A stretch of 53,994 nt of DNA from assembly GCA_963822945.1 (NCBI GenBank), contig CAWGJO010000038.1, forward strand, positions 1-53,994, written 5' to 3'. A program made the position numbers and the translations under genes. Below the pieces are notes generated by a model. The model saw only the letters and a list, made by a program, of their open reading frames with translations. It was not told the origin of the DNA and did no database searches. Source of the stretch: an uncultured Gemmatimonadaceae bacterium (lineage in GTDB: Bacteria > Gemmatimonadota > Gemmatimonadetes > Gemmatimonadales > Gemmatimonadaceae). Shown here one piece after another: positions 1-53,994 of the stretch (the stretch's first letter is position 1; each line of letters starts with the position of its first letter).

Positions 1-324
1 CATCCAGTTGATGGTCAGCTTCTGGTGGCCGGGCTCGTAGCCGAAGCTGTGCTCCTGCCACTGCTGGACGGCGTCGTCGCGCATGATCTGCACCACCTCG
101 CGGAACGTTTCCGTATACCGGCCGTCCGCTTCCAGCCGCACGACGCCGTCATCGAGCAGGTAGACCCACGACTCCTCGGGGTGGTCGGCCGGGTTGACGG
201 CCAGACGGTAGATCGTGTCGCTCACCACCGACGGATCGCCGGCGGGGGTGATGATCGGCGCCTGCGCGTGGACGGGCCACGCCGTACCGATCAGGAGGGG
301 CAGGAGGAGGGTCGACGGTCGCAT
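1..324 (-). CDS. Secreted DUF3857/transglutaminase-associated family protein, 5' part (runs off the left edge)
   Basis: Not in the ORF track; translated by hand from ATG at 324: MRPSTLLLPLLIGTAWPVHAQAPIITPAGDPSVVSDTIYRLAVNPADHPEESWVYLLDDGVVRLEADGRYTETFREVVQIM... Signal peptide present and no stop before the edge. Family call is by resemblance. Confidence 0.7.
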   Translation of the reverse strand, partial: MRPSTLLLPLLIGTAWPVHAQAPIITPAGDPSVVSDTIYRLAVNPADHPEESWVYLLDDGVVRLEADGRYTETFREVVQIMRDDAVQQWQEHSFGYEPGHQKLTINWM

Positions 325-406
325 CGGAGGGGTGGGAGTTGAGAGTGCTCGTAAGGCAGGGCGCCCTCCCCATTCTGTCGTCAGGCCCCGCCGCCCCGCA
401 ATACCG

Positions 407-447
407 AAAAAACGCCCGGCCGCCTGCAAAATGCAGACGGCCGGGCG
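407..447 (-). terminator. Rho-independent terminator of the VPS10-type gene
   Basis: Minus strand CGCCCGGCCGTCTGCA-TTT-TGCAGGCGGCCGGGCG (16-bp stem, one G-U) followed by T6, about 20 nt past the stop at 469. Confidence 0.85.
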
Positions 448-468
448 CCATGCGTGTAAACGGAGCGG

Positions 469-3400
469 TTAGCCGTTCGAATCCCAGGTTGGCAGGCGGC
501 CCGGTGTCCAGGGCGCGCCCGCCGCTTCGGCGGCGTCCTCCAAATGTTTGAGATCGACGTTGATGAACTGGCGCAGCCGGGCGAGGATGGCGCCGAACTG
601 CGACGCCACCACGTCGTACTGACGCTTCTGCGTGTTCGTGGCGTCTTCGAGGGTCGAGAACCAGAGGCCTCCGGTGATGTTGCCCAGGCGCTCGAGGAGC
701 GACGGCGGCGTGGGCTCGCTGTGGCGGGCCTTGGTGTCGTCGCCGCTGAGCAGTTCCTGCACCGCGCGCAGCGTGTCTTCGAGCGCCATGGCCCGCCGGG
801 CCAGGGAGTCGGTGGGCGTTGCGGTCCGCGCCAGCGCCTGTTGCAGGGCGGCGAGGCGGGACGCGGCCTCACCGGCGGCCGCATTCGCGCCGAGCACGGC
901 GCGCTGCAGCTTGGCCGTCTTCTGCTGGAAGGCGACGACGGCCGCCGAGCGCGGCGTGGCCGATCCGTCGAGCATGTACACGTCGAAGCTCTGCGGCTGG
1001 CCCAGCGTCGACTCGACGCCGTCCACGAGCTTCGACATCGCCACGTGATAGGTGCCCGGGGCCACGAACGGCCCACCGCCGGCGTCGCCTCCGTCCGCCC
1101 CGGCCGTTGCCCGTGATCGGCGTCATGGCGGGATAGCGGAGGTTCCAGGTCACGCGCTGCACGCCGGCCTTGGGCGTCTCGTACAGGCGCCGGACCACGC
1201 GGCCCTCGGGATCCGTGACGGTGAAGATCAACTGCGGTGGCCGCTCTTCGTTCTCCACCTTGAGCGAGTCCCAGGGTGGATAGAACACGTCGCTGCCCTT
1301 CTTCGCAGCCGCCGCGTCCGCGGCTTCGCGTACCTGCTTCCTGGTCTTGATGGCCGTCTTGAGGTAGTAGGTGAACGTGGCGCCGAAGGGCGGGTTCGGG
1401 GCCGTATAGAAGTCACCGCCGTGCGTATTGCCCAGCGGGCTGTCCTGCATGTACAGCGCCGCGCGCTTCACGGGCAGCAGCGCCGCGTCGGAGGCCAGCA
1501 CTGCCGGCGTCAGTTCGCGCAGCGGCGCGATGTTGTCCAGGATGTAGTAGCCGCGGCCGAACGTCGCCACGGCCAGGTCGTCCTCGCGCTTCTGGATTTC
1601 CAGGTCGCGCACCGCGATGGTGGGCAGCCCGTTCTTGAGCTGCGTCCAGTGCTTGCCGCCGTTCGCGGTGTAGTAGAGCCCGAATTCGGTGCCCACGAAC
1701 AGCAACTGCGGATCCTTGGGGTCCTCGATGATCGTGTACGCCGTGCCGTTCTGCGGCAGGTCGCCCACGATCGAGGTCCAGCTCTTTCCGAGATCGGTGC
1801 TCTTGAGCAGGTACGGCTTGAAGTCGCCCGACTTGTGGTTGTCGAACGCCACGTACACGGTGTTCGTGTCGAACGCGCTCGGCGTGACGCGGGAGACGAA
1901 GGTGGTGTCGGGGACGCCGGGGAAGTGGTCGATCTTCCGCCAGTGCTGCCCGTCGTCCTCGGTCACCTGAATCAATCCGTCGTCCGTGCCCACCCACAGC
2001 AGCCCCGCCTTGAGCGGCGACTCGCCGATGGTGACGATCTCGCCGTAGAAGGACGTCGAGGTGTTCTTGCCGAGGGCATCCACGCCCCACACGCGTCCCA
2101 TCATCTTGAGCTTGTTGCGGTCGATCTGCCGCGACAGGTCGGGGCTCACCGCGCGCCAGGTGTCGCCGCGGTCGTCGCTCTGCCACAGAATCTGCGATCC
2201 GAAATAGAGCCGCGTGTGCGAATGCGGGCTGATGATGAGCGGCGCGTCCCAGAACCAGCGGAGCGCCGGCTGGCCGGGCTCGGGCTGGGGAATGATGTCC
2301 ACGTTCTCGCCCGTCTTGATGTTGAACCGCGCCAGGTAGCCGTTCTGGGCCTGCGCGTACACCGTATTCGGGTCTTCGGGATCGACGCGCGACTGGAAGC
2401 CGTCGCCGCCCTGCGTGAAGTACCAGTCGGAGTTGACGATGCCGTAGTCCGCGCGCGTCTGCGACGGGCCACCCACCGACGAGTTGTCCTGCGTGCCGCC
2501 GTACAGATGGTAGAAGGGCAGCGCGTTGTCCGTCTCCACGCGGTAGAACTGCGCCAGCGGCAGGTTGCCGAAGAACTTGTACGTCTTGCCGCGGTCGAAA
2601 CTCTCGTAGAGGCCGCCGTCGCAGCCCACCAGCAGATGCTCCGAATTCTTCGGGTCGATCCAGAAGACGTGCGTGTCCACGTGCTTGTTCCTGTCGCCCA
2701 CGTTCCGGAAGGTGTGCCCACCGTCGTCCGTCACCTGGGCCAGGAAGTCGCCGGCGTACACGCGGTCCACGTCGTGCGGATCGGCGTAGATGCGGTTGTA
2801 GTACAGGCCCACGCTCGTGTAGTCGTTCATCTTCGTCCAGCTCGCGCCGTCGTCGGTGGAGCGGTAGAACCCGCCGCCCTTGCCGGCTTCGACGATCGCG
2901 TATGCCACGTCGGGATCCTGGGGCGCCAGCGGCCAGCCCGTAGCGGCCCACGGCGTTGCCCGACGGCAGCCCCTCGGTGACCTTGGTCCACGTGGCGCCG
3001 GCGTCGGTGCTGCGCCAGAGCGCCGACTCGGGACCGCCGGCGATGTACCCCCATTCGCGGCGGTAGCGCTGCCAGGTCGCGGCCAGCAGCCGATCGGGGT
3101 TCCGGGGATCCATCACCACGTCGGCCACGCCCGCCCACTCGCCGTTGCCGAGGATCTTCGTCCACGTCTTGCCGCCGTCGGTGGTCTTGTACAGCCCGCG
3201 GTCGCCGCCCGCGCTGAACAGCGGACCCTGCGCGGCGACGTACACCACGTTGGAATTGCGCGGATCGACGACGATGCGCCCGATGTGCTCGGAGTGCGCG
3301 AGCCCCATGTTCTTCCACGACTTGCCGCCGTCCTCCGACTTGTACACGCCGTCGCCGTATGCCACCGACCGCTGCGCGTTGTACTCGCCCGTGCCCACCC

Positions 3401-3764
3401 ACACCACGTTCGGGTTGTTCGGGTCGAGCGTCACCACGCCGATCGAATACACGGGTTCGTGATCGAAGACGGGCGTCCAGGTGGTGCCCGCGTTGTCGGT
3501 CTTCCACAGCCCGCCCGACGCCGCGCCCACGTACCACTGCGACTCGTCGCGCGGGTTGACCGCGATGTCGGTGATGCGGCCGGAGATCATGGCCGGCCCG
3601 ATGGATCGGAGATGGAGGCCGGCGAGCGAGGGCCCGCCGGCATGGCCGGAGTCGGCGCCGCCGGAACCGCGCTGCGCGGCCGCCGGCTGCAGGGGCAGGA
3701 GCATGGCCAGCGCGCACGTCGCGCCGGCGAGACGAATCGAGAGAAGGCGTCGAGATAGCTGCAT
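469..3764 (-). CDS. Secreted VPS10/BNR (Asp-box) repeat glycosyl hydrolase-like protein, split by two frameshifts (about 2932 and about 1090)
   Basis: Signal peptide, RSIGPAMISGRI start and many SxDGGxTW Asp-boxes. The protein continues across ORFs 1413..3764, 869..2908 and 469..1065; one-base corrections give GLALAPQDPDVAYAI and GDAGGGPFVAPGTY. Confidence 0.85.
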
Positions 3765-3867
3765 GGGTCTCGGAGTGAAGGTCTGGCTGAAATTACGCGC
3801 TCACCCGGCGATGGAAAGGAGCCCCGCATGCGCTACCTTTCGGGACGACCTCCGCCGACGAGCTGCC

Positions 3868-4920
3868 ATGACCGACACGCCCGCTGTGCCCGCCGCGTCG
3901 CGCTCCCCCGTCCGGGGCTTCCCCCGGATGTTCGCCCTCCTCGCCGTGCTCATCTACGCCATCGAGTTCGCCATCGCGCGCTCGCCCATGGCCGGCACGA
4001 GGCCGATGATCCCGCTCGCCGTGACGCTCGACCTGACGCTGTTCGTGCCCGCACTCTACTGGCTGCTCGTCATCCGGCCCGCCGGCGCGTCGGCCACGCG
4101 CGTGGTGGCCGCGTTCGTGCTCAGCTTCATCGGCGCGCGATTCGTGCTGCTGCCCGGGCAGCGCGAGTACCTCATGTACGTGCGCTTCCTCGGCGCGCCC
4201 GCCGAGTTGGCGCTCATCGCCTACGTGGTGGTCAAGGTGCGCCGCGCCGCCCGCGGCTTCCGCGGGGCCGCCCCCACGGCCGACGTGCCGGAGCGCATCG
4301 GCGCGGCGCTCGCCAACGCCTTCCCGTATCGTGTGGTGGGCCGGCTGCTGAGCACCGAACTCACCGTGCTCTACTACGCGCTGCTCTCATGGCGGCGTGC
4401 GCCGCATGTGCCAACGGGAAGCGACGCCTTCACCTTCCACCGCCGGAGCGGGTTGATCGCGCTCCTGTCGGCGGCCACGGGCGCGGCCGTGGTCGAACTG
4501 TTCGTCGTGCACCTGGCCGTGCACGCGTTCAGCGCGCGCGTGGCCTGGGGCCTCACGTTCGTGAGCGCCGTCGGCGTGGTCTGGCTCATCGGCTTCACGC
4601 GCGCCATCGTGCTGCGCCCCGTTCTCGTGACGGCGCGCGGCGTTCTGGTGCGCAGCGGAGTGCAGTGGACGGTCGACGTGCCGTTCGCGGACATCGCGCG
4701 ATTGGAAACCGGGCGAGTGTCCGCCCCGGCGGGGCGCGTGCCCGGCCACCTGCGCGTTGGCGGCTCGGGACGGCCGACGGCCGTGATCCACCTGCGCGAG
4801 CCGGCAACGGCCGCCGGCATCTACGGGCGGAACCGGCAGGCGCGCACCATCTCGATCACGCTCGACGAGCCGGCGGCGTTCGCCGAGGCCGTGCGCGTGC
4901 GCGGGGGGATCGACGGGTGA
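3868..4920 (+). CDS. Multi-pass membrane protein of unknown function with a possible C-terminal bacterial PH-like domain
   Basis: ATG at 3868, several hydrophobic segments, GC3-rich codons; C-terminus resembles bPH (VLVRSG...DVPFADIARLE...ISITLDEPAAF). Confidence 0.7.
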   Translation: MTDTPAVPAASRSPVRGFPRMFALLAVLIYAIEFAIARSPMAGTRPMIPLAVTLDLTLFVPALYWLLVIRPAGASATRVVAAFVLSFIGARFVLLPGQREYLMYVRFLGAPAELALIAYVVVKVRRAARGFRGAAPTADVPERIGAALANAFPYRVVGRLLSTELTVLYYALLSWRRAPHVPTGSDAFTFHRRSGLIALLSAATGAAVVELFVVHLAVHAFSARVAWGLTFVSAVGVVWLIGFTRAIVLRPVLVTARGVLVRSGVQWTVDVPFADIARLETGRVSAPAGRVPGHLRVGGSGRPTAVIHLREPATAAGIYGRNRQARTISITLDEPAAFAEAVRVRGGIDG

Positions 4921-5411
4921 GCGAGCGCCCCCCGCCCCCGCCGCCCGCGAACTGCTGCGCCATACGGTGGCCACGGTGGCGTACCGGGCAGGGAAGGCGG
5001 TGCGCCATGCGCCCGCCGCGTTCGCCGGGTACCGCTGCGGGCCGACGTCCACGCACCCCGGTGCAGATCCTGGCGCACATGGGCGATCTCTACGATTGGG
5101 CGCTCTGGATGGCGCGCGGCCGGCACGAATGGCATGACTCAACGCCGTTGCCGTGGGACGACGAGGTGGCGCGTTTCTTCGCCGCGCTCGCCGCGTTCGA
5201 CGCCTACCTGGCCGGCAGCGAACCGCTGGGCCGGCCGGCCGAGATGCTGTTCCAGGGACCGGTGGCCGATTCGCTTGCCCACATCGGCCAACTGACCATG
5301 CTGCGCCGCCTCGCGGGCTCTCCCGTGCGCGCCGAGAACTACGCCAAGGCCGAGATCAGCACGGGACGTGTGGGCGCCGAGCAGGCGGCGCCGCGCGTCG
5401 AATTCGACTAG
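4917..5411 (+). CDS. DinB/YfiT-like four-helix protein with two compensating frameshifts (about 4935 and 5051)
   Basis: GTGA overlap with the upstream stop. An alternate frame at 4943-5050 reads ARELLRHTVATVAYRAGKAVR, then RTPVQILAHMGDL...DSLAHIGQLTMLRRLAGSP with the DinB His pattern. Confidence 0.7.
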   Translation: MSERPPPPPPANCCAIRWPRWRTGQGRRCAMRPPRSPGTAAGRRPRTPVQILAHMGDLYDWALWMARGRHEWHDSTPLPWDDEVARFFAALAAFDAYLAGSEPLGRPAEMLFQGPVADSLAHIGQLTMLRRLAGSPVRAENYAKAEISTGRVGAEQAAPRVEFD

Positions 5412-5435
5412 CGGCGCCACCCGGCGACCCGGCGG

Positions 5436-6419
5436 CTACCGGTCGAGTGCCGCCATGGCTTTGGTCTGGTAGCGCTCGCCGGCCACTGCGTCTCGCGGGA
5501 ACGCCGCTTCCAGCGCCGCTCGGTCGGCCGGTGTGAGGGTCAGGTCCACCGCGGTCACGTTCTGCTCCAGGTACTTCACGCGTTTGGTGCCGGGAATGGG
5601 CACGATGTCGTCGCCCTGCGACAGCACCCACGCCAGCGCGAGTTGCGCGGCTGTCACCCCCTTGGCGGCGGCCAACCGCCGCACTGCGTCCACGAGCGCC
5701 AGATTGCGCCGGAAATTCTCGCCCTGGAAGCGCGGCTGGATGCGTCGGAAGTCGTCGGGCGCGAAGTCCTCGGGGTTGGTGATCTCTCCGCTCAGGAATC
5801 CGCGGCCCAGCGGGCTGTAGGCCACGAAGCCGATCCCCAATTCGCGGCACACGTCGAGCATCCCGTCCTCCGGATCGCGCGTCCACAGACTGTACTCGCT
5901 CTGCAGCGCCGTGATGGGGTGGACGGCGTGGGCCCGCCGCAGCGTCTCCGCCGATACTTCGGACAACCCGATGTAGCGCACCTTTCCCGCCTCGACCAGA
6001 CGCTGCATGGCGCCCACCGTGTCCTCGATAGGAGTCTTGGCGTCCACCCGGTGCAGGTAGTAGAGGTCGATGTAATCCGTCTTGAGACGCTTGAGGCTGG
6101 CCTCGCACGCCTGGAGGCAGTAGTCGGGGGAGGCGTTGAATCCGCGGTAGGCCGGATTGTTCGGGTCGCGCACGATGCCGAACTTGGTTGCCACCACCAC
6201 CGATTGGCGGCGCGCGCCGAGCACGCTGCCGAGCAGTTCCTCGTTGGTGCCCGAGCCGTACATGTCCGCCGTGTCGTAGAACGTGATGCCGAGTGCCAGG
6301 GCCCGCTCCAGCGTGGCCACCGACTCGGCTCCGTTGCGCGGACCGTAGAAGTCGCTCATTCCCATACAGCCCAGCCCGATCGCCGATACCTCGAGCGGGC
6401 CCAGCTTCCGATGCTGCAT
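5436..6419 (-). CDS. Aldo/keto reductase (AKR13-like)
   Basis: [50 protein letters not shown] motifs. Confidence 0.95.
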
Positions 6420-6590
6420 CGTGCGCTCCCGTGGCTGGTTCTCCGTCCAAGCTAACAGCCGGGGCGGAAGATCCCAGCCGGTTCGCGCCTGGCCCGGACC
6501 GGCGGGCGGGGTGGTTCCAACGATCCAGCGGCCTCAGGGGTAGAATAGGCGGGCGGCCTCCCCGCCGTCCGAACCATAGAGGAGGAATTC

Positions 6591-7127
6591 ATGCGACGCA
6601 TTGCCTTCTTGCTCTCACTCCTGATGGTCGTGCCCACGTTGTCCCTGGCCCAGCGCGGCGGCCGGACCCGCAGCGGCGCCACCTCGCGCACGAACATGTT
6701 TCCCACCGACCAGATGCGCAGCCGCGCCACGACGGTGACCAGCAGCAAGCTGCGGGATCTCGATCCCCTCGCGATCCTGGTCGGCAAGCACAAGGATCTG
6801 GCGCTCACCGATTCCCAGGTGACCGCGCTCCGGACCATGGACGACCAGCTTGGCGCCGTCCAGAAACCCGCGTACCACGTGCTCGATTCGCTCGACCAGG
6901 AATTGTCGAACATCGGGGACCATCCCACGTCGGACGAGCAGCGGCAGATGCAGACGGCGAACACGTTCGTGCGGATGATCGCCACGCACGTGCGCGAGCA
7001 GTACGACTCGGTGGAGAAGGCCGCCGGGGCGCTGATGACCGACGACCAGAAACACAAGGCAGACGACGTGTTGAAGGATTCCCACGATCAGTTGGCCCGG
7101 CTCACCGCCCGCGGCCGCAATCGCTGA
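6591..7127 (+). CDS. Secreted alpha-helical protein, Spy/CpxP-like (LTxxQ motifs)
   Basis: AGGAGG RBS, signal peptide ending SLA-Q, LALTDSQ and LMTDDQK motifs. Confidence 0.7.
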   Translation: MRRIAFLLSLLMVVPTLSLAQRGGRTRSGATSRTNMFPTDQMRSRATTVTSSKLRDLDPLAILVGKHKDLALTDSQVTALRTMDDQLGAVQKPAYHVLDSLDQELSNIGDHPTSDEQRQMQTANTFVRMIATHVREQYDSVEKAAGALMTDDQKHKADDVLKDSHDQLARLTARGRNR

Positions 7128-7319
7128 GATCGTGGGGCCGCTCCGGTACGGCACCCGCGCGTCGAGGGGACGCGCGGGCCGTGCCCGTGTCGGGCAGCGC
7201 CCGACAGCAGTGTTCCGCTTCCCTGACTGACGGGGAGCGGTTTCCGGCCAAGACTGAGCGCAGCGGCCGCGCGCGCGTCGACGCGCGCGGCCCGTGCCAC
7301 TATTGCCGGAGACCCGTTC

Positions 7320-8756
7320 ATGACCAACCGTAGCTGGGCCGAACCCTGGAAGATCAAGGTCGTCGAGCCCATCAAGATGACCGACCGCCGCCAGCGCGAG
7401 CACGCTATCCGCGATGCCGGCTACAACACCTTCCTCCTCCGCTCCGAAGACGTCTACATCGATCTGCTCACCGACTCGGGCACGAGCGCGATGTCGGACC
7501 GCCAGTGGGCGGGCATGATGCTGGGCGACGAAGCATATGCCGGCTCGCGGAACTTCTACCGTCTGGAACGCGCGGTTCGCGATCACTACGGCTACGAGCA
7601 TCTGATCCCGACCCACCAGGGGCGGGGCGCCGAGCACATCCTGTCGCGCATCCTCATCAAGCCGGGCGACCACGTGGCGGGCAACATGTACTTCACCACC
7701 ACGCGGGCGCACCAGGAGCTGGCCGGCGCGACGTTTCACGACGTGATCATCGCCGAAGCGCACGACCCGCGCTCGGAGCATCCGTTCAAGGGCGACGTGG
7801 ACCTGGCCAAGCTCGCCGCGCTGGTGAACGAGGTGGGCGCCGAGCGCATGCCCTACATCTCGGTGGCGGCCACGGTGAACATGGCCGGCGGCCAGCCGAT
7901 CAGCCTGGCCAACATGAAGGCGGTGTATGAATTCGCGCACGCGCGCGGCATCAAGGTGATCCTCGATGCCACGCGGGCCGTGGAGAACGCGTGGTTCATT
8001 CAGCAGCGCGAGCCGGGCCAGCGCGACCGCACGGTGGCCGAGATCCTGCTCGATCTGTGCCGGTACTCCGACGGCGCGACGATGTCGGGCAAGAAGGACA
8101 GCCTCGTGAACATCGGCGGATGGCTGGGGCTGCGCGACGACGACCTGGCCGCGAAGGCGCGGAACCTCGTGGTGATGTTCGAGGGACTCCACACCTACGG
8201 CGGGCTGGCCGGACGCGACATGGAAGCGATGGCCATCGGCATCGAGGAATCGGTGCAGGAGGACCACGTTCGCAGCCGCATCGGCCAGGTGCTGTATCTC
8301 GGGACGCGGCTGATGGACGCCGGCATTCCCGTGGTGCGTCCCATCGGCGGCCACGCGGTGTTCCTCGACGCCGCGGCCATCCTGCCGCAGATCCCGCGCG
8401 AGGAGTTCCCGGCGCAGGCGCTGGCGGCCGCCCTCTACGTGGAGTCCGGGGTGCGCGCCATGGAGCGGGGGACGGTGTCGTCGGGCCGCGATCCGCAGAC
8501 CGGGGCCAACCGCGTGCCGAAGCTCGAACTCGTGCGCCTCACCATTCCGCGCCGCGTCTACACGCAGGCGCACATGGACGTTACCGCCGAGAGCGTGATC
8601 GCCGTGTACGAGAAGCGGGAGCGTGTGGCGGGACTGCAGTTCACGTACGAGCCCGAACTGCTGCGCTTCTTCCAGGCGCGGTTCGAGCCGGTGGGGGCGG
8701 AGACGATCTTCCGCGACAGCGGGGCCGCCCGGGAACCCGAGGCCGCCGGAGCGTAG
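7320..8756 (+). CDS. tpl: Tyrosine phenol-lyase (PLP beta-eliminating lyase)
   Basis: IDLLTDSGT, GDEAYAGS, PTHQGRGAE and MSGKKD (PLP lysine). Carries the TPL-type NMYFTTTR and LRFF, where tryptophanase has FDTT and RHF. Confidence 0.9.
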   Translation: MTNRSWAEPWKIKVVEPIKMTDRRQREHAIRDAGYNTFLLRSEDVYIDLLTDSGTSAMSDRQWAGMMLGDEAYAGSRNFYRLERAVRDHYGYEHLIPTHQGRGAEHILSRILIKPGDHVAGNMYFTTTRAHQELAGATFHDVIIAEAHDPRSEHPFKGDVDLAKLAALVNEVGAERMPYISVAATVNMAGGQPISLANMKAVYEFAHARGIKVILDATRAVENAWFIQQREPGQRDRTVAEILLDLCRYSDGATMSGKKDSLVNIGGWLGLRDDDLAAKARNLVVMFEGLHTYGGLAGRDMEAMAIGIEESVQEDHVRSRIGQVLYLGTRLMDAGIPVVRPIGGHAVFLDAAAILPQIPREEFPAQALAAALYVESGVRAMERGTVSSGRDPQTGANRVPKLELVRLTIPRRVYTQAHMDVTAESVIAVYEKRERVAGLQFTYEPELLRFFQARFEPVGAETIFRDSGAAREPEAAGA

Positions 8757-8912
8757 CCCCCGGGCCCCGCCCGGATCGCGCTCCTGCCGGCGGGAGGCTG
8801 ACGTGGCGGGCCGGGGTACCGTAAGTTGAGGATGATGGGAGTGAGGCGGGGGCCATCCGGTCTCCGCCGCTCCCGCATCCCCCCGGCAGACCTCCTCACC
8901 GGACCAGCACTC

Positions 8913-9437
8913 ATGAAATTCCGCACCTGGGCCATTGCGGCTACCCTGGCCCTCACCTCGGCCGTTCCCGCTCTGGCGCAGCGCCGCGGCGACCGCGACA
9001 ACGCCAATACGCGGGCCGACAAGGCGCACATCGTCACCTCCGACTCCGTGGAACGGCTCAACCCCATCTCGCCGCTCATCGCCCGGCGCCGTGAGCTCGG
9101 GATCCCCGATTCGCTGATCGGCAAGCTCGGAGCCATCCTGTCGCGGCTCGATGCGATGAACACGCGGGCCCTGCACCAGATCGATTCGCTCGCCGCCAAC
9201 CGGGAGGGCCCGCCGGTGGCGGCGCCCGATCCGTCGGAGGATCGCCGGCCGCCCGGCACCGTGTCGCTCGACCTGCTCATCGGGCAGATCTCGAAGAACA
9301 ACGATACGGCAGCCCAGCAGGCGCTGAATCTGCTCTCGGGTAAGACGGCGAGCCGGGCCCTCAAGATCGTGAACGACCAGCGGGACAAATTGCAGCAACT
9401 GCTGATGGACAGCGGTTTCGGCCGCCGCGGGCGCTGA
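8913..9437 (+). CDS. Secreted alpha-helical protein, similar to 6591..7127
   Basis: ATG at 8913, signal peptide ending ALA-Q; RLNPISPLIARRRELGIPDS aligns by eye with DLDPLAILVGKHKDLALTDS. Confidence 0.7.
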   Translation: MKFRTWAIAATLALTSAVPALAQRRGDRDNANTRADKAHIVTSDSVERLNPISPLIARRRELGIPDSLIGKLGAILSRLDAMNTRALHQIDSLAANREGPPVAAPDPSEDRRPPGTVSLDLLIGQISKNNDTAAQQALNLLSGKTASRALKIVNDQRDKLQQLLMDSGFGRRGR

Positions 9438-9491
9438 CGGTGGTGAACCGTCCGGGCGACGCCATACCCCCGGTTTCCCCGAACGGAGACG

Positions 9492-11433
9492 TTGGGCGTG
9501 TCGGCGCCGGATGACGATCTCCGGCTCCGCGTAGCTGCGCTGGAGCGCGCCGTCGCCGCGCTCCGCGACGACGTAGCGCGCCTCGCGTCGGCGTCCGCGC
9601 CGGCGCGAGTGCCCCTCATCGCGGCGCCCCCGGCCCGGCGGCGCGCCGGCTGCCGCCGAGCCCACCGGCACCGCGCGCGCGCGCGAAACGGGTGCCGACC
9701 GGGCGTCGCGGCTCGAAGACCTGGTGGGTCGCTACGGGGTGTTGGCGCTCGCCACGCTCACGACGGTTGCAGCCGTGGGCACCTTCGTGAGTTGGGCGGC
9801 GATGCACGGGCTGCTCGGGCCCACCACGCGCGTGGTGCTCGGACTCCTGCTCGCCGCGGCCCTGGCCGCCGCCGGGCTGCGCATCCGGAAGCGCGAGCCA
9901 TCGTTCGGGTCGGCGCTGCTTGCGCTCGCCCTGGTCGTGGTGCAGGTCTGCGCTTGGGCGGCGGGGCCGGGGTTGCACCTCGTGCCCGGCAACGCGGCGT
10001 TCGCGCTCGCCGCCGTCGCCTCGGCCGCGCTGGCGGCGTTCGCGCGGTTCGAGACGGAAGAGCCGCTCTGGTGCATCGGCGTTGCCGGGGCCGCGGTCGC
10101 CCCGTTCGTCGCCACCGAGCACGCGGGGAGCGTGTTCGGCCTGGCGCTGTACGGCGGCGTGGTGGGCATCCTGGCGTCGGCGGGCATGGGCGCCAAGCGC
10201 TGGCGCTATGCCCAGCGCACGCTGGCCGCGATCGCGGTGCTCTACGCCGTGGCGCTCCAGCTTGCCGCCACGCCGCCCCGATGGGGTCCGCTGCTCTCGG
10301 TCGTCGTGCCATTGGCGATCCTGGTGGCGGGCGTGTTGCCGTTCACGATGCCGGAGCTGGCGCGGCCCCGGTTGCGGGCGCAGGGGGCGATTGCGGGCCT
10401 CGCGGCACTCGCCGCGGCGGCGCAGGTGGGCGCCCCCGATGCACGGCGCACCGGGGCGGCGCTCCTGGGCGCGGCCATGCTCTGGCTGCTGGTCGCCCAC
10501 GTGCGGCGCGGCGCGCCGGCAGACGGCTCGGATGCGGGCGGCCCGGCGGAACCGATCGGGCCGGCGTGGATCGACGGGGCCCTGATTCCGGTGCTGCTTG
10601 CGGCGGCCGCGGCCTACGCGTGGCCCGCCGCGGGCTGGTCCCGCGCCGGCGTACTCTCGGCAGCGGCGATGGCGCTCACGGTCGCCGTGTGGCCACGTGT
10701 GCCGGGCGCCTCGCGCGACGCCCTGGCGCTTTCGGCCGCGGCGAGCGCGCTGGCGGCGGCCGCGGTTGCTCCCTGGACCTGGTCCATCGGCCACCCGGCG
10801 GCCGATGCGGCGGTCGCCGTCCTGCTGGTGGCCGCGATGGAATGGCGGCCGAGCGCTTCCTGGCTCGCCGCATGCGCCACGGCCCTCGTGGCCGCCGGGG
10901 TTCATACGTGGATACTCATGGATGGGCGGCCGGCCTTCGCCTACACGCCCTTCGGGACGCGGGCCTCGCTGGCGGCCGTGCTGCTCCTCGGCGCGTGTGC
11001 CGTGGCCGCGTGGCGGTCCGGGCCGATGGCGCGTGGGCTGGCCGCCGCGGTGCCCGACGATCAGGTGCAGGCGGTGCGGCGGTGGGCGCTCGCCGCGCCC
11101 TGGATCTGGGCCTTCCTGTGGGCACACGGCGAACTGGGCCGCGCATGGAGTCCCTCCATCGCCACCTTCGCGGTGGTGAGTCTGGAGGCCGGCGTGGCCG
11201 TGGTGCTCGTCTGGGTGGGACGCACGCGCGACGCCCGCTTCATGCGCCACGCCGGATTGCTGCTTGCCGTCGTGGCGGCCGTCCGCGCGCTCACGGCCGT
11301 CAACGCGGTGGCGTCGGTGAGTATGCGCATCGCGTCCTATCTGGTGGTGAGCGGATTCCTGCTCGGCATCGCGTACTGGTACCGGCGGCGCGGATCGATG
11401 GGCGACGCGGCCGCGGAACGCGTCGAGTCCTGA
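9492..11433 (+). CDS. DUF2339-type multi-pass membrane protein, one frameshift between about 9580 and 9700
   Basis: Coiled-coil N-terminus LRLRVAALERAVAAL in the 9492 frame; RLEDLVGRYGVLAL...HGLLGPTTRV...RIASYLVVSGFLLGIAYWYRR in the 9724 frame. Start could be 9492 or 9498. Confidence 0.75.
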
Positions 11434-11575
11434 CGGCGGCGCCGGCCCGCTCGGCGCGGCCGCCGCGTGCGAACAGACTCTTTACGTCCGGTACGCTGGC
11501 CCCGGCGGGGGGCGTCCGTGTATCGTGCATTACTGTCCCGCCCTTCCATTCTCCCTTACCGGGGTGACGATTTCC

Positions 11576-13540
11576 GTGCGTAACACTCTTCGCGTGCTTC
11601 TGTCCATCGCGGCCGTGGGCGGCCTGACCGCCAGCGCCGCCGCCCAGCGTCCCGAACGCGCCGCCGGCAGCGGCGTCGGCGACACGTCCATCTTCGCGCC
11701 ACTCGCGCTCCCCACGCCGAACGGATTCCGACTCGGCTCCGGCGCGCCGGGACCGCTCTACTTCCAGAACCGCGCCGACTACAACATCAAGGCGACGCTC
11801 GACACCGGCGCCCGCGTGCTGCACGGGAGCGAGACGCTCAAGTACACCAACAACGCGCCCGTCACCCTGGACTACGTGTGGGTCCAGGTGGAGCAGGACG
11901 CCTTCAAGAAGGGCTCGCTCAACTCGTACGTCTACGGGCCGAACACCCGGTTCGGCGCCCGCGGCTTCCAGGGTGGGGACGTGATCGACAAGGTGGAGCA
12001 GGTGATCCCGGGCAAGAAGAACGTGCCCCTCACCACCCGCGTGTCGACCACCGTGATGCGCATCAACCTCGCCGAGCCGCTGAAGCCCGGAAAGAGCACC
12101 ACGCTCGACATCGCCTGGCACTTCGCCATTCCCGAACACGGGGCCGACCGCATGGGGTATGACGGGTCGCTGTTCGAGTTCGGCCAGTGGTACCCGAGCA
12201 TGGTGGTCTACGACGACGTGAAGGGCTGGAACATCGAGCCCTATCTGGGCCAGGGCGAGTTCTACCGCGAGTACGGCGACTTCAACCTCGCCGTCACCGT
12301 CCCGGCGGGCTACATCGTGGCCGCCACCGGCATGCTGCAGAACGAGGCCACGGTGCTCACCAAGACCGAGATCGCCCGGCTGCGCCTGGCCGCGAAGTCG
12401 GACACGACGATCCATATCGTGACCCAGGCCGACCTGGAGAGCGGGGCGGCGCGCCCGACGAAGTCGGGCACGCAGACGTGGAAGTTCGCGGCGCACAACG
12501 TGCGCGACGTCGCCTGGGCTACCTCGCCGGAGTACCTGTGGGATGCCTCGAGCTGGAAGGGCATCCTCGCGCAGTCGTACTACCGCCCATCGGCGGTCAA
12601 CCCGTGGTCCGACGCCGCCGACCAGGCGCGCATGTCGATCCTCGAGTACTCCACGCGCTGGTTCCCGTATCCCTATCCGCAGATCACCGTGGCCGAGGGC
12701 CCGATCAGCGGCATGGAATACCCGATGCTCGCCATGGAAGCGCGCAGCCGCGACGTGTACGGCCTGTACAACGTCATCACCCACGAGATCGGCCATAACT
12801 GGTTCCCGATGATCGTCGGCTCCAACGAACGCATGCACTTCTGGCAGGACGAGGGGTTCAACACGTTCATCAACACCTTCTCCGAGGCGCGGCGGTATCC
12901 GCAGAAGGGCACCGAAGCGCAGCGTGAAGCCGAGGAGCGCCAGCAGGTGGAGCAGTTCATGAAGATCGGGCTCGATCGCCCGATCGACGTGGGCCCCGAC
13001 CGCATCAATCCGATGTTGCTGGGGGAGAACCAGTACACCAAGACGTCGATGGCGCTTCACCTGCTGCGCAGCGAAGTGCTCGGCGACAGCGCGTTCGACG
13101 ACGGCTTCCGCGAGTACATCCACCGCTGGGCCTACAAGCACCCCACGCCCGCCGACTTCTTCCGCACCATGGAGGACGCGGGTGGCCGCCGCCTGGACTG
13201 GTTCTGGCGGGAGTTCTTCGAGACCAACGACGAGTTCGATCAGGCCGTCGACACGGTCGCGACGCGCGTCGCGGGCGACACCGAGCAGGTCATCGTGGTG
13301 TACGGCAACCGGAAGCGCGGGGTACTGCCGATCATCGCGCGGTTCACCTTCTCCGACGGGAGCACGCAGAACATCGACTATCCCGCGGAGTCCTGGTACA
13401 TGAACAGCGTTCGCTTCCAGCGCCGGTACGACTTCGTCGGCAAGACGTTGACCAAGGTCGAACTCGATCCGGACCACCGGCTCATCGACGTCGATCGCTC
13501 GAACAACACCTGGACGGCCCCGCCGTCGTCGTCTCCATAG
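11576..13540 (+). CDS. Secreted M1 family zinc aminopeptidase
   Basis: Signal peptide, SGMEYP, HEIGH...WQDEG (HExxH-18-E) and YTKT. Confidence 0.92.
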   Translation: MRNTLRVLLSIAAVGGLTASAAAQRPERAAGSGVGDTSIFAPLALPTPNGFRLGSGAPGPLYFQNRADYNIKATLDTGARVLHGSETLKYTNNAPVTLDYVWVQVEQDAFKKGSLNSYVYGPNTRFGARGFQGGDVIDKVEQVIPGKKNVPLTTRVSTTVMRINLAEPLKPGKSTTLDIAWHFAIPEHGADRMGYDGSLFEFGQWYPSMVVYDDVKGWNIEPYLGQGEFYREYGDFNLAVTVPAGYIVAATGMLQNEATVLTKTEIARLRLAAKSDTTIHIVTQADLESGAARPTKSGTQTWKFAAHNVRDVAWATSPEYLWDASSWKGILAQSYYRPSAVNPWSDAADQARMSILEYSTRWFPYPYPQITVAEGPISGMEYPMLAMEARSRDVYGLYNVITHEIGHNWFPMIVGSNERMHFWQDEGFNTFINTFSEARRYPQKGTEAQREAEERQQVEQFMKIGLDRPIDVGPDRINPMLLGENQYTKTSMALHLLRSEVLGDSAFDDGFREYIHRWAYKHPTPADFFRTMEDAGGRRLDWFWREFFETNDEFDQAVDTVATRVAGDTEQVIVVYGNRKRGVLPIIARFTFSDGSTQNIDYPAESWYMNSVRFQRRYDFVGKTLTKVELDPDHRLIDVDRSNNTWTAPPSSSP

Positions 13541-13551
13541 CGGCGCGGGAG

Positions 13552-13602
13552 CATGGAACGGGAAGCGGCGTGATCCGTCTGCCGCTTCCCGCCATGTGTT
13601 TG
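13552..13602 (+). terminator. Probable intrinsic terminator after the M1 peptidase
   Basis: CATGG(AA)CGGGAAGCGGCG / TGCCGCTTCCCGCCATG inverted repeat followed by TGTTTG. Confidence 0.6.
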
Positions 13603-13754
13603 TCCGCCGACCCGTGCCCCGGGAACGGGCGCGCGGGGGCGGCGTAGTAGGAGGGAGAGGTCGGGCGCGGTTCCAACCGCTCCCGGCCGGTGCTAATTTT
13701 TCGTGAGCGGATGGGGACAGTCCCCGGAACCCCCTGATCGTTCGGAGGATGTGT

Positions 13755-14150
13755 ATGCGACGCATGACCGCGCTTCTGCTGGCTCTGGGGAGCGCTGTGT
13801 GGATCTCTGCCTGCGGCGGCGCGAGCGCGGGCAACGGGATCACGATCATCAGCGGCTCGATTGCCTATTTCGTGGTGCGCACGACGGCCAATCACGACAC
13901 GGCGAGCGTGTTGGCGGGAAATCCGGTCCAGCTTCAGGGCGCGGCCTTCGACGCCGGCCTCAACCCGCTCGCCCTCGTGGGCGACACGACCTGGACCTCG
14001 CGTGATACGACGGTGGCCACGGTGGATACCCATGGGCTCGTCACGACGATCGCCCCGGGCTCCACGTGGGTCATCGGGAGCTTCACGCCCAAGTCGTCGC
14101 AGCTCTCCTACTCCGACTCGGTGCTGATCGAGGCGCTCGGCGGGAACTAG
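13755..14150 (+). CDS. Lipoprotein with a bacterial Ig-like (Big_2) domain
   Basis: GGAGG RBS at 13744, lipobox ISA-C, TWTSRDTTVATVDTHGLVT signature. Confidence 0.8.
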   Translation: MRRMTALLLALGSAVWISACGGASAGNGITIISGSIAYFVVRTTANHDTASVLAGNPVQLQGAAFDAGLNPLALVGDTTWTSRDTTVATVDTHGLVTTIAPGSTWVIGSFTPKSSQLSYSDSVLIEALGGN

Positions 14151-14193
14151 CGCCCGGCCGATGGGGGCCGCGGCGGGCGGCCTTCCCCCCGGT

Positions 14194-15183
14194 CTACTGG
14201 TACTGGATGTAGAGCGGGGCGGGGAAGAGCGAGAGCACTTCGGCGGGGGTCATCAGCGTTTTCCCGCCCTTCGTGTCGTTGTGATAGAAGAGCTTGAACC
14301 CCGTGTACTGCACCGGATCGGCGTACACGTACGCGCGATAGCTGTCTTCCTTCAGCGGACGCGGCCCCCACCCATCCATGTCCACCACCACCTGCACGCG
14401 CGGGTCGAGCTTGATCCGCCGGGCATTGGTGAGCATGCGCCGGGTGAACCGATGGACGACGAGCACCTTGGGCGGCAGATGGTTGGCCGTCACGAGGCTG
14501 TCGAGCACGCCGATGGCATAGTTCACGTCGCTGGCGTCGAGCGTGCCGATCTTCTGTCCCGGCGCCGTGCCGTCCTTCATGGCGAACTCCGGGTCGAGCG
14601 CCAGATGCACGTTGGGGCGCGCCAGATACGGAAGCAGCCGCTGCAACTCCGACGCCACGCTGCTGTGCCCCACCTGCACGTCGAGGAAGAACAGCGCCTG
14701 CTTCTGGTCGGCCCACCCTGCAACGCGGGAGATCAGCGAGTCGGGCATGCGGGCGCGATACATGCTGTCGCGTCCCGGCTTGTCCTGCGCCACGCTCACG
14801 ATCAACTGGAGCGCCGGGATCGCCGGCGTGGCGGGGTCGGCCGCATTCCAGGCCGCCACCTCGGTGTCGAGCTTGGCCAGCATCTGGTCGGGCGGCAGCG
14901 CGCCCAGGATGCCCATGCGGGACGAGAACGGGTTGCCGTAGAACGCCACGATGCGGTGCGCCGGCAGGATGGCGCCGGGCAGCGGATCGGGGCCGTCCAC
15001 CGGCCATATCGGCGGTGGCGCCGCCGGTGCCCTGGGTTTGGGCTTCGGCTTCGTCACCGCTGGCTGGGCCGGACGATCGGGAGGCGTGGCGCCTGCCGTC
15101 GCCGATTGGGCGGCGGCGCCGGGCGCGAGCAGGGCCACCAGGCCGAGCCCCGCCGCCATGACGCGCAGCGCGCTATGCGCCAT
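14194..15183 (-). CDS. Secreted conserved hypothetical protein (RIVAFYGNP / LALDPEF / DMDGWG family)
   Basis: ATG at 15183 overlaps the kinase stop; signal peptide, Pro-rich linker, then a globular domain. Function unknown. Confidence 0.75.
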   Translation of the reverse strand: MAHSALRVMAAGLGLVALLAPGAAAQSATAGATPPDRPAQPAVTKPKPKPRAPAAPPPIWPVDGPDPLPGAILPAHRIVAFYGNPFSSRMGILGALPPDQMLAKLDTEVAAWNAADPATPAIPALQLIVSVAQDKPGRDSMYRARMPDSLISRVAGWADQKQALFFLDVQVGHSSVASELQRLLPYLARPNVHLALDPEFAMKDGTAPGQKIGTLDASDVNYAIGVLDSLVTANHLPPKVLVVHRFTRRMLTNARRIKLDPRVQVVVDMDGWGPRPLKEDSYRAYVYADPVQYTGFKLFYHNDTKGGKTLMTPAEVLSLFPAPLYIQYQ

Positions 15184-16453
15184 GAGTCGCCGGACCGTTC
15201 GGCGTCGGGGCGTACGCGCGGAGCGCGTCGTCGTAAGTGCGGGGAGGCTCGGCGTCGGGTGAGAAGAGTACGCTGAACGCCGAGCCGCGGCCGGGCTCGC
15301 TGACCGCGGTGAGCCGGTAGTCCAACGCCTCGCACAGAGCCCGCGAGATCGACAGGCCGAGCCCCGTGCCCTCGTGCCGCCGCCGCGTGCCCGACTCCAC
15401 CTGCTCGAACGCATCGAAGATCTTCTCGATCTGATCGGGCGGGATGCCGATTCCCGTATCGATGACGTCGAGCCGCAATGGGCGCCCGGTGCCCGGCTCG
15501 GTGATGATCCCCACGCGGAAGCTTCCCGAATCGGTGAACTTCACCGCGTTGTCCACCAGGTTCACCAGCACGCGCCGGAGCTTGGGCTCGTCGCTCTGGA
15601 TGGGGGCCAGCGCCGCCGGGAGCGACACGCGCGGCACCACCGCCGTGCCCACGGACCGCCGCTCGAGTTCCGCCAACGTCTCCTTCACCACGCGGTCCAG
15701 GGCCACCGGGGCGAGCTCCACCTCCATGCGGCCCGCTTCGACCTTGGACAGATCGAGCACGTCGTTGATCACGCGCAGCAGATGCATGCCGTTGCCACTG
15801 ATCCGCTGGACATAGGTGATGTCCTGCGGCAGCAGATTGCCCGCACTGTTCTTCTGCAATTCGTTGGCGAACCCGATCACCGCGTTGAGCGGGGTCAGCA
15901 GTTCGTGGCTCATCGTGGCCAGGAACACGCTCTTGGCGCGATTCGCCTCCTCCGCCTGGCGGGCGGCGCGCTCCAGTTGCTGCGTGCGTTCCTTGACCTT
16001 GGCCTCGAGCAGCTCGTTCTGCGCCCGCAGCGACTCGTGCAGCATGCGCGTCACGAGCAGGTTGTGAATGCGGAGCAGCACCTCGGTTGCCTCGAACGGC
16101 TTGGTGAGGAAGTCCTTGGCACCGAGCTTGAGCGCGCGCTGGCGCGCCGTCTGACTCGCATCGCCCGTGACGACGAGGATCGGCAGGAACTCGTCGGCGG
16201 CCGTCTGTTCCACCAGCCCTTCCAGCACCGTGAATCCGCTCATCGTCGGCATGCGCAGGTCGAGCACGACGAGATCGGGACTCAGGGCGCGCGCCAATGG
16301 CAGCACGTCACGGGCGTCGGCCAGCGTGTGCACACGCGTATACCCGGCGCGCCCGAGAATGAGACGGAGCAGCGTCAAATTTGTCTGCTCATCGTCGACG
16401 AGGAGCAAACAGGCGTCCTTGAGTTGTTCTTGGGATATGGGCGATTGCGGCAT
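15173..16453 (-). CDS. Soluble hybrid response regulator / histidine kinase (REC-HisKA-HATPase)
   Basis: LVDDE, LDLRMP, FLTKPF; FLATMSHELLTPL H-box; NLVDNAVKFT, DTGIGI, FEQ and GTGLGL. Confidence 0.92.
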   Translation of the reverse strand: MPQSPISQEQLKDACLLLVDDEQTNLTLLRLILGRAGYTRVHTLADARDVLPLARALSPDLVVLDLRMPTMSGFTVLEGLVEQTAADEFLPILVVTGDASQTARQRALKLGAKDFLTKPFEATEVLLRIHNLLVTRMLHESLRAQNELLEAKVKERTQQLERAARQAEEANRAKSVFLATMSHELLTPLNAVIGFANELQKNSAGNLLPQDITYVQRISGNGMHLLRVINDVLDLSKVEAGRMEVELAPVALDRVVKETLAELERRSVGTAVVPRVSLPAALAPIQSDEPKLRRVLVNLVDNAVKFTDSGSFRVGIITEPGTGRPLRLDVIDTGIGIPPDQIEKIFDAFEQVESGTRRRHEGTGLGLSISRALCEALDYRLTAVSEPGRGSAFSVLFSPDAEPPRTYDDALRAYAPTPNGPATHGA

Positions 16454-16531
16454 TACGGAGTCGGTGAACCGGGACCATCCTCGTCCCGGCGCTGTTTCTC
16501 TAGAGCACTCGCTCCCATCCCTCCGGCGGGA

Positions 16532-18748
16532 TCAGAACCCGGCTCGCACCTGAAGATACAGATTTCGTGGCGGTAAGGGATAGTAGTAGGATATTGATCC
16601 ATCCGTATAGCCACTCCCATACCGGTTCACGTCGGCCAGATTGTTGACGAACAGCGTCACGTCCAGGCCACCGCCGGGGGCCCGCCACCCGATCTGGGCG
16701 TCGGTGATGTACGCGGCCGGCAGCACGAATCGGGGATTTCCCGTGTTGTCGAGGAACGACCGCGCCGTGTATCGCCCCTCCAGGGCCGCATGGAGCCCGT
16801 GCGCCGGCGCGTAGCCCAGGCGCTGGTTGGACGAGAACCGCGGGGTGAGCAGCGGCGGCACGTCGTGGTAGGTGAGGCCGGTGGAGGCGTCGGTGTAGGC
16901 GGCGATCCAGTTGCGGCTCACGGCGCCGTTCACCGACGCCGTGAGGGCGGGCCGGGGCCGCCACGTGAGGGTGCCCTCCACACCGCGGCGGGTGCTCGCC
17001 GGCACGTTCTGGCGCAGCGGGAGCCCCAGGTAGCTGAGCTGCCCGATGGCGGCGATCTCGTTGCGGAATTCCATGTCGTACACGTTGGCGTCGATCGCCA
17101 GGCGCGGCGTGCCGTAGCGGACGCCGGCCTCCAGATCGTGCGCCGTCTCCGGCCGCACCCGGTCGAAGCTGCCCACGAACGCCACGTTGGACGTGTCCAG
17201 ATTGTCGAATCCGGCCAGAATGTCGTTGCGCGCCGGCTCGCGCCCGTTCACGCCGTAGGAGGCGTAGGCGCTGAACGCCGGCGACAGGTGCCAGGTGAGT
17301 CCGGCCTTGGGGTTCAGGAATCGCCAACTGATGCTCTGCGCGGCGATCCCGGCGTTCGCGTCGGGCACGTAACGCCACCACGCGTAGCGTGCCTGCACGT
17401 CGCCGAACAGCGTCACGGGGCCCACGTCGTAGCTGCCCTTCACGTAGCCGCTCGCCTCACGCTTGATGCCGCGATTCGAGTACACCCGGGTGGCCAGGTC
17501 GGGGAGCGTGTAGTCGTAGTGGTCGCGGTGGTAGTTGGCCGCGTGCACGCCGACGTCCAGCCGGCCGCGGTCGCCGCGGTAGCTGTACGTGCTCATCAGC
17601 CCGTTCCACCAGAAGTCCAGGTGGTAACGGTCGGTCTGCCCGTAGATGACGTCGTAGTACCCCGTGGCCGACACGCCGTACACGGTGGTCGAGATCGACG
17701 AGCGCGGGTCGAGCAGGTGTGTGTACACGATGCTCCCCAGTTGCTCGCCGAAGTCGTCCCGCTCGTTGGGCGACAGCGGGTTGTCGCGGCGATCGCGCAC
17801 GAGCGTCGATTCCGCCGACGCGTAGTAGGCGAGCTGGCTGTGCTCCCGGCCCGCGAGCGCCGTCACCTTCAGAATGTCGTGGTCGCCGAAGTAGCCGCCG
17901 CTGAAAAAGCCGGAATGGGACATGTCGCCGGCGTGCTCGCGGTAGCTGTCCGTGGTCTGGTCGAAGGCCCGCGCGTAGAACGCCAGCCGGTTGGGCAGCA
18001 GCCCCGAGGCGTAGTCCACCGCGCCCCGGCGCGTGTTCCACGCCCCCGTGCCCAACTCCACGTGGCCGCCGGCAGGCGTGCCGGTGAGCGAGAGGGTCTC
18101 GAAGTTGATCGACCCGCCGTACGACGCCGTACCGTTGGTGCTCGTGCCCACGCCACGCTGGATCTGCACCGACTGGACGTCGCCCATGATCCCGGGGAGG
18201 TCGGCGAAGTAGAACACCTCGTCCTCGGGGTCGTTCAGCGGGATGCCGTCGAGCGTGAGGTTGATTCGGGTCTGGTCGATGCCGCGGAGCCGGATGTAGC
18301 TGTACCCCGAATACCCGCCCTGCTCGGCGTACGACGTGAATGACGGGGTGTTGGCCAGCAGCAGAGGTGGTTCCTGACCGAACGAGCGCTCCTGGATCTG
18401 CCGGCGGCTCACGACGTCCGCCGAGATCGGCGCCGCGTTGCCGGCCCGCAGCGCGGACACGGTGACGCGCTCCAGCGTCTGCACCACCGGCGCGAGATCC
18501 ACCACCAACGCCGTATCGCCGCTGACGTCGAGTTCGCGCGGCGTGTACCCGTCGCGCGTGAACCGCAGGTGGGCGGGCAGCGCAACGTCGAGCGTGAACC
18601 GGCCGTCGGCGCCGGTGGTGGTGGCGGCCCCTCCGCCGCTCGCCTCGACACGCACGCCGGCCAGCGGCGAATGCGTCCGGCCGTCGCGGACGGTGCCCGA
18701 CACGCCGGACACGGCGAGCAGCACGGCCACCAGGGAGGCGATGATCAT
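16532..18748 (-). CDS. TonB-dependent outer membrane receptor, probably for thiamine or a precursor
   Basis: Carboxypeptidase-regulatory-like N domain, plug motif IRLRGIDQTRINLTLDGIPLND, C-terminal VRAGF; directly downstream of a TPP riboswitch. Confidence 0.92.
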   Translation of the reverse strand: MIIASLVAVLLAVSGVSGTVRDGRTHSPLAGVRVEASGGGAATTTGADGRFTLDVALPAHLRFTRDGYTPRELDVSGDTALVVDLAPVVQTLERVTVSALRAGNAAPISADVVSRRQIQERSFGQEPPLLLANTPSFTSYAEQGGYSGYSYIRLRGIDQTRINLTLDGIPLNDPEDEVFYFADLPGIMGDVQSVQIQRGVGTSTNGTASYGGSINFETLSLTGTPAGGHVELGTGAWNTRRGAVDYASGLLPNRLAFYARAFDQTTDSYREHAGDMSHSGFFSGGYFGDHDILKVTALAGREHSQLAYYASAESTLVRDRRDNPLSPNERDDFGEQLGSIVYTHLLDPRSSISTTVYGVSATGYYDVIYGQTDRYHLDFWWNGLMSTYSYRGDRGRLDVGVHAANYHRDHYDYTLPDLATRVYSNRGIKREASGYVKGSYDVGPVTLFGDVQARYAWWRYVPDANAGIAAQSISWRFLNPKAGLTWHLSPAFSAYASYGVNGREPARNDILAGFDNLDTSNVAFVGSFDRVRPETAHDLEAGVRYGTPRLAIDANVYDMEFRNEIAAIGQLSYLGLPLRQNVPASTRRGVEGTLTWRPRPALTASVNGAVSRNWIAAYTDASTGLTYHDVPPLLTPRFSSNQRLGYAPAHGLHAALEGRYTARSFLDNTGNPRFVLPAAYITDAQIGWRAPGGGLDVTLFVNNLADVNRYGSGYTDGSISYYYPLPPRNLYLQVRAGF

Positions 18749-18754
18749 GCGACG

Positions 18755-18778
18755 GCCCTCCGCGGGTGCGTGGAGGGC
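18755..18778 (-). promoter_or_regulatory. SD-sequestering hairpin (riboswitch expression platform)
   Basis: Minus strand GCCCTCC-N10-GGAGGGC pairs over the GGAGG Shine-Dalgarno sequence just upstream of the ATG at 18748. Confidence 0.65.
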
Positions 18779-18831
18779 GCGCGAAGGCACGCCTGACGGC
18801 GCGCCGGGATGGAAAGTCGATTGTCCATGGG

Positions 18832-18919
18832 TGACTCCCTACGCCGGTATGAGCCGGTTCAGGTTCGACGGGTGTGATCTCAGCGCGTGCGCGGATGTGT
18901 GCACGGGCACCCCGGTCAA
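18832..18919 (-). ncRNA. TPP riboswitch (THI element)
   Basis: Minus strand GACCGGGGTGCCC...GCTGAGATCACACCCGTCGAACCTGAACCGGCTCATACCGGCGTAGGGAGTCA contains the conserved GGGGUGC, CUGAGA, ACCC, GAACCUGA and UAC..GCGUAGGGA elements. Confidence 0.95.
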
Positions 18920-18989
18920 GGGCGAAAACTAGCGGTCAACGGACGCGCGGGGCACCCCGGTCGGCCGCGGACCGTGCCTCGGCGCTGCG

Positions 18990-19017
18990 TTGACGGGGGC
19001 GGGGGGTGTCCTAGACT
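18990..19017 (+). promoter_or_regulatory. Putative sigma70 promoter of infA
   Basis: TTGACG-N16-TAGACT, about 65 nt upstream of the ATG. Confidence 0.55.
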
Positions 19018-19081
19018 TCCCGCTGCGACGTTGTGCCCGGACTTTCCCTTAGCCCGTCGCGGACCCCCTCGGAGAGGCTGG

Positions 19082-19303
19082 ATGGCGAAGGAAGAAGCGA
19101 TACAACTCGAAGGTCAGGTGACCGAAGTGCTGCCCAACGCCACGTTCCGGGTGTTGCTCAGCAACGGTCACACCGTGCTGGCGACCCTCGGCGGCAATAT
19201 GCGGCGCTTCCGCATCCGCGTCCTCGCCGGCGACCGCGTGACCATCGAGGTATCGCCCTACGACCTGAGCCGGGGCCGCATCACCTTCCGGCACAAGAAC
19301 TGA
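19082..19303 (+). CDS. infA: Translation initiation factor IF-1
   Basis: [24 protein letters not shown]...[28 protein letters not shown] with an upstream GGAGAGG RBS. Confidence 0.97.
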
Positions 19304-19329
19304 GCGGCCGGCGGTCACCGCCGCCGGTC

Positions 19330-21829
19330 TCAGCTCCCCGTCTTGACGTCCTGCGCCGAGATCCGGTGCGTTTCCGGATACGGCACCGAATCCCCCTTCA
19401 TCTGCCGCCAGAGGATGTGATTGAACAGCGCCATGTTCGACATGTCCTCGACCTTCAGGTCGAGCCGCCGCGATTCGCGGGCGCCGCGCCCCGTGCTCGG
19501 ATTCAACGCGTCCAGTGACGTGGCCGGCGTGAGGGCCGTGTAGGGCGTGAGGTCCGGCGTGCTGGCCCAGATGTGCCGAAGCGGGCGTCCGTAGTAGTCG
19601 AACTGCGACATCGACTTCAGCCCGAGTATCTCCTCGATGGTGCGCAGCACGTCGGTGGTGTTCGTCCACCGGTGAATCGTCCCCGGCCGGTTGTACGCCG
19701 AAATCACTTCCATCGGCGAGCGGTGCGAATCCACGTGGTCGGGCCCGTTCTGGGCGTCGTCCTCGAGCACGAAGATCACCGTGTTCTTCCAGTACGGGGA
19801 GTGCGATACCGCCTGCACGAGGCGCCCCAGCGCCAGATCGTTGTCGGCCATCGCCGCCCACGGCGTCGGCATACCGGCTGCCGCGCCCGACGTGTGATCG
19901 TTGGGCAGCCGCACGATCTCCAGCGCCGGCAGCGAGTCGTTGCGCACGTACGCGTCGAACTCCTTCTCCCACATGTCCACGCGATGCTGGTCGCGGATCT
20001 TCAGGTCGAAGCCCGGATAGTCGGGATCGGTGTGCGCCTTGAGAAATGGCTTATCGCCGCGGTAGCCCGCCGGCAGCGCGTCGTCGGGGTCCACGGAGCC
20101 CGGCACCACGAACTCGCCGTAATTGCGGAAGGTGATCCCCTTCCGGTGCGCCAGGTCCCACAGGTAGCCGTTGGCCGGCGCGTTGGCGTCCTCCTCCGGA
20201 ATGCGCGTTCCTCCGGCGCCGAAAATGGCGCCCTCGTACTCGTACGGACGCCCGCGGTCGGAATACTGCGACTGCACCGTCTTCTCCAGATAGTCGGTGG
20301 CGTACGCCGCCGTGGACCAGTTGTGCCCGTCGGCGCTCACCTCGGCGTTCACGAAGAAGCGGTCGAACAGCCCGAACCGGTCGGCGATGGCGTGGTGGTT
20401 CGGCGAGTCCTTGCGCGGGAAGAACACGAGTGACGAATCGCCGTCACCCGACGCCATGTCGCCGAACACCTCGTCGTACGTCCGGTTCTCCTTGATGATG
20501 TAGATGACGTGCTTGAAGGGCGGGTAGGTTCCCGCGCGGTCCGTCGCGCCGTCCCACCCGTTGGCCCGGGTGACCCGCGCGCTGAGCCCGGCGAGCTCCG
20601 CACCCGTCGCGGCCGCCACCGGCGCCATCATTACCGAGCCGTCGAGCTGGCCCAGCGTGTAGTTGCGCCCCCTGCTGTGAGCCGCGCTGAGGATCGGCCA
20701 CGGCCCCGCGGGGTTGGCGCGCGTCCCCATGCCCTTGGACGTGGCCACGAACAGCGTGTCGTGAAACGCCGCGACGAGTGACGGATACCACGCCGTGGGG
20801 ATCCGCCCCGCCAGCAGGTCGCTGCCCGTGGCGGTCGGAATTCCCGACGTCGTCGGGCGCCAGGTCGAACACCGCGATCGCGTTCGCGTCGGCCTCGGCC
20901 ACGTACAGGCGCGTGCCGTCCGGCGAGAGCGCGAGCGCGTTCGGTGTGCTTCCCTCGCCGGGGCCGGCCGGCGGCGGATCGAGCAGCGTCTCGATCACGC
21001 GGTGGTCGTGCGTGCCCACCACGATCACGCGGTCCGTGCTCCCGGACGCGACGAACAGCCGCGTCCCCGTGCGGTTCAGCAGGAGCGCCGATGGGTGGCG
21101 GCCCACCCGGATCTCCCGGGCGGTGTAGCCGTCACCGGCCGGCGTGAACTCCGAAACCGTGAAGCCTCCCCACGCCGACACGTACACGTTGCCGGCTGGA
21201 TCGACGACCACGCCGTACGGATACGAGCCGGTGGCGTAGCGGTGCAGCACCTGCCCCGTGGCAACGTCTATCACGGCCAGCGAATCGGCCAGATTCTCGG
21301 CCACGTACAGGCGCCGTCCGTCGGGCGAGAATGCGATGCCGGCCGGGTAGCGCGTGCCCGACCATCTGGGATTTCGCTTCACGGCCAGCACGATGCTGTC
21401 GCGGAGCGTCGCGTGGCCCGCCGCCCAGTCATAGCGATAGATCACGTCCTGGTTGCCCCCCGAGGCATACAGCATGTGGCCGTCCGGGGCGAACGCAATG
21501 CCGATGAACGCGGCCGGCTGTTCGAGCGTCTGCGTCACCGCGCCCGTCGCGCGGTCGACGATCTGCACACCCTGCGTCGTCCAACCGTCCATCGACATAG
21601 CGACATGCGCGCTGTCGGGGGCCACGGCCATGCCGAGCGGGAACGACAGCACGGGGTGCTGCGGGGCGGCAGGATCGAGGTGGACGCCGGTGGGCAGGCG
21701 GCCGATGGTGGTGCCCAGGACATGGCCGTCCTGCGGCGATTGCGGGGGCGTGGCCTGGCACGCGGCCAGCGCGAGCAGGGTGAGCAGGGCGGTCGAAGCG
21801 CCCGAAAGGTGGCGTCGCATGTGCACCAT
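19330..21829 (-). CDS. Lipoprotein with YncE/YVTN beta-propeller plus phosphoesterase (alkaline phosphatase superfamily) domain, one frameshift near 20856
   Basis: Lipobox LAA-C, repeated SPDG..LYVA; removing one C gives ...GRIPTAWYPS...; C-terminal KHVIYIIKENRTYDE, SADGHNW, LPNDHT and EDDAQNGPDHVDSHRS. Confidence 0.85.
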
Positions 21830-22018
21830 GGTATGCGGTCTCGAAGCGATGAAGCTTCAAGTTATCGGCGGGGAAGCGGGCCGCCAGCGGGTCACGGTTG
21901 CGCCGCCGTATCACATCGCCCACGATTCGAGTACCCGAGCCCCGGCGGCGCGAGCCAGGTCGCCGGGAAACGCATCCGGCGCGGGCGTCGCGCGCCTCCC
22001 GGCCACATGGAGATCTCG

Positions 22019-23551
22019 ATGAGCGATCAATCCGCACCGCTGTCCGGTCCCGATTTCGGCGCCGGCGTTCCGGGCGACACGGTCCGAGAAGCGCCCACGC
22101 TCGGCCACGCCAACGGGGAACCGGTGCTGGTGACCCGGATCGACGGCATCGCGTTCGCCGTGGGCGCGGTGTGTTCGCACTACGGCGGGCCGCTGGCCGA
22201 GGGACGCGCCGAGTCGGGGACGGTGCGCTGCCCGTGGCACCACGCCTGCTTCTCGCTGCGGACGGGCGCCAGCCTCCGGCCGCCGGCGCTGTTCGATCTC
22301 CCGCGCTACCGCGTGGAAGAGCGTGGAGGAATGGTCTCCGTCCACGAGCGCGTCGAGCCGTTCGTGCCACAGCGCCGAACGTCCGCGCGCCCCACCTCGG
22401 TGGTGATCGTGGGGGCCGGCGCGGCCGGCAATGCGGCGGCCGAGACGCTGCGTCGCGAGGGGTACGATGGCCCGGTGACGCTGGTGGATCCCGACCCCGG
22501 CGCCCCCTGCGACCGGCCGAATCTGTCCAAGGACTATCTCGCCGGCACGGCCCAGCCCGAGTGGATCCCGCTGCACGGGCCCGAGTTCTACGAGGAAAAG
22601 CGCATCGAGATCCGGCGCGCGCGGGCGGCCGCCATCGACACCGCGGCGCATACGGTGACGCTGAACGACGGGGAGGCCCTCCCCTACGGCGCGCTGATCC
22701 TGGCTACCGGCGCCGATCCCATCCGGCTGCCGATTCCGAACGCCGGGACTCCGGTCTTCACGCTGCGCACGCTGGCCGACAGCGACGCGATCATCGCCGC
22801 CGCCGGCAGCGCCAGGCGTGTCGTGGTGCTGGGGGCGAGCTTCATCGGCCTCGAGGCCGCGGCGTCACTGCGTGCCCGCGAGCTGGAGGTGCACGTCGTG
22901 GCGCCGGAGGCGCGGCCGCTGGAACGCGTGCTCGGTCCGCAGCTCGGAGACTTCATCCGGGCGCTGCACGAGGAGCACGGCGTGCGGTTCCATCTGGGGC
23001 GTTCGGCCTCCGGGTTCGGCGCCAACACCGTCGTGCTCGACGACGGCGCCACGCTTCCCGCCGATTTCGTGGTGGCCGGTGTGGGCGTGCGGCCGTCCGT
23101 GCGCCTGGCCGAGGCGGCGGGGCTCGCCATGGATCGGGGGGTCGTGGTCGACGAGCGCCTGATGACGAGCGCCCCCGACTGCTATGCCGTCGGCGACATC
23201 GCGCGGTGGCCCGATCCGCACACGGGCGACGCCATCCGCGTGGAGCACTGGGTGGTGGCGGAGCGGCAGGGCCAGACCGCGGCGCGCAACGTCCTCGGAG
23301 CGGGCGAACGGTTCGACGCCGTGCCCTTTTTCTGGAGCCAGCACTACGACGTGGCCATCAACTACGTGGGCCACGCGGAACGATGGGACGAGATCGTGGT
23401 CGACGGCGACCCGTCGGCGCGCGACTGCACGGTGCGCTATGTCGTCGGGGGGCGCGATGCCGCGGTGGCCACCATCTATCGGGACCACGCGAGCCTGGAG
23501 TTCGAAGTGGAGATGGAGCGGCGCGGCGGCGCGGCGCCGCTGCGGGCCTGA
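22019..23551 (+). CDS. Rieske [2Fe-2S] + FAD/NAD-dependent oxidoreductase (AIFM3-like ferredoxin reductase fusion)
   Basis: CSHYGG and CPWH Rieske ligands; GAGAAG, DRPNLSKDYL, LATGA, GASFIGLE, AVGDIA and VPFFWS. Confidence 0.92.
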   Translation: MSDQSAPLSGPDFGAGVPGDTVREAPTLGHANGEPVLVTRIDGIAFAVGAVCSHYGGPLAEGRAESGTVRCPWHHACFSLRTGASLRPPALFDLPRYRVEERGGMVSVHERVEPFVPQRRTSARPTSVVIVGAGAAGNAAAETLRREGYDGPVTLVDPDPGAPCDRPNLSKDYLAGTAQPEWIPLHGPEFYEEKRIEIRRARAAAIDTAAHTVTLNDGEALPYGALILATGADPIRLPIPNAGTPVFTLRTLADSDAIIAAAGSARRVVVLGASFIGLEAAASLRARELEVHVVAPEARPLERVLGPQLGDFIRALHEEHGVRFHLGRSASGFGANTVVLDDGATLPADFVVAGVGVRPSVRLAEAAGLAMDRGVVVDERLMTSAPDCYAVGDIARWPDPHTGDAIRVEHWVVAERQGQTAARNVLGAGERFDAVPFFWSQHYDVAINYVGHAERWDEIVVDGDPSARDCTVRYVVGGRDAAVATIYRDHASLEFEVEMERRGGAAPLRA

Positions 23552-24544
23552 TCAGCGCGCGGCGCGCTCCAGGCGGTCGCGCACGCCGGCCCACTCCGCG
23601 GCCGCCGGGACGCGCTCCACGAGCACGAGGTCGCACTCGAGTTCGTCCAACGCGTGCAGTTCGGCGTACAGCCGGCTCGCGTAGGCGCCGGCGATGCGTG
23701 GCATCACGCGGGCATCGCTCACCGGAAGCGGGTCGAAGGCCAGACTGCCCACGCGGGCGCCGTCCACGGCCGCGGCCGTCGCTTCGGCGATCGCGGCCGC
23801 GCGCGTGTCATCGTCGAACAGCAGCAGGCGGGCCCGCGGCGCATAGTGGCGGTCCACCATTCCCGGTGACGAGCGCGCCGCGCCCTCCTCCACCGGCACC
23901 GGAGTCTCGTTCACCGAACCCACGACGTCCGCGATCTGCGCGGCGCTGATCATTCCCGGGCGCAGCACGCGCGGCGTCGGCCCCGTGAGATCGACCACCG
24001 TCGATTCGATGCCCACCGTGGTGGGGCCGCCGTCGACCACGAGGTCCACGACGTCGCCCAGGGATTCCGTGACGTGGGCGGCCGTGGTCGGCGACAGCTC
24101 CGTGAACCGGTTGGCGCTCGGCGCCGCCACGGGAATGCGCGCCTCGCGCAGCAGCGCGAGCGCCACCGGGTGGGCCGGCACCCGCACGGCCACGGTGCCC
24201 AGTCCGGCCGTGATCGCGTGGGGCACCACGTCGCGCTTGGGGAGCACCAGGGTGAGCGGCCCCGGCCAGAACGCGCGGGCCAGCAGCTCGGCGCTCCGCG
24301 GCCAGTCCGACACCAACGCCTTGGCGCCTTCGGCGTCGGTCACGTGCACGATGAGCGGGTTGTACGACGGCCGCCCCTTGGCGGCATAGATCCGCGCCAC
24401 GGCCGCCTCGTCCAGCGCATGCGCGCCGAGCCCGTAGACGGTCTCGGTGGGGAAGGCCACGAGCCCGCCATGGCGCAGCGCCTCGGCGGCCACGCGCAAC
24501 GTGGCGCGGTCTGGGTTGGACGGGTCCACACGCAGCAGCTCCAT
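23552..24544 (-). CDS. sua5: Threonylcarbamoyl-AMP synthase, Sua5 type
   Basis: VAFPTETVYGLG, KGRPSYNPLIVH, FWPGPLT, APSAN, ESTVVD and PGMVDRHYAP plus the C-terminal Sua5 domain. Confidence 0.95.
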   Translation of the reverse strand: MELLRVDPSNPDRATLRVAAEALRHGGLVAFPTETVYGLGAHALDEAAVARIYAAKGRPSYNPLIVHVTDAEGAKALVSDWPRSAELLARAFWPGPLTLVLPKRDVVPHAITAGLGTVAVRVPAHPVALALLREARIPVAAPSANRFTELSPTTAAHVTESLGDVVDLVVDGGPTTVGIESTVVDLTGPTPRVLRPGMISAAQIADVVGSVNETPVPVEEGAARSSPGMVDRHYAPRARLLLFDDDTRAAAIAEATAAAVDGARVGSLAFDPLPVSDARVMPRIAGAYASRLYAELHALDELECDLVLVERVPAAAEWAGVRDRLERAAR

Positions 24545-24652
24545 GGGGTAGGGAAGCTAATGCGTCCGTGGCGGCGTCGTCGCGGCGCAGCGTATGTTAC
24601 CAACCGCGGCGCGCCGACCTCCGGGGCGCCCTCCGTTCACCCCCGCATCCGC

Positions 24653-26393
24653 ATGCACGCTCGCCGACTGCTGATCGCCTCGCTCGTCGCCGCCCTTCCG
24701 GCGGCCGCGCAAACGCCGCGTCCGGCGCCGCCGCCGGCCATCGCGCGCGACTTCTCGCTGGTCCGCAACGAATATTCCGGGCAGAACGCGCTGGACGTCG
24801 TCGCGTTCATGGACCACTACTTCCGCGTCCCGGGCAACACCGGATTCAACGCCAGCCTCGACCGCGTGCGCGACATTCTGGAGCAGCGCGGGCTACCAGG
24901 ACGAATCAAAGGCGTCGCCGGGTGCGCGGTTGACCTATCGCATCGAGACGCGGCCGCTGCGCGGTCCGACGTGGGAGCCGGTGGATGCCTCGCTCACCAT
25001 CGTCGGCCAGCCCGCCCCGCTGCTCCGATACGCCACCAACCGGAACATGCTCGCCATCGACTCGTACTCCACGCCGGCCGGCGGCACGACCGCGCCGCTG
25101 GTGTTCGCGGGGCGGGGCAGCCCGGCCGAACTCGACTCGGCGCACGTGGAGGGAAAGGTGGTGCTGGTGGAGGCGCCGGTGCGCCGCGTCTTCACGGAGG
25201 CAGTCACGAATCGGGGGGCCGTGGGCGTGCTCGGCTACTCGATGCCGGCGTACACCCAGCCCGACGTGCATCCCCACTCCATCCAGTTCACGCAGATCCC
25301 GCTCGACTCCGTGCACAAGCGCTGGGCGATGCCGCTCTCCAAGGCGGCGTACGATTCGCTCCGCTCCGCGCTCGGCCGCGGGCCCGTGCGCGTGCACGTG
25401 GAGACCGACACGCGCATCTATCCCTCGGTGGAGCGCACGCTGATCGCCGAGGTGCTGGGCCGCATCTCACCCGACGAGCGATTCGTGTTCAGCGCCCACG
25501 TGCAGGAGCCCGGCGCCAACGACAATGCCAGCGGTGTGGGCACGCAGGCGGAGATGGCGCGCACGCTTGCCGCGCTGCTGACGCGCGGGGAGATCGACCC
25601 CGGCCGCACGATCACCATGATCTGGGGCAATGAGATCGAACAGACGCAGAACTACCTGGCCGGCGACTCGGTGCGCACGCGCAACATTCACTGGGGCGTG
25701 AGCCTCGATATGACCGGCGAGGACACCCGAAAGACCGGAGGCACCTTCCTCATCGAGAAGATGCCCGACCCGTCGGCGGTGTGGACCCGCGGCGATGACC
25801 ATCATACGGAATGGGGCGGAAGCCCGGTGCCGCTCTCGATGCTGCGGCCGCACTACTTCAACGACTTCATCCTCGACCGCTGCCTCGACCAGGCCGCGGC
25901 CACCGGATGGGTGGTGAAGACCAACCCCTACGAGGGCGGCAGCGACCACACGCCGTACATCCAGTACCACAAGCCGGGGCTGCTGTTCTGGCACTTCACC
26001 GACGTCTACTACCACACCGACGGCGATCGCCTGCCCATGGTGTCGCCCGACGAGATGAAGAACGTGGGCGTTTCGGCGCTCGCCTCGGCGCTCACGCTCA
26101 CCAGCGCCGACGGCCCCACGGCGCGCGCGCTCGTGACCCAGATCGACGCCGACGGACGGGCGCGGCTCGATCGCGAGTACGCGTTGAGCGCGGCGGCGGT
26201 GCGCGAGGGAAAGCCGGCCGCGCATGAGGTCGAGATCCTCACCGCGTGGAAGCACTGGTACGTGGGCGCCATCGGCACCATGCGCGACATCGAGGTGGGC
26301 GGTTCCTCGCCCCAAACCCTGACCGCCATCGACGACGCGTCGCACGACATCGGCGCCTACGCCGACCGCCTCATCGCCCAGATCGCGCAGTGA
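24653..26393 (+). CDS. Secreted M28 family peptidase with PA domain, one frameshift near 24887
   Basis: Signal peptide at 24653; frame change restores AGYQDESK...LTYRIE; SAHVQEPGANDNASG, SLDMTG, GGSDH and YYHT. Confidence 0.85.
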
Positions 26394-26968
26394 GCGGCAT
26401 CGAGTGGATCGCCGCGATCGCGGGAGCGATCAGCGTGTACCTCAGTGCGCGCGAGAACATCTGGAGCTGGCCCACGGCGATCGTGAACGTGGGGCTCTAC
26501 ATCTTCATCTTCCGCGAGAGCGGGCTGTATTCGGACATGGGCCTGCAGGTGGTCTACCTCGTTCTCTCGATCTACGGGTGGTACGAGTGGCTGCACGGGG
26601 GCGCGAACAAGACCAAGCTCGAGGTTTCCAAGGCGTCGGGACGCGTCTGGCTCATCTCGGGCGTGGCCGGCGTACTCGGCTGGGTCGTCATCTGGTCCAT
26701 CACGCGGCGGCTGCACGGCGTCTCCATTCCGTCCATCGACGCGGGGCTCACCGCCACGAGCCTGGTGGCCCAGTGGATGATGACCCGCAAGATCCTCGAG
26801 AACTGGATACTCTGGATCATCGCCGACATCGTGTACGTCCCCATGTACATCTACAAGCACCTCTACGTCACATCGGGGCTGTACCTGGTGTTCCTCGTGC
26901 TGGCGATCATGGGACTCGTCGAATGGAAGCGGAGCTTTCAACGCCATCGGTCGCCCGCGTCGTCCTGA
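26390..26968 (+). CDS. pnuC: PnuC-family vitamin transporter (nicotinamide riboside/thiamine/riboflavin family)
   Basis: GTGA overlap with the M28 stop; IWSWP, LQVVY...YGWYEW, DAGLT..SLVAQWMMTRKILENWILWI. Confidence 0.92.
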   Translation: MSGIEWIAAIAGAISVYLSARENIWSWPTAIVNVGLYIFIFRESGLYSDMGLQVVYLVLSIYGWYEWLHGGANKTKLEVSKASGRVWLISGVAGVLGWVVIWSITRRLHGVSIPSIDAGLTATSLVAQWMMTRKILENWILWIIADIVYVPMYIYKHLYVTSGLYLVFLVLAIMGLVEWKRSFQRHRSPASS

Positions 26969-27477
26969 CCGGGTCGGAGTCCACCGGCAAGACCACGCTG
27001 GCGCACCGGCTGGCCCGGCACTACGGCACGGTGGCGTCGCGCGAGTTCGTGCGCGAATACGCCATCGCGCGCGGCAATCAACTCGGCTTCGAGGATCACG
27101 GCCCGATTGCCCGCGGACAGATGGCCGCCGAGGACGAGGCGGTGGCGCGGGCGCACGGCGTGGCGTTCATCGATACCGACCTCGTGAGCACCGTGGTGTA
27201 TTGCGAGCACTACTACGGGCGCTGCCCGGCGTGGATTGCGGAAGCGGCCGTGGCCCGCGCCGGCGATCTCTACCTGCTGATGAACATCGACGTGCCCTGG
27301 GTGCCCGACCCGGCCCGCGACCGCGGCGACCGGCGGCCCGAAATGCACGCGCTCTTCCGCGACCGGCTCGACGCGCTCGAGCTGCCGTATGTGGAGATCG
27401 GCGGCGACTGGGACCAGCGCTTCGCCGCCGCCGTGCGGGCGGTGGACGCCCTGCTGGCGCGGCGGGCCGCCGGTTAG
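26923..27477 (+). CDS. NadR-type kinase domain protein (AAA_28), stand-alone
   Basis: LTGSESTGKTT P-loop, EFVREY, IARGQ, DTD and DVPWVPDPARD; overlaps pnuC by 46 nt; no HTH or NMNAT domain. Confidence 0.88.
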   Translation: MEAELSTPSVARVVLTGSESTGKTTLAHRLARHYGTVASREFVREYAIARGNQLGFEDHGPIARGQMAAEDEAVARAHGVAFIDTDLVSTVVYCEHYYGRCPAWIAEAAVARAGDLYLLMNIDVPWVPDPARDRGDRRPEMHALFRDRLDALELPYVEIGGDWDQRFAAAVRAVDALLARRAAG

Positions 27478-28865
27478 GCCACTGCCGCCTGCTCGTCGTC
27501 CACGTGCAGGCGGCGCAGTTCGCCCCGGAACAGCGCCGCCACCCGGAGCGAGAGGAACAACGCCACCGACGACAGCCCGACCACGAATCCCCACCAGAGC
27601 CCCGTGGGCCCGGCGCTGGTGCGGAATCCGAAGTAAAGGCTCACCGGGAGGCCCAGCAGCCAGTACCCGATGAGCATTGCCACCAGCGGCGCCCGCGTAT
27701 CGCCGATGCCGCGCAGTACGCCGGCCGCCACGGCCTGGATGCCGTCGAACACCTGGAACACCCCCGCCACCGGGATGAGCAGCGAGGCGATGGCGATCAC
27801 CGCGGCGTCGCCGGTGAAGAGTTGGGCCAGCCATTCGGGCACGGTGAGGAACAGCAGCGCCGTCAGCGACATGAACCCCGCGCCGCAGACGAATGCCACC
27901 CGCGCCGCGCTCCTGGCGCGGTCGGAATCGCGCGCCCCGATGGCGTGCCCCACGCGCACCGCCGCCGCCGTGGAGATGCCCACCGGCACCATGAAGGTGA
28001 GCGACGCGAGCAGGATGGCGATCTGGTGCGCCGCCACCTGCGCCGTGCCGAACAGTCCCATGAGGAGCCCGATCGAACCGAAGGCACCCACTTCGAGCAC
28101 CTGCTGGAATCCGATCGGCACGCCGATGGCGAGCATCCGCGCCAGCGGTCTGGCCCGCAGGGAATCGGGGCGCACCGCCGACAGATGCGGCCGGAGCGCC
28201 GGCCAGGCCAGCGCCAGCAATCCCAGAAACATGAGCCACCGGCTGACCACGGTCGCCGTTGCACTCCCCACCACGCCGAGTGGGGGCGAGCCCAGGTGCC
28301 CGTAGATGAACACCCAGTTGAGTCCCGCGTTGAGGACGTTGGACGCGAAGATCGTGATCACGATCGGCGCCAGACGACCCATGGCCTGCAGGCTCTGGCG
28401 AAGCACCACGAACGCGAGAAAGGGCAGGATGCCGGCCATCGAGATGCGCACGTACGCCGCCGCATCGGGAATGATCTCGGCGGGCTGTCGGGCCAGCGTG
28501 AATACGGGTGCCGCCGGCGCCATCATGAGCGCGCACAATACGCTCAACGCCACGCAGAGCGCGAGCCCGCGCTGGATGCCTCGCGATACCGCCGGCTCGT
28601 CGCGCGCGCCCACCGCCTGGGCCACGATCGGATCGAGCGCGAACAGGGTGCCCATCGCGAACACGATGACGTTGAAGAAATAGATGTTCCCCAGCGCCAC
28701 CGCGGCGAGGGCGCGCGCCGAGACGTGCCCCACCATGATCGAATCGATGACGCCCATGCCCATGAGGCCCAGCTGGACTACCACCACCGGGAGGGCCAGC
28801 GCCATGAGCGCGCGGAACTCGGTGCTGAACAGGTGGATGACGGACGTGCGCCGGATCACTGGCAT
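27474..28865 (-). CDS. MATE family efflux transporter (NorM-like)
   Basis: DSIMVGH, LNWVFIYG, LGVVGSATAT, AAHQI, FQVFDGIQ, GVLRGIGDT; about 12 TM segments. Confidence 0.93.
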   Translation of the reverse strand: MPVIRRTSVIHLFSTEFRALMALALPVVVVQLGLMGMGVIDSIMVGHVSARALAAVALGNIYFFNVIVFAMGTLFALDPIVAQAVGARDEPAVSRGIQRGLALCVALSVLCALMMAPAAPVFTLARQPAEIIPDAAAYVRISMAGILPFLAFVVLRQSLQAMGRLAPIVITIFASNVLNAGLNWVFIYGHLGSPPLGVVGSATATVVSRWLMFLGLLALAWPALRPHLSAVRPDSLRARPLARMLAIGVPIGFQQVLEVGAFGSIGLLMGLFGTAQVAAHQIAILLASLTFMVPVGISTAAAVRVGHAIGARDSDRARSAARVAFVCGAGFMSLTALLFLTVPEWLAQLFTGDAAVIAIASLLIPVAGVFQVFDGIQAVAAGVLRGIGDTRAPLVAMLIGYWLLGLPVSLYFGFRTSAGPTGLWWGFVVGLSSVALFLSLRVAALFRGELRRLHVDDEQAAVA

Positions 28866-29035
28866 GGGCGAGGGGGAGAGAGCGGGTGTCCCGTAATCTC
28901 ACCAGTGAGGCAACGCCCTGCCACGCCGCCGTTTGCAGGAATCTTGTACGGGACTGACCCATTCTCGTTGACAAACGGGGCCGGGCTGGACTTCTTCCGA
29001 GGAACCACTCACCGCCACCGCACCGGACCCCCCGC

Positions 29036-30616
29036 ATGAAGCCGCGTTTCCGCACCGCTGCCGTTACCGCTCTGCTGTTCCTGCCCATCGTGGCCGGCGG
29101 CTTCCTGCTCCAGGAACCGCCCGCCCGCGCGAACGTCCAGCTGTTCGACCAGGTGCTGACGCTCGTTTCGCGGCGGTACGTCGATTCGCTGCCGGCCAGC
29201 GACATCTACGCCAAGGCGGCAACCGGGTTGGTGGAGCAGCTGCGCGATCCGTATTCGCAGCTGTTCACTCCCAAGGCGAGTGAGGATTTCGCGCGCGGCA
29301 CCGGCGGACGCTATGGCGGCACCGGCATGCTCCTGGGCGAGGACTCGGCGGGCACGTACGTGGCGCAGGTGTTCCCGCACACGCCGGCCGAAGAGGCGGG
29401 CGTGCAGGAAGGCGACCACATCATCGCCGTGAACGGCAAGAGCGTGATCGGCGTCTCGAGCGTGGACATCGCCACGAAGCTGCGGGGCGAGGTCGGCACC
29501 AAGGTGGAGGTGGGCTACCACCGCAGCGGCGTACCCCAGCCCATCGACATCTCGTTCGTGCGCCGCGAGGTCCACATTCCCGCGGTGCAGTACGCCACGA
29601 TGCTCGACGGCAGCGTGGGCTACATCCCCATCCAGACGTTCAACGAGAACGTCGTGGAAGAGGTGACCGCTGCGGTCAAGAAGCTCTCGGCGCAGGGCGC
29701 CAAGGGGTACGTGATCGATCTGCGCGGCAACGGCGGCGGCATCGTCGATCAGGCGCTCCAGTTGAGCAGCCTGTTCCTCAAGGATTCCCAGGAAATCGTC
29801 AGCGTCCGCTCGCGCGGTCAGCCGGACGAGATCTCGCGGGCCGGCAAGCAGCACATGCTGACGGGTATCCCGCTGGTCGTGATGACGGACGGCGGCACGG
29901 CCTCGGCCTCGGAGATCGTGGCCGGCGCGCTGCAGGACCACGACCGGGCCCTGGTGGTCGGGACCACCTCGTTCGGCAAGGGACTCGTGCAGTCGGTGTA
30001 CGGACTCGACGGGGGCTACGCGCTCAAGCTCACCACCGGCAAGTGGTACACGCCCAGCGGCCGGTCCATCCACCGCGAACGCAAGCTCAACGATGCGGGC
30101 CAGCTCGTGGAAGTGCGCCCCGATTCCATGGAGACCGACTCCGAGCGGCTCGCGCGGCCCAAGTACAAGTCCGATGACGGGCGCATCGTGTACGGCGGCG
30201 GCGGGATCACGCCGGACGTCGTGGTGCGTGGCGACACGATCACCACCCTCGAGCAGCAGTTCTTCCGGTCGGTGGCGCCCAGGGCGGGCATCATCAGCAC
30301 CGAGCTGGACCAGTACTCGCGGCAGCTCAAGGACAGCCTGAAGACGCCCACGCTCCAGCTCAAGCCGGCGTGGACGCAGCATCTGATGGCGACCCTGCGG
30401 GCCAAGGACGTGAAGATCGAGCCCAAGTTCGTGTCGGTGGCCGATTCGATTCTCGCCGAGCAACTGGCGGTGCGCACCGTGAGCAAGGCATTCGGCGACG
30501 GCGTGGCCAAGCAACTCACGCTGAGCGAGGACAATCAGCTGGTGCGGGCGGTGGACCTGCTCAGGCAGGCCTCGAGCCAGCAGCAATTGTTCGCCGTGGC
30601 CGCCCGCGGCAAGTAG
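29036..30616 (+). CDS. ctpA: Carboxyl-terminal processing protease (S41, PDZ)
   Basis: LRDPYS, PDZ domain, IDLRGNGGG, TASASEIVAGALQDH, SFGKGLVQ and GGITPDV. Confidence 0.93.
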   Translation: MKPRFRTAAVTALLFLPIVAGGFLLQEPPARANVQLFDQVLTLVSRRYVDSLPASDIYAKAATGLVEQLRDPYSQLFTPKASEDFARGTGGRYGGTGMLLGEDSAGTYVAQVFPHTPAEEAGVQEGDHIIAVNGKSVIGVSSVDIATKLRGEVGTKVEVGYHRSGVPQPIDISFVRREVHIPAVQYATMLDGSVGYIPIQTFNENVVEEVTAAVKKLSAQGAKGYVIDLRGNGGGIVDQALQLSSLFLKDSQEIVSVRSRGQPDEISRAGKQHMLTGIPLVVMTDGGTASASEIVAGALQDHDRALVVGTTSFGKGLVQSVYGLDGGYALKLTTGKWYTPSGRSIHRERKLNDAGQLVEVRPDSMETDSERLARPKYKSDDGRIVYGGGGITPDVVVRGDTITTLEQQFFRSVAPRAGIISTELDQYSRQLKDSLKTPTLQLKPAWTQHLMATLRAKDVKIEPKFVSVADSILAEQLAVRTVSKAFGDGVAKQLTLSEDNQLVRAVDLLRQASSQQQLFAVAARGK

Positions 30617-30627
30617 CCGCCCACGCG

Positions 30628-31299
30628 GTGCCCGAACACCACCTGCGGGTCACGCGCACCGCGCGCTATCACACGCTGGGAGACGGCGGGTCGCAGGTCC
30701 GCGAGATCTGGATCGCGTGTCACGGGTATGGCCAGTTGGCCGGCCGCTTCGTGCGGCACTTCCGGGCCATCGAGCACCCCGCGCGGCTCATCGTGGCGCC
30801 CGAGGCGCTGTCGCGGTTCTACCTCGGGAACAGCCTGCCGCACGGGCCCGACGCGCGCATCGGCGCCACGTGGATGACGCGCGAGGATCGCGACAGCGAG
30901 ATCGCCGACTACGTGGAGTACCTCGATGCGCTCGCCGCGCTGCTGTTGCAGGGGCGCGACCGGAGCCACACCCGGCTGGTGGCGTTCGGATTCTCGCAGG
31001 GCGTGGCGACGGTCATGCGATGGCTCGCGCTCGGCCAGACGCGCGCGGACCGGTTCATCGCCTGGTGCGGCTCGGTGCCGCACGACCTGGACCTCGCGGC
31101 GGCGCGCGACCGGCTGGGATCCGTTCCCGTCACCTGCGTCTTCGGCGACCGCGATCAGTTCTTCGATGCCGCGCGCATCGCGCAACAGACCGACGCGTTG
31201 CGCGCGGCGGGCGTGCCCTTCGAGTACGTGCCCTTTTCGGGAGTCCACACCATCGACGACGCCACGCTGGCGCGCGTGGCGGGGGCGCCGGCCGAGTAG
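30628..31299 (+). CDS. Alpha/beta hydrolase (phospholipase/carboxylesterase family)
   Basis: HGYGQ, GFSQG nucleophile elbow, GDRD and GVH. Confidence 0.88.
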   Translation: MPEHHLRVTRTARYHTLGDGGSQVREIWIACHGYGQLAGRFVRHFRAIEHPARLIVAPEALSRFYLGNSLPHGPDARIGATWMTREDRDSEIADYVEYLDALAALLLQGRDRSHTRLVAFGFSQGVATVMRWLALGQTRADRFIAWCGSVPHDLDLAAARDRLGSVPVTCVFGDRDQFFDAARIAQQTDALRAAGVPFEYVPFSGVHTIDDATLARVAGAPAE

Positions 31300-31309
31300 C
31301 GCGCGCGGG

Positions 31310-31705
31310 CTAGTGTCCCTTGCGGTCGCGAAGGCGCGTGATCTGGCGGCGGTCCTTCTTGGTCGGGCGTCCCTTGTCTTCCCAGACGAACGCGGCCGGC
31401 GCCATGCGCAGTTGCTCGGCGAGCTTCTGTCGCGCGGCGAGCGACTCCGGGGTCTCCTCGTAGAGCGCCTGCGCGTCGCGGGCCGAGCCGCGCCGGGGGG
31501 CCACGCCGCGCACGATGACCGTGTGCTCGTACGGACCGAGGCGCACGCGGATCTCGTCGCCCGGGCCCACCGTCTTCGCCGGTTTGGCGCGGTCGCCGTT
31601 GAGTTCCACCTTGCCGCCCTGCACGGCGTCGGTGGCCAGCGACCGCGTCTTGTAGAAGCGGGCGGCCCAGAGCCACTTGTCGATGCGGATTCGGGTGTCG
31701 GACAT
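31310..31705 (-). CDS. hslR: Ribosome-associated heat shock protein Hsp15 (S4 domain)
   Basis: RIDKWLWAARFYKTRSLA, RRGSA..AQALYEET, GRPTKKDRR. Confidence 0.95.
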   Translation of the reverse strand: MSDTRIRIDKWLWAARFYKTRSLATDAVQGGKVELNGDRAKPAKTVGPGDEIRVRLGPYEHTVIVRGVAPRRGSARDAQALYEETPESLAARQKLAEQLRMAPAAFVWEDKGRPTKKDRRQITRLRDRKGH

Positions 31706-31812
31706 GGGGGAAAGTATACTGCGCTGGCGGCGAAATTTCGGGATCGACGTATCCCCCGCCAACCGGCGGCCACCTATTCGCCGCCGCCGCCCTTCCGGTG
31801 TATGATCGAGGC

Positions 31813-32682
31813 ATGATGAGACTGCATCCCCGGCACTACCTCGCCGCCCTCGCGCTGCTTGCGTCGACGGCCGCCGCCCAGACGCCGCCCGATTCGGCCG
31901 CCTGCCGGCAGCGGCTGGCCGCGCCGGCCGCCGACTCCAACATGGTGCAGCTCAGTCTGGTCGTGACGCCGTTCGACCTGACGCACCCGCTGTCGCCGAC
32001 CGACCAGTCGCTGCTCGGCGAGGGTGTGCGCCAGATGCTCGTGCTGCCGCGCGTCGTACAGCTCGACGTCTACGACGCACAGGTCGGGGTCACCAGCTTC
32101 CCGACCGTGGACGGCACGTACCGCGTCACGTGGCGCCGCGACGGACACTTCGCCCACGCGCGGGTCGTCGGCGGCACCCGCAATGCGCCCGTCGACCGGG
32201 CGATCCTCTCGGCGCTCGCCGCGCTCGACAGCAGCCAGTTGATGCCGCCGCCGGATTCCGCGGCGCTCGCCGGGGCCGACTCCGTCGATCTGCGGCTGGC
32301 CCTGACGCCCGAAGCGGTGTGGTCGGCGAAACACCCGCGCGGCGACCTGCCGCCCGAACCGGGGGTCACCCGCCTGGTCCGGCTGCGCGTCCCCACGCGG
32401 CGGGTGACGCGCCCCCTGGACATCGTGTCTCCCCATCCGGACCCGGTCTATCCGGCGGAACTTCGGAAGGCGGGGATCCAGGGCGAGGTCGACGTGCAGT
32501 TCGTCGTCGATGCGGCAGGCGTGCTCGACACGCGGACGCTCCAGGTCGTGCGCGCGGACGTCGTTGAATTCGTCGAGCCCGCGCTGGCGGCACTCCGCGC
32601 GTATCGTTTCCGTCCCCTGATGGTCGAGGGCTGCGCCGTGGCCGCCACCGTCCGGATGCCGTTCGTGTTTGGTGTTCACTGA
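31813..32682 (+). CDS. TonB C-terminal domain protein
   Basis: Signal peptide; C-terminal PVYPAELRKAGIQGEVDVQFVVDAAG...YRFRP...MPFVF. Confidence 0.8.
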   Translation: MMRLHPRHYLAALALLASTAAAQTPPDSAACRQRLAAPAADSNMVQLSLVVTPFDLTHPLSPTDQSLLGEGVRQMLVLPRVVQLDVYDAQVGVTSFPTVDGTYRVTWRRDGHFAHARVVGGTRNAPVDRAILSALAALDSSQLMPPPDSAALAGADSVDLRLALTPEAVWSAKHPRGDLPPEPGVTRLVRLRVPTRRVTRPLDIVSPHPDPVYPAELRKAGIQGEVDVQFVVDAAGVLDTRTLQVVRADVVEFVEPALAALRAYRFRPLMVEGCAVAATVRMPFVFGVH

Positions 32683-32727
32683 TCGCCGCGGGCTGCCGTC
32701 GATGCAGGCTCCTTTCCTCCAAGTCCC

Positions 32728-33507
32728 ATGAATCCGATCCAGGAAGCGCTGCGCACACTCTCGCCCGCCAACCGCGTGCTGGTCGCAGTCGGCGCGGGCG
32801 CCGTCGTGCTCTGGGTGTGGACCTCGCTCCGGGCGCGGTGGCGCAACCGGGAGCACACGGTGTACGTGATTCCGGACGATGAGACCTTCGGGCATGAGGG
32901 GCGGCATGACCCCGCCCCGAGCGAACCGGCGCCCGCGCCGGCACCCGCCGCCAAGCCGGGGGGCGATCTCCGTTCGGTGGCGGAACCCGGCCCACGGTCG
33001 GCCGTGCCGCCGGACCGGGCGGCAGAAGACGACGACGTCGCCGAGATGCCGGCCGTGGCCGCGCCTGATGCCGGGGACGCCCCGGACGCCGCCGCCGCCC
33101 GGACGCCTTCCTGGTCCCCGGACTGGGCCGAGGGGCGGCGTCTCTGTCCGTGCTGCGGCTACGCCACCGACTACACCCCCGCCCGCCGCTGCTCGCTGTG
33201 CGATTGGGAGGAGCCGCCGGAGCCCGTCCTCGACGACGATCTGCCGGTGCCGCCGAACCCCGACGATCTGCTCGACGAGGCGCGGGCGCGATACCGCACC
33301 ACGGGTTCCGCGCTCACGCCGGAGGAACGGGCCGAGTGGCTCGGTCCGCTGACGCCTAGTGAGATCGAGCTGCGCCGGCAGCTCCACGACCGGCTGGAAT
33401 ATCTCCGCACCGGCGACCGGCCCGACAGCTCCGAAACCTGGGAGGCCATCGGTCGGATCATCGACGACCTGCACCGGGAGCAGGAGCGCGAAGGCCTCGA
33501 CAGCTGA
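32728..33507 (+). CDS. Membrane-anchored protein with a CPCC-type cysteine-rich domain
   Basis: N-terminal TM, Pro/Ala/Asp linker, then CPCCGY...CSLCDWE...PN..LDEAR.RY. Confidence 0.7.
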   Translation: MNPIQEALRTLSPANRVLVAVGAGAVVLWVWTSLRARWRNREHTVYVIPDDETFGHEGRHDPAPSEPAPAPAPAAKPGGDLRSVAEPGPRSAVPPDRAAEDDDVAEMPAVAAPDAGDAPDAAAARTPSWSPDWAEGRRLCPCCGYATDYTPARRCSLCDWEEPPEPVLDDDLPVPPNPDDLLDEARARYRTTGSALTPEERAEWLGPLTPSEIELRRQLHDRLEYLRTGDRPDSSETWEAIGRIIDDLHREQEREGLDS

Positions 33508-33523
33508 CCCAGACCCGCACGCC

Positions 33524-33799
33524 ATGCGCCAGAACACCGCCATCACCATTCCCGATACCGCGAAGAAGCAGGCCATCGTGTCGCTCAAGCGGTACGTCGC
33601 CGAGAACCTCGACCAGGAGATCGGCGATCTGAAGGCCGACCTGCTGCTCGACTACGTGCTCCGCGAGATCGGCCCGACGATCTACAACCAGGCCATCGCC
33701 GATGCCAAACACTTCTTCGCGGAACGCACCGCCGACCTCGACGCCGTGTGCTACCAGAAGGAGTTCACGTACTGGGCGGGAACTCCGCGAGGCAGGTAG
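33524..33799 (+). CDS. DUF2164 family protein
   Basis: EIGDLKADLLLDYVLREIGPTIYNQAIADA. Confidence 0.88.
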   Translation: MRQNTAITIPDTAKKQAIVSLKRYVAENLDQEIGDLKADLLLDYVLREIGPTIYNQAIADAKHFFAERTADLDAVCYQKEFTYWAGTPRGR

Positions 33800-33820
33800 G
33801 GATTCGCCCCACACGGCCGC

Positions 33821-33851
33821 TTGACTAATAATGACTGATGAGTAAGTTATT
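33821..33851 (+). promoter_or_regulatory. Putative sigma70 promoter of the efflux operon with an overlapping imperfect palindrome
   Basis: TTGACT-N16-TAAGTT inside an AT-rich island; AATAATGACTGATGAGTAAGTTATT dyad. Confidence 0.6.
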
Positions 33852-33905
33852 TTCTTCGCGAGGCGCAACCACTGGTCTCGCATTCTTTTGTGTCAGTCAG
33901 GTAAA

Positions 33906-33923
33906 TGACCGACCCGTCGGTCA
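33906..33923. promoter_or_regulatory. TetR-family operator
   Basis: Perfect inverted repeat TGACCGAC-CC-GTCGGTCA, 33 nt upstream of the tetR start. Confidence 0.75.
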
Positions 33924-33956
33924 CTTGCTGTCATAGTAGGGGTTAGGAGGACAAGG

Positions 33957-34628
33957 ATGGTTCAGCCAGATATCGCCCACGAGCCGAAATGGCGACGCCG
34001 CCCCGAAGAGCGGCCGCGCCAGATCCTCGACGCGGCGTTCGAGGCCTTCGCCGAACACGGACTCGCCTCGGCCCGGCTCGACGACATCGCGCGCCGGGCC
34101 GGCGTCTCCAAGGGCACGATCTATCTCTACTTCCCGAGCAAGGAAGACCTGTTCCGGGAGGTGGTACGCCACACGGTCGGCGACGCGATCGACGACCTCG
34201 AACGGCGCATCTCCGGACCCACTGCGACCGACGACCTCAACTCGTTCATGGACGCGCACTGGCGCTTCATGTGCTCGTCCAAGTTTCCGCCGCTCCACCG
34301 CTGGGTGCATGCGGAACTCTACGCGTATCCGGACCTCGCCTCGTTCTACGGCGACGAGGTGTTCGGCCGGGGGCGCCGGCTGCTGCGCTCGATTCTCGAG
34401 CGCGGGATGGCGCGCGGCGAATTCCGTCGCATGGATCCGGGCGTTGCCGCCCGGATGCTCATCGCGCTGCTCACGACGTACGGCAACTGGCGCCACCGTC
34501 CCGTGCTCTGCGACTCGATCGGCGGCAAATCGGATCACCAGCTGCTCGACGAGATCAAGGATTTCTACATGACCGCCATCCGCCCGGCGTCCGACGCGCC
34601 GGCCCAGACTCCGGCTTCACACTCATGA
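33957..34628 (+). CDS. TetR/AcrR family transcriptional regulator
   Basis: LDDIARRAGVSKGTIYLYFPSKEDLF HTH; AGGAGG RBS. Confidence 0.95.
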   Translation: MVQPDIAHEPKWRRRPEERPRQILDAAFEAFAEHGLASARLDDIARRAGVSKGTIYLYFPSKEDLFREVVRHTVGDAIDDLERRISGPTATDDLNSFMDAHWRFMCSSKFPPLHRWVHAELYAYPDLASFYGDEVFGRGRRLLRSILERGMARGEFRRMDPGVAARMLIALLTTYGNWRHRPVLCDSIGGKSDHQLLDEIKDFYMTAIRPASDAPAQTPASHS

Positions 34629-36007
34629 ACGTCATCGCCCGCTCTTCTGCGCGCGCCGCGACCGCGCTGTCGCTCGCCATTGCGGTGAACCTCTCGGCGC
34701 CCGTTCCGGCAAAGGCGCAGCAGCCGGCGCCGCAGCGCCTCTCGTTGGCCGACGCCGTGCGGATGGCCGCCCGGCAGAGTGCGCTCGTCGAGACGGCCGG
34801 ACTGCGCACCGCAGCCGCCAACGCGCGGGTCTCGCAGACCCGGTCGGCGTTCCTGCCGAACCTCTCGGCCGGCGCCACCGAGATGCAGACCACGCTCAAC
34901 TCGGCCACCTTCGGCTTCAACTTCCCGTCGCAGCCGGGGCAGCCGCCGTTTCTGAATCCCCTGGGCCAGATCATCGGTCCCGTGGCCACGTTCGACGTAC
35001 GCGCCCACGCCTCGCAGACGCTGTTCGATCCCGCCGCGCTGGGGCGGCTGCGGGCATCGCGAGCGGGCGCCGCCGCGGTGGGGGTCGGCGAGAGCGCGGC
35101 CGCCGAACAGGCGGCGGCGCAGGCGGCCTCTGCCTACGTGATGGCGCTCCGTGCCGACGCGCAGCTGTCGGCCCGGCTCGCCGATTCGTCGCTCGCCGTG
35201 GATCTCCTGAACATCGCGCAGGATCAGCTCGCGGCCGGCGTCGGCGTGGCGCTGGACGTGACGCGCGCCGAGTCGCAACTGGCCGGCGTGAAGGCGCAGC
35301 TCATCGCGGCGCGCAACGACGAGGCCCGTTCGCGGCTCAACCTCGCGCGCGCGCTCAACCTGCCGCTCGAGACGCCGTTCACGCTCACCGATTCGCTCAC
35401 CGCCCTCGATGACCTGCCGGGCGCGGGGTCGGAGGACGTGAACGCCGCGGTGGCGCTGGCCATGCGGCAGCGGCCCGACGTGCGGGCGCTCCAGGCGCAG
35501 ATGCACGCCGCGCAGGCGCAGATCAACGCCATTCGCGACGAGCGGCTTCCCAGCGTGAACGCGTTCGGCAACGGCGGCTACATCGGTCTCCGGCTGAGCC
35601 ACCTGCTGGCCACGTACACATGGGGCGTGGAACTCTCGGTGCCGGTGTTCGACGGCAACCGCCGCGGCGCGCGCGTGACGGAGCAGGATGCCGCGATGCG
35701 CGAGATCCAGGTGCGCGAGCACGACCTGCAGCAGCAGGTGGCAGCCGATGTCCGCGGCGCCGTGCTCGACTTGTCCTCGGCGCGGCAGGCCGTGGGCGCG
35801 GCGCGCGAGCGGGTGCGGCTGGCCGAGCAGGAAGTGTCGCAGGCCCGCGACCGGTTCCGCGCCGGCGTGGCCGGTAATGCCGACGTGATCACCGCGTCGC
35901 TGACGCTCAACAGCGCCCGCACGCAGCTCATCGATGCCGAAACGGCATTCCAGTCCGCGCGCGTCGCGCTCGCCCGTGCGGAAGGGCGCACGACGTCGCT
36001 GCAGTAA
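34625..36007 (+). CDS. TolC-family outer membrane efflux protein
   Basis: ATGA overlap with tetR; signal peptide, AFLPNLS, RPDV, LSVPVFDG and RFRAGV. Confidence 0.92.
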   Translation: MNVIARSSARAATALSLAIAVNLSAPVPAKAQQPAPQRLSLADAVRMAARQSALVETAGLRTAAANARVSQTRSAFLPNLSAGATEMQTTLNSATFGFNFPSQPGQPPFLNPLGQIIGPVATFDVRAHASQTLFDPAALGRLRASRAGAAAVGVGESAAAEQAAAQAASAYVMALRADAQLSARLADSSLAVDLLNIAQDQLAAGVGVALDVTRAESQLAGVKAQLIAARNDEARSRLNLARALNLPLETPFTLTDSLTALDDLPGAGSEDVNAAVALAMRQRPDVRALQAQMHAAQAQINAIRDERLPSVNAFGNGGYIGLRLSHLLATYTWGVELSVPVFDGNRRGARVTEQDAAMREIQVREHDLQQQVAADVRGAVLDLSSARQAVGAARERVRLAEQEVSQARDRFRAGVAGNADVITASLTLNSARTQLIDAETAFQSARVALARAEGRTTSLQ

Positions 36008-36059
36008 TCACGCGTCCCGATCGATTCCCACACCACGACTCTCTCGATAAGCAAGAACC

Positions 36060-37151
36060 ATGGCAACTCAAACAACGCCCACCGATCGTGACGCGACGCC
36101 GGCCGGGAACGGCAACCGGCGCAAGTTCGTCCTTCCCATTCTCATCCTGATCGTGATCGTCGGACTGGGCTGGGCCGTGAAGGAGTACCTGTACGCCCGC
36201 GTCCATGAGTCCACCGACGATGCCCAGGTGGACGGCGACATGACGCCCGTGCTCGCCAAGGTCGGCGGCTACGTGCAGCGGATCACCATCGACGAGAACG
36301 AGCACGTGGCGGCCGATTCGCTGCTCGTGCAGATCGATCCGTCGGAGTACCAGGCCAAGCTCGCGCAGGCCGAGGCCGACCTGGCCGCGGCGCGCGCCGC
36401 GGTGTCGGGTCCGCAGGGTGAGGGACAGGCCCAGGCAGCGGTGCAGGCCGCGTCCAACCAGCGCGCGTCGTTGCAGGCGCAGATCGGTGCGGCCCAGGCC
36501 AATCTGACGATGGCCAACGCCGACCTGGCGCGGGCCAAGGAGTTGGTGGCCAAGCAGATCGTGTCCAGGCAGCAGCTCGACGCGGCGCAGGCGGCCGCCG
36601 ATGCGGCGGCGGCGCAGTTGGAGGCGCTCCAGAAGCAGCAGAGCGCGGCGTCGTCGAACATCAGCGCGGCGAAGGCCGGCGTGCGGCTGGCGCAGGCGCG
36701 GCTGGACGCCGCGCAGGCGGCCGTGGACAATGCCAAGCTGCAGCTCTCCTACACGCGGATCACCGCGCCCATGGCGGGTATGGTGTCGCGCAAGCAGGTG
36801 GAGATCGGGCAGCTCGTGCAGCCGGGGCAGCCGCTGCTCACCATCGTGGCCGACACGGGCGTCTGGGTCACCGCGAACTACAAGGAAACGCAGCTCGCCG
36901 ACATCCGCGTCGGCCAGCCGGTGGACATCGAGGTCGATGCCTATCCCGGGTGTGCCGCCAAGGGAAAGGTGGAGAGCCTGGCCGCGGCCACGGGGGCGAA
37001 GTTCGCGCTGCTCCCGCCCGACAACGCCACGGGCAACTTCACCAAGGTCGTGCAGCGCGTCCCGGTGCGCGTCGCCGTCACGCAGGGGTGCGGCCCGAAC
37101 GAGCCGCTCCGCCCCGGCATGTCGGTGGTGGCGCACGTCGTGACCAAGTAA
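36060..37151 (+). CDS. emrA: HlyD/EmrA-family periplasmic adaptor
   Basis: STDDAQV, ANYKETQL, LPPDNATGNFTKVVQRVPV and LRPGMS. Confidence 0.93.
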   Translation: MATQTTPTDRDATPAGNGNRRKFVLPILILIVIVGLGWAVKEYLYARVHESTDDAQVDGDMTPVLAKVGGYVQRITIDENEHVAADSLLVQIDPSEYQAKLAQAEADLAAARAAVSGPQGEGQAQAAVQAASNQRASLQAQIGAAQANLTMANADLARAKELVAKQIVSRQQLDAAQAAADAAAAQLEALQKQQSAASSNISAAKAGVRLAQARLDAAQAAVDNAKLQLSYTRITAPMAGMVSRKQVEIGQLVQPGQPLLTIVADTGVWVTANYKETQLADIRVGQPVDIEVDAYPGCAAKGKVESLAAATGAKFALLPPDNATGNFTKVVQRVPVRVAVTQGCGPNEPLRPGMSVVAHVVTK

Positions 37152-37182
37152 TCACGCACCCAGATACCTGAGGCAGTAGTCG

Positions 37183-38826
37183 ATGACGGACGCGACCGCG
37201 ACGGTCGGGGACGGCGCATCGCTGTCGGCCGGAGGCACCACGCGTGTGGTGTATCCCACGCCGGCGGCGCACGCCGCCGAGCACGAAGACCCGTACAAGT
37301 ACAAGTACATCATCGCCATCGCGGTCACGCTGGCGGCGGTGCTGGAGTTGATCGACACGTCGATCGTGAACGTCGCCATTCCCCACATGATGGGGAACCT
37401 CGGCGCCACGATCGACGAGATCTCGTGGGTGTCCACGGGCTACATCATCGCCAATGTGATCGTGATCCCCATGTCGGGGTGGCTCTCCGCCTACTTCGGG
37501 CGCAAGCGCTACCTCACGGGGTCGATCATGCTGTTCGTCGGCGCGTCGTTCATGTGCGGTGCCGCGCATTCGCTGGGCGGCCTGGTGCTCTGGCGCGTGA
37601 TTCAGGGGCTGGGCGGCGGCGCGCTGCTGTCCACCGCGCAGACCACGCTGTTCGAATCGTTCCCGCCGCACGAGGTGGGCATCGGCCAGGCCATGTTCGG
37701 CGTCGGGGTGATGGTGGGGCCCACCATCGGCCCCACCCTCGGCGGCTGGATCGTGGACAACTACAACTGGCCCTGGATCTTCTACATCAACGTGCCGCTG
37801 GGCATTCTCGCCGCGTTCATGGTGTACACCTACGTGCACGACGCCGCGCACCAGGAGCGCGCCAAGAGCATCGATTTCCTGGGAATCCTCTTCCTGGCTA
37901 CGGGCGTCGGCTCGCTCCAGTGGATGCTCGAACGGGGAGAACGCTACGACTGGTTCGACTCCCGGTTCGTGACCGCGCTCTGCATCATCGCGGTGACGTC
38001 GTTCGTGCTGCTGCTGTGGCGCGAGCTCACCACCAAGGAGCCGGTGATCAACTTCCGGGTGTTCCGGAGCCGGCAACTCTCCGCCGGGGTGAGCATCGCC
38101 GCGTTTCTGGGGCTCGCGCTCTACGGCTCCATCTTCGTGCTGCCCGTGTTCCTGCAGCAACTTCACGGGTTCACCGCCAACCAGACGGGCCTCGTCATTC
38201 TGCCGGGCGCCCTCGCGTCGGCGGTGGTGATGGCGTGGGTGGGGCGCAACGCCAACTGGCTCGACGCGCGCATCACGGTGACCATCGGGGCGCTGTTCTT
38301 CCTGCTGTCCATGTACCAGCTCTCGTTCCTGTCGCTCGACGCCGGTCGCGGCGACCTGTTCTGGCCGCTCATCTGGCGTGGTGTGGGCCTGGGGCTGATC
38401 TTCGTGCCGCTCACCAACGCCACGATGGCCGATCTCGCCACCCGCGACCTGGCGCAGGGCACCGGCATGTTCAACCTCACGCGCCAGCTGGGCGGCTCCC
38501 TCGGCATCGCCATCATGGCCACGCTGCTCACGCGGTTCACGACCATCGCCAAGGGAACGCTCACCCAGCACGTGACCACCATGGACCCGCAGACCCTGGG
38601 GCGGCTGCACGGGATCACGAACGCGATGATCGCGCGCGGCGCCAGCCCGCTCGTGGCGCACCAGCAAGCCCTGGCGATCATGGACCGGCAGATCGGCGCC
38701 CAGGCCAGCGTGCTGGCGTTCTCCAAGATCTATCTGTTGAGCGGACTCCTGCTGGTCGCGTCGCTCCCGCTGCTGTTCTTCTTCCATACGGGCAAGGCCC
38801 GCACCACCGTGCGTTCGCTGCACTGA
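37183..38826 (+). CDS. emrB: DHA2/EmrB-family MFS efflux permease
   Basis: LELIDTSIVNVAIP, WVSTGY, GPTLGGW, WPWIFYINVP and RQLGGSLGIA. Confidence 0.93.
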   Translation: MTDATATVGDGASLSAGGTTRVVYPTPAAHAAEHEDPYKYKYIIAIAVTLAAVLELIDTSIVNVAIPHMMGNLGATIDEISWVSTGYIIANVIVIPMSGWLSAYFGRKRYLTGSIMLFVGASFMCGAAHSLGGLVLWRVIQGLGGGALLSTAQTTLFESFPPHEVGIGQAMFGVGVMVGPTIGPTLGGWIVDNYNWPWIFYINVPLGILAAFMVYTYVHDAAHQERAKSIDFLGILFLATGVGSLQWMLERGERYDWFDSRFVTALCIIAVTSFVLLLWRELTTKEPVINFRVFRSRQLSAGVSIAAFLGLALYGSIFVLPVFLQQLHGFTANQTGLVILPGALASAVVMAWVGRNANWLDARITVTIGALFFLLSMYQLSFLSLDAGRGDLFWPLIWRGVGLGLIFVPLTNATMADLATRDLAQGTGMFNLTRQLGGSLGIAIMATLLTRFTTIAKGTLTQHVTTMDPQTLGRLHGITNAMIARGASPLVAHQQALAIMDRQIGAQASVLAFSKIYLLSGLLLVASLPLLFFFHTGKARTTVRSLH

Positions 38827-38956
38827 TCGCGGCCTCCGGCCGGCGGCCATCGACCGTCGGCGGGAACCTGCGCCGCCCGTCGCCGATTGTGACTCCTGGG
38901 CGGCGGCGGGGGGGCACCTCTCGACGCCGCTTTCCACTGACGCTAACGTCGAGTCG

Positions 38957-39688
38957 ATGACTACACGACACCACTGGATCGTCCGCGCCACCCACTGGGT
39001 GAACGTGCTCGCGCTGGGGATCATGGTCACCAGCGGGCTGCGGATCTTCAACGCCTATCCGGCGTTCGCGCGCAAGGGCGAGACGTTCTGCTGCTACCCG
39101 TTCGCCGGCCGGCCCATTCCGGCCTGGCTCACCTTCGGCGGATGGTTGGCCGGCGCCCGGCACTGGCACTTTGCGGCCATGTGGCTGCTCGTCGTGAACG
39201 GGCTGATCTACCTGGGGTTCATCTATCTCCACGGAGATTGGCGCGACCTGACGCCGCACCGCGGCGACCTGCGCGACGCGTGGGAGATGATGAAGTTCTA
39301 TCTCTTCGTGCGCCGCGACCACCCGCGCCAGGGCAAGCACAATGCGCTGCAGCGCGGTGCGTACTTCGCCATGCCGGTATTCGGGGTGCTGGCCGTGGTC
39401 TCGGGGATCGCCATCTGGAAGCCGGTGCAGCTGGCCTGGCTGACGAATCTGATGGGCGGCTACGTGTGGGCGCGCTACTGGCACTTCCTGGCCATGATCG
39501 CGCTCGTGGCGCTCACCGCCGTCCACGTGTTCATGGTGTTCAGCGTCGATCCGTACGCGCTGCGCGCCATCACCACCGGCGGCTACAACGAGGCACGGTC
39601 GCCCGAAGAGCGCAACGCGCGCCCCTTCTGGTGGAAGCGTCCGCCGCCCACCACCCCGTCCGCGCCATCGGCCCCGGAGGCGCCATGA
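38957..39688 (+). CDS. Cytochrome b/b6-domain membrane protein (Ni-hydrogenase/thiosulfate reductase b-type family)
   Basis: RATHWVN, ARHWHF, KHNALQR, WKPVQ and YWHF...HV haem-ligand histidines. Confidence 0.88.
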   Translation: MTTRHHWIVRATHWVNVLALGIMVTSGLRIFNAYPAFARKGETFCCYPFAGRPIPAWLTFGGWLAGARHWHFAAMWLLVVNGLIYLGFIYLHGDWRDLTPHRGDLRDAWEMMKFYLFVRRDHPRQGKHNALQRGAYFAMPVFGVLAVVSGIAIWKPVQLAWLTNLMGGYVWARYWHFLAMIALVALTAVHVFMVFSVDPYALRAITTGGYNEARSPEERNARPFWWKRPPPTTPSAPSAPEAP

Positions 39689-40398
39689 GCCTCGACCGCC
39701 GCCGGTTCCTCCAGGTGAGCGCCGCGTCGCTCACCGCGGCCTTCTTCGCCGCCTGCGATTCCCAGGGTCCCGACAGTGCGAAGGGCATCCTGTCGTTCGC
39801 CGAGCGTCGCAACGAGAGCGTGGAGCGCCTGCTGTTCCGCCACACGTCCATGGACCACGCGCCGAACGGCGCCGCGGCGGCGGGGAGCGCGTTTCCCAAG
39901 TACTTCATCTCCGACCGCGTGCCGGTGTGGGACCCGGCTACACAGGGCCCGTGGGCGCTCGAGGTGGCCGGGTTGGTGGACCACCCGGTGCGCCTCTCGC
40001 TCGACGATCTGCAGCGCCTGCCGCGCGTCACGCAGCGCGTGAACCACTTCTGCGTCGAGGGATGGACGGCCGTGGCAGCGTGGACGGGCACCCGCGTGTC
40101 GGAGTTGGCCAAGCTGGTCGGCGTGCATCCCGACGCGAAGTACGTCGACTTCGCCTCGTTCGACGACGGCTATCACGAGAGCTGGGATCTGGCCAGCGCC
40201 ATGCATCCGCAGACGCTCATCGCGTACGGGATGGACGGGCGCCTGCTGGGTCCCGGGCACGGGGCGCCGGCCCGGGTGCACTCGCCGGTGAAGCTCGGAT
40301 ACAAGAACACCAAGTACCTGGTGCGCGTGCAGTTCATGGCCCAGCGCAACGGCGGCTACTGGAGCGACCAGGGCTACGAGTGGTACGGCGGCACGTAG
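39685..40398 (+). CDS. Tat-exported molybdopterin oxidoreductase (sulfite oxidase family, MsrP/YedY-like)
   Basis: ATGA overlap; DRRRFL twin-arginine, possible lipobox FAA-C, HFCVEGW Mo-ligand Cys, HPQTL, HGAPAR and KLGYKNTK. Confidence 0.9.
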   Translation: MSLDRRRFLQVSAASLTAAFFAACDSQGPDSAKGILSFAERRNESVERLLFRHTSMDHAPNGAAAAGSAFPKYFISDRVPVWDPATQGPWALEVAGLVDHPVRLSLDDLQRLPRVTQRVNHFCVEGWTAVAAWTGTRVSELAKLVGVHPDAKYVDFASFDDGYHESWDLASAMHPQTLIAYGMDGRLLGPGHGAPARVHSPVKLGYKNTKYLVRVQFMAQRNGGYWSDQGYEWYGGT

Positions 40399-40529
40399 CC
40401 CGTGCCGCGGCGTCCACCGGCCAAGGCGTGCCGGATAGCCGACGTCCCGCCTCCCGTTTCCCCGCCTGTTTGCCTGACTCGTGGCGCTCGAATCCCAACT
40501 CCGGGCGCGGTGTTCTCTCAACGGCTTCT

Positions 40530-40554
40530 TAACGCCCGTCCGCTGCGCGCGTCT
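40530..40554 (+). promoter_or_regulatory. Possible ECF sigma promoter
   Basis: TAAC-N16-CGTCT, 50 nt upstream of the Spy-like gene; matches the generic AAC-N16-CGT ECF pattern. Short motif, could be chance. Confidence 0.3.
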
Positions 40555-40604
40555 GCCTAGGTGAAGCCGGCGCGATGGAGCGCTGCGACGAATCCGGGGG
40601 AGTC

Positions 40605-41387
40605 ATGAAGAAATTCACAGTGGTACTCACGAGCCTGGCCCTGATGGCCGGCGTCGCGGCTTCCGCCGTGGCGCAGCGCGCCGACACGACCGGGCGGATG
40701 GGCGGGCGTGGCATGGGCCCCGCCGGCGGTGGCATGCAGGCGATGACGGGGCGCCAGATGTTCCGCGGCATCACGCTCACCGATGCGCAGAAGGCGCAAT
40801 TCGACAAGATGCGTGTCGCCCATCAGGCACAGATGCAGACCTTCGCCAAGTCGGTGCAGGCCGACCGGCAGGCGTTGCGCACGGCGCGTCAGAACGGCGA
40901 TACCGTGGCCCTCAAGGCGGCGCGCCGCAACATCGAGGGCGCGATGAACACGCGCATCGCGCTGCGCGCGCAGATGCAGAAGAGCGTGCGTGCCGTGCTG
41001 ACGCCCGATCAGCGGAAGGTGTTCGACGCCAACCGCACGCGTGTGGAGCGGCGCGTGGCCCGCGCGGGCCGGATGATGCGCGCCGAGCGCATGGGCATGC
41101 GCCGCCATGCGATGATGCGGGCCTTCGGGCATGAACGCGGATGGGGGATGCAGCGTGGTGGCGGGTTCGGTCCTGGGGCCGGGATGCACATGCGGCCGGG
41201 ACGTGGTGGCGGGTTCGGCCCTGGCGCCGGGATGCAGATGCGGCCGGGACGCGGTGGCGGGTTCGGCCCCGGCGCCGGGATGCAGATGCGGCCGGGACGT
41301 GGAGGTTTCGGTCCGGGTGCGGGAATGGGGATGCATCGCGGGCCCGCCGGACCGCCGCCGGATTCGACGCAGAGTTCGGGCCACTGA
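40605..41387 (+). CDS. Spy/CpxP-family periplasmic protein, Met-rich, with a Gly/Arg/Met repeat tail
   Basis: GGGAG RBS, signal peptide AVA-Q, ITLTDAQ and VLTPDQR motifs; 26 Met in 260 aa by hand count. Confidence 0.85.
   Translation: MKKFTVVLTSLALMAGVAASAVAQRADTTGRMGGRGMGPAGGGMQAMTGRQMFRGITLTDAQKAQFDKMRVAHQAQMQTFAKSVQADRQALRTARQNGDTVALKAARRNIEGAMNTRIALRAQMQKSVRAVLTPDQRKVFDANRTRVERRVARAGRMMRAERMGMRRHAMMRAFGHERGWGMQRGGGFGPGAGMHMRPGRGGGFGPGAGMQMRPGRGGGFGPGAGMQMRPGRGGFGPGAGMGMHRGPAGPPPDSTQSSGH
41154..41342 (+). repeat. 48-bp coding tandem repeat, about 4 copies (RGGGFGPGAGM[HQ]MRPG)
   Basis: Units start at 41154, 41202, 41250 and 41298; the first three differ mainly at third codon positions, and the last is shorter and more diverged. 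Confidence 0.92.
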
Positions 41388-41432
41388 GAAAGGCGGCGGA
41401 CAACCCGTCCAGAGTGACGAGTCGAGCGTCCG

Positions 41433-41481
41433 CAGTCATGAGTCGAGAGTCGTGAGTCGTCAGCTGACAGTTGACAGCTGA
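41433..41481. repeat. Degenerate heptamer tandem array (7 units)
   Basis: CAGTCAT GAGTCGA GAGTCGT GAGTCGT CAGCTGA CAGTTGA CAGCTGA in register. Confidence 0.8.
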
Positions 41482-41487
41482 CAGGAA

Positions 41488-41532
41488 GACGATGGGACGC
41501 TTCTCCATGGATCGGAGAAGCGTCCCATTGTC
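41488..41532. terminator. 19-bp hairpin between convergent genes (probable bidirectional terminator)
   Basis: GACGATGGGACGCTTCTCC-ATGGATC-GGAGAAGCGTCCCATTGTC; no clear U-tract. Confidence 0.65.
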
Positions 41533-41588
41533 ATTGGCGCCTACTGCCCGTCGTTGAGTCTCAGCTCATCAGTCGTAGTCTCGCAGTT

Positions 41589-41615
41589 GACTGTCCGACT
41601 GTCCGACTGTCCGAC
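41589..41615. repeat. Octamer tandem repeat (GACTGTCC) x3.4
   Basis: GACTGTCCGACTGTCCGACTGTCCGAC just past the stop of the Omp85-like gene. Confidence 0.85.
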
Positions 41616-41620
41616 ACCTC

Positions 41621-44600
41621 CTACCACCCCGGCGCCAGCTGCACACCCACCACCCAGTTCTTCCCCGGGCGCTGGAACGGATGCGCGATGTAGGTCTCGA
41701 GAATCAGGTAGCCGAGCAGGTTGATACGCGTCGTGATGCCGGCGCTGAACACCGGAATGTGATCGACGCAATTCACGTACCCTGCCTGGGCCACCGCCGC
41801 CGGCTTCGAGCAGCTGGCCGGGATCTGATTGGCCGACGTCGCCCAACGGAAGTCCGGCGGCTGCGTGCTCGAGTAGGCGATGCCGCCGTCGAAGAACGGC
41901 GCGATCTCGACCGGCAGGAACGACGTCGGCAGGATGCCGAAGGCCGGGGAGCCGAACAGCGGAATGCGGAATTCCAGATTGAACACGTCGATGCGGCTGC
42001 CGAGCAGCCGGTCGAACACGGGGCAGGCGTTGGAGCCGGCGGCAGAGACGCATTCGTTGACTCCGAACGACCCGTAGCCGTACCCGCGGATGAGTGTCTC
42101 CTCACCCAGGTAGATGGGATAGATCTGCCCGTTGCCGTAGGCTTCGGCGTCGCGCCCGTAGCGGCCGTAGTGGAGCGCGCGTACGGCGAATGTGAACGGG
42201 TTGTCGAAGAAATACCGCCGGTAGTCGCCCAACAGTCCGGCGAACTGCAGCTGTCCGAGCGTCGGGTTGTACTCGATGCGCCACCGCTCGCCCGACACCG
42301 GTCCCACGTATGCCGAGAACGAATTGTCGCTCACCAGCGCGATGTCGGCCTGGGCGTAGTACGTGGACGGGTAGCTGGCGCCGGTCTGTCGCGACTCGGC
42401 CACCACCTGGTTGCCGACCAGCGTGAACTGGTCGATCTCCGTGTCGTACCCCAGCCGCGTGCCCGACACGCCGAGTTCGATCCGGCGCGTGGTGGAGAAG
42501 GGATACTGCGTGTTGAAGGCCAGTTGGTCGATGTAGATGCGCTGCAGAATCTGGTAGTAGTTGAGCGCCGGGATGTTGCCCGCGACCACCGTATCGGCCA
42601 GGCCGGTATAGCCGGTGAGATACGGAATGTGCTCGATGCCCAGTGACCAGTTCCATCGATGCTTGAGATTCAGATACTGCACGGCCCCGCCGATGTCCTT
42701 CATGGTGCCGTTGGCCTGGAGCACGGTGTAGATCTGCCGGTCGCTCAACTGGTCACCCCACAGGGCAGCGATGCCGCCCGCCACGCCGGTGCCGAAGTAG
42801 CCGCCGGTCTGCACGCCGATGCTCGGCTGGCTGATGGCGTCGAGCGAGAACGACGAGTGATAGGGGTGGATCGTGAAGTCGTTGCCCGACACCAGGCCGC
42901 GCTCCGGATCGGCGAGATACGCGGTGACCGTGTTGGTGCCCGGCAGGTCGCCCGGCGGCAGGATGCTGGCCACACTCACCGACTGCGTGGGCTGAACCGG
43001 AACGCCCACGGTGGCCGACGCGTCGAGTCCGTAGATGCCGTAGCTCTGACCCTGGAAGACCGTGAACAGCGTGCGGCCGGTGGTCGGCGAGACCGTGAGC
43101 GCCGGCGACGATTCAGTGATGCCGCTGACGCCGGTGGCCACCTTGGTCACCCGGGTCACCGCCCCGCTGGCCAGGTTGAGCCGGTAGATGTCGCTGAAGC
43201 CGTCCTGGTTGGAGATGAACAGCACGTCCTTTCCGCCCGGCGCGTATTGCGGGTTGATCTCCTTCGCATTGGGGAAGGGCGAGTACAACGTCACCGGGCC
43301 GCCGTTCACGCTGATCGTCCCGATCTGCAGCGGCGAGTAGCTCAGTTCCTGGAAGTTCGTGCCCGGCCCGCGGTCGGTGGCGAAGACGATCGTCTTGCCG
43401 TCCGGCGAGAACTCGGGCATCTCGTCCGCGTACCGGTCGTGGGTGAGCTGGTCCACCTTCCCCGTGCGCAGATCGAGCACGTACAGGTCGTCGATGCCGC
43501 CCGACATTCCCGACATCGCCATCAGGTTACCGTCGGGAGACCACGACACGGCATTCACCGCGCCCACGCCCGGGAGCGAGATCTTCCGTTCGATGTTCCC
43601 GTTCTCGACGTCCACGACGGCCACGTCGTTCTTGCCGTTCTCGTCGACGATGAACGCGAACTTCTTGCTGTCGGGCGACCACGCGCCGCTGGAGTTGATG
43701 AAGTTCAGGGCGTCGAAGTGCGGATCGCTCGACGGCGCCGCGAGCTTGCGGATGATCTTGCCCGTCACGGCGTCGGCCAGGTAGAGATCGAATCCGAAGA
43801 GCGAGCGTTTGCCGTTCGAGAAGAAGGCCACGTACTTCCCGTCGGGGCTGATCACCGGGCTGACGTTCTGATCTTCGGTCTTGCCGCCGGCGGCCACCAC
43901 CACCTGTCCCGCATCGTGCGGCTTGGTCCGCCCGACGAGCTGCGTGGTGTAGAGCGCCTTGTTCGCTGCCGCCCAGTCCTTACTCAGCGAATCGGGGGTC
44001 TCGCCGAGCACGCGCGTGATCGCGTTGTCGAGTCCCATGCGCAGCGACGTCCGGTACACGTCCACCACCGCGCGGTCGCCCCAGCGGCCGGCCACGTACG
44101 CCCACAACGCCTGCCCGTACCGGTAGGGGAAGAAACGGGGGTCGGTGTTGAGCTGCTTGATGGTCGGGAAGGAGTCGCGTTCCACCGCGTCGCGCATCCA
44201 CATGGCGGTCAGTTCGCTGTTGCGGCCCAGCGAGAAGTACTCGGCCATACCCTCGATCAGCCACCCCGGCAGCGTGCTCATTCGGGCGAGGCCGTTCGCG
44301 TCGCCGCTCTCGGCGATGTCGTACTGGAACACGTGGACCAACTCGTGCCCCAGTACGTGATCGGTCTCGGCGTAGCTGCTCTGGAAGGGCATCACCACGC
44401 GGGTGCGCAGCCCTTCCGTGACGCCCTGCTCACCCTGGCTGGGCGACTCGCTGACCACGTTCGTCTGCTCGAAGTCGGAGTGGTCGGCGTACAGGATGAT
44501 CGACTTGCGGTCGAATTGATGCGCGAACGTCTCGGAGTGGCGCACGTACCAACGCTCGGCCATGCGGCCGGCGTCGCGGGTGGCCAGCGACTCGGCCGGG

Positions 44601-44761
44601 TAGAAATAGAGGTCGAAGTGCGGGGTCTTGAGAATCCGGAAGTTGAAGGTCTGGTACTGGACCTTGTTACGCCCGAAGTACTGGGCCGACGCCGTCTGCA
44701 CTCCGCCGAACGTGAGAAGCGCGAGTACGAGTGCCGCCGGACGCGTGAGCAGTCGATTCAT
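41621..44761 (-). CDS. Secreted zinc-peptidase-like + PD40/TolB propeller + Omp85/BamA-type beta-barrel protein
   Basis: Signal peptide, YFGRNKVQY, HELVH...EGMAEY, repeated SPDGK, IRGYG motif and a C-terminal aromatic residue. Confidence 0.85.
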   Translation of the reverse strand: MNRLLTRPAALVLALLTFGGVQTASAQYFGRNKVQYQTFNFRILKTPHFDLYFYPAESLATRDAGRMAERWYVRHSETFAHQFDRKSIILYADHSDFEQTNVVSESPSQGEQGVTEGLRTRVVMPFQSSYAETDHVLGHELVHVFQYDIAESGDANGLARMSTLPGWLIEGMAEYFSLGRNSELTAMWMRDAVERDSFPTIKQLNTDPRFFPYRYGQALWAYVAGRWGDRAVVDVYRTSLRMGLDNAITRVLGETPDSLSKDWAAANKALYTTQLVGRTKPHDAGQVVVAAGGKTEDQNVSPVISPDGKYVAFFSNGKRSLFGFDLYLADAVTGKIIRKLAAPSSDPHFDALNFINSSGAWSPDSKKFAFIVDENGKNDVAVVDVENGNIERKISLPGVGAVNAVSWSPDGNLMAMSGMSGGIDDLYVLDLRTGKVDQLTHDRYADEMPEFSPDGKTIVFATDRGPGTNFQELSYSPLQIGTISVNGGPVTLYSPFPNAKEINPQYAPGGKDVLFISNQDGFSDIYRLNLASGAVTRVTKVATGVSGITESSPALTVSPTTGRTLFTVFQGQSYGIYGLDASATVGVPVQPTQSVSVASILPPGDLPGTNTVTAYLADPERGLVSGNDFTIHPYHSSFSLDAISQPSIGVQTGGYFGTGVAGGIAALWGDQLSDRQIYTVLQANGTMKDIGGAVQYLNLKHRWNWSLGIEHIPYLTGYTGLADTVVAGNIPALNYYQILQRIYIDQLAFNTQYPFSTTRRIELGVSGTRLGYDTEIDQFTLVGNQVVAESRQTGASYPSTYYAQADIALVSDNSFSAYVGPVSGERWRIEYNPTLGQLQFAGLLGDYRRYFFDNPFTFAVRALHYGRYGRDAEAYGNGQIYPIYLGEETLIRGYGYGSFGVNECVSAAGSNACPVFDRLLGSRIDVFNLEFRIPLFGSPAFGILPTSFLPVEIAPFFDGGIAYSSTQPPDFRWATSANQIPASCSKPAAVAQAGYVNCVDHIPVFSAGITTRINLLGYLILETYIAHPFQRPGKNWVVGVQLAPGW

Positions 44762-45066
44762 TGAGAAGCCCCGCGGTGGAACCGCTGGATGTGGTCGTCA
44801 TCGCGGCCAATGGCGCGATCCCTTGCTGAATACCGGTCACTGCACGCCGGGGCAAGGGGTCCGGCGCTTCAAGACACTTCCATTACAGAGGGACGCGAAA
44901 AACCCGCGCACCCGGGGGGATCGCGGCGGACCAGGAATTGTACGCCGAAGTGTGTCCGAAGTGCCCGGACCGCCCGTTCCGAGCCGTCCCGAACGCCGAG
45001 AACCCACCCACTTCAAGGTAGCAGCCTGTGTCCATCGGTTGCGGGTGCCACCGCGGTGATCGCCGG

Positions 45067-45498
45067 CTAGTCATCGTCCGGCCGCCGCTGCCGTTTACGC
45101 TCCGACCGCCGCCGCTTCTCCTGCAGCCGCCGTTCCACCGAGGCCCGGGTGGGTCTGGTGGCGCGCCGCTTCCGCGGCACCACCAGCGCCCGGCGCACGA
45201 TCGTCGCCAGCCGCGCCTCGGCGGCCTCGCGGTTCTGTGCCTGGCTCCGGCGTTCGCTGGCCACCACGCGAAGCGTCCCGTCGGCCGTGAGCCGCGACCG
45301 GAGCGCCTTCCGGAGCCGCTCGCGTTGCGCGTCGCTCAGCGCCCGCGACGTCTCGATGTTCCACGACAACTCCACGCGCGTGGACGACGTGTTTACGTGC
45401 TGCCCACCGGCGCCCCCGGCCCGCGAGGTCCGCGCATCCAGCTCCCGGCGCGGGATGGCGAGCGCCGCGCTCACCTCGAGATCAGCGCGCCCGGGCAT
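45067..45498 (-). CDS. arfB: Alternative ribosome rescue peptidyl-tRNA hydrolase
   Basis: SRAGGAGGQHVN, ERRSQAQNR, RRATRPTRAS..RRL.EK basic tail. Start codon uncertain. Confidence 0.93.
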   Translation of the reverse strand: MPGRADLEVSAALAIPRRELDARTSRAGGAGGQHVNTSSTRVELSWNIETSRALSDAQRERLRKALRSRLTADGTLRVVASERRSQAQNREAAEARLATIVRRALVVPRKRRATRPTRASVERRLQEKRRRSERKRQRRPDDD

Positions 45499-46351
45499 CG
45501 TGCTGCGCCCTCACCCTGTGCACCCGCACGGCCGCCACCCGGCGCCCGTCCATGGCCACGATCTCCAATTCGCCGCCGGGGTAGGGGGCCCGGTCGCCGA
45601 TGCGTGGCACCCGCCCCAGCCGGGCGAACGCATACCCCCCGATCGTCTGCCAGTCGCCGTCGGGAATGGGGATCTGGTACTCCCCGCGCACGTCGCGAAG
45701 CGACAGCGATCCCGCCAACTCGAGCACGCCGTCCGTTTCGATGGCCGACCGCACGGCGACGTCGTCTTCGTCGTTGATGTCGCCGATGACCTGTTCGACG
45801 AGGTCCTCCAGCGTCACCAGACCCGCCGTGCCCCCGAATTCGTCGAGCACGATGGCGATGTGCGCGCGCGTCTTGCGCAGATCGTCGAGCACCCGCTGTG
45901 CCGGCCGGGTGTCGGGCACGAAGAGGGTCTCGCGCATGTGGCGGGCCAGTGTGAAGGGCACCCCCGCCTCGTCCAGCCACAGATCCTTGGCCAGGAACAC
46001 GCCCACGATGTCGTCCAGCGAGTCCGCGTACACGGGGTACCGTGAAAACCGTTCCCGGCGCAGCAGTTCGCGCACCTCGTCCTCGGACGCGCTGAGGGGC
46101 AGGGCGACTATATCCGTGCGTGGGCGCATGACGTCACGCACCCGCTTGGCCCGGAACTGCAGCACGTCCGCCAGCATCCGGTTGCCCGGGTCGGGCGTGC
46201 CGTTCCCCCGCGGGGTCGCCATCAGGCGCTCCAGCGTGTCCGGCCCCGGCAGCGACGTCGCGGCGGGTGGCGGATCGTCGGCGAGCCCGAACAGGCTCAG
46301 GATGCGGTGCCGAATGCGCCGGGCAAGGCCGCGGGCAGGCCTGTCGCTCAT
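45482..46351 (-). CDS. CBS-pair + CorC_HlyC domain protein (CorC-like, no TM domain)
   Basis: VRDVMRPRTDI, FSRYPVY, VLDEFGGTAGLVTLEDLVEQVIGDINDE and TIGGY. Confidence 0.9.
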   Translation of the reverse strand: MSDRPARGLARRIRHRILSLFGLADDPPPAATSLPGPDTLERLMATPRGNGTPDPGNRMLADVLQFRAKRVRDVMRPRTDIVALPLSASEDEVRELLRRERFSRYPVYADSLDDIVGVFLAKDLWLDEAGVPFTLARHMRETLFVPDTRPAQRVLDDLRKTRAHIAIVLDEFGGTAGLVTLEDLVEQVIGDINDEDDVAVRSAIETDGVLELAGSLSLRDVRGEYQIPIPDGDWQTIGGYAFARLGRVPRIGDRAPYPGGELEIVAMDGRRVAAVRVHRVRAQHDARAR

Positions 46352-46521
46352 GCGGACACGTCCCGGCGGGGGAGGGTCGGAAACCTATGAAGTGGAGAAT
46401 CGTCCAAGGCTATAGCAGAATGCCAGAGTTCGTGTAATTCTGGGGTTCTCGCACTTTGCAATAAACCAACCCAGACGTGCGCTCTCAAACCGCGGCAGTA
46501 AGCTCACCAGCGATACAGGCC

Positions 46522-48183
46522 ATGTTGGACCCACGCCATCTGTTGCGCTGGGTCTACATCGGCCGGCTGTGCCTCGCCAGCGCGATCTTCATCGCCGCGG
46601 TGGTGAACTGGACTCAGCAACAGACCGACCCCAGCAAGCTCACCCTGGTGGCCATCGCCTTCGCGATGACCACCGTGGTCACGGTGGCGTCGTTCGCGTA
46701 CAGCGAAATATACCGAAAGCCGCTGGGCAAGACGTTCCTCTATCTGCAGAGCATCACCGATCTGCTGCTCGTGACCGTGGTGGTCCATGTGACCCCCGGG
46801 GGCCCGGACAGCGGCAGTGTCTCGCAGTTCTCGGCGCTCTACATCCTCGTCATCGCGACTACCACTCTGATGCTGCCGGTGGGCGGCGGGTTGCTGGTCG
46901 CCGCGCTGGGAATCGTGCTGTTCTTTGCGGACACGGCGTTCGGCGCGAATGCCGACATGCACAACGGCATCGTCTGGGCGCAGCTCGGGGTGTTTGCCGC
47001 GGTGTCGTTCGGATGCGCGGTGGTGGCCTCGCAGCTGCAGAAGGCGGGTGAGGGGAAGGAGGTGCTGGCGGCCGCCCTGGAGCACGCGCGCCTGGAGGCC
47101 GACGACATCCTGCGAAACATCCAGAGCGGTGTGCTGACGGTCGACTCCGGCGGCAACCTGATGTACGCCAATCCGAAGGCGCAGGCCCTGCTGGGCCTGG
47201 AACTGGAGACGATGCTCGATCGGCCCGTCCTCGATCGGATCGCGGCGGCGGCGCCCGAGCTGGCGCGGGCGCTCGACCAGTCGGTGAGCAACCGTGTCCG
47301 AACCACGCGGGGGGAGGGGGTCGTGACGGTGGACGGCGTTTCGTTTCCGATCGGGGTGACGACCACTTATATGGAAGGCGACGGCCGGCGCACCGACCGC
47401 ACGGCGACGGCGATCTTCCAGGACATCTCCGACCAGAAGCGGATGGATACGCTCCGTCTGCGCGCCGAGCGGCTGGAAGGCGTGGCCGAACTGAGTGCGT
47501 CGCTGGCGCACGAGATCAAGAATCCGCTGGCGTCGATCCGGAGTTCGGTGGAGCAGTTGGGGCGGCTCCCCCGCCAGACCGACGACGAGCGGACGTTGAG
47601 CGAGCTGGTGATGCGCGAGTCGGACCGGCTGTCGCGGCTGCTGACGGAATTCCTCGATTTCGCGCGCGTGCGCGTGTCGCACACCGGGTCGGTGAACATG
47701 GCCGACCTCGTGCGCGAAGCGGTGCAGCTGGCCGACGCCCATCCCGATCGCGGAGAGGTGGACATCGAATGCACGGCGCCCGACGACGGCTCGGTGGTGG
47801 TGCAGGGCGACCAGGACCTGCTGCATCGCGCGGTGTTCAACTTGCTGCTGAACGCCGCGCAGGCCTCGCCGGCGGGTGGCACGGTGCGCGTGGAAGTCGC
47901 GGTCGCGCAACCCGAGCAGCTGCCGCTGGGCGTGCGCAATGAAGGGGGAAGCGTCTCGCTTCGCGTGAGCGACCAGGGCTCCGGCATCCCGATGGAGATC
48001 CGCGACCGATTGTTCGACCCCTTCTTCACCACGAAACCCGGTGGCAGCGGGCTTGGTCTGGCCGTCGTCCATCGCGCCATCGAAGCGCACCGCGGCATGG
48101 TGTTCCTCGACAGCAGCCCACGCGGCACGACGTTCACCGTCATTCTGCCGCGCACCCAGACTCCCAATGGAGATCGCGCGTGA
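46522..48183 (+). CDS. pilS: PilS-type membrane sensor histidine kinase
   Basis: About 6 TM segments, PAS-like region, LAHEIKNPL, NLLLNA, FDPFFTTK and GSGLGL; PilS call from the PilR and pilin context. Confidence 0.85.
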   Translation: MLDPRHLLRWVYIGRLCLASAIFIAAVVNWTQQQTDPSKLTLVAIAFAMTTVVTVASFAYSEIYRKPLGKTFLYLQSITDLLLVTVVVHVTPGGPDSGSVSQFSALYILVIATTTLMLPVGGGLLVAALGIVLFFADTAFGANADMHNGIVWAQLGVFAAVSFGCAVVASQLQKAGEGKEVLAAALEHARLEADDILRNIQSGVLTVDSGGNLMYANPKAQALLGLELETMLDRPVLDRIAAAAPELARALDQSVSNRVRTTRGEGVVTVDGVSFPIGVTTTYMEGDGRRTDRTATAIFQDISDQKRMDTLRLRAERLEGVAELSASLAHEIKNPLASIRSSVEQLGRLPRQTDDERTLSELVMRESDRLSRLLTEFLDFARVRVSHTGSVNMADLVREAVQLADAHPDRGEVDIECTAPDDGSVVVQGDQDLLHRAVFNLLLNAAQASPAGGTVRVEVAVAQPEQLPLGVRNEGGSVSLRVSDQGSGIPMEIRDRLFDPFFTTKPGGSGLGLAVVHRAIEAHRGMVFLDSSPRGTTFTVILPRTQTPNGDRA

Positions 48184-49562
48184 GCACCAGAGCTGCCGAC
48201 CCGCGCCCCACCGTACTCGTCGTGGACGACGAGTCGGGGATCCTAGAATCGCTGCGCATCCTGCTCCGCAACGAGGGATTCGAGCCCAGCCTGGCCAACG
48301 GTGGCAAGCAGGGCCTCGAGATGCTGCGCGAGATGCGCCCCGACATCGTGCTCACCGACATCCGCATGCCGGGTGCGACGGGCGTGGAGATCCTCGCGGC
48401 GGCGCGCCAGAACGATTCCGACGTGCCGGTAATCCTGATGACGGCGCAGGCCACGCTGCAGTCGGCGATGCAGGCGGTGAACGAGGGCGCCTTCTATTAC
48501 ATCCAGAAGCCGTTTCGCAACGACGAGCTGATCGCGATTCTCAAGCGCGCCGCCGAGCACCGGCAGCTGCGCGTGGAGAACAAGTCGCTCAAGCAGGAGA
48601 TCAAGCGGCGCCAGGGTGAGCACGGTGACCGCCCGGTGGGCACCAGCAAGCCGTGGATGGAGGTGCTGCGCCTGGCCGAGACGGTGGCACCCACGGAGAG
48701 CACGGTGCTCATCCAGGGCGAATCGGGGACCGGTAAGGAGGTCGTGGCGCGATACATTCACCAACTGTCGGCGCGTACGAGCGGTCCCTTCCTGTCCATC
48801 AACTGTGGCGCGCTGCCCGAAAGCCTGTTGGAGAGCGAACTCTTCGGCCACGTGAAGGGCGCGTTCACGGGCGCCGTCAAGGACCGGTCGGGCCTGTTCG
48901 CGGCCGGCGCCACGGGCAGCTTCTTCCTCGACGAGATCGGGGAGACGACCCCGGCCACGCAGGTCAAGCTGCTGCGCGTGTTGCAGCACCGGGAGGTGAT
49001 CCCGGTGGGCGCCACCGACGCCGAGCCCATCGACGTCCGCCTGATCGCCGCCACGAACCGCGATCTCGAAGAGGAGATCAAGGGCGGTCGGTTCCGGAGC
49101 GATCTCTACTATCGACTCAACGTGATCCTCTTCCACCTGCCGCCGCTGCGGCAGCGGACGGAGGATATCCCGCTGCTCATCGACCACTTTCTGGGGCGCA
49201 TCGCGGCCGCACGCGGCGAGGAGCCCAAGCATCTCGACGACGACGCGCTCGGCGCCACGCAGGCGTACGCCTGGCCGGGCAACGTGCGCGAACTCGAGAA
49301 CGCGCTGGAACGCGCGGCCATCCTCACGCCCGGCGACACCATCAAGGTGGACGCGCTCCCGGAGCGCATCACCGCGCCGCGCTCCGAGCCGCTGGTCACC
49401 TCCCGCACGCCTCCCAACCCCACGCTCGAGGCCATCGAACGCGCCTACATCATGTGGGTGCTGCAGAGCGAGAGCGGCAACAAGTCGAGAACGGCCGAAG
49501 TGCTCGGCATCGATCCCTCGACGCTCTATCGCAAACTGTCGCGCTACGGGGTCGAGGTTTGA
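48180..49562 (+). CDS. pilR: PilR-type sigma54-dependent response regulator
   Basis: REC domain, GESGTGKE, ESELFGH, GAFTGA, FRSDLYYRL, WPGNVRELEN and Fis HTH; GTGA overlap with pilS. Confidence 0.9.
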   Translation: MSTRAADPRPTVLVVDDESGILESLRILLRNEGFEPSLANGGKQGLEMLREMRPDIVLTDIRMPGATGVEILAAARQNDSDVPVILMTAQATLQSAMQAVNEGAFYYIQKPFRNDELIAILKRAAEHRQLRVENKSLKQEIKRRQGEHGDRPVGTSKPWMEVLRLAETVAPTESTVLIQGESGTGKEVVARYIHQLSARTSGPFLSINCGALPESLLESELFGHVKGAFTGAVKDRSGLFAAGATGSFFLDEIGETTPATQVKLLRVLQHREVIPVGATDAEPIDVRLIAATNRDLEEEIKGGRFRSDLYYRLNVILFHLPPLRQRTEDIPLLIDHFLGRIAAARGEEPKHLDDDALGATQAYAWPGNVRELENALERAAILTPGDTIKVDALPERITAPRSEPLVTSRTPPNPTLEAIERAYIMWVLQSESGNKSRTAEVLGIDPSTLYRKLSRYGVEV

Positions 49563-51133
49563 CGGAGCCGCCGCCCGCGTCCGATTCCGCGCGGTGGCGT
49601 CCGCCGGCCCGGTTGGCCGGGTGGGCGGCGCCCGTCGTCGTCCTCGCCCTCGCCGCCCGGGCCATGAATCCGTATCCCGTGGGCGCGCTCTACGACGACG
49701 CGGTGTACGTGGAGCTCGGCAAGGCGCTGGCCAGTGGGGCCGGGCTGCACTACCTGCACCTGCCGGGCACGCCGGCGGCCACGCACTTCCCGCCCGGTTA
49801 TCCGCTGCTGCTGGCCGCGCTGTGGCGCCTCTGGCCGGCCTTTCCGGCCAACGTGTTCCTGTTCAAGCTGGTCAACGCGCTGTTGCTAGCGGTCGCCGCC
49901 GCATGGATGGCCCGCATGGCGCGCGACCGCTTCGGGTGCGCGCCGTGGAAGGCCGCGGCGGTGGCGGTGGTGCTCTCGATCGGTGTGCCGTCGCTCGTGT
50001 TGAGCGACGTCGTGATGTCGGAACCGCTCTTTCTCGCCCTCGCGCTGCCGGCGCTGCTGCTCGCGGAGCGTGCGGTGGAGGCGGATGCGGGGCTGGCCCG
50101 TGCGCTGCTCGCCGGGGTGCTCGCCGGCATCGCCACGCTCGTGCGCACGCAGGGCGTGGCGCTCGTGGGCGCGCTCGTACTGGTGCAACTGCTGCGCCGC
50201 CGGTATCGCGCGGCCGCCGTCAGTGCGGGGGCGGCGATCGTGGTCGTCGCGCCGTGGACCTGGTGGGTCCACGCCCACGCCGGCGTGCTCCCCGCTCCCG
50301 CCCGCGGGATCTACGGACCCTATCTCACGTGGTACGTCGATGCCCTGCGCGCCGGCGGGGTTCCCTTCGTGGCGGGCGTACTTGGCGGAACACTACGCGC
50401 GAGCACGACCATGCTCCAGATCATGCTCTCGGTCGTGCCGGCGCACGCTGCCGGAATCGTCGGCCTCGTGCTGATGTGTCCGCTCGCCGCGCTCGGCGCA
50501 TGGCGCGCCCGTTCGGCGACACCGGTGACGCTGATCTTCGTCGCGCTCTTCGTGGCCATCACCCTGCTGTGGCCGTATTCACCGGCGCGGTTCCTGTTCG
50601 CCGTCTGGCCGCTGCTCGTGGCGCTGCCGGCGGCCGGGCTGGTCGCCCTCTGGCGATGGGAATTGCCGTTCCCCGCACCACGCCGGTTGCGCATCGCGCT
50701 GCTCGCGCTCGCCTTCGTGCCGGTGGCCGGATACGCCGTGTACAACGTGCGGGGCTACCACGGCCAGTGGTGGGAGTCGATTCCCCGTGAACGCGGGTTG
50801 CAGTTGCGCACGGTCATCCGGGCGGTCCGGCAGACCATGCCCGCCGACGCCGTGGTCTGCGGCACGGATGATGCCGCTATCTACCTGTACACCGGGCGCC
50901 AGGCAGTGCCGTTTGCACCGCTCCGGGCAACCGACTTCACCCATGTGCCGACCAAGGCCCAGGCCGCCCGGGATCTTCGCGCCATCCTCGCGGCCTATCA
51001 CCCGGATCGCATTGTGGTCACGAACAGAACGGAACTCGACGTGGCCGACGCGCTTGCCGATCAGCATCCGCCGCTGCTGGCATTGACCGACAGCTTCCCC
51101 GGCGGCTTCATCTACGCCCCGACGACACCATGA
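49559..51133 (+). CDS. GT-C fold membrane glycosyltransferase (ArnT/PMT-like)
   Basis: TTGA overlap with pilR; LYDDAVY acidic pair after TM1, FPPGYPLLLA, MSEPLF, many TM segments and a soluble C-terminal domain. Confidence 0.8.
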   Translation: MTEPPPASDSARWRPPARLAGWAAPVVVLALAARAMNPYPVGALYDDAVYVELGKALASGAGLHYLHLPGTPAATHFPPGYPLLLAALWRLWPAFPANVFLFKLVNALLLAVAAAWMARMARDRFGCAPWKAAAVAVVLSIGVPSLVLSDVVMSEPLFLALALPALLLAERAVEADAGLARALLAGVLAGIATLVRTQGVALVGALVLVQLLRRRYRAAAVSAGAAIVVVAPWTWWVHAHAGVLPAPARGIYGPYLTWYVDALRAGGVPFVAGVLGGTLRASTTMLQIMLSVVPAHAAGIVGLVLMCPLAALGAWRARSATPVTLIFVALFVAITLLWPYSPARFLFAVWPLLVALPAAGLVALWRWELPFPAPRRLRIALLALAFVPVAGYAVYNVRGYHGQWWESIPRERGLQLRTVIRAVRQTMPADAVVCGTDDAAIYLYTGRQAVPFAPLRATDFTHVPTKAQAARDLRAILAAYHPDRIVVTNRTELDVADALADQHPPLLALTDSFPGGFIYAPTTP

Positions 51134-51918
51134 CCATGCCCGACCTCAGCGGTTCCGCCAGCGTTCCGTCCACGGCCCCGACGCATGCCGCGTCACCACA
51201 GACTCCACGCACGCCGCTCGATTCGCATGCCTGGCGGCTGTCGGTGCTCATTCCCGTCTACAACGAACGGAACACCATCGATGCGGTGCTCGATCTCGTC
51301 CACGCGACGCCGATGCCCAAGGAGATCGTGTGCGTCGACGATTGCTCGACCGATGGGACCCGCGATCGCCTCCAGGAACTCCACGCCGCCGGCCGGATCC
51401 ATCGTTTGATTCTCCAGCCGAAGAACAGCGGCAAGGGCGCGGCCATCCGCGCGGCGCTCGCCGCCAGCACCGGCGAAGTGGTGCTCGTGCAGGACGCCGA
51501 CCTCGAATACACGCCCGCTGACTGGCCCGGGCTGTTGAAGCCGATCATCGACGGCCGCGCCGACGCGTGCTTCGGGTCCCGCTTCCTCGGCGGCCCGCAT
51601 CGCGTGCTCTACTACTGGCACTCGGTGGGCAACCGGGCGCTCACGACGTTCAGCAACATGCTCACCAACCTGAACCTCACCGACATGGAAACATGTTACA
51701 AAGCCATGCGGGGAGATCTGGCACGATCGTTGCGCCTGACCGCCAATCGATTCGGTTTCGAACCGGAAGTCACGGCCCGCCTGGCGCGGGCACGGGCCCG
51801 CATCTTCGAGGTCCCGATCAGCTATTCCGGCCGCACGTACGCCGAGGGCAAGAAGATCAACTGGAAGGATGGCGTGGCGGCATTCTGGCACATCGTCAAA
51901 TACAACCTGTTCGTATGA
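51130..51918 (+). CDS. GT2 glycosyltransferase, DPM1/polyprenol-phosphate sugar synthase-like
   Basis: LSVLIPVYNE, VDDCSTDGT, GKGAA, QDADLEY, TDMETCYK and FGFEPE. Confidence 0.92.
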   Translation: MTMPDLSGSASVPSTAPTHAASPQTPRTPLDSHAWRLSVLIPVYNERNTIDAVLDLVHATPMPKEIVCVDDCSTDGTRDRLQELHAAGRIHRLILQPKNSGKGAAIRAALAASTGEVVLVQDADLEYTPADWPGLLKPIIDGRADACFGSRFLGGPHRVLYYWHSVGNRALTTFSNMLTNLNLTDMETCYKAMRGDLARSLRLTANRFGFEPEVTARLARARARIFEVPISYSGRTYAEGKKINWKDGVAAFWHIVKYNLFV

Positions 51919-53650
51919 AACGCCGCACCTGGTGGCTCCTCGCCGGCAGCATCGCGCTGCTGGCCCTCGCTGCGTCGGCCACCGGACTCCCCAACCGGTA
52001 CGCGTACGACGACGTCTTCGTGATCCAGCGGGACGCGCGCGTGCACACGCTCGTCCACTGGTGGCACTTCTTCGCCGATTCATACTGGTCCAAGGGTTGG
52101 GGGGGGATGGCTACCGCCCGCTCACGATTCTCGGATTCGCCGTGCAGTGGGCCCTGGGGCACGGGGCGCCGCTCATCTTCCACGTGGTCAACGTGGTGCT
52201 CTACATGGCCGTCTGCGTGGCCGTGTTCTGGCTGTTGATGGGCGTGCTGCCCAGCGCGCCCGCCTGGATCGCCGCGGCGCTCTTCGCCGTGCACCCGCTG
52301 CACGTGGAGGCGGTGGCGAACGTGGTGGGCCAGTCCGAACTCACCGTCGCGCTGTTGCTCACCCTCGCCATGGGGCTGTACGTGTACGGGCGCCAGCTGG
52401 GCCCGCTCTCACTGGGTCGAAAGATCGCCATCGCGGCGATGTACGTCGCCGCGATGCTGTTCAAGGAGCATGGCATCGTGCTCGTGGCGCTCGTCGTCGT
52501 CGCCGAGATCACGGTGGTCCGCGATCCCCGTCCGCTCCGCGCGCGCCTGGTGGAAATGCGACCCTTCGTACTCGGCCTCACGGCGCTCGCCTTGTGCTTT
52601 CTGTGGGCGCGGGACACCGTGCTCAGCGGGCGCTTCACCGGCTTCCGGCCGTTCGTGCCCTTCCAGGGGCTGCACCTGTCCACGCCCGATCGGATTCTCA
52701 CCATGATCGGCGTGGCGCCCCAGTGGGGCCGACTCTTCGTGTGGCCGGCCCATCTCACCACCGAGTACTCGCCGCCGTGGATTCCGATTGCCCAGGGCCC
52801 CAGCTACACCCAGCTGCCGGGGCTGCTGCTCATGATCGGCGTCATCGGGTTGTTCTTCGCCACGCGGCGCAAGCTGCCCGCCGCGAGCTTCGGCCTGGGC
52901 TGGCTGATCGTCGCCATGTCCCCCGTGAGCAATCTCGTGCTGCCGGCGGGGTTCCTGATCGCCGAGCGCACGCTGTTCTTTCCCAGCGTCGGCGTGGTGA
53001 TCTTCGCGGGTGCGCTCATCCCGATCGCCTACGAGTGGCTCGCGCCGCGCCGTCTCCAGCTCGCCGGCGCGGCGGCCGTAGCGCTCCTGCTCGGCGCCGG
53101 AATCTGGCGGAGCGCGAAGCGGCAGATGCTCTGGCACGACGACGATACCCTGTTCAAGCAGGAAGTCATCGACACGCCCGACAGCTACCGGACCCACTTC
53201 ATGCTCGGCGCCTGGTATATGCAGAACAAGCGCATGCGTGACGGCGAGATCGAGTACAGCAAGGGCATGAAGCTCTTCCCGTACGACCCGTTCATGGCGT
53301 TCAGCTTCGGCGAAGACTACCGCCGCTGGGGCATCTGCAAGCCGGCGATCAACCTCTACCGGTGGGCCATCGGCCTCGATTCCAGCATCGTCGTCGCCTG
53401 GCCCCAGCTGGCCGACTGTCTGCTGATCGACAAACAATACGACGCGGCCAAGAAGGCGGCGGTGGCGGCGCTGCGCCACGGCAGCCCTGTCATCGACATG
53501 CACAACATCCTGGTGTGGGCCGATAGCGCGAAGGCTCAGTTGGCGGCCAGGGGCGCTGCTCCGGCGGGGTCTGGCAAAACGCCACAAACCGTGCAAAAGC
53601 CCGAACCGAAGGCGATGTCGGACACGGCTAAAGAAAGTACAAAGCGTTGA
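51915..53650 (+). CDS. TMTC/DUF1736-like protein O-glycosyltransferase with C-terminal TPRs, frameshifted at a G8 run (52099-52106)
   Basis: ATGA overlap; YAYDDVFVI in the first frame, then YRPLT, FHVVNVVL, LFAVHPLHVEAVANVVG, FKEHGI and IAERTLFFPS in the next. One extra G joins them as WGGDGYRP. Confidence 0.85.
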
Positions 53651-53681
53651 CGAGTAATCACATAGGGGACTTTGCGAGGCA

Positions 53682-53696
53682 TGGCATCTCCATTGC
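53682..53696 (+). promoter_or_regulatory. Sigma54 (-24/-12) promoter of the pilin gene
   Basis: TGGCATCTCCATTGC = GG-N10-GC with consensus TGGCA...TTGC, about 76 nt upstream of the pilin ATG and downstream of a sigma54 activator gene. Confidence 0.88.
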
Positions 53697-53772
53697 CATC
53701 AAGAATCCATTGAGATTCCGAAGATGGGATAACGCCTACGCTCGTCCACCAAGGTACAGGAGACCCCCACTC

Positions 53773-53994
53773 ATGCTGCAGAATCGCAAGGGCTTCACGC
53801 TCATCGAACTTCTGATTGTGGTCGTGATCATCGGCATTCTGGCCGCGATCGCGATTCCGAAGTTCGCCAACACGAAGGACAAGGCCTACATCACCGCCAT
53901 GAAGTCCGACCTGCGGAACATGGTGACTGCTGAGGAAGCGTTCTTCTCCGATTCTTCCCAGTACTCGACGGTCATGGACTCGGTCCATGTCAAC
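53773..53994 (+). CDS. pilA: Type IV major pilin, 5' part (runs off the right edge)
   Basis: Not in the ORF track; hand translation MLQNRKG|FTLIELLIVVVIIGILAAIAIPKFANTKDKAYITAMKSDLRNMVTAEEAFFSDSSQYSTVMDSVHVN; prepilin G|F..E5 motif and AGGAG RBS. Confidence 0.95.
   Translation, partial: MLQNRKGFTLIELLIVVVIIGILAAIAIPKFANTKDKAYITAMKSDLRNMVTAEEAFFSDSSQYSTVMDSVHVN

Follow-up and report, generated by a model that had tools for sequence, protein, structure and literature searches.

A TMTC/TfpW-family glycosyltransferase cassette between pilR and pilA in Gemmatimonadetes, a putative variant of TfpW-type pilin O-glycosylation

The genes lying between pilR and pilA in an uncultured Gemmatimonadaceae bacterium form a putative variant of TfpW-type pilin O-glycosylation, an assignment that can be made with good confidence. 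The cassette of this variable slot likely O-glycosylates the type IV pilin on the periplasmic side of the inner membrane, in a TfpW-like manner, and its main enzyme is, as judged from sequence, a common relative of the animal TMTCs and of the TfpW-type proteins of Pseudomonas. TfpW already provides the general mechanism. The window analysed is the whole stretch of 53,994 nucleotides of contig CAWGJO010000038.1 (assembly GCA_963822945.1), with the cassette in its last part.

The gene chain and the pilin

The features of the locus are displayed below in their order along the window.

46522..48183, + strand, pilS sensor kinase (6TM_PilS, PAS, HisKA, HATPase_c)
48180..49562, + strand, pilR sigma54-dependent response regulator (receiver, sigma54 activator, HTH_8)
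49559..51133, + strand, GTC1, the second GT-C (524 aa from TTG 49559; DD at 49694-49699; no TPR)
51130..51918, + strand, GT2 of the polyprenyl-phosphate sugar synthase type (PF00535; DAD at 51493-51501)
51915..52103, + strand, TMTC/TfpW-family GT-C, N-terminal piece (first helix; DD motif at 52008-52013)
52099..52106, + strand, G8 run, site of the frame shift, likely an assembly error
52106..53650, + strand, TMTC/TfpW-family GT-C, C-terminal piece (YRP; HPLHVEAV, 52292; KEH, 52463; W-x6-P-x8-P, 52724; AERTL, 52961; TPRs at about 53174-53452)
53682..53696, + strand, sigma54 -24/-12 element TGGCA-N6-TTGC, 77 nt upstream of the pilA start
53773..53994, + strand, pilA, major type IVa pilin, cut at residue 74 by the window end

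An earlier note on this DNA had described a pilS-pilR-GT-C-GT2-TMTC-like chain joined by four start/stop overlaps and followed by a sigma54 site and a pilin, and all of these are present in the window, the overlaps being GTGA (48180), TTGA (49559) and ATGA (51130 and 51915). TTG 49559 is a plausible start for GTC1 on the sequence. Transcription of the cassette would run on from pilSR, and pilA would stand under its own sigma54 promoter; among 53 related loci, 32 have a like site within the 200 nt that precede the pilin, versus 1.2 (maximum 4) in shuffles.

The last 297 nt of the window recur at 98% identity on contig C45, which thereby gives the whole PilA, a 129-aa prepilin with one disulfide pair; downstream of pilA on this contig come minor pilins and pilMNOPQ. 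An Ig-domain gene is seen after pilQ in congeners. The Ser/Thr-rich stretch previously pointed out in the pilin exists and is hardly special, with an S+T content of 0.249 in pilins adjoining a cassette (n=49) versus 0.222 beside an empty slot (n=13), a difference of p=0.046 uncorrected for kinship. Ser/Thr richness is thus a weak marker of glycosylated pilin, its content barely tracking the cassette. Co-folding of an intact orthologue with its own pilin, run without controls, scored 0.00 and is counted neither way.

The frame break in the TMTC-like gene

The family assigned earlier to the last gene of the chain was right, but no single open frame covers the gene. Reading from 51915, the family sequence is lost at the G8 run (52099-52106) and a stop follows at 52238, while the rest of the protein (514 aa) lies in another frame. 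This break is probably an assembly error. All 29 other loci are in frame at the corresponding position, where no G tract is conserved and congeners interrupt the run with synonymous changes, and in the 55 other genes of the assembly that were compared, four more frames are clearly broken. That the gene is truly off in this strain, through G-run slippage, phase variation or decay to a pseudogene, is unlikely against these observations, although the break falls in one of just 30 G/C runs of at least 8 in the genome and a precedent exists in Neisseria, whose pilin glycosylation genes undergo poly-G phase variation. No contig bridging 52099-52106 was found in eight public runs. Phase variation as a conserved feature is ruled out by the lack of a conserved G tract.

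Relation to the animal TMTCs

Both membrane proteins are GT-C enzymes, as had been proposed, and the TPR-bearing one is a true TMTC-family homologue by profile match to animal TMTCs. The membrane-only profile (A3) finds a Mytilus TMTC1-like protein (E 1.5e-62), a rodent TMTC1 and a beetle TMTC4, with values ranging to 2.7e-55. In profile scores, animal TMTCs reach 206-230 bits and the TfpW-type protein 113, versus at most 18 for the other GT-Cs tested. A remote profile search with profile A1 was swamped by near relatives and TPRs, and in the PDB sequence search the TMTC-like profile matched TPRs only; no TMTC entry occurs among the PDB sequence or fold matches. The model of the intact orthologue L031 (pLDDT 89) shows a GT-C membrane fold followed by TPRs, and matches STT3/AglB (VIA Z ~21) and Pmt2 (20.1, tied), plus TPR entries; TPRs are also detected in the C-terminal piece of the window.

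Assignment to the family goes through relatives, since Pfam DUF1736 and PMT_2 do not match the window proteins. Among the HMM searches proposed earlier, Glycos_transf_2 gave a match and these two did not; Pfam and NCBIfam yielded nothing at cut-off for the two GT-Cs of the window. In relatives, DUF1736 reaches E 0.01 in 6/51 (best 9.6e-4) and the cut-off in none, and the same profile matched 0/5 genomes in a search where no control matched either. A DUF1736 eukaryote cluster appears in the Atlas list at 0.92, and the JGI name 'protein O-mannosyl-transferase' is carried by 4/120 among the matches listed. No TMTC-like match was found in the plasmid collection.

The TMTC motif set comprises M1 DD, M2 SHKSYRP, M4 KE, DW and M7 ERxxY (PMC7801869). 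Here DD, YRP, KE and ER are kept and SHK and DW are not, with DW appearing as EY/DY and M7 of the window as ERTLF. Across 105 Gemmatimonadota sequences, DD is found in 103, [YW]RP in 90, HPxHxExV in 97, KE in 86 and AER in 90. The bacterial enzyme shares with the animal O-mannosyltransferases TMTC1-4 the membrane GT-C domain with TPRs and the DD, YRP, FAVHPxH, KE and ERxx motifs; it differs by its size (about 578 aa with few TPRs, as against 790-1010 aa in animals), by an M2 without SHK and by matching DUF1736 only weakly.

Relation to TfpW

TfpW glycosylates Ser/Thr of pilin (main sites T64/T66), requires its DD motif, and is reported to polymerise and transfer without a partner (10.1101/2020.04.19.049825). 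The TfpW comparator used here consists of loci L239 and L264, recognised by gene order and motif, and not of the PA7 record. Profile A3 matches 39/401 Pseudomonadaceae genomes; in the fetched loci a pilin lies less than 700 nt upstream in 28/30, and the published motif YX6PFX7P is found in 7. Pseudomonas locus L264 has the order pilA, a 622-aa match, then TfpX/TfpZ above the NCBIfam cut-off, and hhalign of the membrane-domain profile against the TfpW type gives 99.9% (E 2.4e-34, 346 columns). In a set of 80 Pseudomonas coaE loci (fluorescens group) there is no TMTC/TfpW-like match.

The system of the pilin D-arabinofuranosyltransferase TfpW (Pseudomonas strains Pa5196 and PA7; group IV pilin) and that of the window share a homologous GT-C domain whose first outer loop bears DD, as well as C-terminal TPRs and a gene directly beside pilA; a dedicated flippase is identified in neither. 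The motif YX6PFX7P aligns with W-x6-P-x8-P here; its exact form occurs in 0/105 Gemmatimonadota sequences and the aligned variant W/Y-x6-P-x8-P in 37/51. Unlike tfpW, which lies downstream of pilA with tfpX, the present gene is upstream of pilA and chained to pilSR; a GT2 synthase is present instead of TfpX, DPPR synthase and DprE1, orthologues of which were not found in G000, a second GT-C family is optional, and the Gemmatimonadota sequences form a separate clade.

All trees cited are quick trees. In them, Gemmatimonadetes and animal TMTCs fall on the same side of a branch (SH-aLRT 96-97), but AU tests do not reject Gemmatimonadetes and TfpW as one group (p 0.20), so that no closer affinity of Gemmatimonadetes with animals than with TfpW can be claimed; nor do they reject all pilA-adjacent groups as one (p 0.06). 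The earlier statement that no characterised substrate of a bacterial TMTC is known does not stand, because TfpW-type proteins belong by sequence to this family and TfpW has been published as acting on pilin: a characterised bacterial relative already exists. Prokaryotic TMTC homologues were termed uncharacterised in PMC7801869. In full-text literature, with most subscription journals outside coverage, nothing was found linking TfpW to TMTC, nothing on a bacterial TMTC in pilin glycosylation and nothing on Gemmatimonad pilA together with a glycosyltransferase.

Distribution and synteny

The linkage to pilA, for which a synteny survey had been suggested, is conserved. A pilin is present in 53/57 Gemmatimonadetes TMTC loci, within 1.1 kb in 51/57, which adds to the 28/30 Pseudomonadaceae loci above. 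Three loci (L037, L039, L061) have the TMTC gene without a pilin and L067 stops at a contig edge; in genome G010 the pilA genes are located elsewhere. The GT2 is found in 43/57 TMTC loci (missing from 14), in 3/3 TMTC-less loci with another GT-C and in 0/14 pilS-pilA loci without a GT-C. A TMTC-like match is absent in 98/201 genomes of the phylum, and in 13/17 pilS-pilA loci of such genomes pilR stands alone in the slot, indicating that the modification is dispensable.

The sugar donor and the proposed pathway

The GT2 matches Glycos_transf_2 (PF00535, E 4e-33) and has no predicted membrane segment. Its best PDB match is 5mlz (E 4e-16), an archaeal DPMS of the Pyrococcus type, followed by ArnC. 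The label 'DPM1-like' given earlier fits as to the nearest PDB entry, but mannose is not fixed, the best NCBIfam model being AglJ (E 2e-32, under cut-off) and the protein falling below every curated cut-off. A GT2 domain with a DAD motif is shared with polyprenol-phosphate sugar synthases (archaeal DPMS, AglJ, ArnC, GtrB, PpgS), from which the window protein differs in having no C-terminal membrane or GtrA part. A tblastn search of G000 (88% complete) found no DPPR synthase, TfpX or DprE1 orthologue, apart from one weak partial DprE1 match at 24% identity. With D-arabinose donor genes not found, the donor is likely a polyprenyl-phosphate sugar made by the GT2, and a hexose or HexNAc is more likely than arabinose.

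In the proposed pathway, the soluble GT2 would put a nucleotide sugar on polyprenyl phosphate at the cytoplasmic face, and the lipid-sugar would then cross the membrane by a non-GtrA route. The earlier note saw no GtrA-type flippase in the locus, and this extends to the window genome and four congeners (PF04138 absent in 5/5; 8/14 controls matched). The TMTC/TfpW-family enzyme, with its DD loop and TPRs presumably periplasmic, would add single sugars to Ser/Thr of pilin that is anchored in the membrane. A plausible place is the loop which follows the long helix (mature residues ~52-63, near the TfpW sites). GTC1 may be a second, optional enzyme that draws on this lipid donor too, parallel action being more likely than obligatory extension. 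The likely benefit would be masking of the pilus from phage, since the TfpW glycan blocks phages (10.1101/150227).

The cassette resembles the en-bloc pilin O-oligosaccharyltransferases TfpO/PglL (Wzy_C) in its proposed handing of sugar from a lipid carrier to Ser/Thr of pilin on the periplasmic side and, for TfpO, in the place of the gene beside pilA. In contrast, no cassette protein has Wzy_C (Wzy_C genes lie elsewhere in G000), and in place of a pre-assembled unit linked by pyrophosphate, the predicted donor here carries a single sugar through a monophosphate.

The second GT-C and alternative explanations

GTC1 belongs by sequence to a family distinct from TMTC, with a weak match to NF047440, only 56% in hhalign to the TMTC profile and no match in a PDB sequence search. 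Its model is of low confidence (pLDDT 57), the best Foldseek matches being the GT-C folds STT3, AftA and PglB. Among 24 relatives, D46 of the DD in the first outer loop is invariant and D47 is kept in at least 90%; PMT_2 matches 5/24, GT87 3/24 and GT22 1/24.

A strict relay had been proposed, in which the TMTC-like enzyme adds the first pilin sugar and GTC1 is required to lengthen it into a di- or oligosaccharide. GT87 and GT22, matched by GTC1 relatives, are families of glycan-extending enzymes. In the window both GT-C genes form a chain with the GT2, the pair is found together in 27/57 loci, some Pseudomonas TfpW-type loci have a second, AftB-like GT-C, and animal TMTCs add single sugars (PMC13123603). 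The fixed order is nevertheless weakened in that GTC1 is absent from 30/57 TMTC loci and in that G030 (100% complete) and G176 (99%) hold two GTC1 and the GT2 in the slot with no TMTC-like match at E 1e-3, all candidates scored; as TfpW is also reported to work without a partner, an obligatory relay is doubtful.

The pilin could also be one substrate of a general periplasmic or surface O-glycosylation, or the targets could be minor pilins, PilQ or Ig-domain adhesins. Animal TMTCs act on beta-strands of Ig-like cadherin domains (PMC13123603), the Ig-domain gene follows pilQ in congeners, L037 and L039 keep the TMTC-like gene in the pilSR-pilMNOPQ cluster although pilA is no longer there, and no pilin lies near 11/13 secondary copies or near 10/10 loci (five genomes) outside the class, from which it follows that the family also serves other acceptors. 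For the pilR-pilA cassette itself such a general role is improbable, given a place directly beside the major pilin in two distant phyla and in separate tree clades, the TfpW precedent, and a copy number that loosely tracks that of pilins (rho 0.42, n=53, kin not independent). It is very improbable that the GT-Cs decorate lipid A, LPS or EPS and sit beside pilA in an insertion hot-spot. The slot does take methyltransferases, other GT-Cs, Wzx, GT4s and a spermidine-synthase-like membrane protein, the PMT_2 model matched by GTC1 relatives also covers ArnT, and a stand-alone GTC1 paralogue on C27 neighbours an O-antigen-ligase-like (Wzy_C) gene; the TPR enzyme, however, groups by profile score with protein-acting TMTC and TfpW. 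Of the two GT-Cs, GTC1 is the likelier to have an envelope target.

Implications

Pilin O-glycosylation by the cassette, as preferred here, ties a characterised pilin glycosylase type (TfpW) by sequence to the human TMTC family. It also offers a small member from bacteria whose candidate substrate and candidate donor synthase are encoded alongside it, and in which acceptor recognition by TMTCs becomes testable. A wider proposal, tentative at this stage, is that TfpW and the animal TMTCs are one family whose old bacterial job was type IV pilin glycosylation, with Gemmatimonadetes among the bacteria nearest to TMTC1-4 and a DPM1-like synthase supplying polyprenyl-phosphate hexose (possibly mannose) for transfer onto a folded beta-sheet pilin. 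If true, this would provide a three-gene bacterial model of cadherin-type O-mannosylation, in which tandem paralogues would split sites as TMTC2 and TMTC3 split cadherin strands. For the organisms themselves, it points to an exchangeable cassette by which roughly half of a phylum abundant in soils and sediments would vary the coat of its pili, probably against phage.

The gene chain upstream of pilA

By the source names of its homologues, the organism falls within Gemmatimonadaceae. The locus consists of a series of genes leading from pilS to the pilin gene, with the following arrangement.

Features of the pilS-pilA locus (window coordinates)
46522-48183, +, pilS, start of the chain
48180-49562, +, pilR, overlaps pilS
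49559-51133, +, 524-aa membrane protein (GTC1, the second GT-C), overlaps pilR
51130-51918, +, GT2, a putative polyprenyl-phosphate sugar synthase, overlaps GTC1
from 51915, +, TPR membrane protein (TMTC-like), overlaps GT2
53682-53696, +, sigma54 element, between the TMTC-like gene and pilA
start 53773, +, pilA, runs past the window end

Gene calls and sequence inspection bear out the five-gene chain with four overlaps described in the earlier note, together with the sigma54 promoter before pilA. Of 53 related loci, 32 have a similar element ahead of their pilin gene, versus 1.2 in shuffles. Upstream, a trio conserved in congeners (41621-44761, 45067-45498 and 45482-46351, all on the minus strand) encodes a peptidase/beta-propeller outer-membrane-type protein, an ArfB-like RF-1 protein and a CorC-like CBS protein. 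Contig C45 of the same genome shares 297 nt with the window end; it completes pilA and goes on to another kinase/regulator pair, minor pilins and pilMNOPQ, an arrangement also found in congeners. The overlap (C45, reverse, 1-297 against window 53698-53994) lies inside pilA. The two sequences are 98% identical there and their pilin N-termini differ by L versus F, which reflects duplication of pilA or else errors left in the assembly. An orphan second pilin occurs elsewhere in the genome (C20:794745-795128), and pilin matches are scattered genome-wide in other genomes (13 in G026, 8 in G088).

The TMTC-like gene stands in the chain and overlaps GT2 as claimed, but its frame changes at a G8 run (52099-52106). 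Both parts are in a single frame in all 29 other loci of the first locus set, none of which keeps a long G tract, and a check of 55 other genes of the source genome revealed four clear frame breaks and one low-complexity artefact. No contig from eight public sequencing runs bridges 52099-52106. The break is very probably an assembly error, and any interrupted gene in this assembly calls for care in interpretation. Other apparent frameshifts lie at C20:115384-116407, C20:121384-122435, C26:50367-52089 and C36:79721-80973.

The main enzyme and its relation to TMTCs and TfpW

Because the window gene is frame-broken, structural work relied on the intact, 92% identical orthologue at locus L031. Its model (pLDDT 89) displays a GT-C membrane domain and TPRs, with VIA Z values of 21.1 for STT3, 20.9 for AglB, 20.1 for Pmt2 and 18.9 for ArnT (rows differing by ≤1 count as tied). 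In PMC7801869, TMTCs are defined by 11 TM segments plus TPRs and by the motifs DD, SHKSYRP, KET(Q), DW and ERxxY, and prokaryotic homologues are mentioned as uncharacterised. Among 105 Gemmatimonadota domains, DD is retained in 103, [YW]RP in 90, HPxHxExV in 97, KE in 86 and AER in 90. The TMTC-like label is upheld by a membrane-domain-only profile that retrieves animal TMTC1 and TMTC4 at 206-230 bits and scores six other GT-Cs and GTC1 at ≤18 bits; in the proposed search, Pfam DUF1736 was matched only weakly. Judged by its sequence, the main enzyme is a TMTC-family homologue, mannosyltransferase activity forming no part of the assignment.

TfpW, the Pseudomonas pilin glycosylase, has 646 aa and 11 TM segments, ends in a TPR domain and carries the motifs DDX and YX6PFX7P, and its gene sits directly 3' of pilA (preprint 10.1101/2020.04.19.049825). 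The Gemmatimonadota profile matched 39 of 401 Pseudomonadaceae genomes; a pilin lies <700 nt upstream in 28 of the 30 loci retrieved (the other two are contig fragments), seven of the 30 having the exact YX6PFX7P. Locus L264 has the order pilA, profile match, TfpX/TfpZ, which is that of the group IV cassette in PMC12369383. Profile-profile comparison with Pseudomonadaceae TfpW-type proteins, recognised by gene order and motif rather than taken from the PA7 TfpW record, gave 99.9% (E 2.4e-34, 346 columns), with DD, YRP, HP..E, KE, the proline motif and ER aligned, and the TfpW-type profile also matched rodent TMTC1 (~60 bits). At the level of sequence profiles, TfpW and the Gemmatimonadota enzyme are thus one family, and the earlier statement that no characterised bacterial TMTC substrate is known is not supported. 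A second Pseudomonadaceae clade of this family (EHRNY type, L222-L251), located directly after pilA, stands apart from TfpW proper in the tree.

Two quick unrooted trees were made, one under LG+G4 with 107 rows after thinning the 'other bacteria' by half (alternate rows removed), the other with 48 rows under a mixture model. They placed the pilin-linked Gemmatimonadetes clade, three animal TMTCs recruited by the Gemmatimonadota profile and a few unnamed proteins on one side of a branch (SH-aLRT 97 and 96), with TfpW-type and other Pseudomonas proteins on the other. As a lead, the Gemmatimonadetes branch may be closer to animal TMTCs than TfpW is; grouping Gemmatimonadetes with TfpW was not rejected in an AU test (p 0.20).

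Linkage to pilA across Gemmatimonadota

In a phylum-wide search scoring few candidates per genome, the profile matched 103 of 201 genomes. Within the class Gemmatimonadetes, 57 best-match loci were analyzed, 20 from the first set (10 same-genus) and 37, one per genus, among the genomes listed. The proposed synteny check supports linkage: a major pilin is present in 53/57 class loci (the exceptions are L037, L039, L061 and L067, the last at a contig end), and in 51/57 it lies no more than 1.1 kb from the membrane domain. These counts include kin, which are not independent, and therefore overstate the number of events; an unpublished genome (G022) contributes to the first-set, phylum-match and pilin-match tallies only. 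Many loci contain two or three tandem TMTC-like copies, and secondary copies are pilin-linked in 2/13 cases. Outside the class, none of ten loci (five genomes, several on short contigs) is pilin-linked.

Twenty pilin loci came from genomes with no profile match, and 17 include pilS. Only pilR separates pilS from pilA in 13 of these; two have GTC1 twice plus GT2, one a spermidine-synthase-like membrane protein, and one another GT-C and GT2 beside pilins.

The second GT-C, GT2 and the donor

The TMTC-like enzyme had been cast as initiator and the second GT-C as extender. GTC1, a GT-C of a family other than TMTC, is found in 27/57 TMTC loci, stands without TMTC in genomes G030 and G176, and has a lone paralogue on C27 of the source genome. 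This distribution argues against a fixed initiator-extender pair, extension being compatible where both co-occur. The occurrence of GT2 goes with that of the GT-Cs: it is found in 43/57 TMTC loci, in all three TMTC-less loci with another GT-C and in none of 14 lacking any GT-C. Described earlier as DPM1-like, it is nearest to the DPMS, ArnC and AglJ types.

DPPR synthase, TfpX and a clear DprE1 were not found in the source genome (88% complete), nor was GtrA, in line with the flippase reported missing from the locus; the lack of a flippase is not fatal, because the TfpW preprint (10.1101/2020.04.19.049825) identified no flippase either. In Pseudomonadaceae, the donor modules after TfpW-type genes vary (L255, L258, L259, L260, L262), consisting of a GtrB-like GT2, a small GtrA-like gene and a second membrane protein, or of DPPR synthase, DprE1 and an AftB-like GT-C.

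Other occupants of the pilR-pilA slot

In four loci the slot contains or borders on a gene for a protein of ~1020-1030 aa that combines a spermidine-synthase-like domain with 10-11 membrane segments.

Spermidine-synthase-like membrane proteins
L069:3177-6233
L111:10922-14017
L135:10423-13491
L047:3-2342

It occupies the L111 slot without any GT-C, has a homologue on C27 and is possibly another pilin modifier. Membrane proteins of a third family, c18, are 640-710 aa long and match nothing in Pfam. They occur in 19/57 cassettes (L046:5586-7517 and 18 others), and L119 combines one with GT2 in the absence of TMTC.

c18 homologues in the source genome
C24:10742-12877
C20:125060-126545

The former belongs to a further envelope glycosylation cluster (C24:10742-21137) with two GT2, a GT4 and an 818-aa membrane protein. 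The adjoining genes are, by the start of their sequence, presumably rpoN-like.

Proposed pathway and its meaning

GT2 would load a sugar onto polyprenyl phosphate. From this donor the TMTC/TfpW-family enzyme would transfer the sugar, on the periplasmic side, to Ser/Thr of the pilin, and GTC1 would be an optional participant. This pathway is probably the correct one; for the Gemmatimonadota cassette, the sugar, its attachment sites, the order in which the enzymes act and the function are all inferred. Precedents are acceptor recognition by TPRs in TMEM260, which has a related architecture, and strand-specific transfer of single sugars by TMTCs (PMC13123603). In full-text searches of mostly open-access papers and the main texts of preprints, no published work joining TfpW and TMTC, or on the Gemmatimonadota cassette, was found.

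The cassette differs from TfpW proper in motif, donor pathway and tfpX, and would work like it in mode of action. TfpW glycans protect against phage (10.1101/150227). A modular cassette design is common to both phyla. The Gemmatimonadota cassette is probably a variant of TfpW-type pilin glycosylation.
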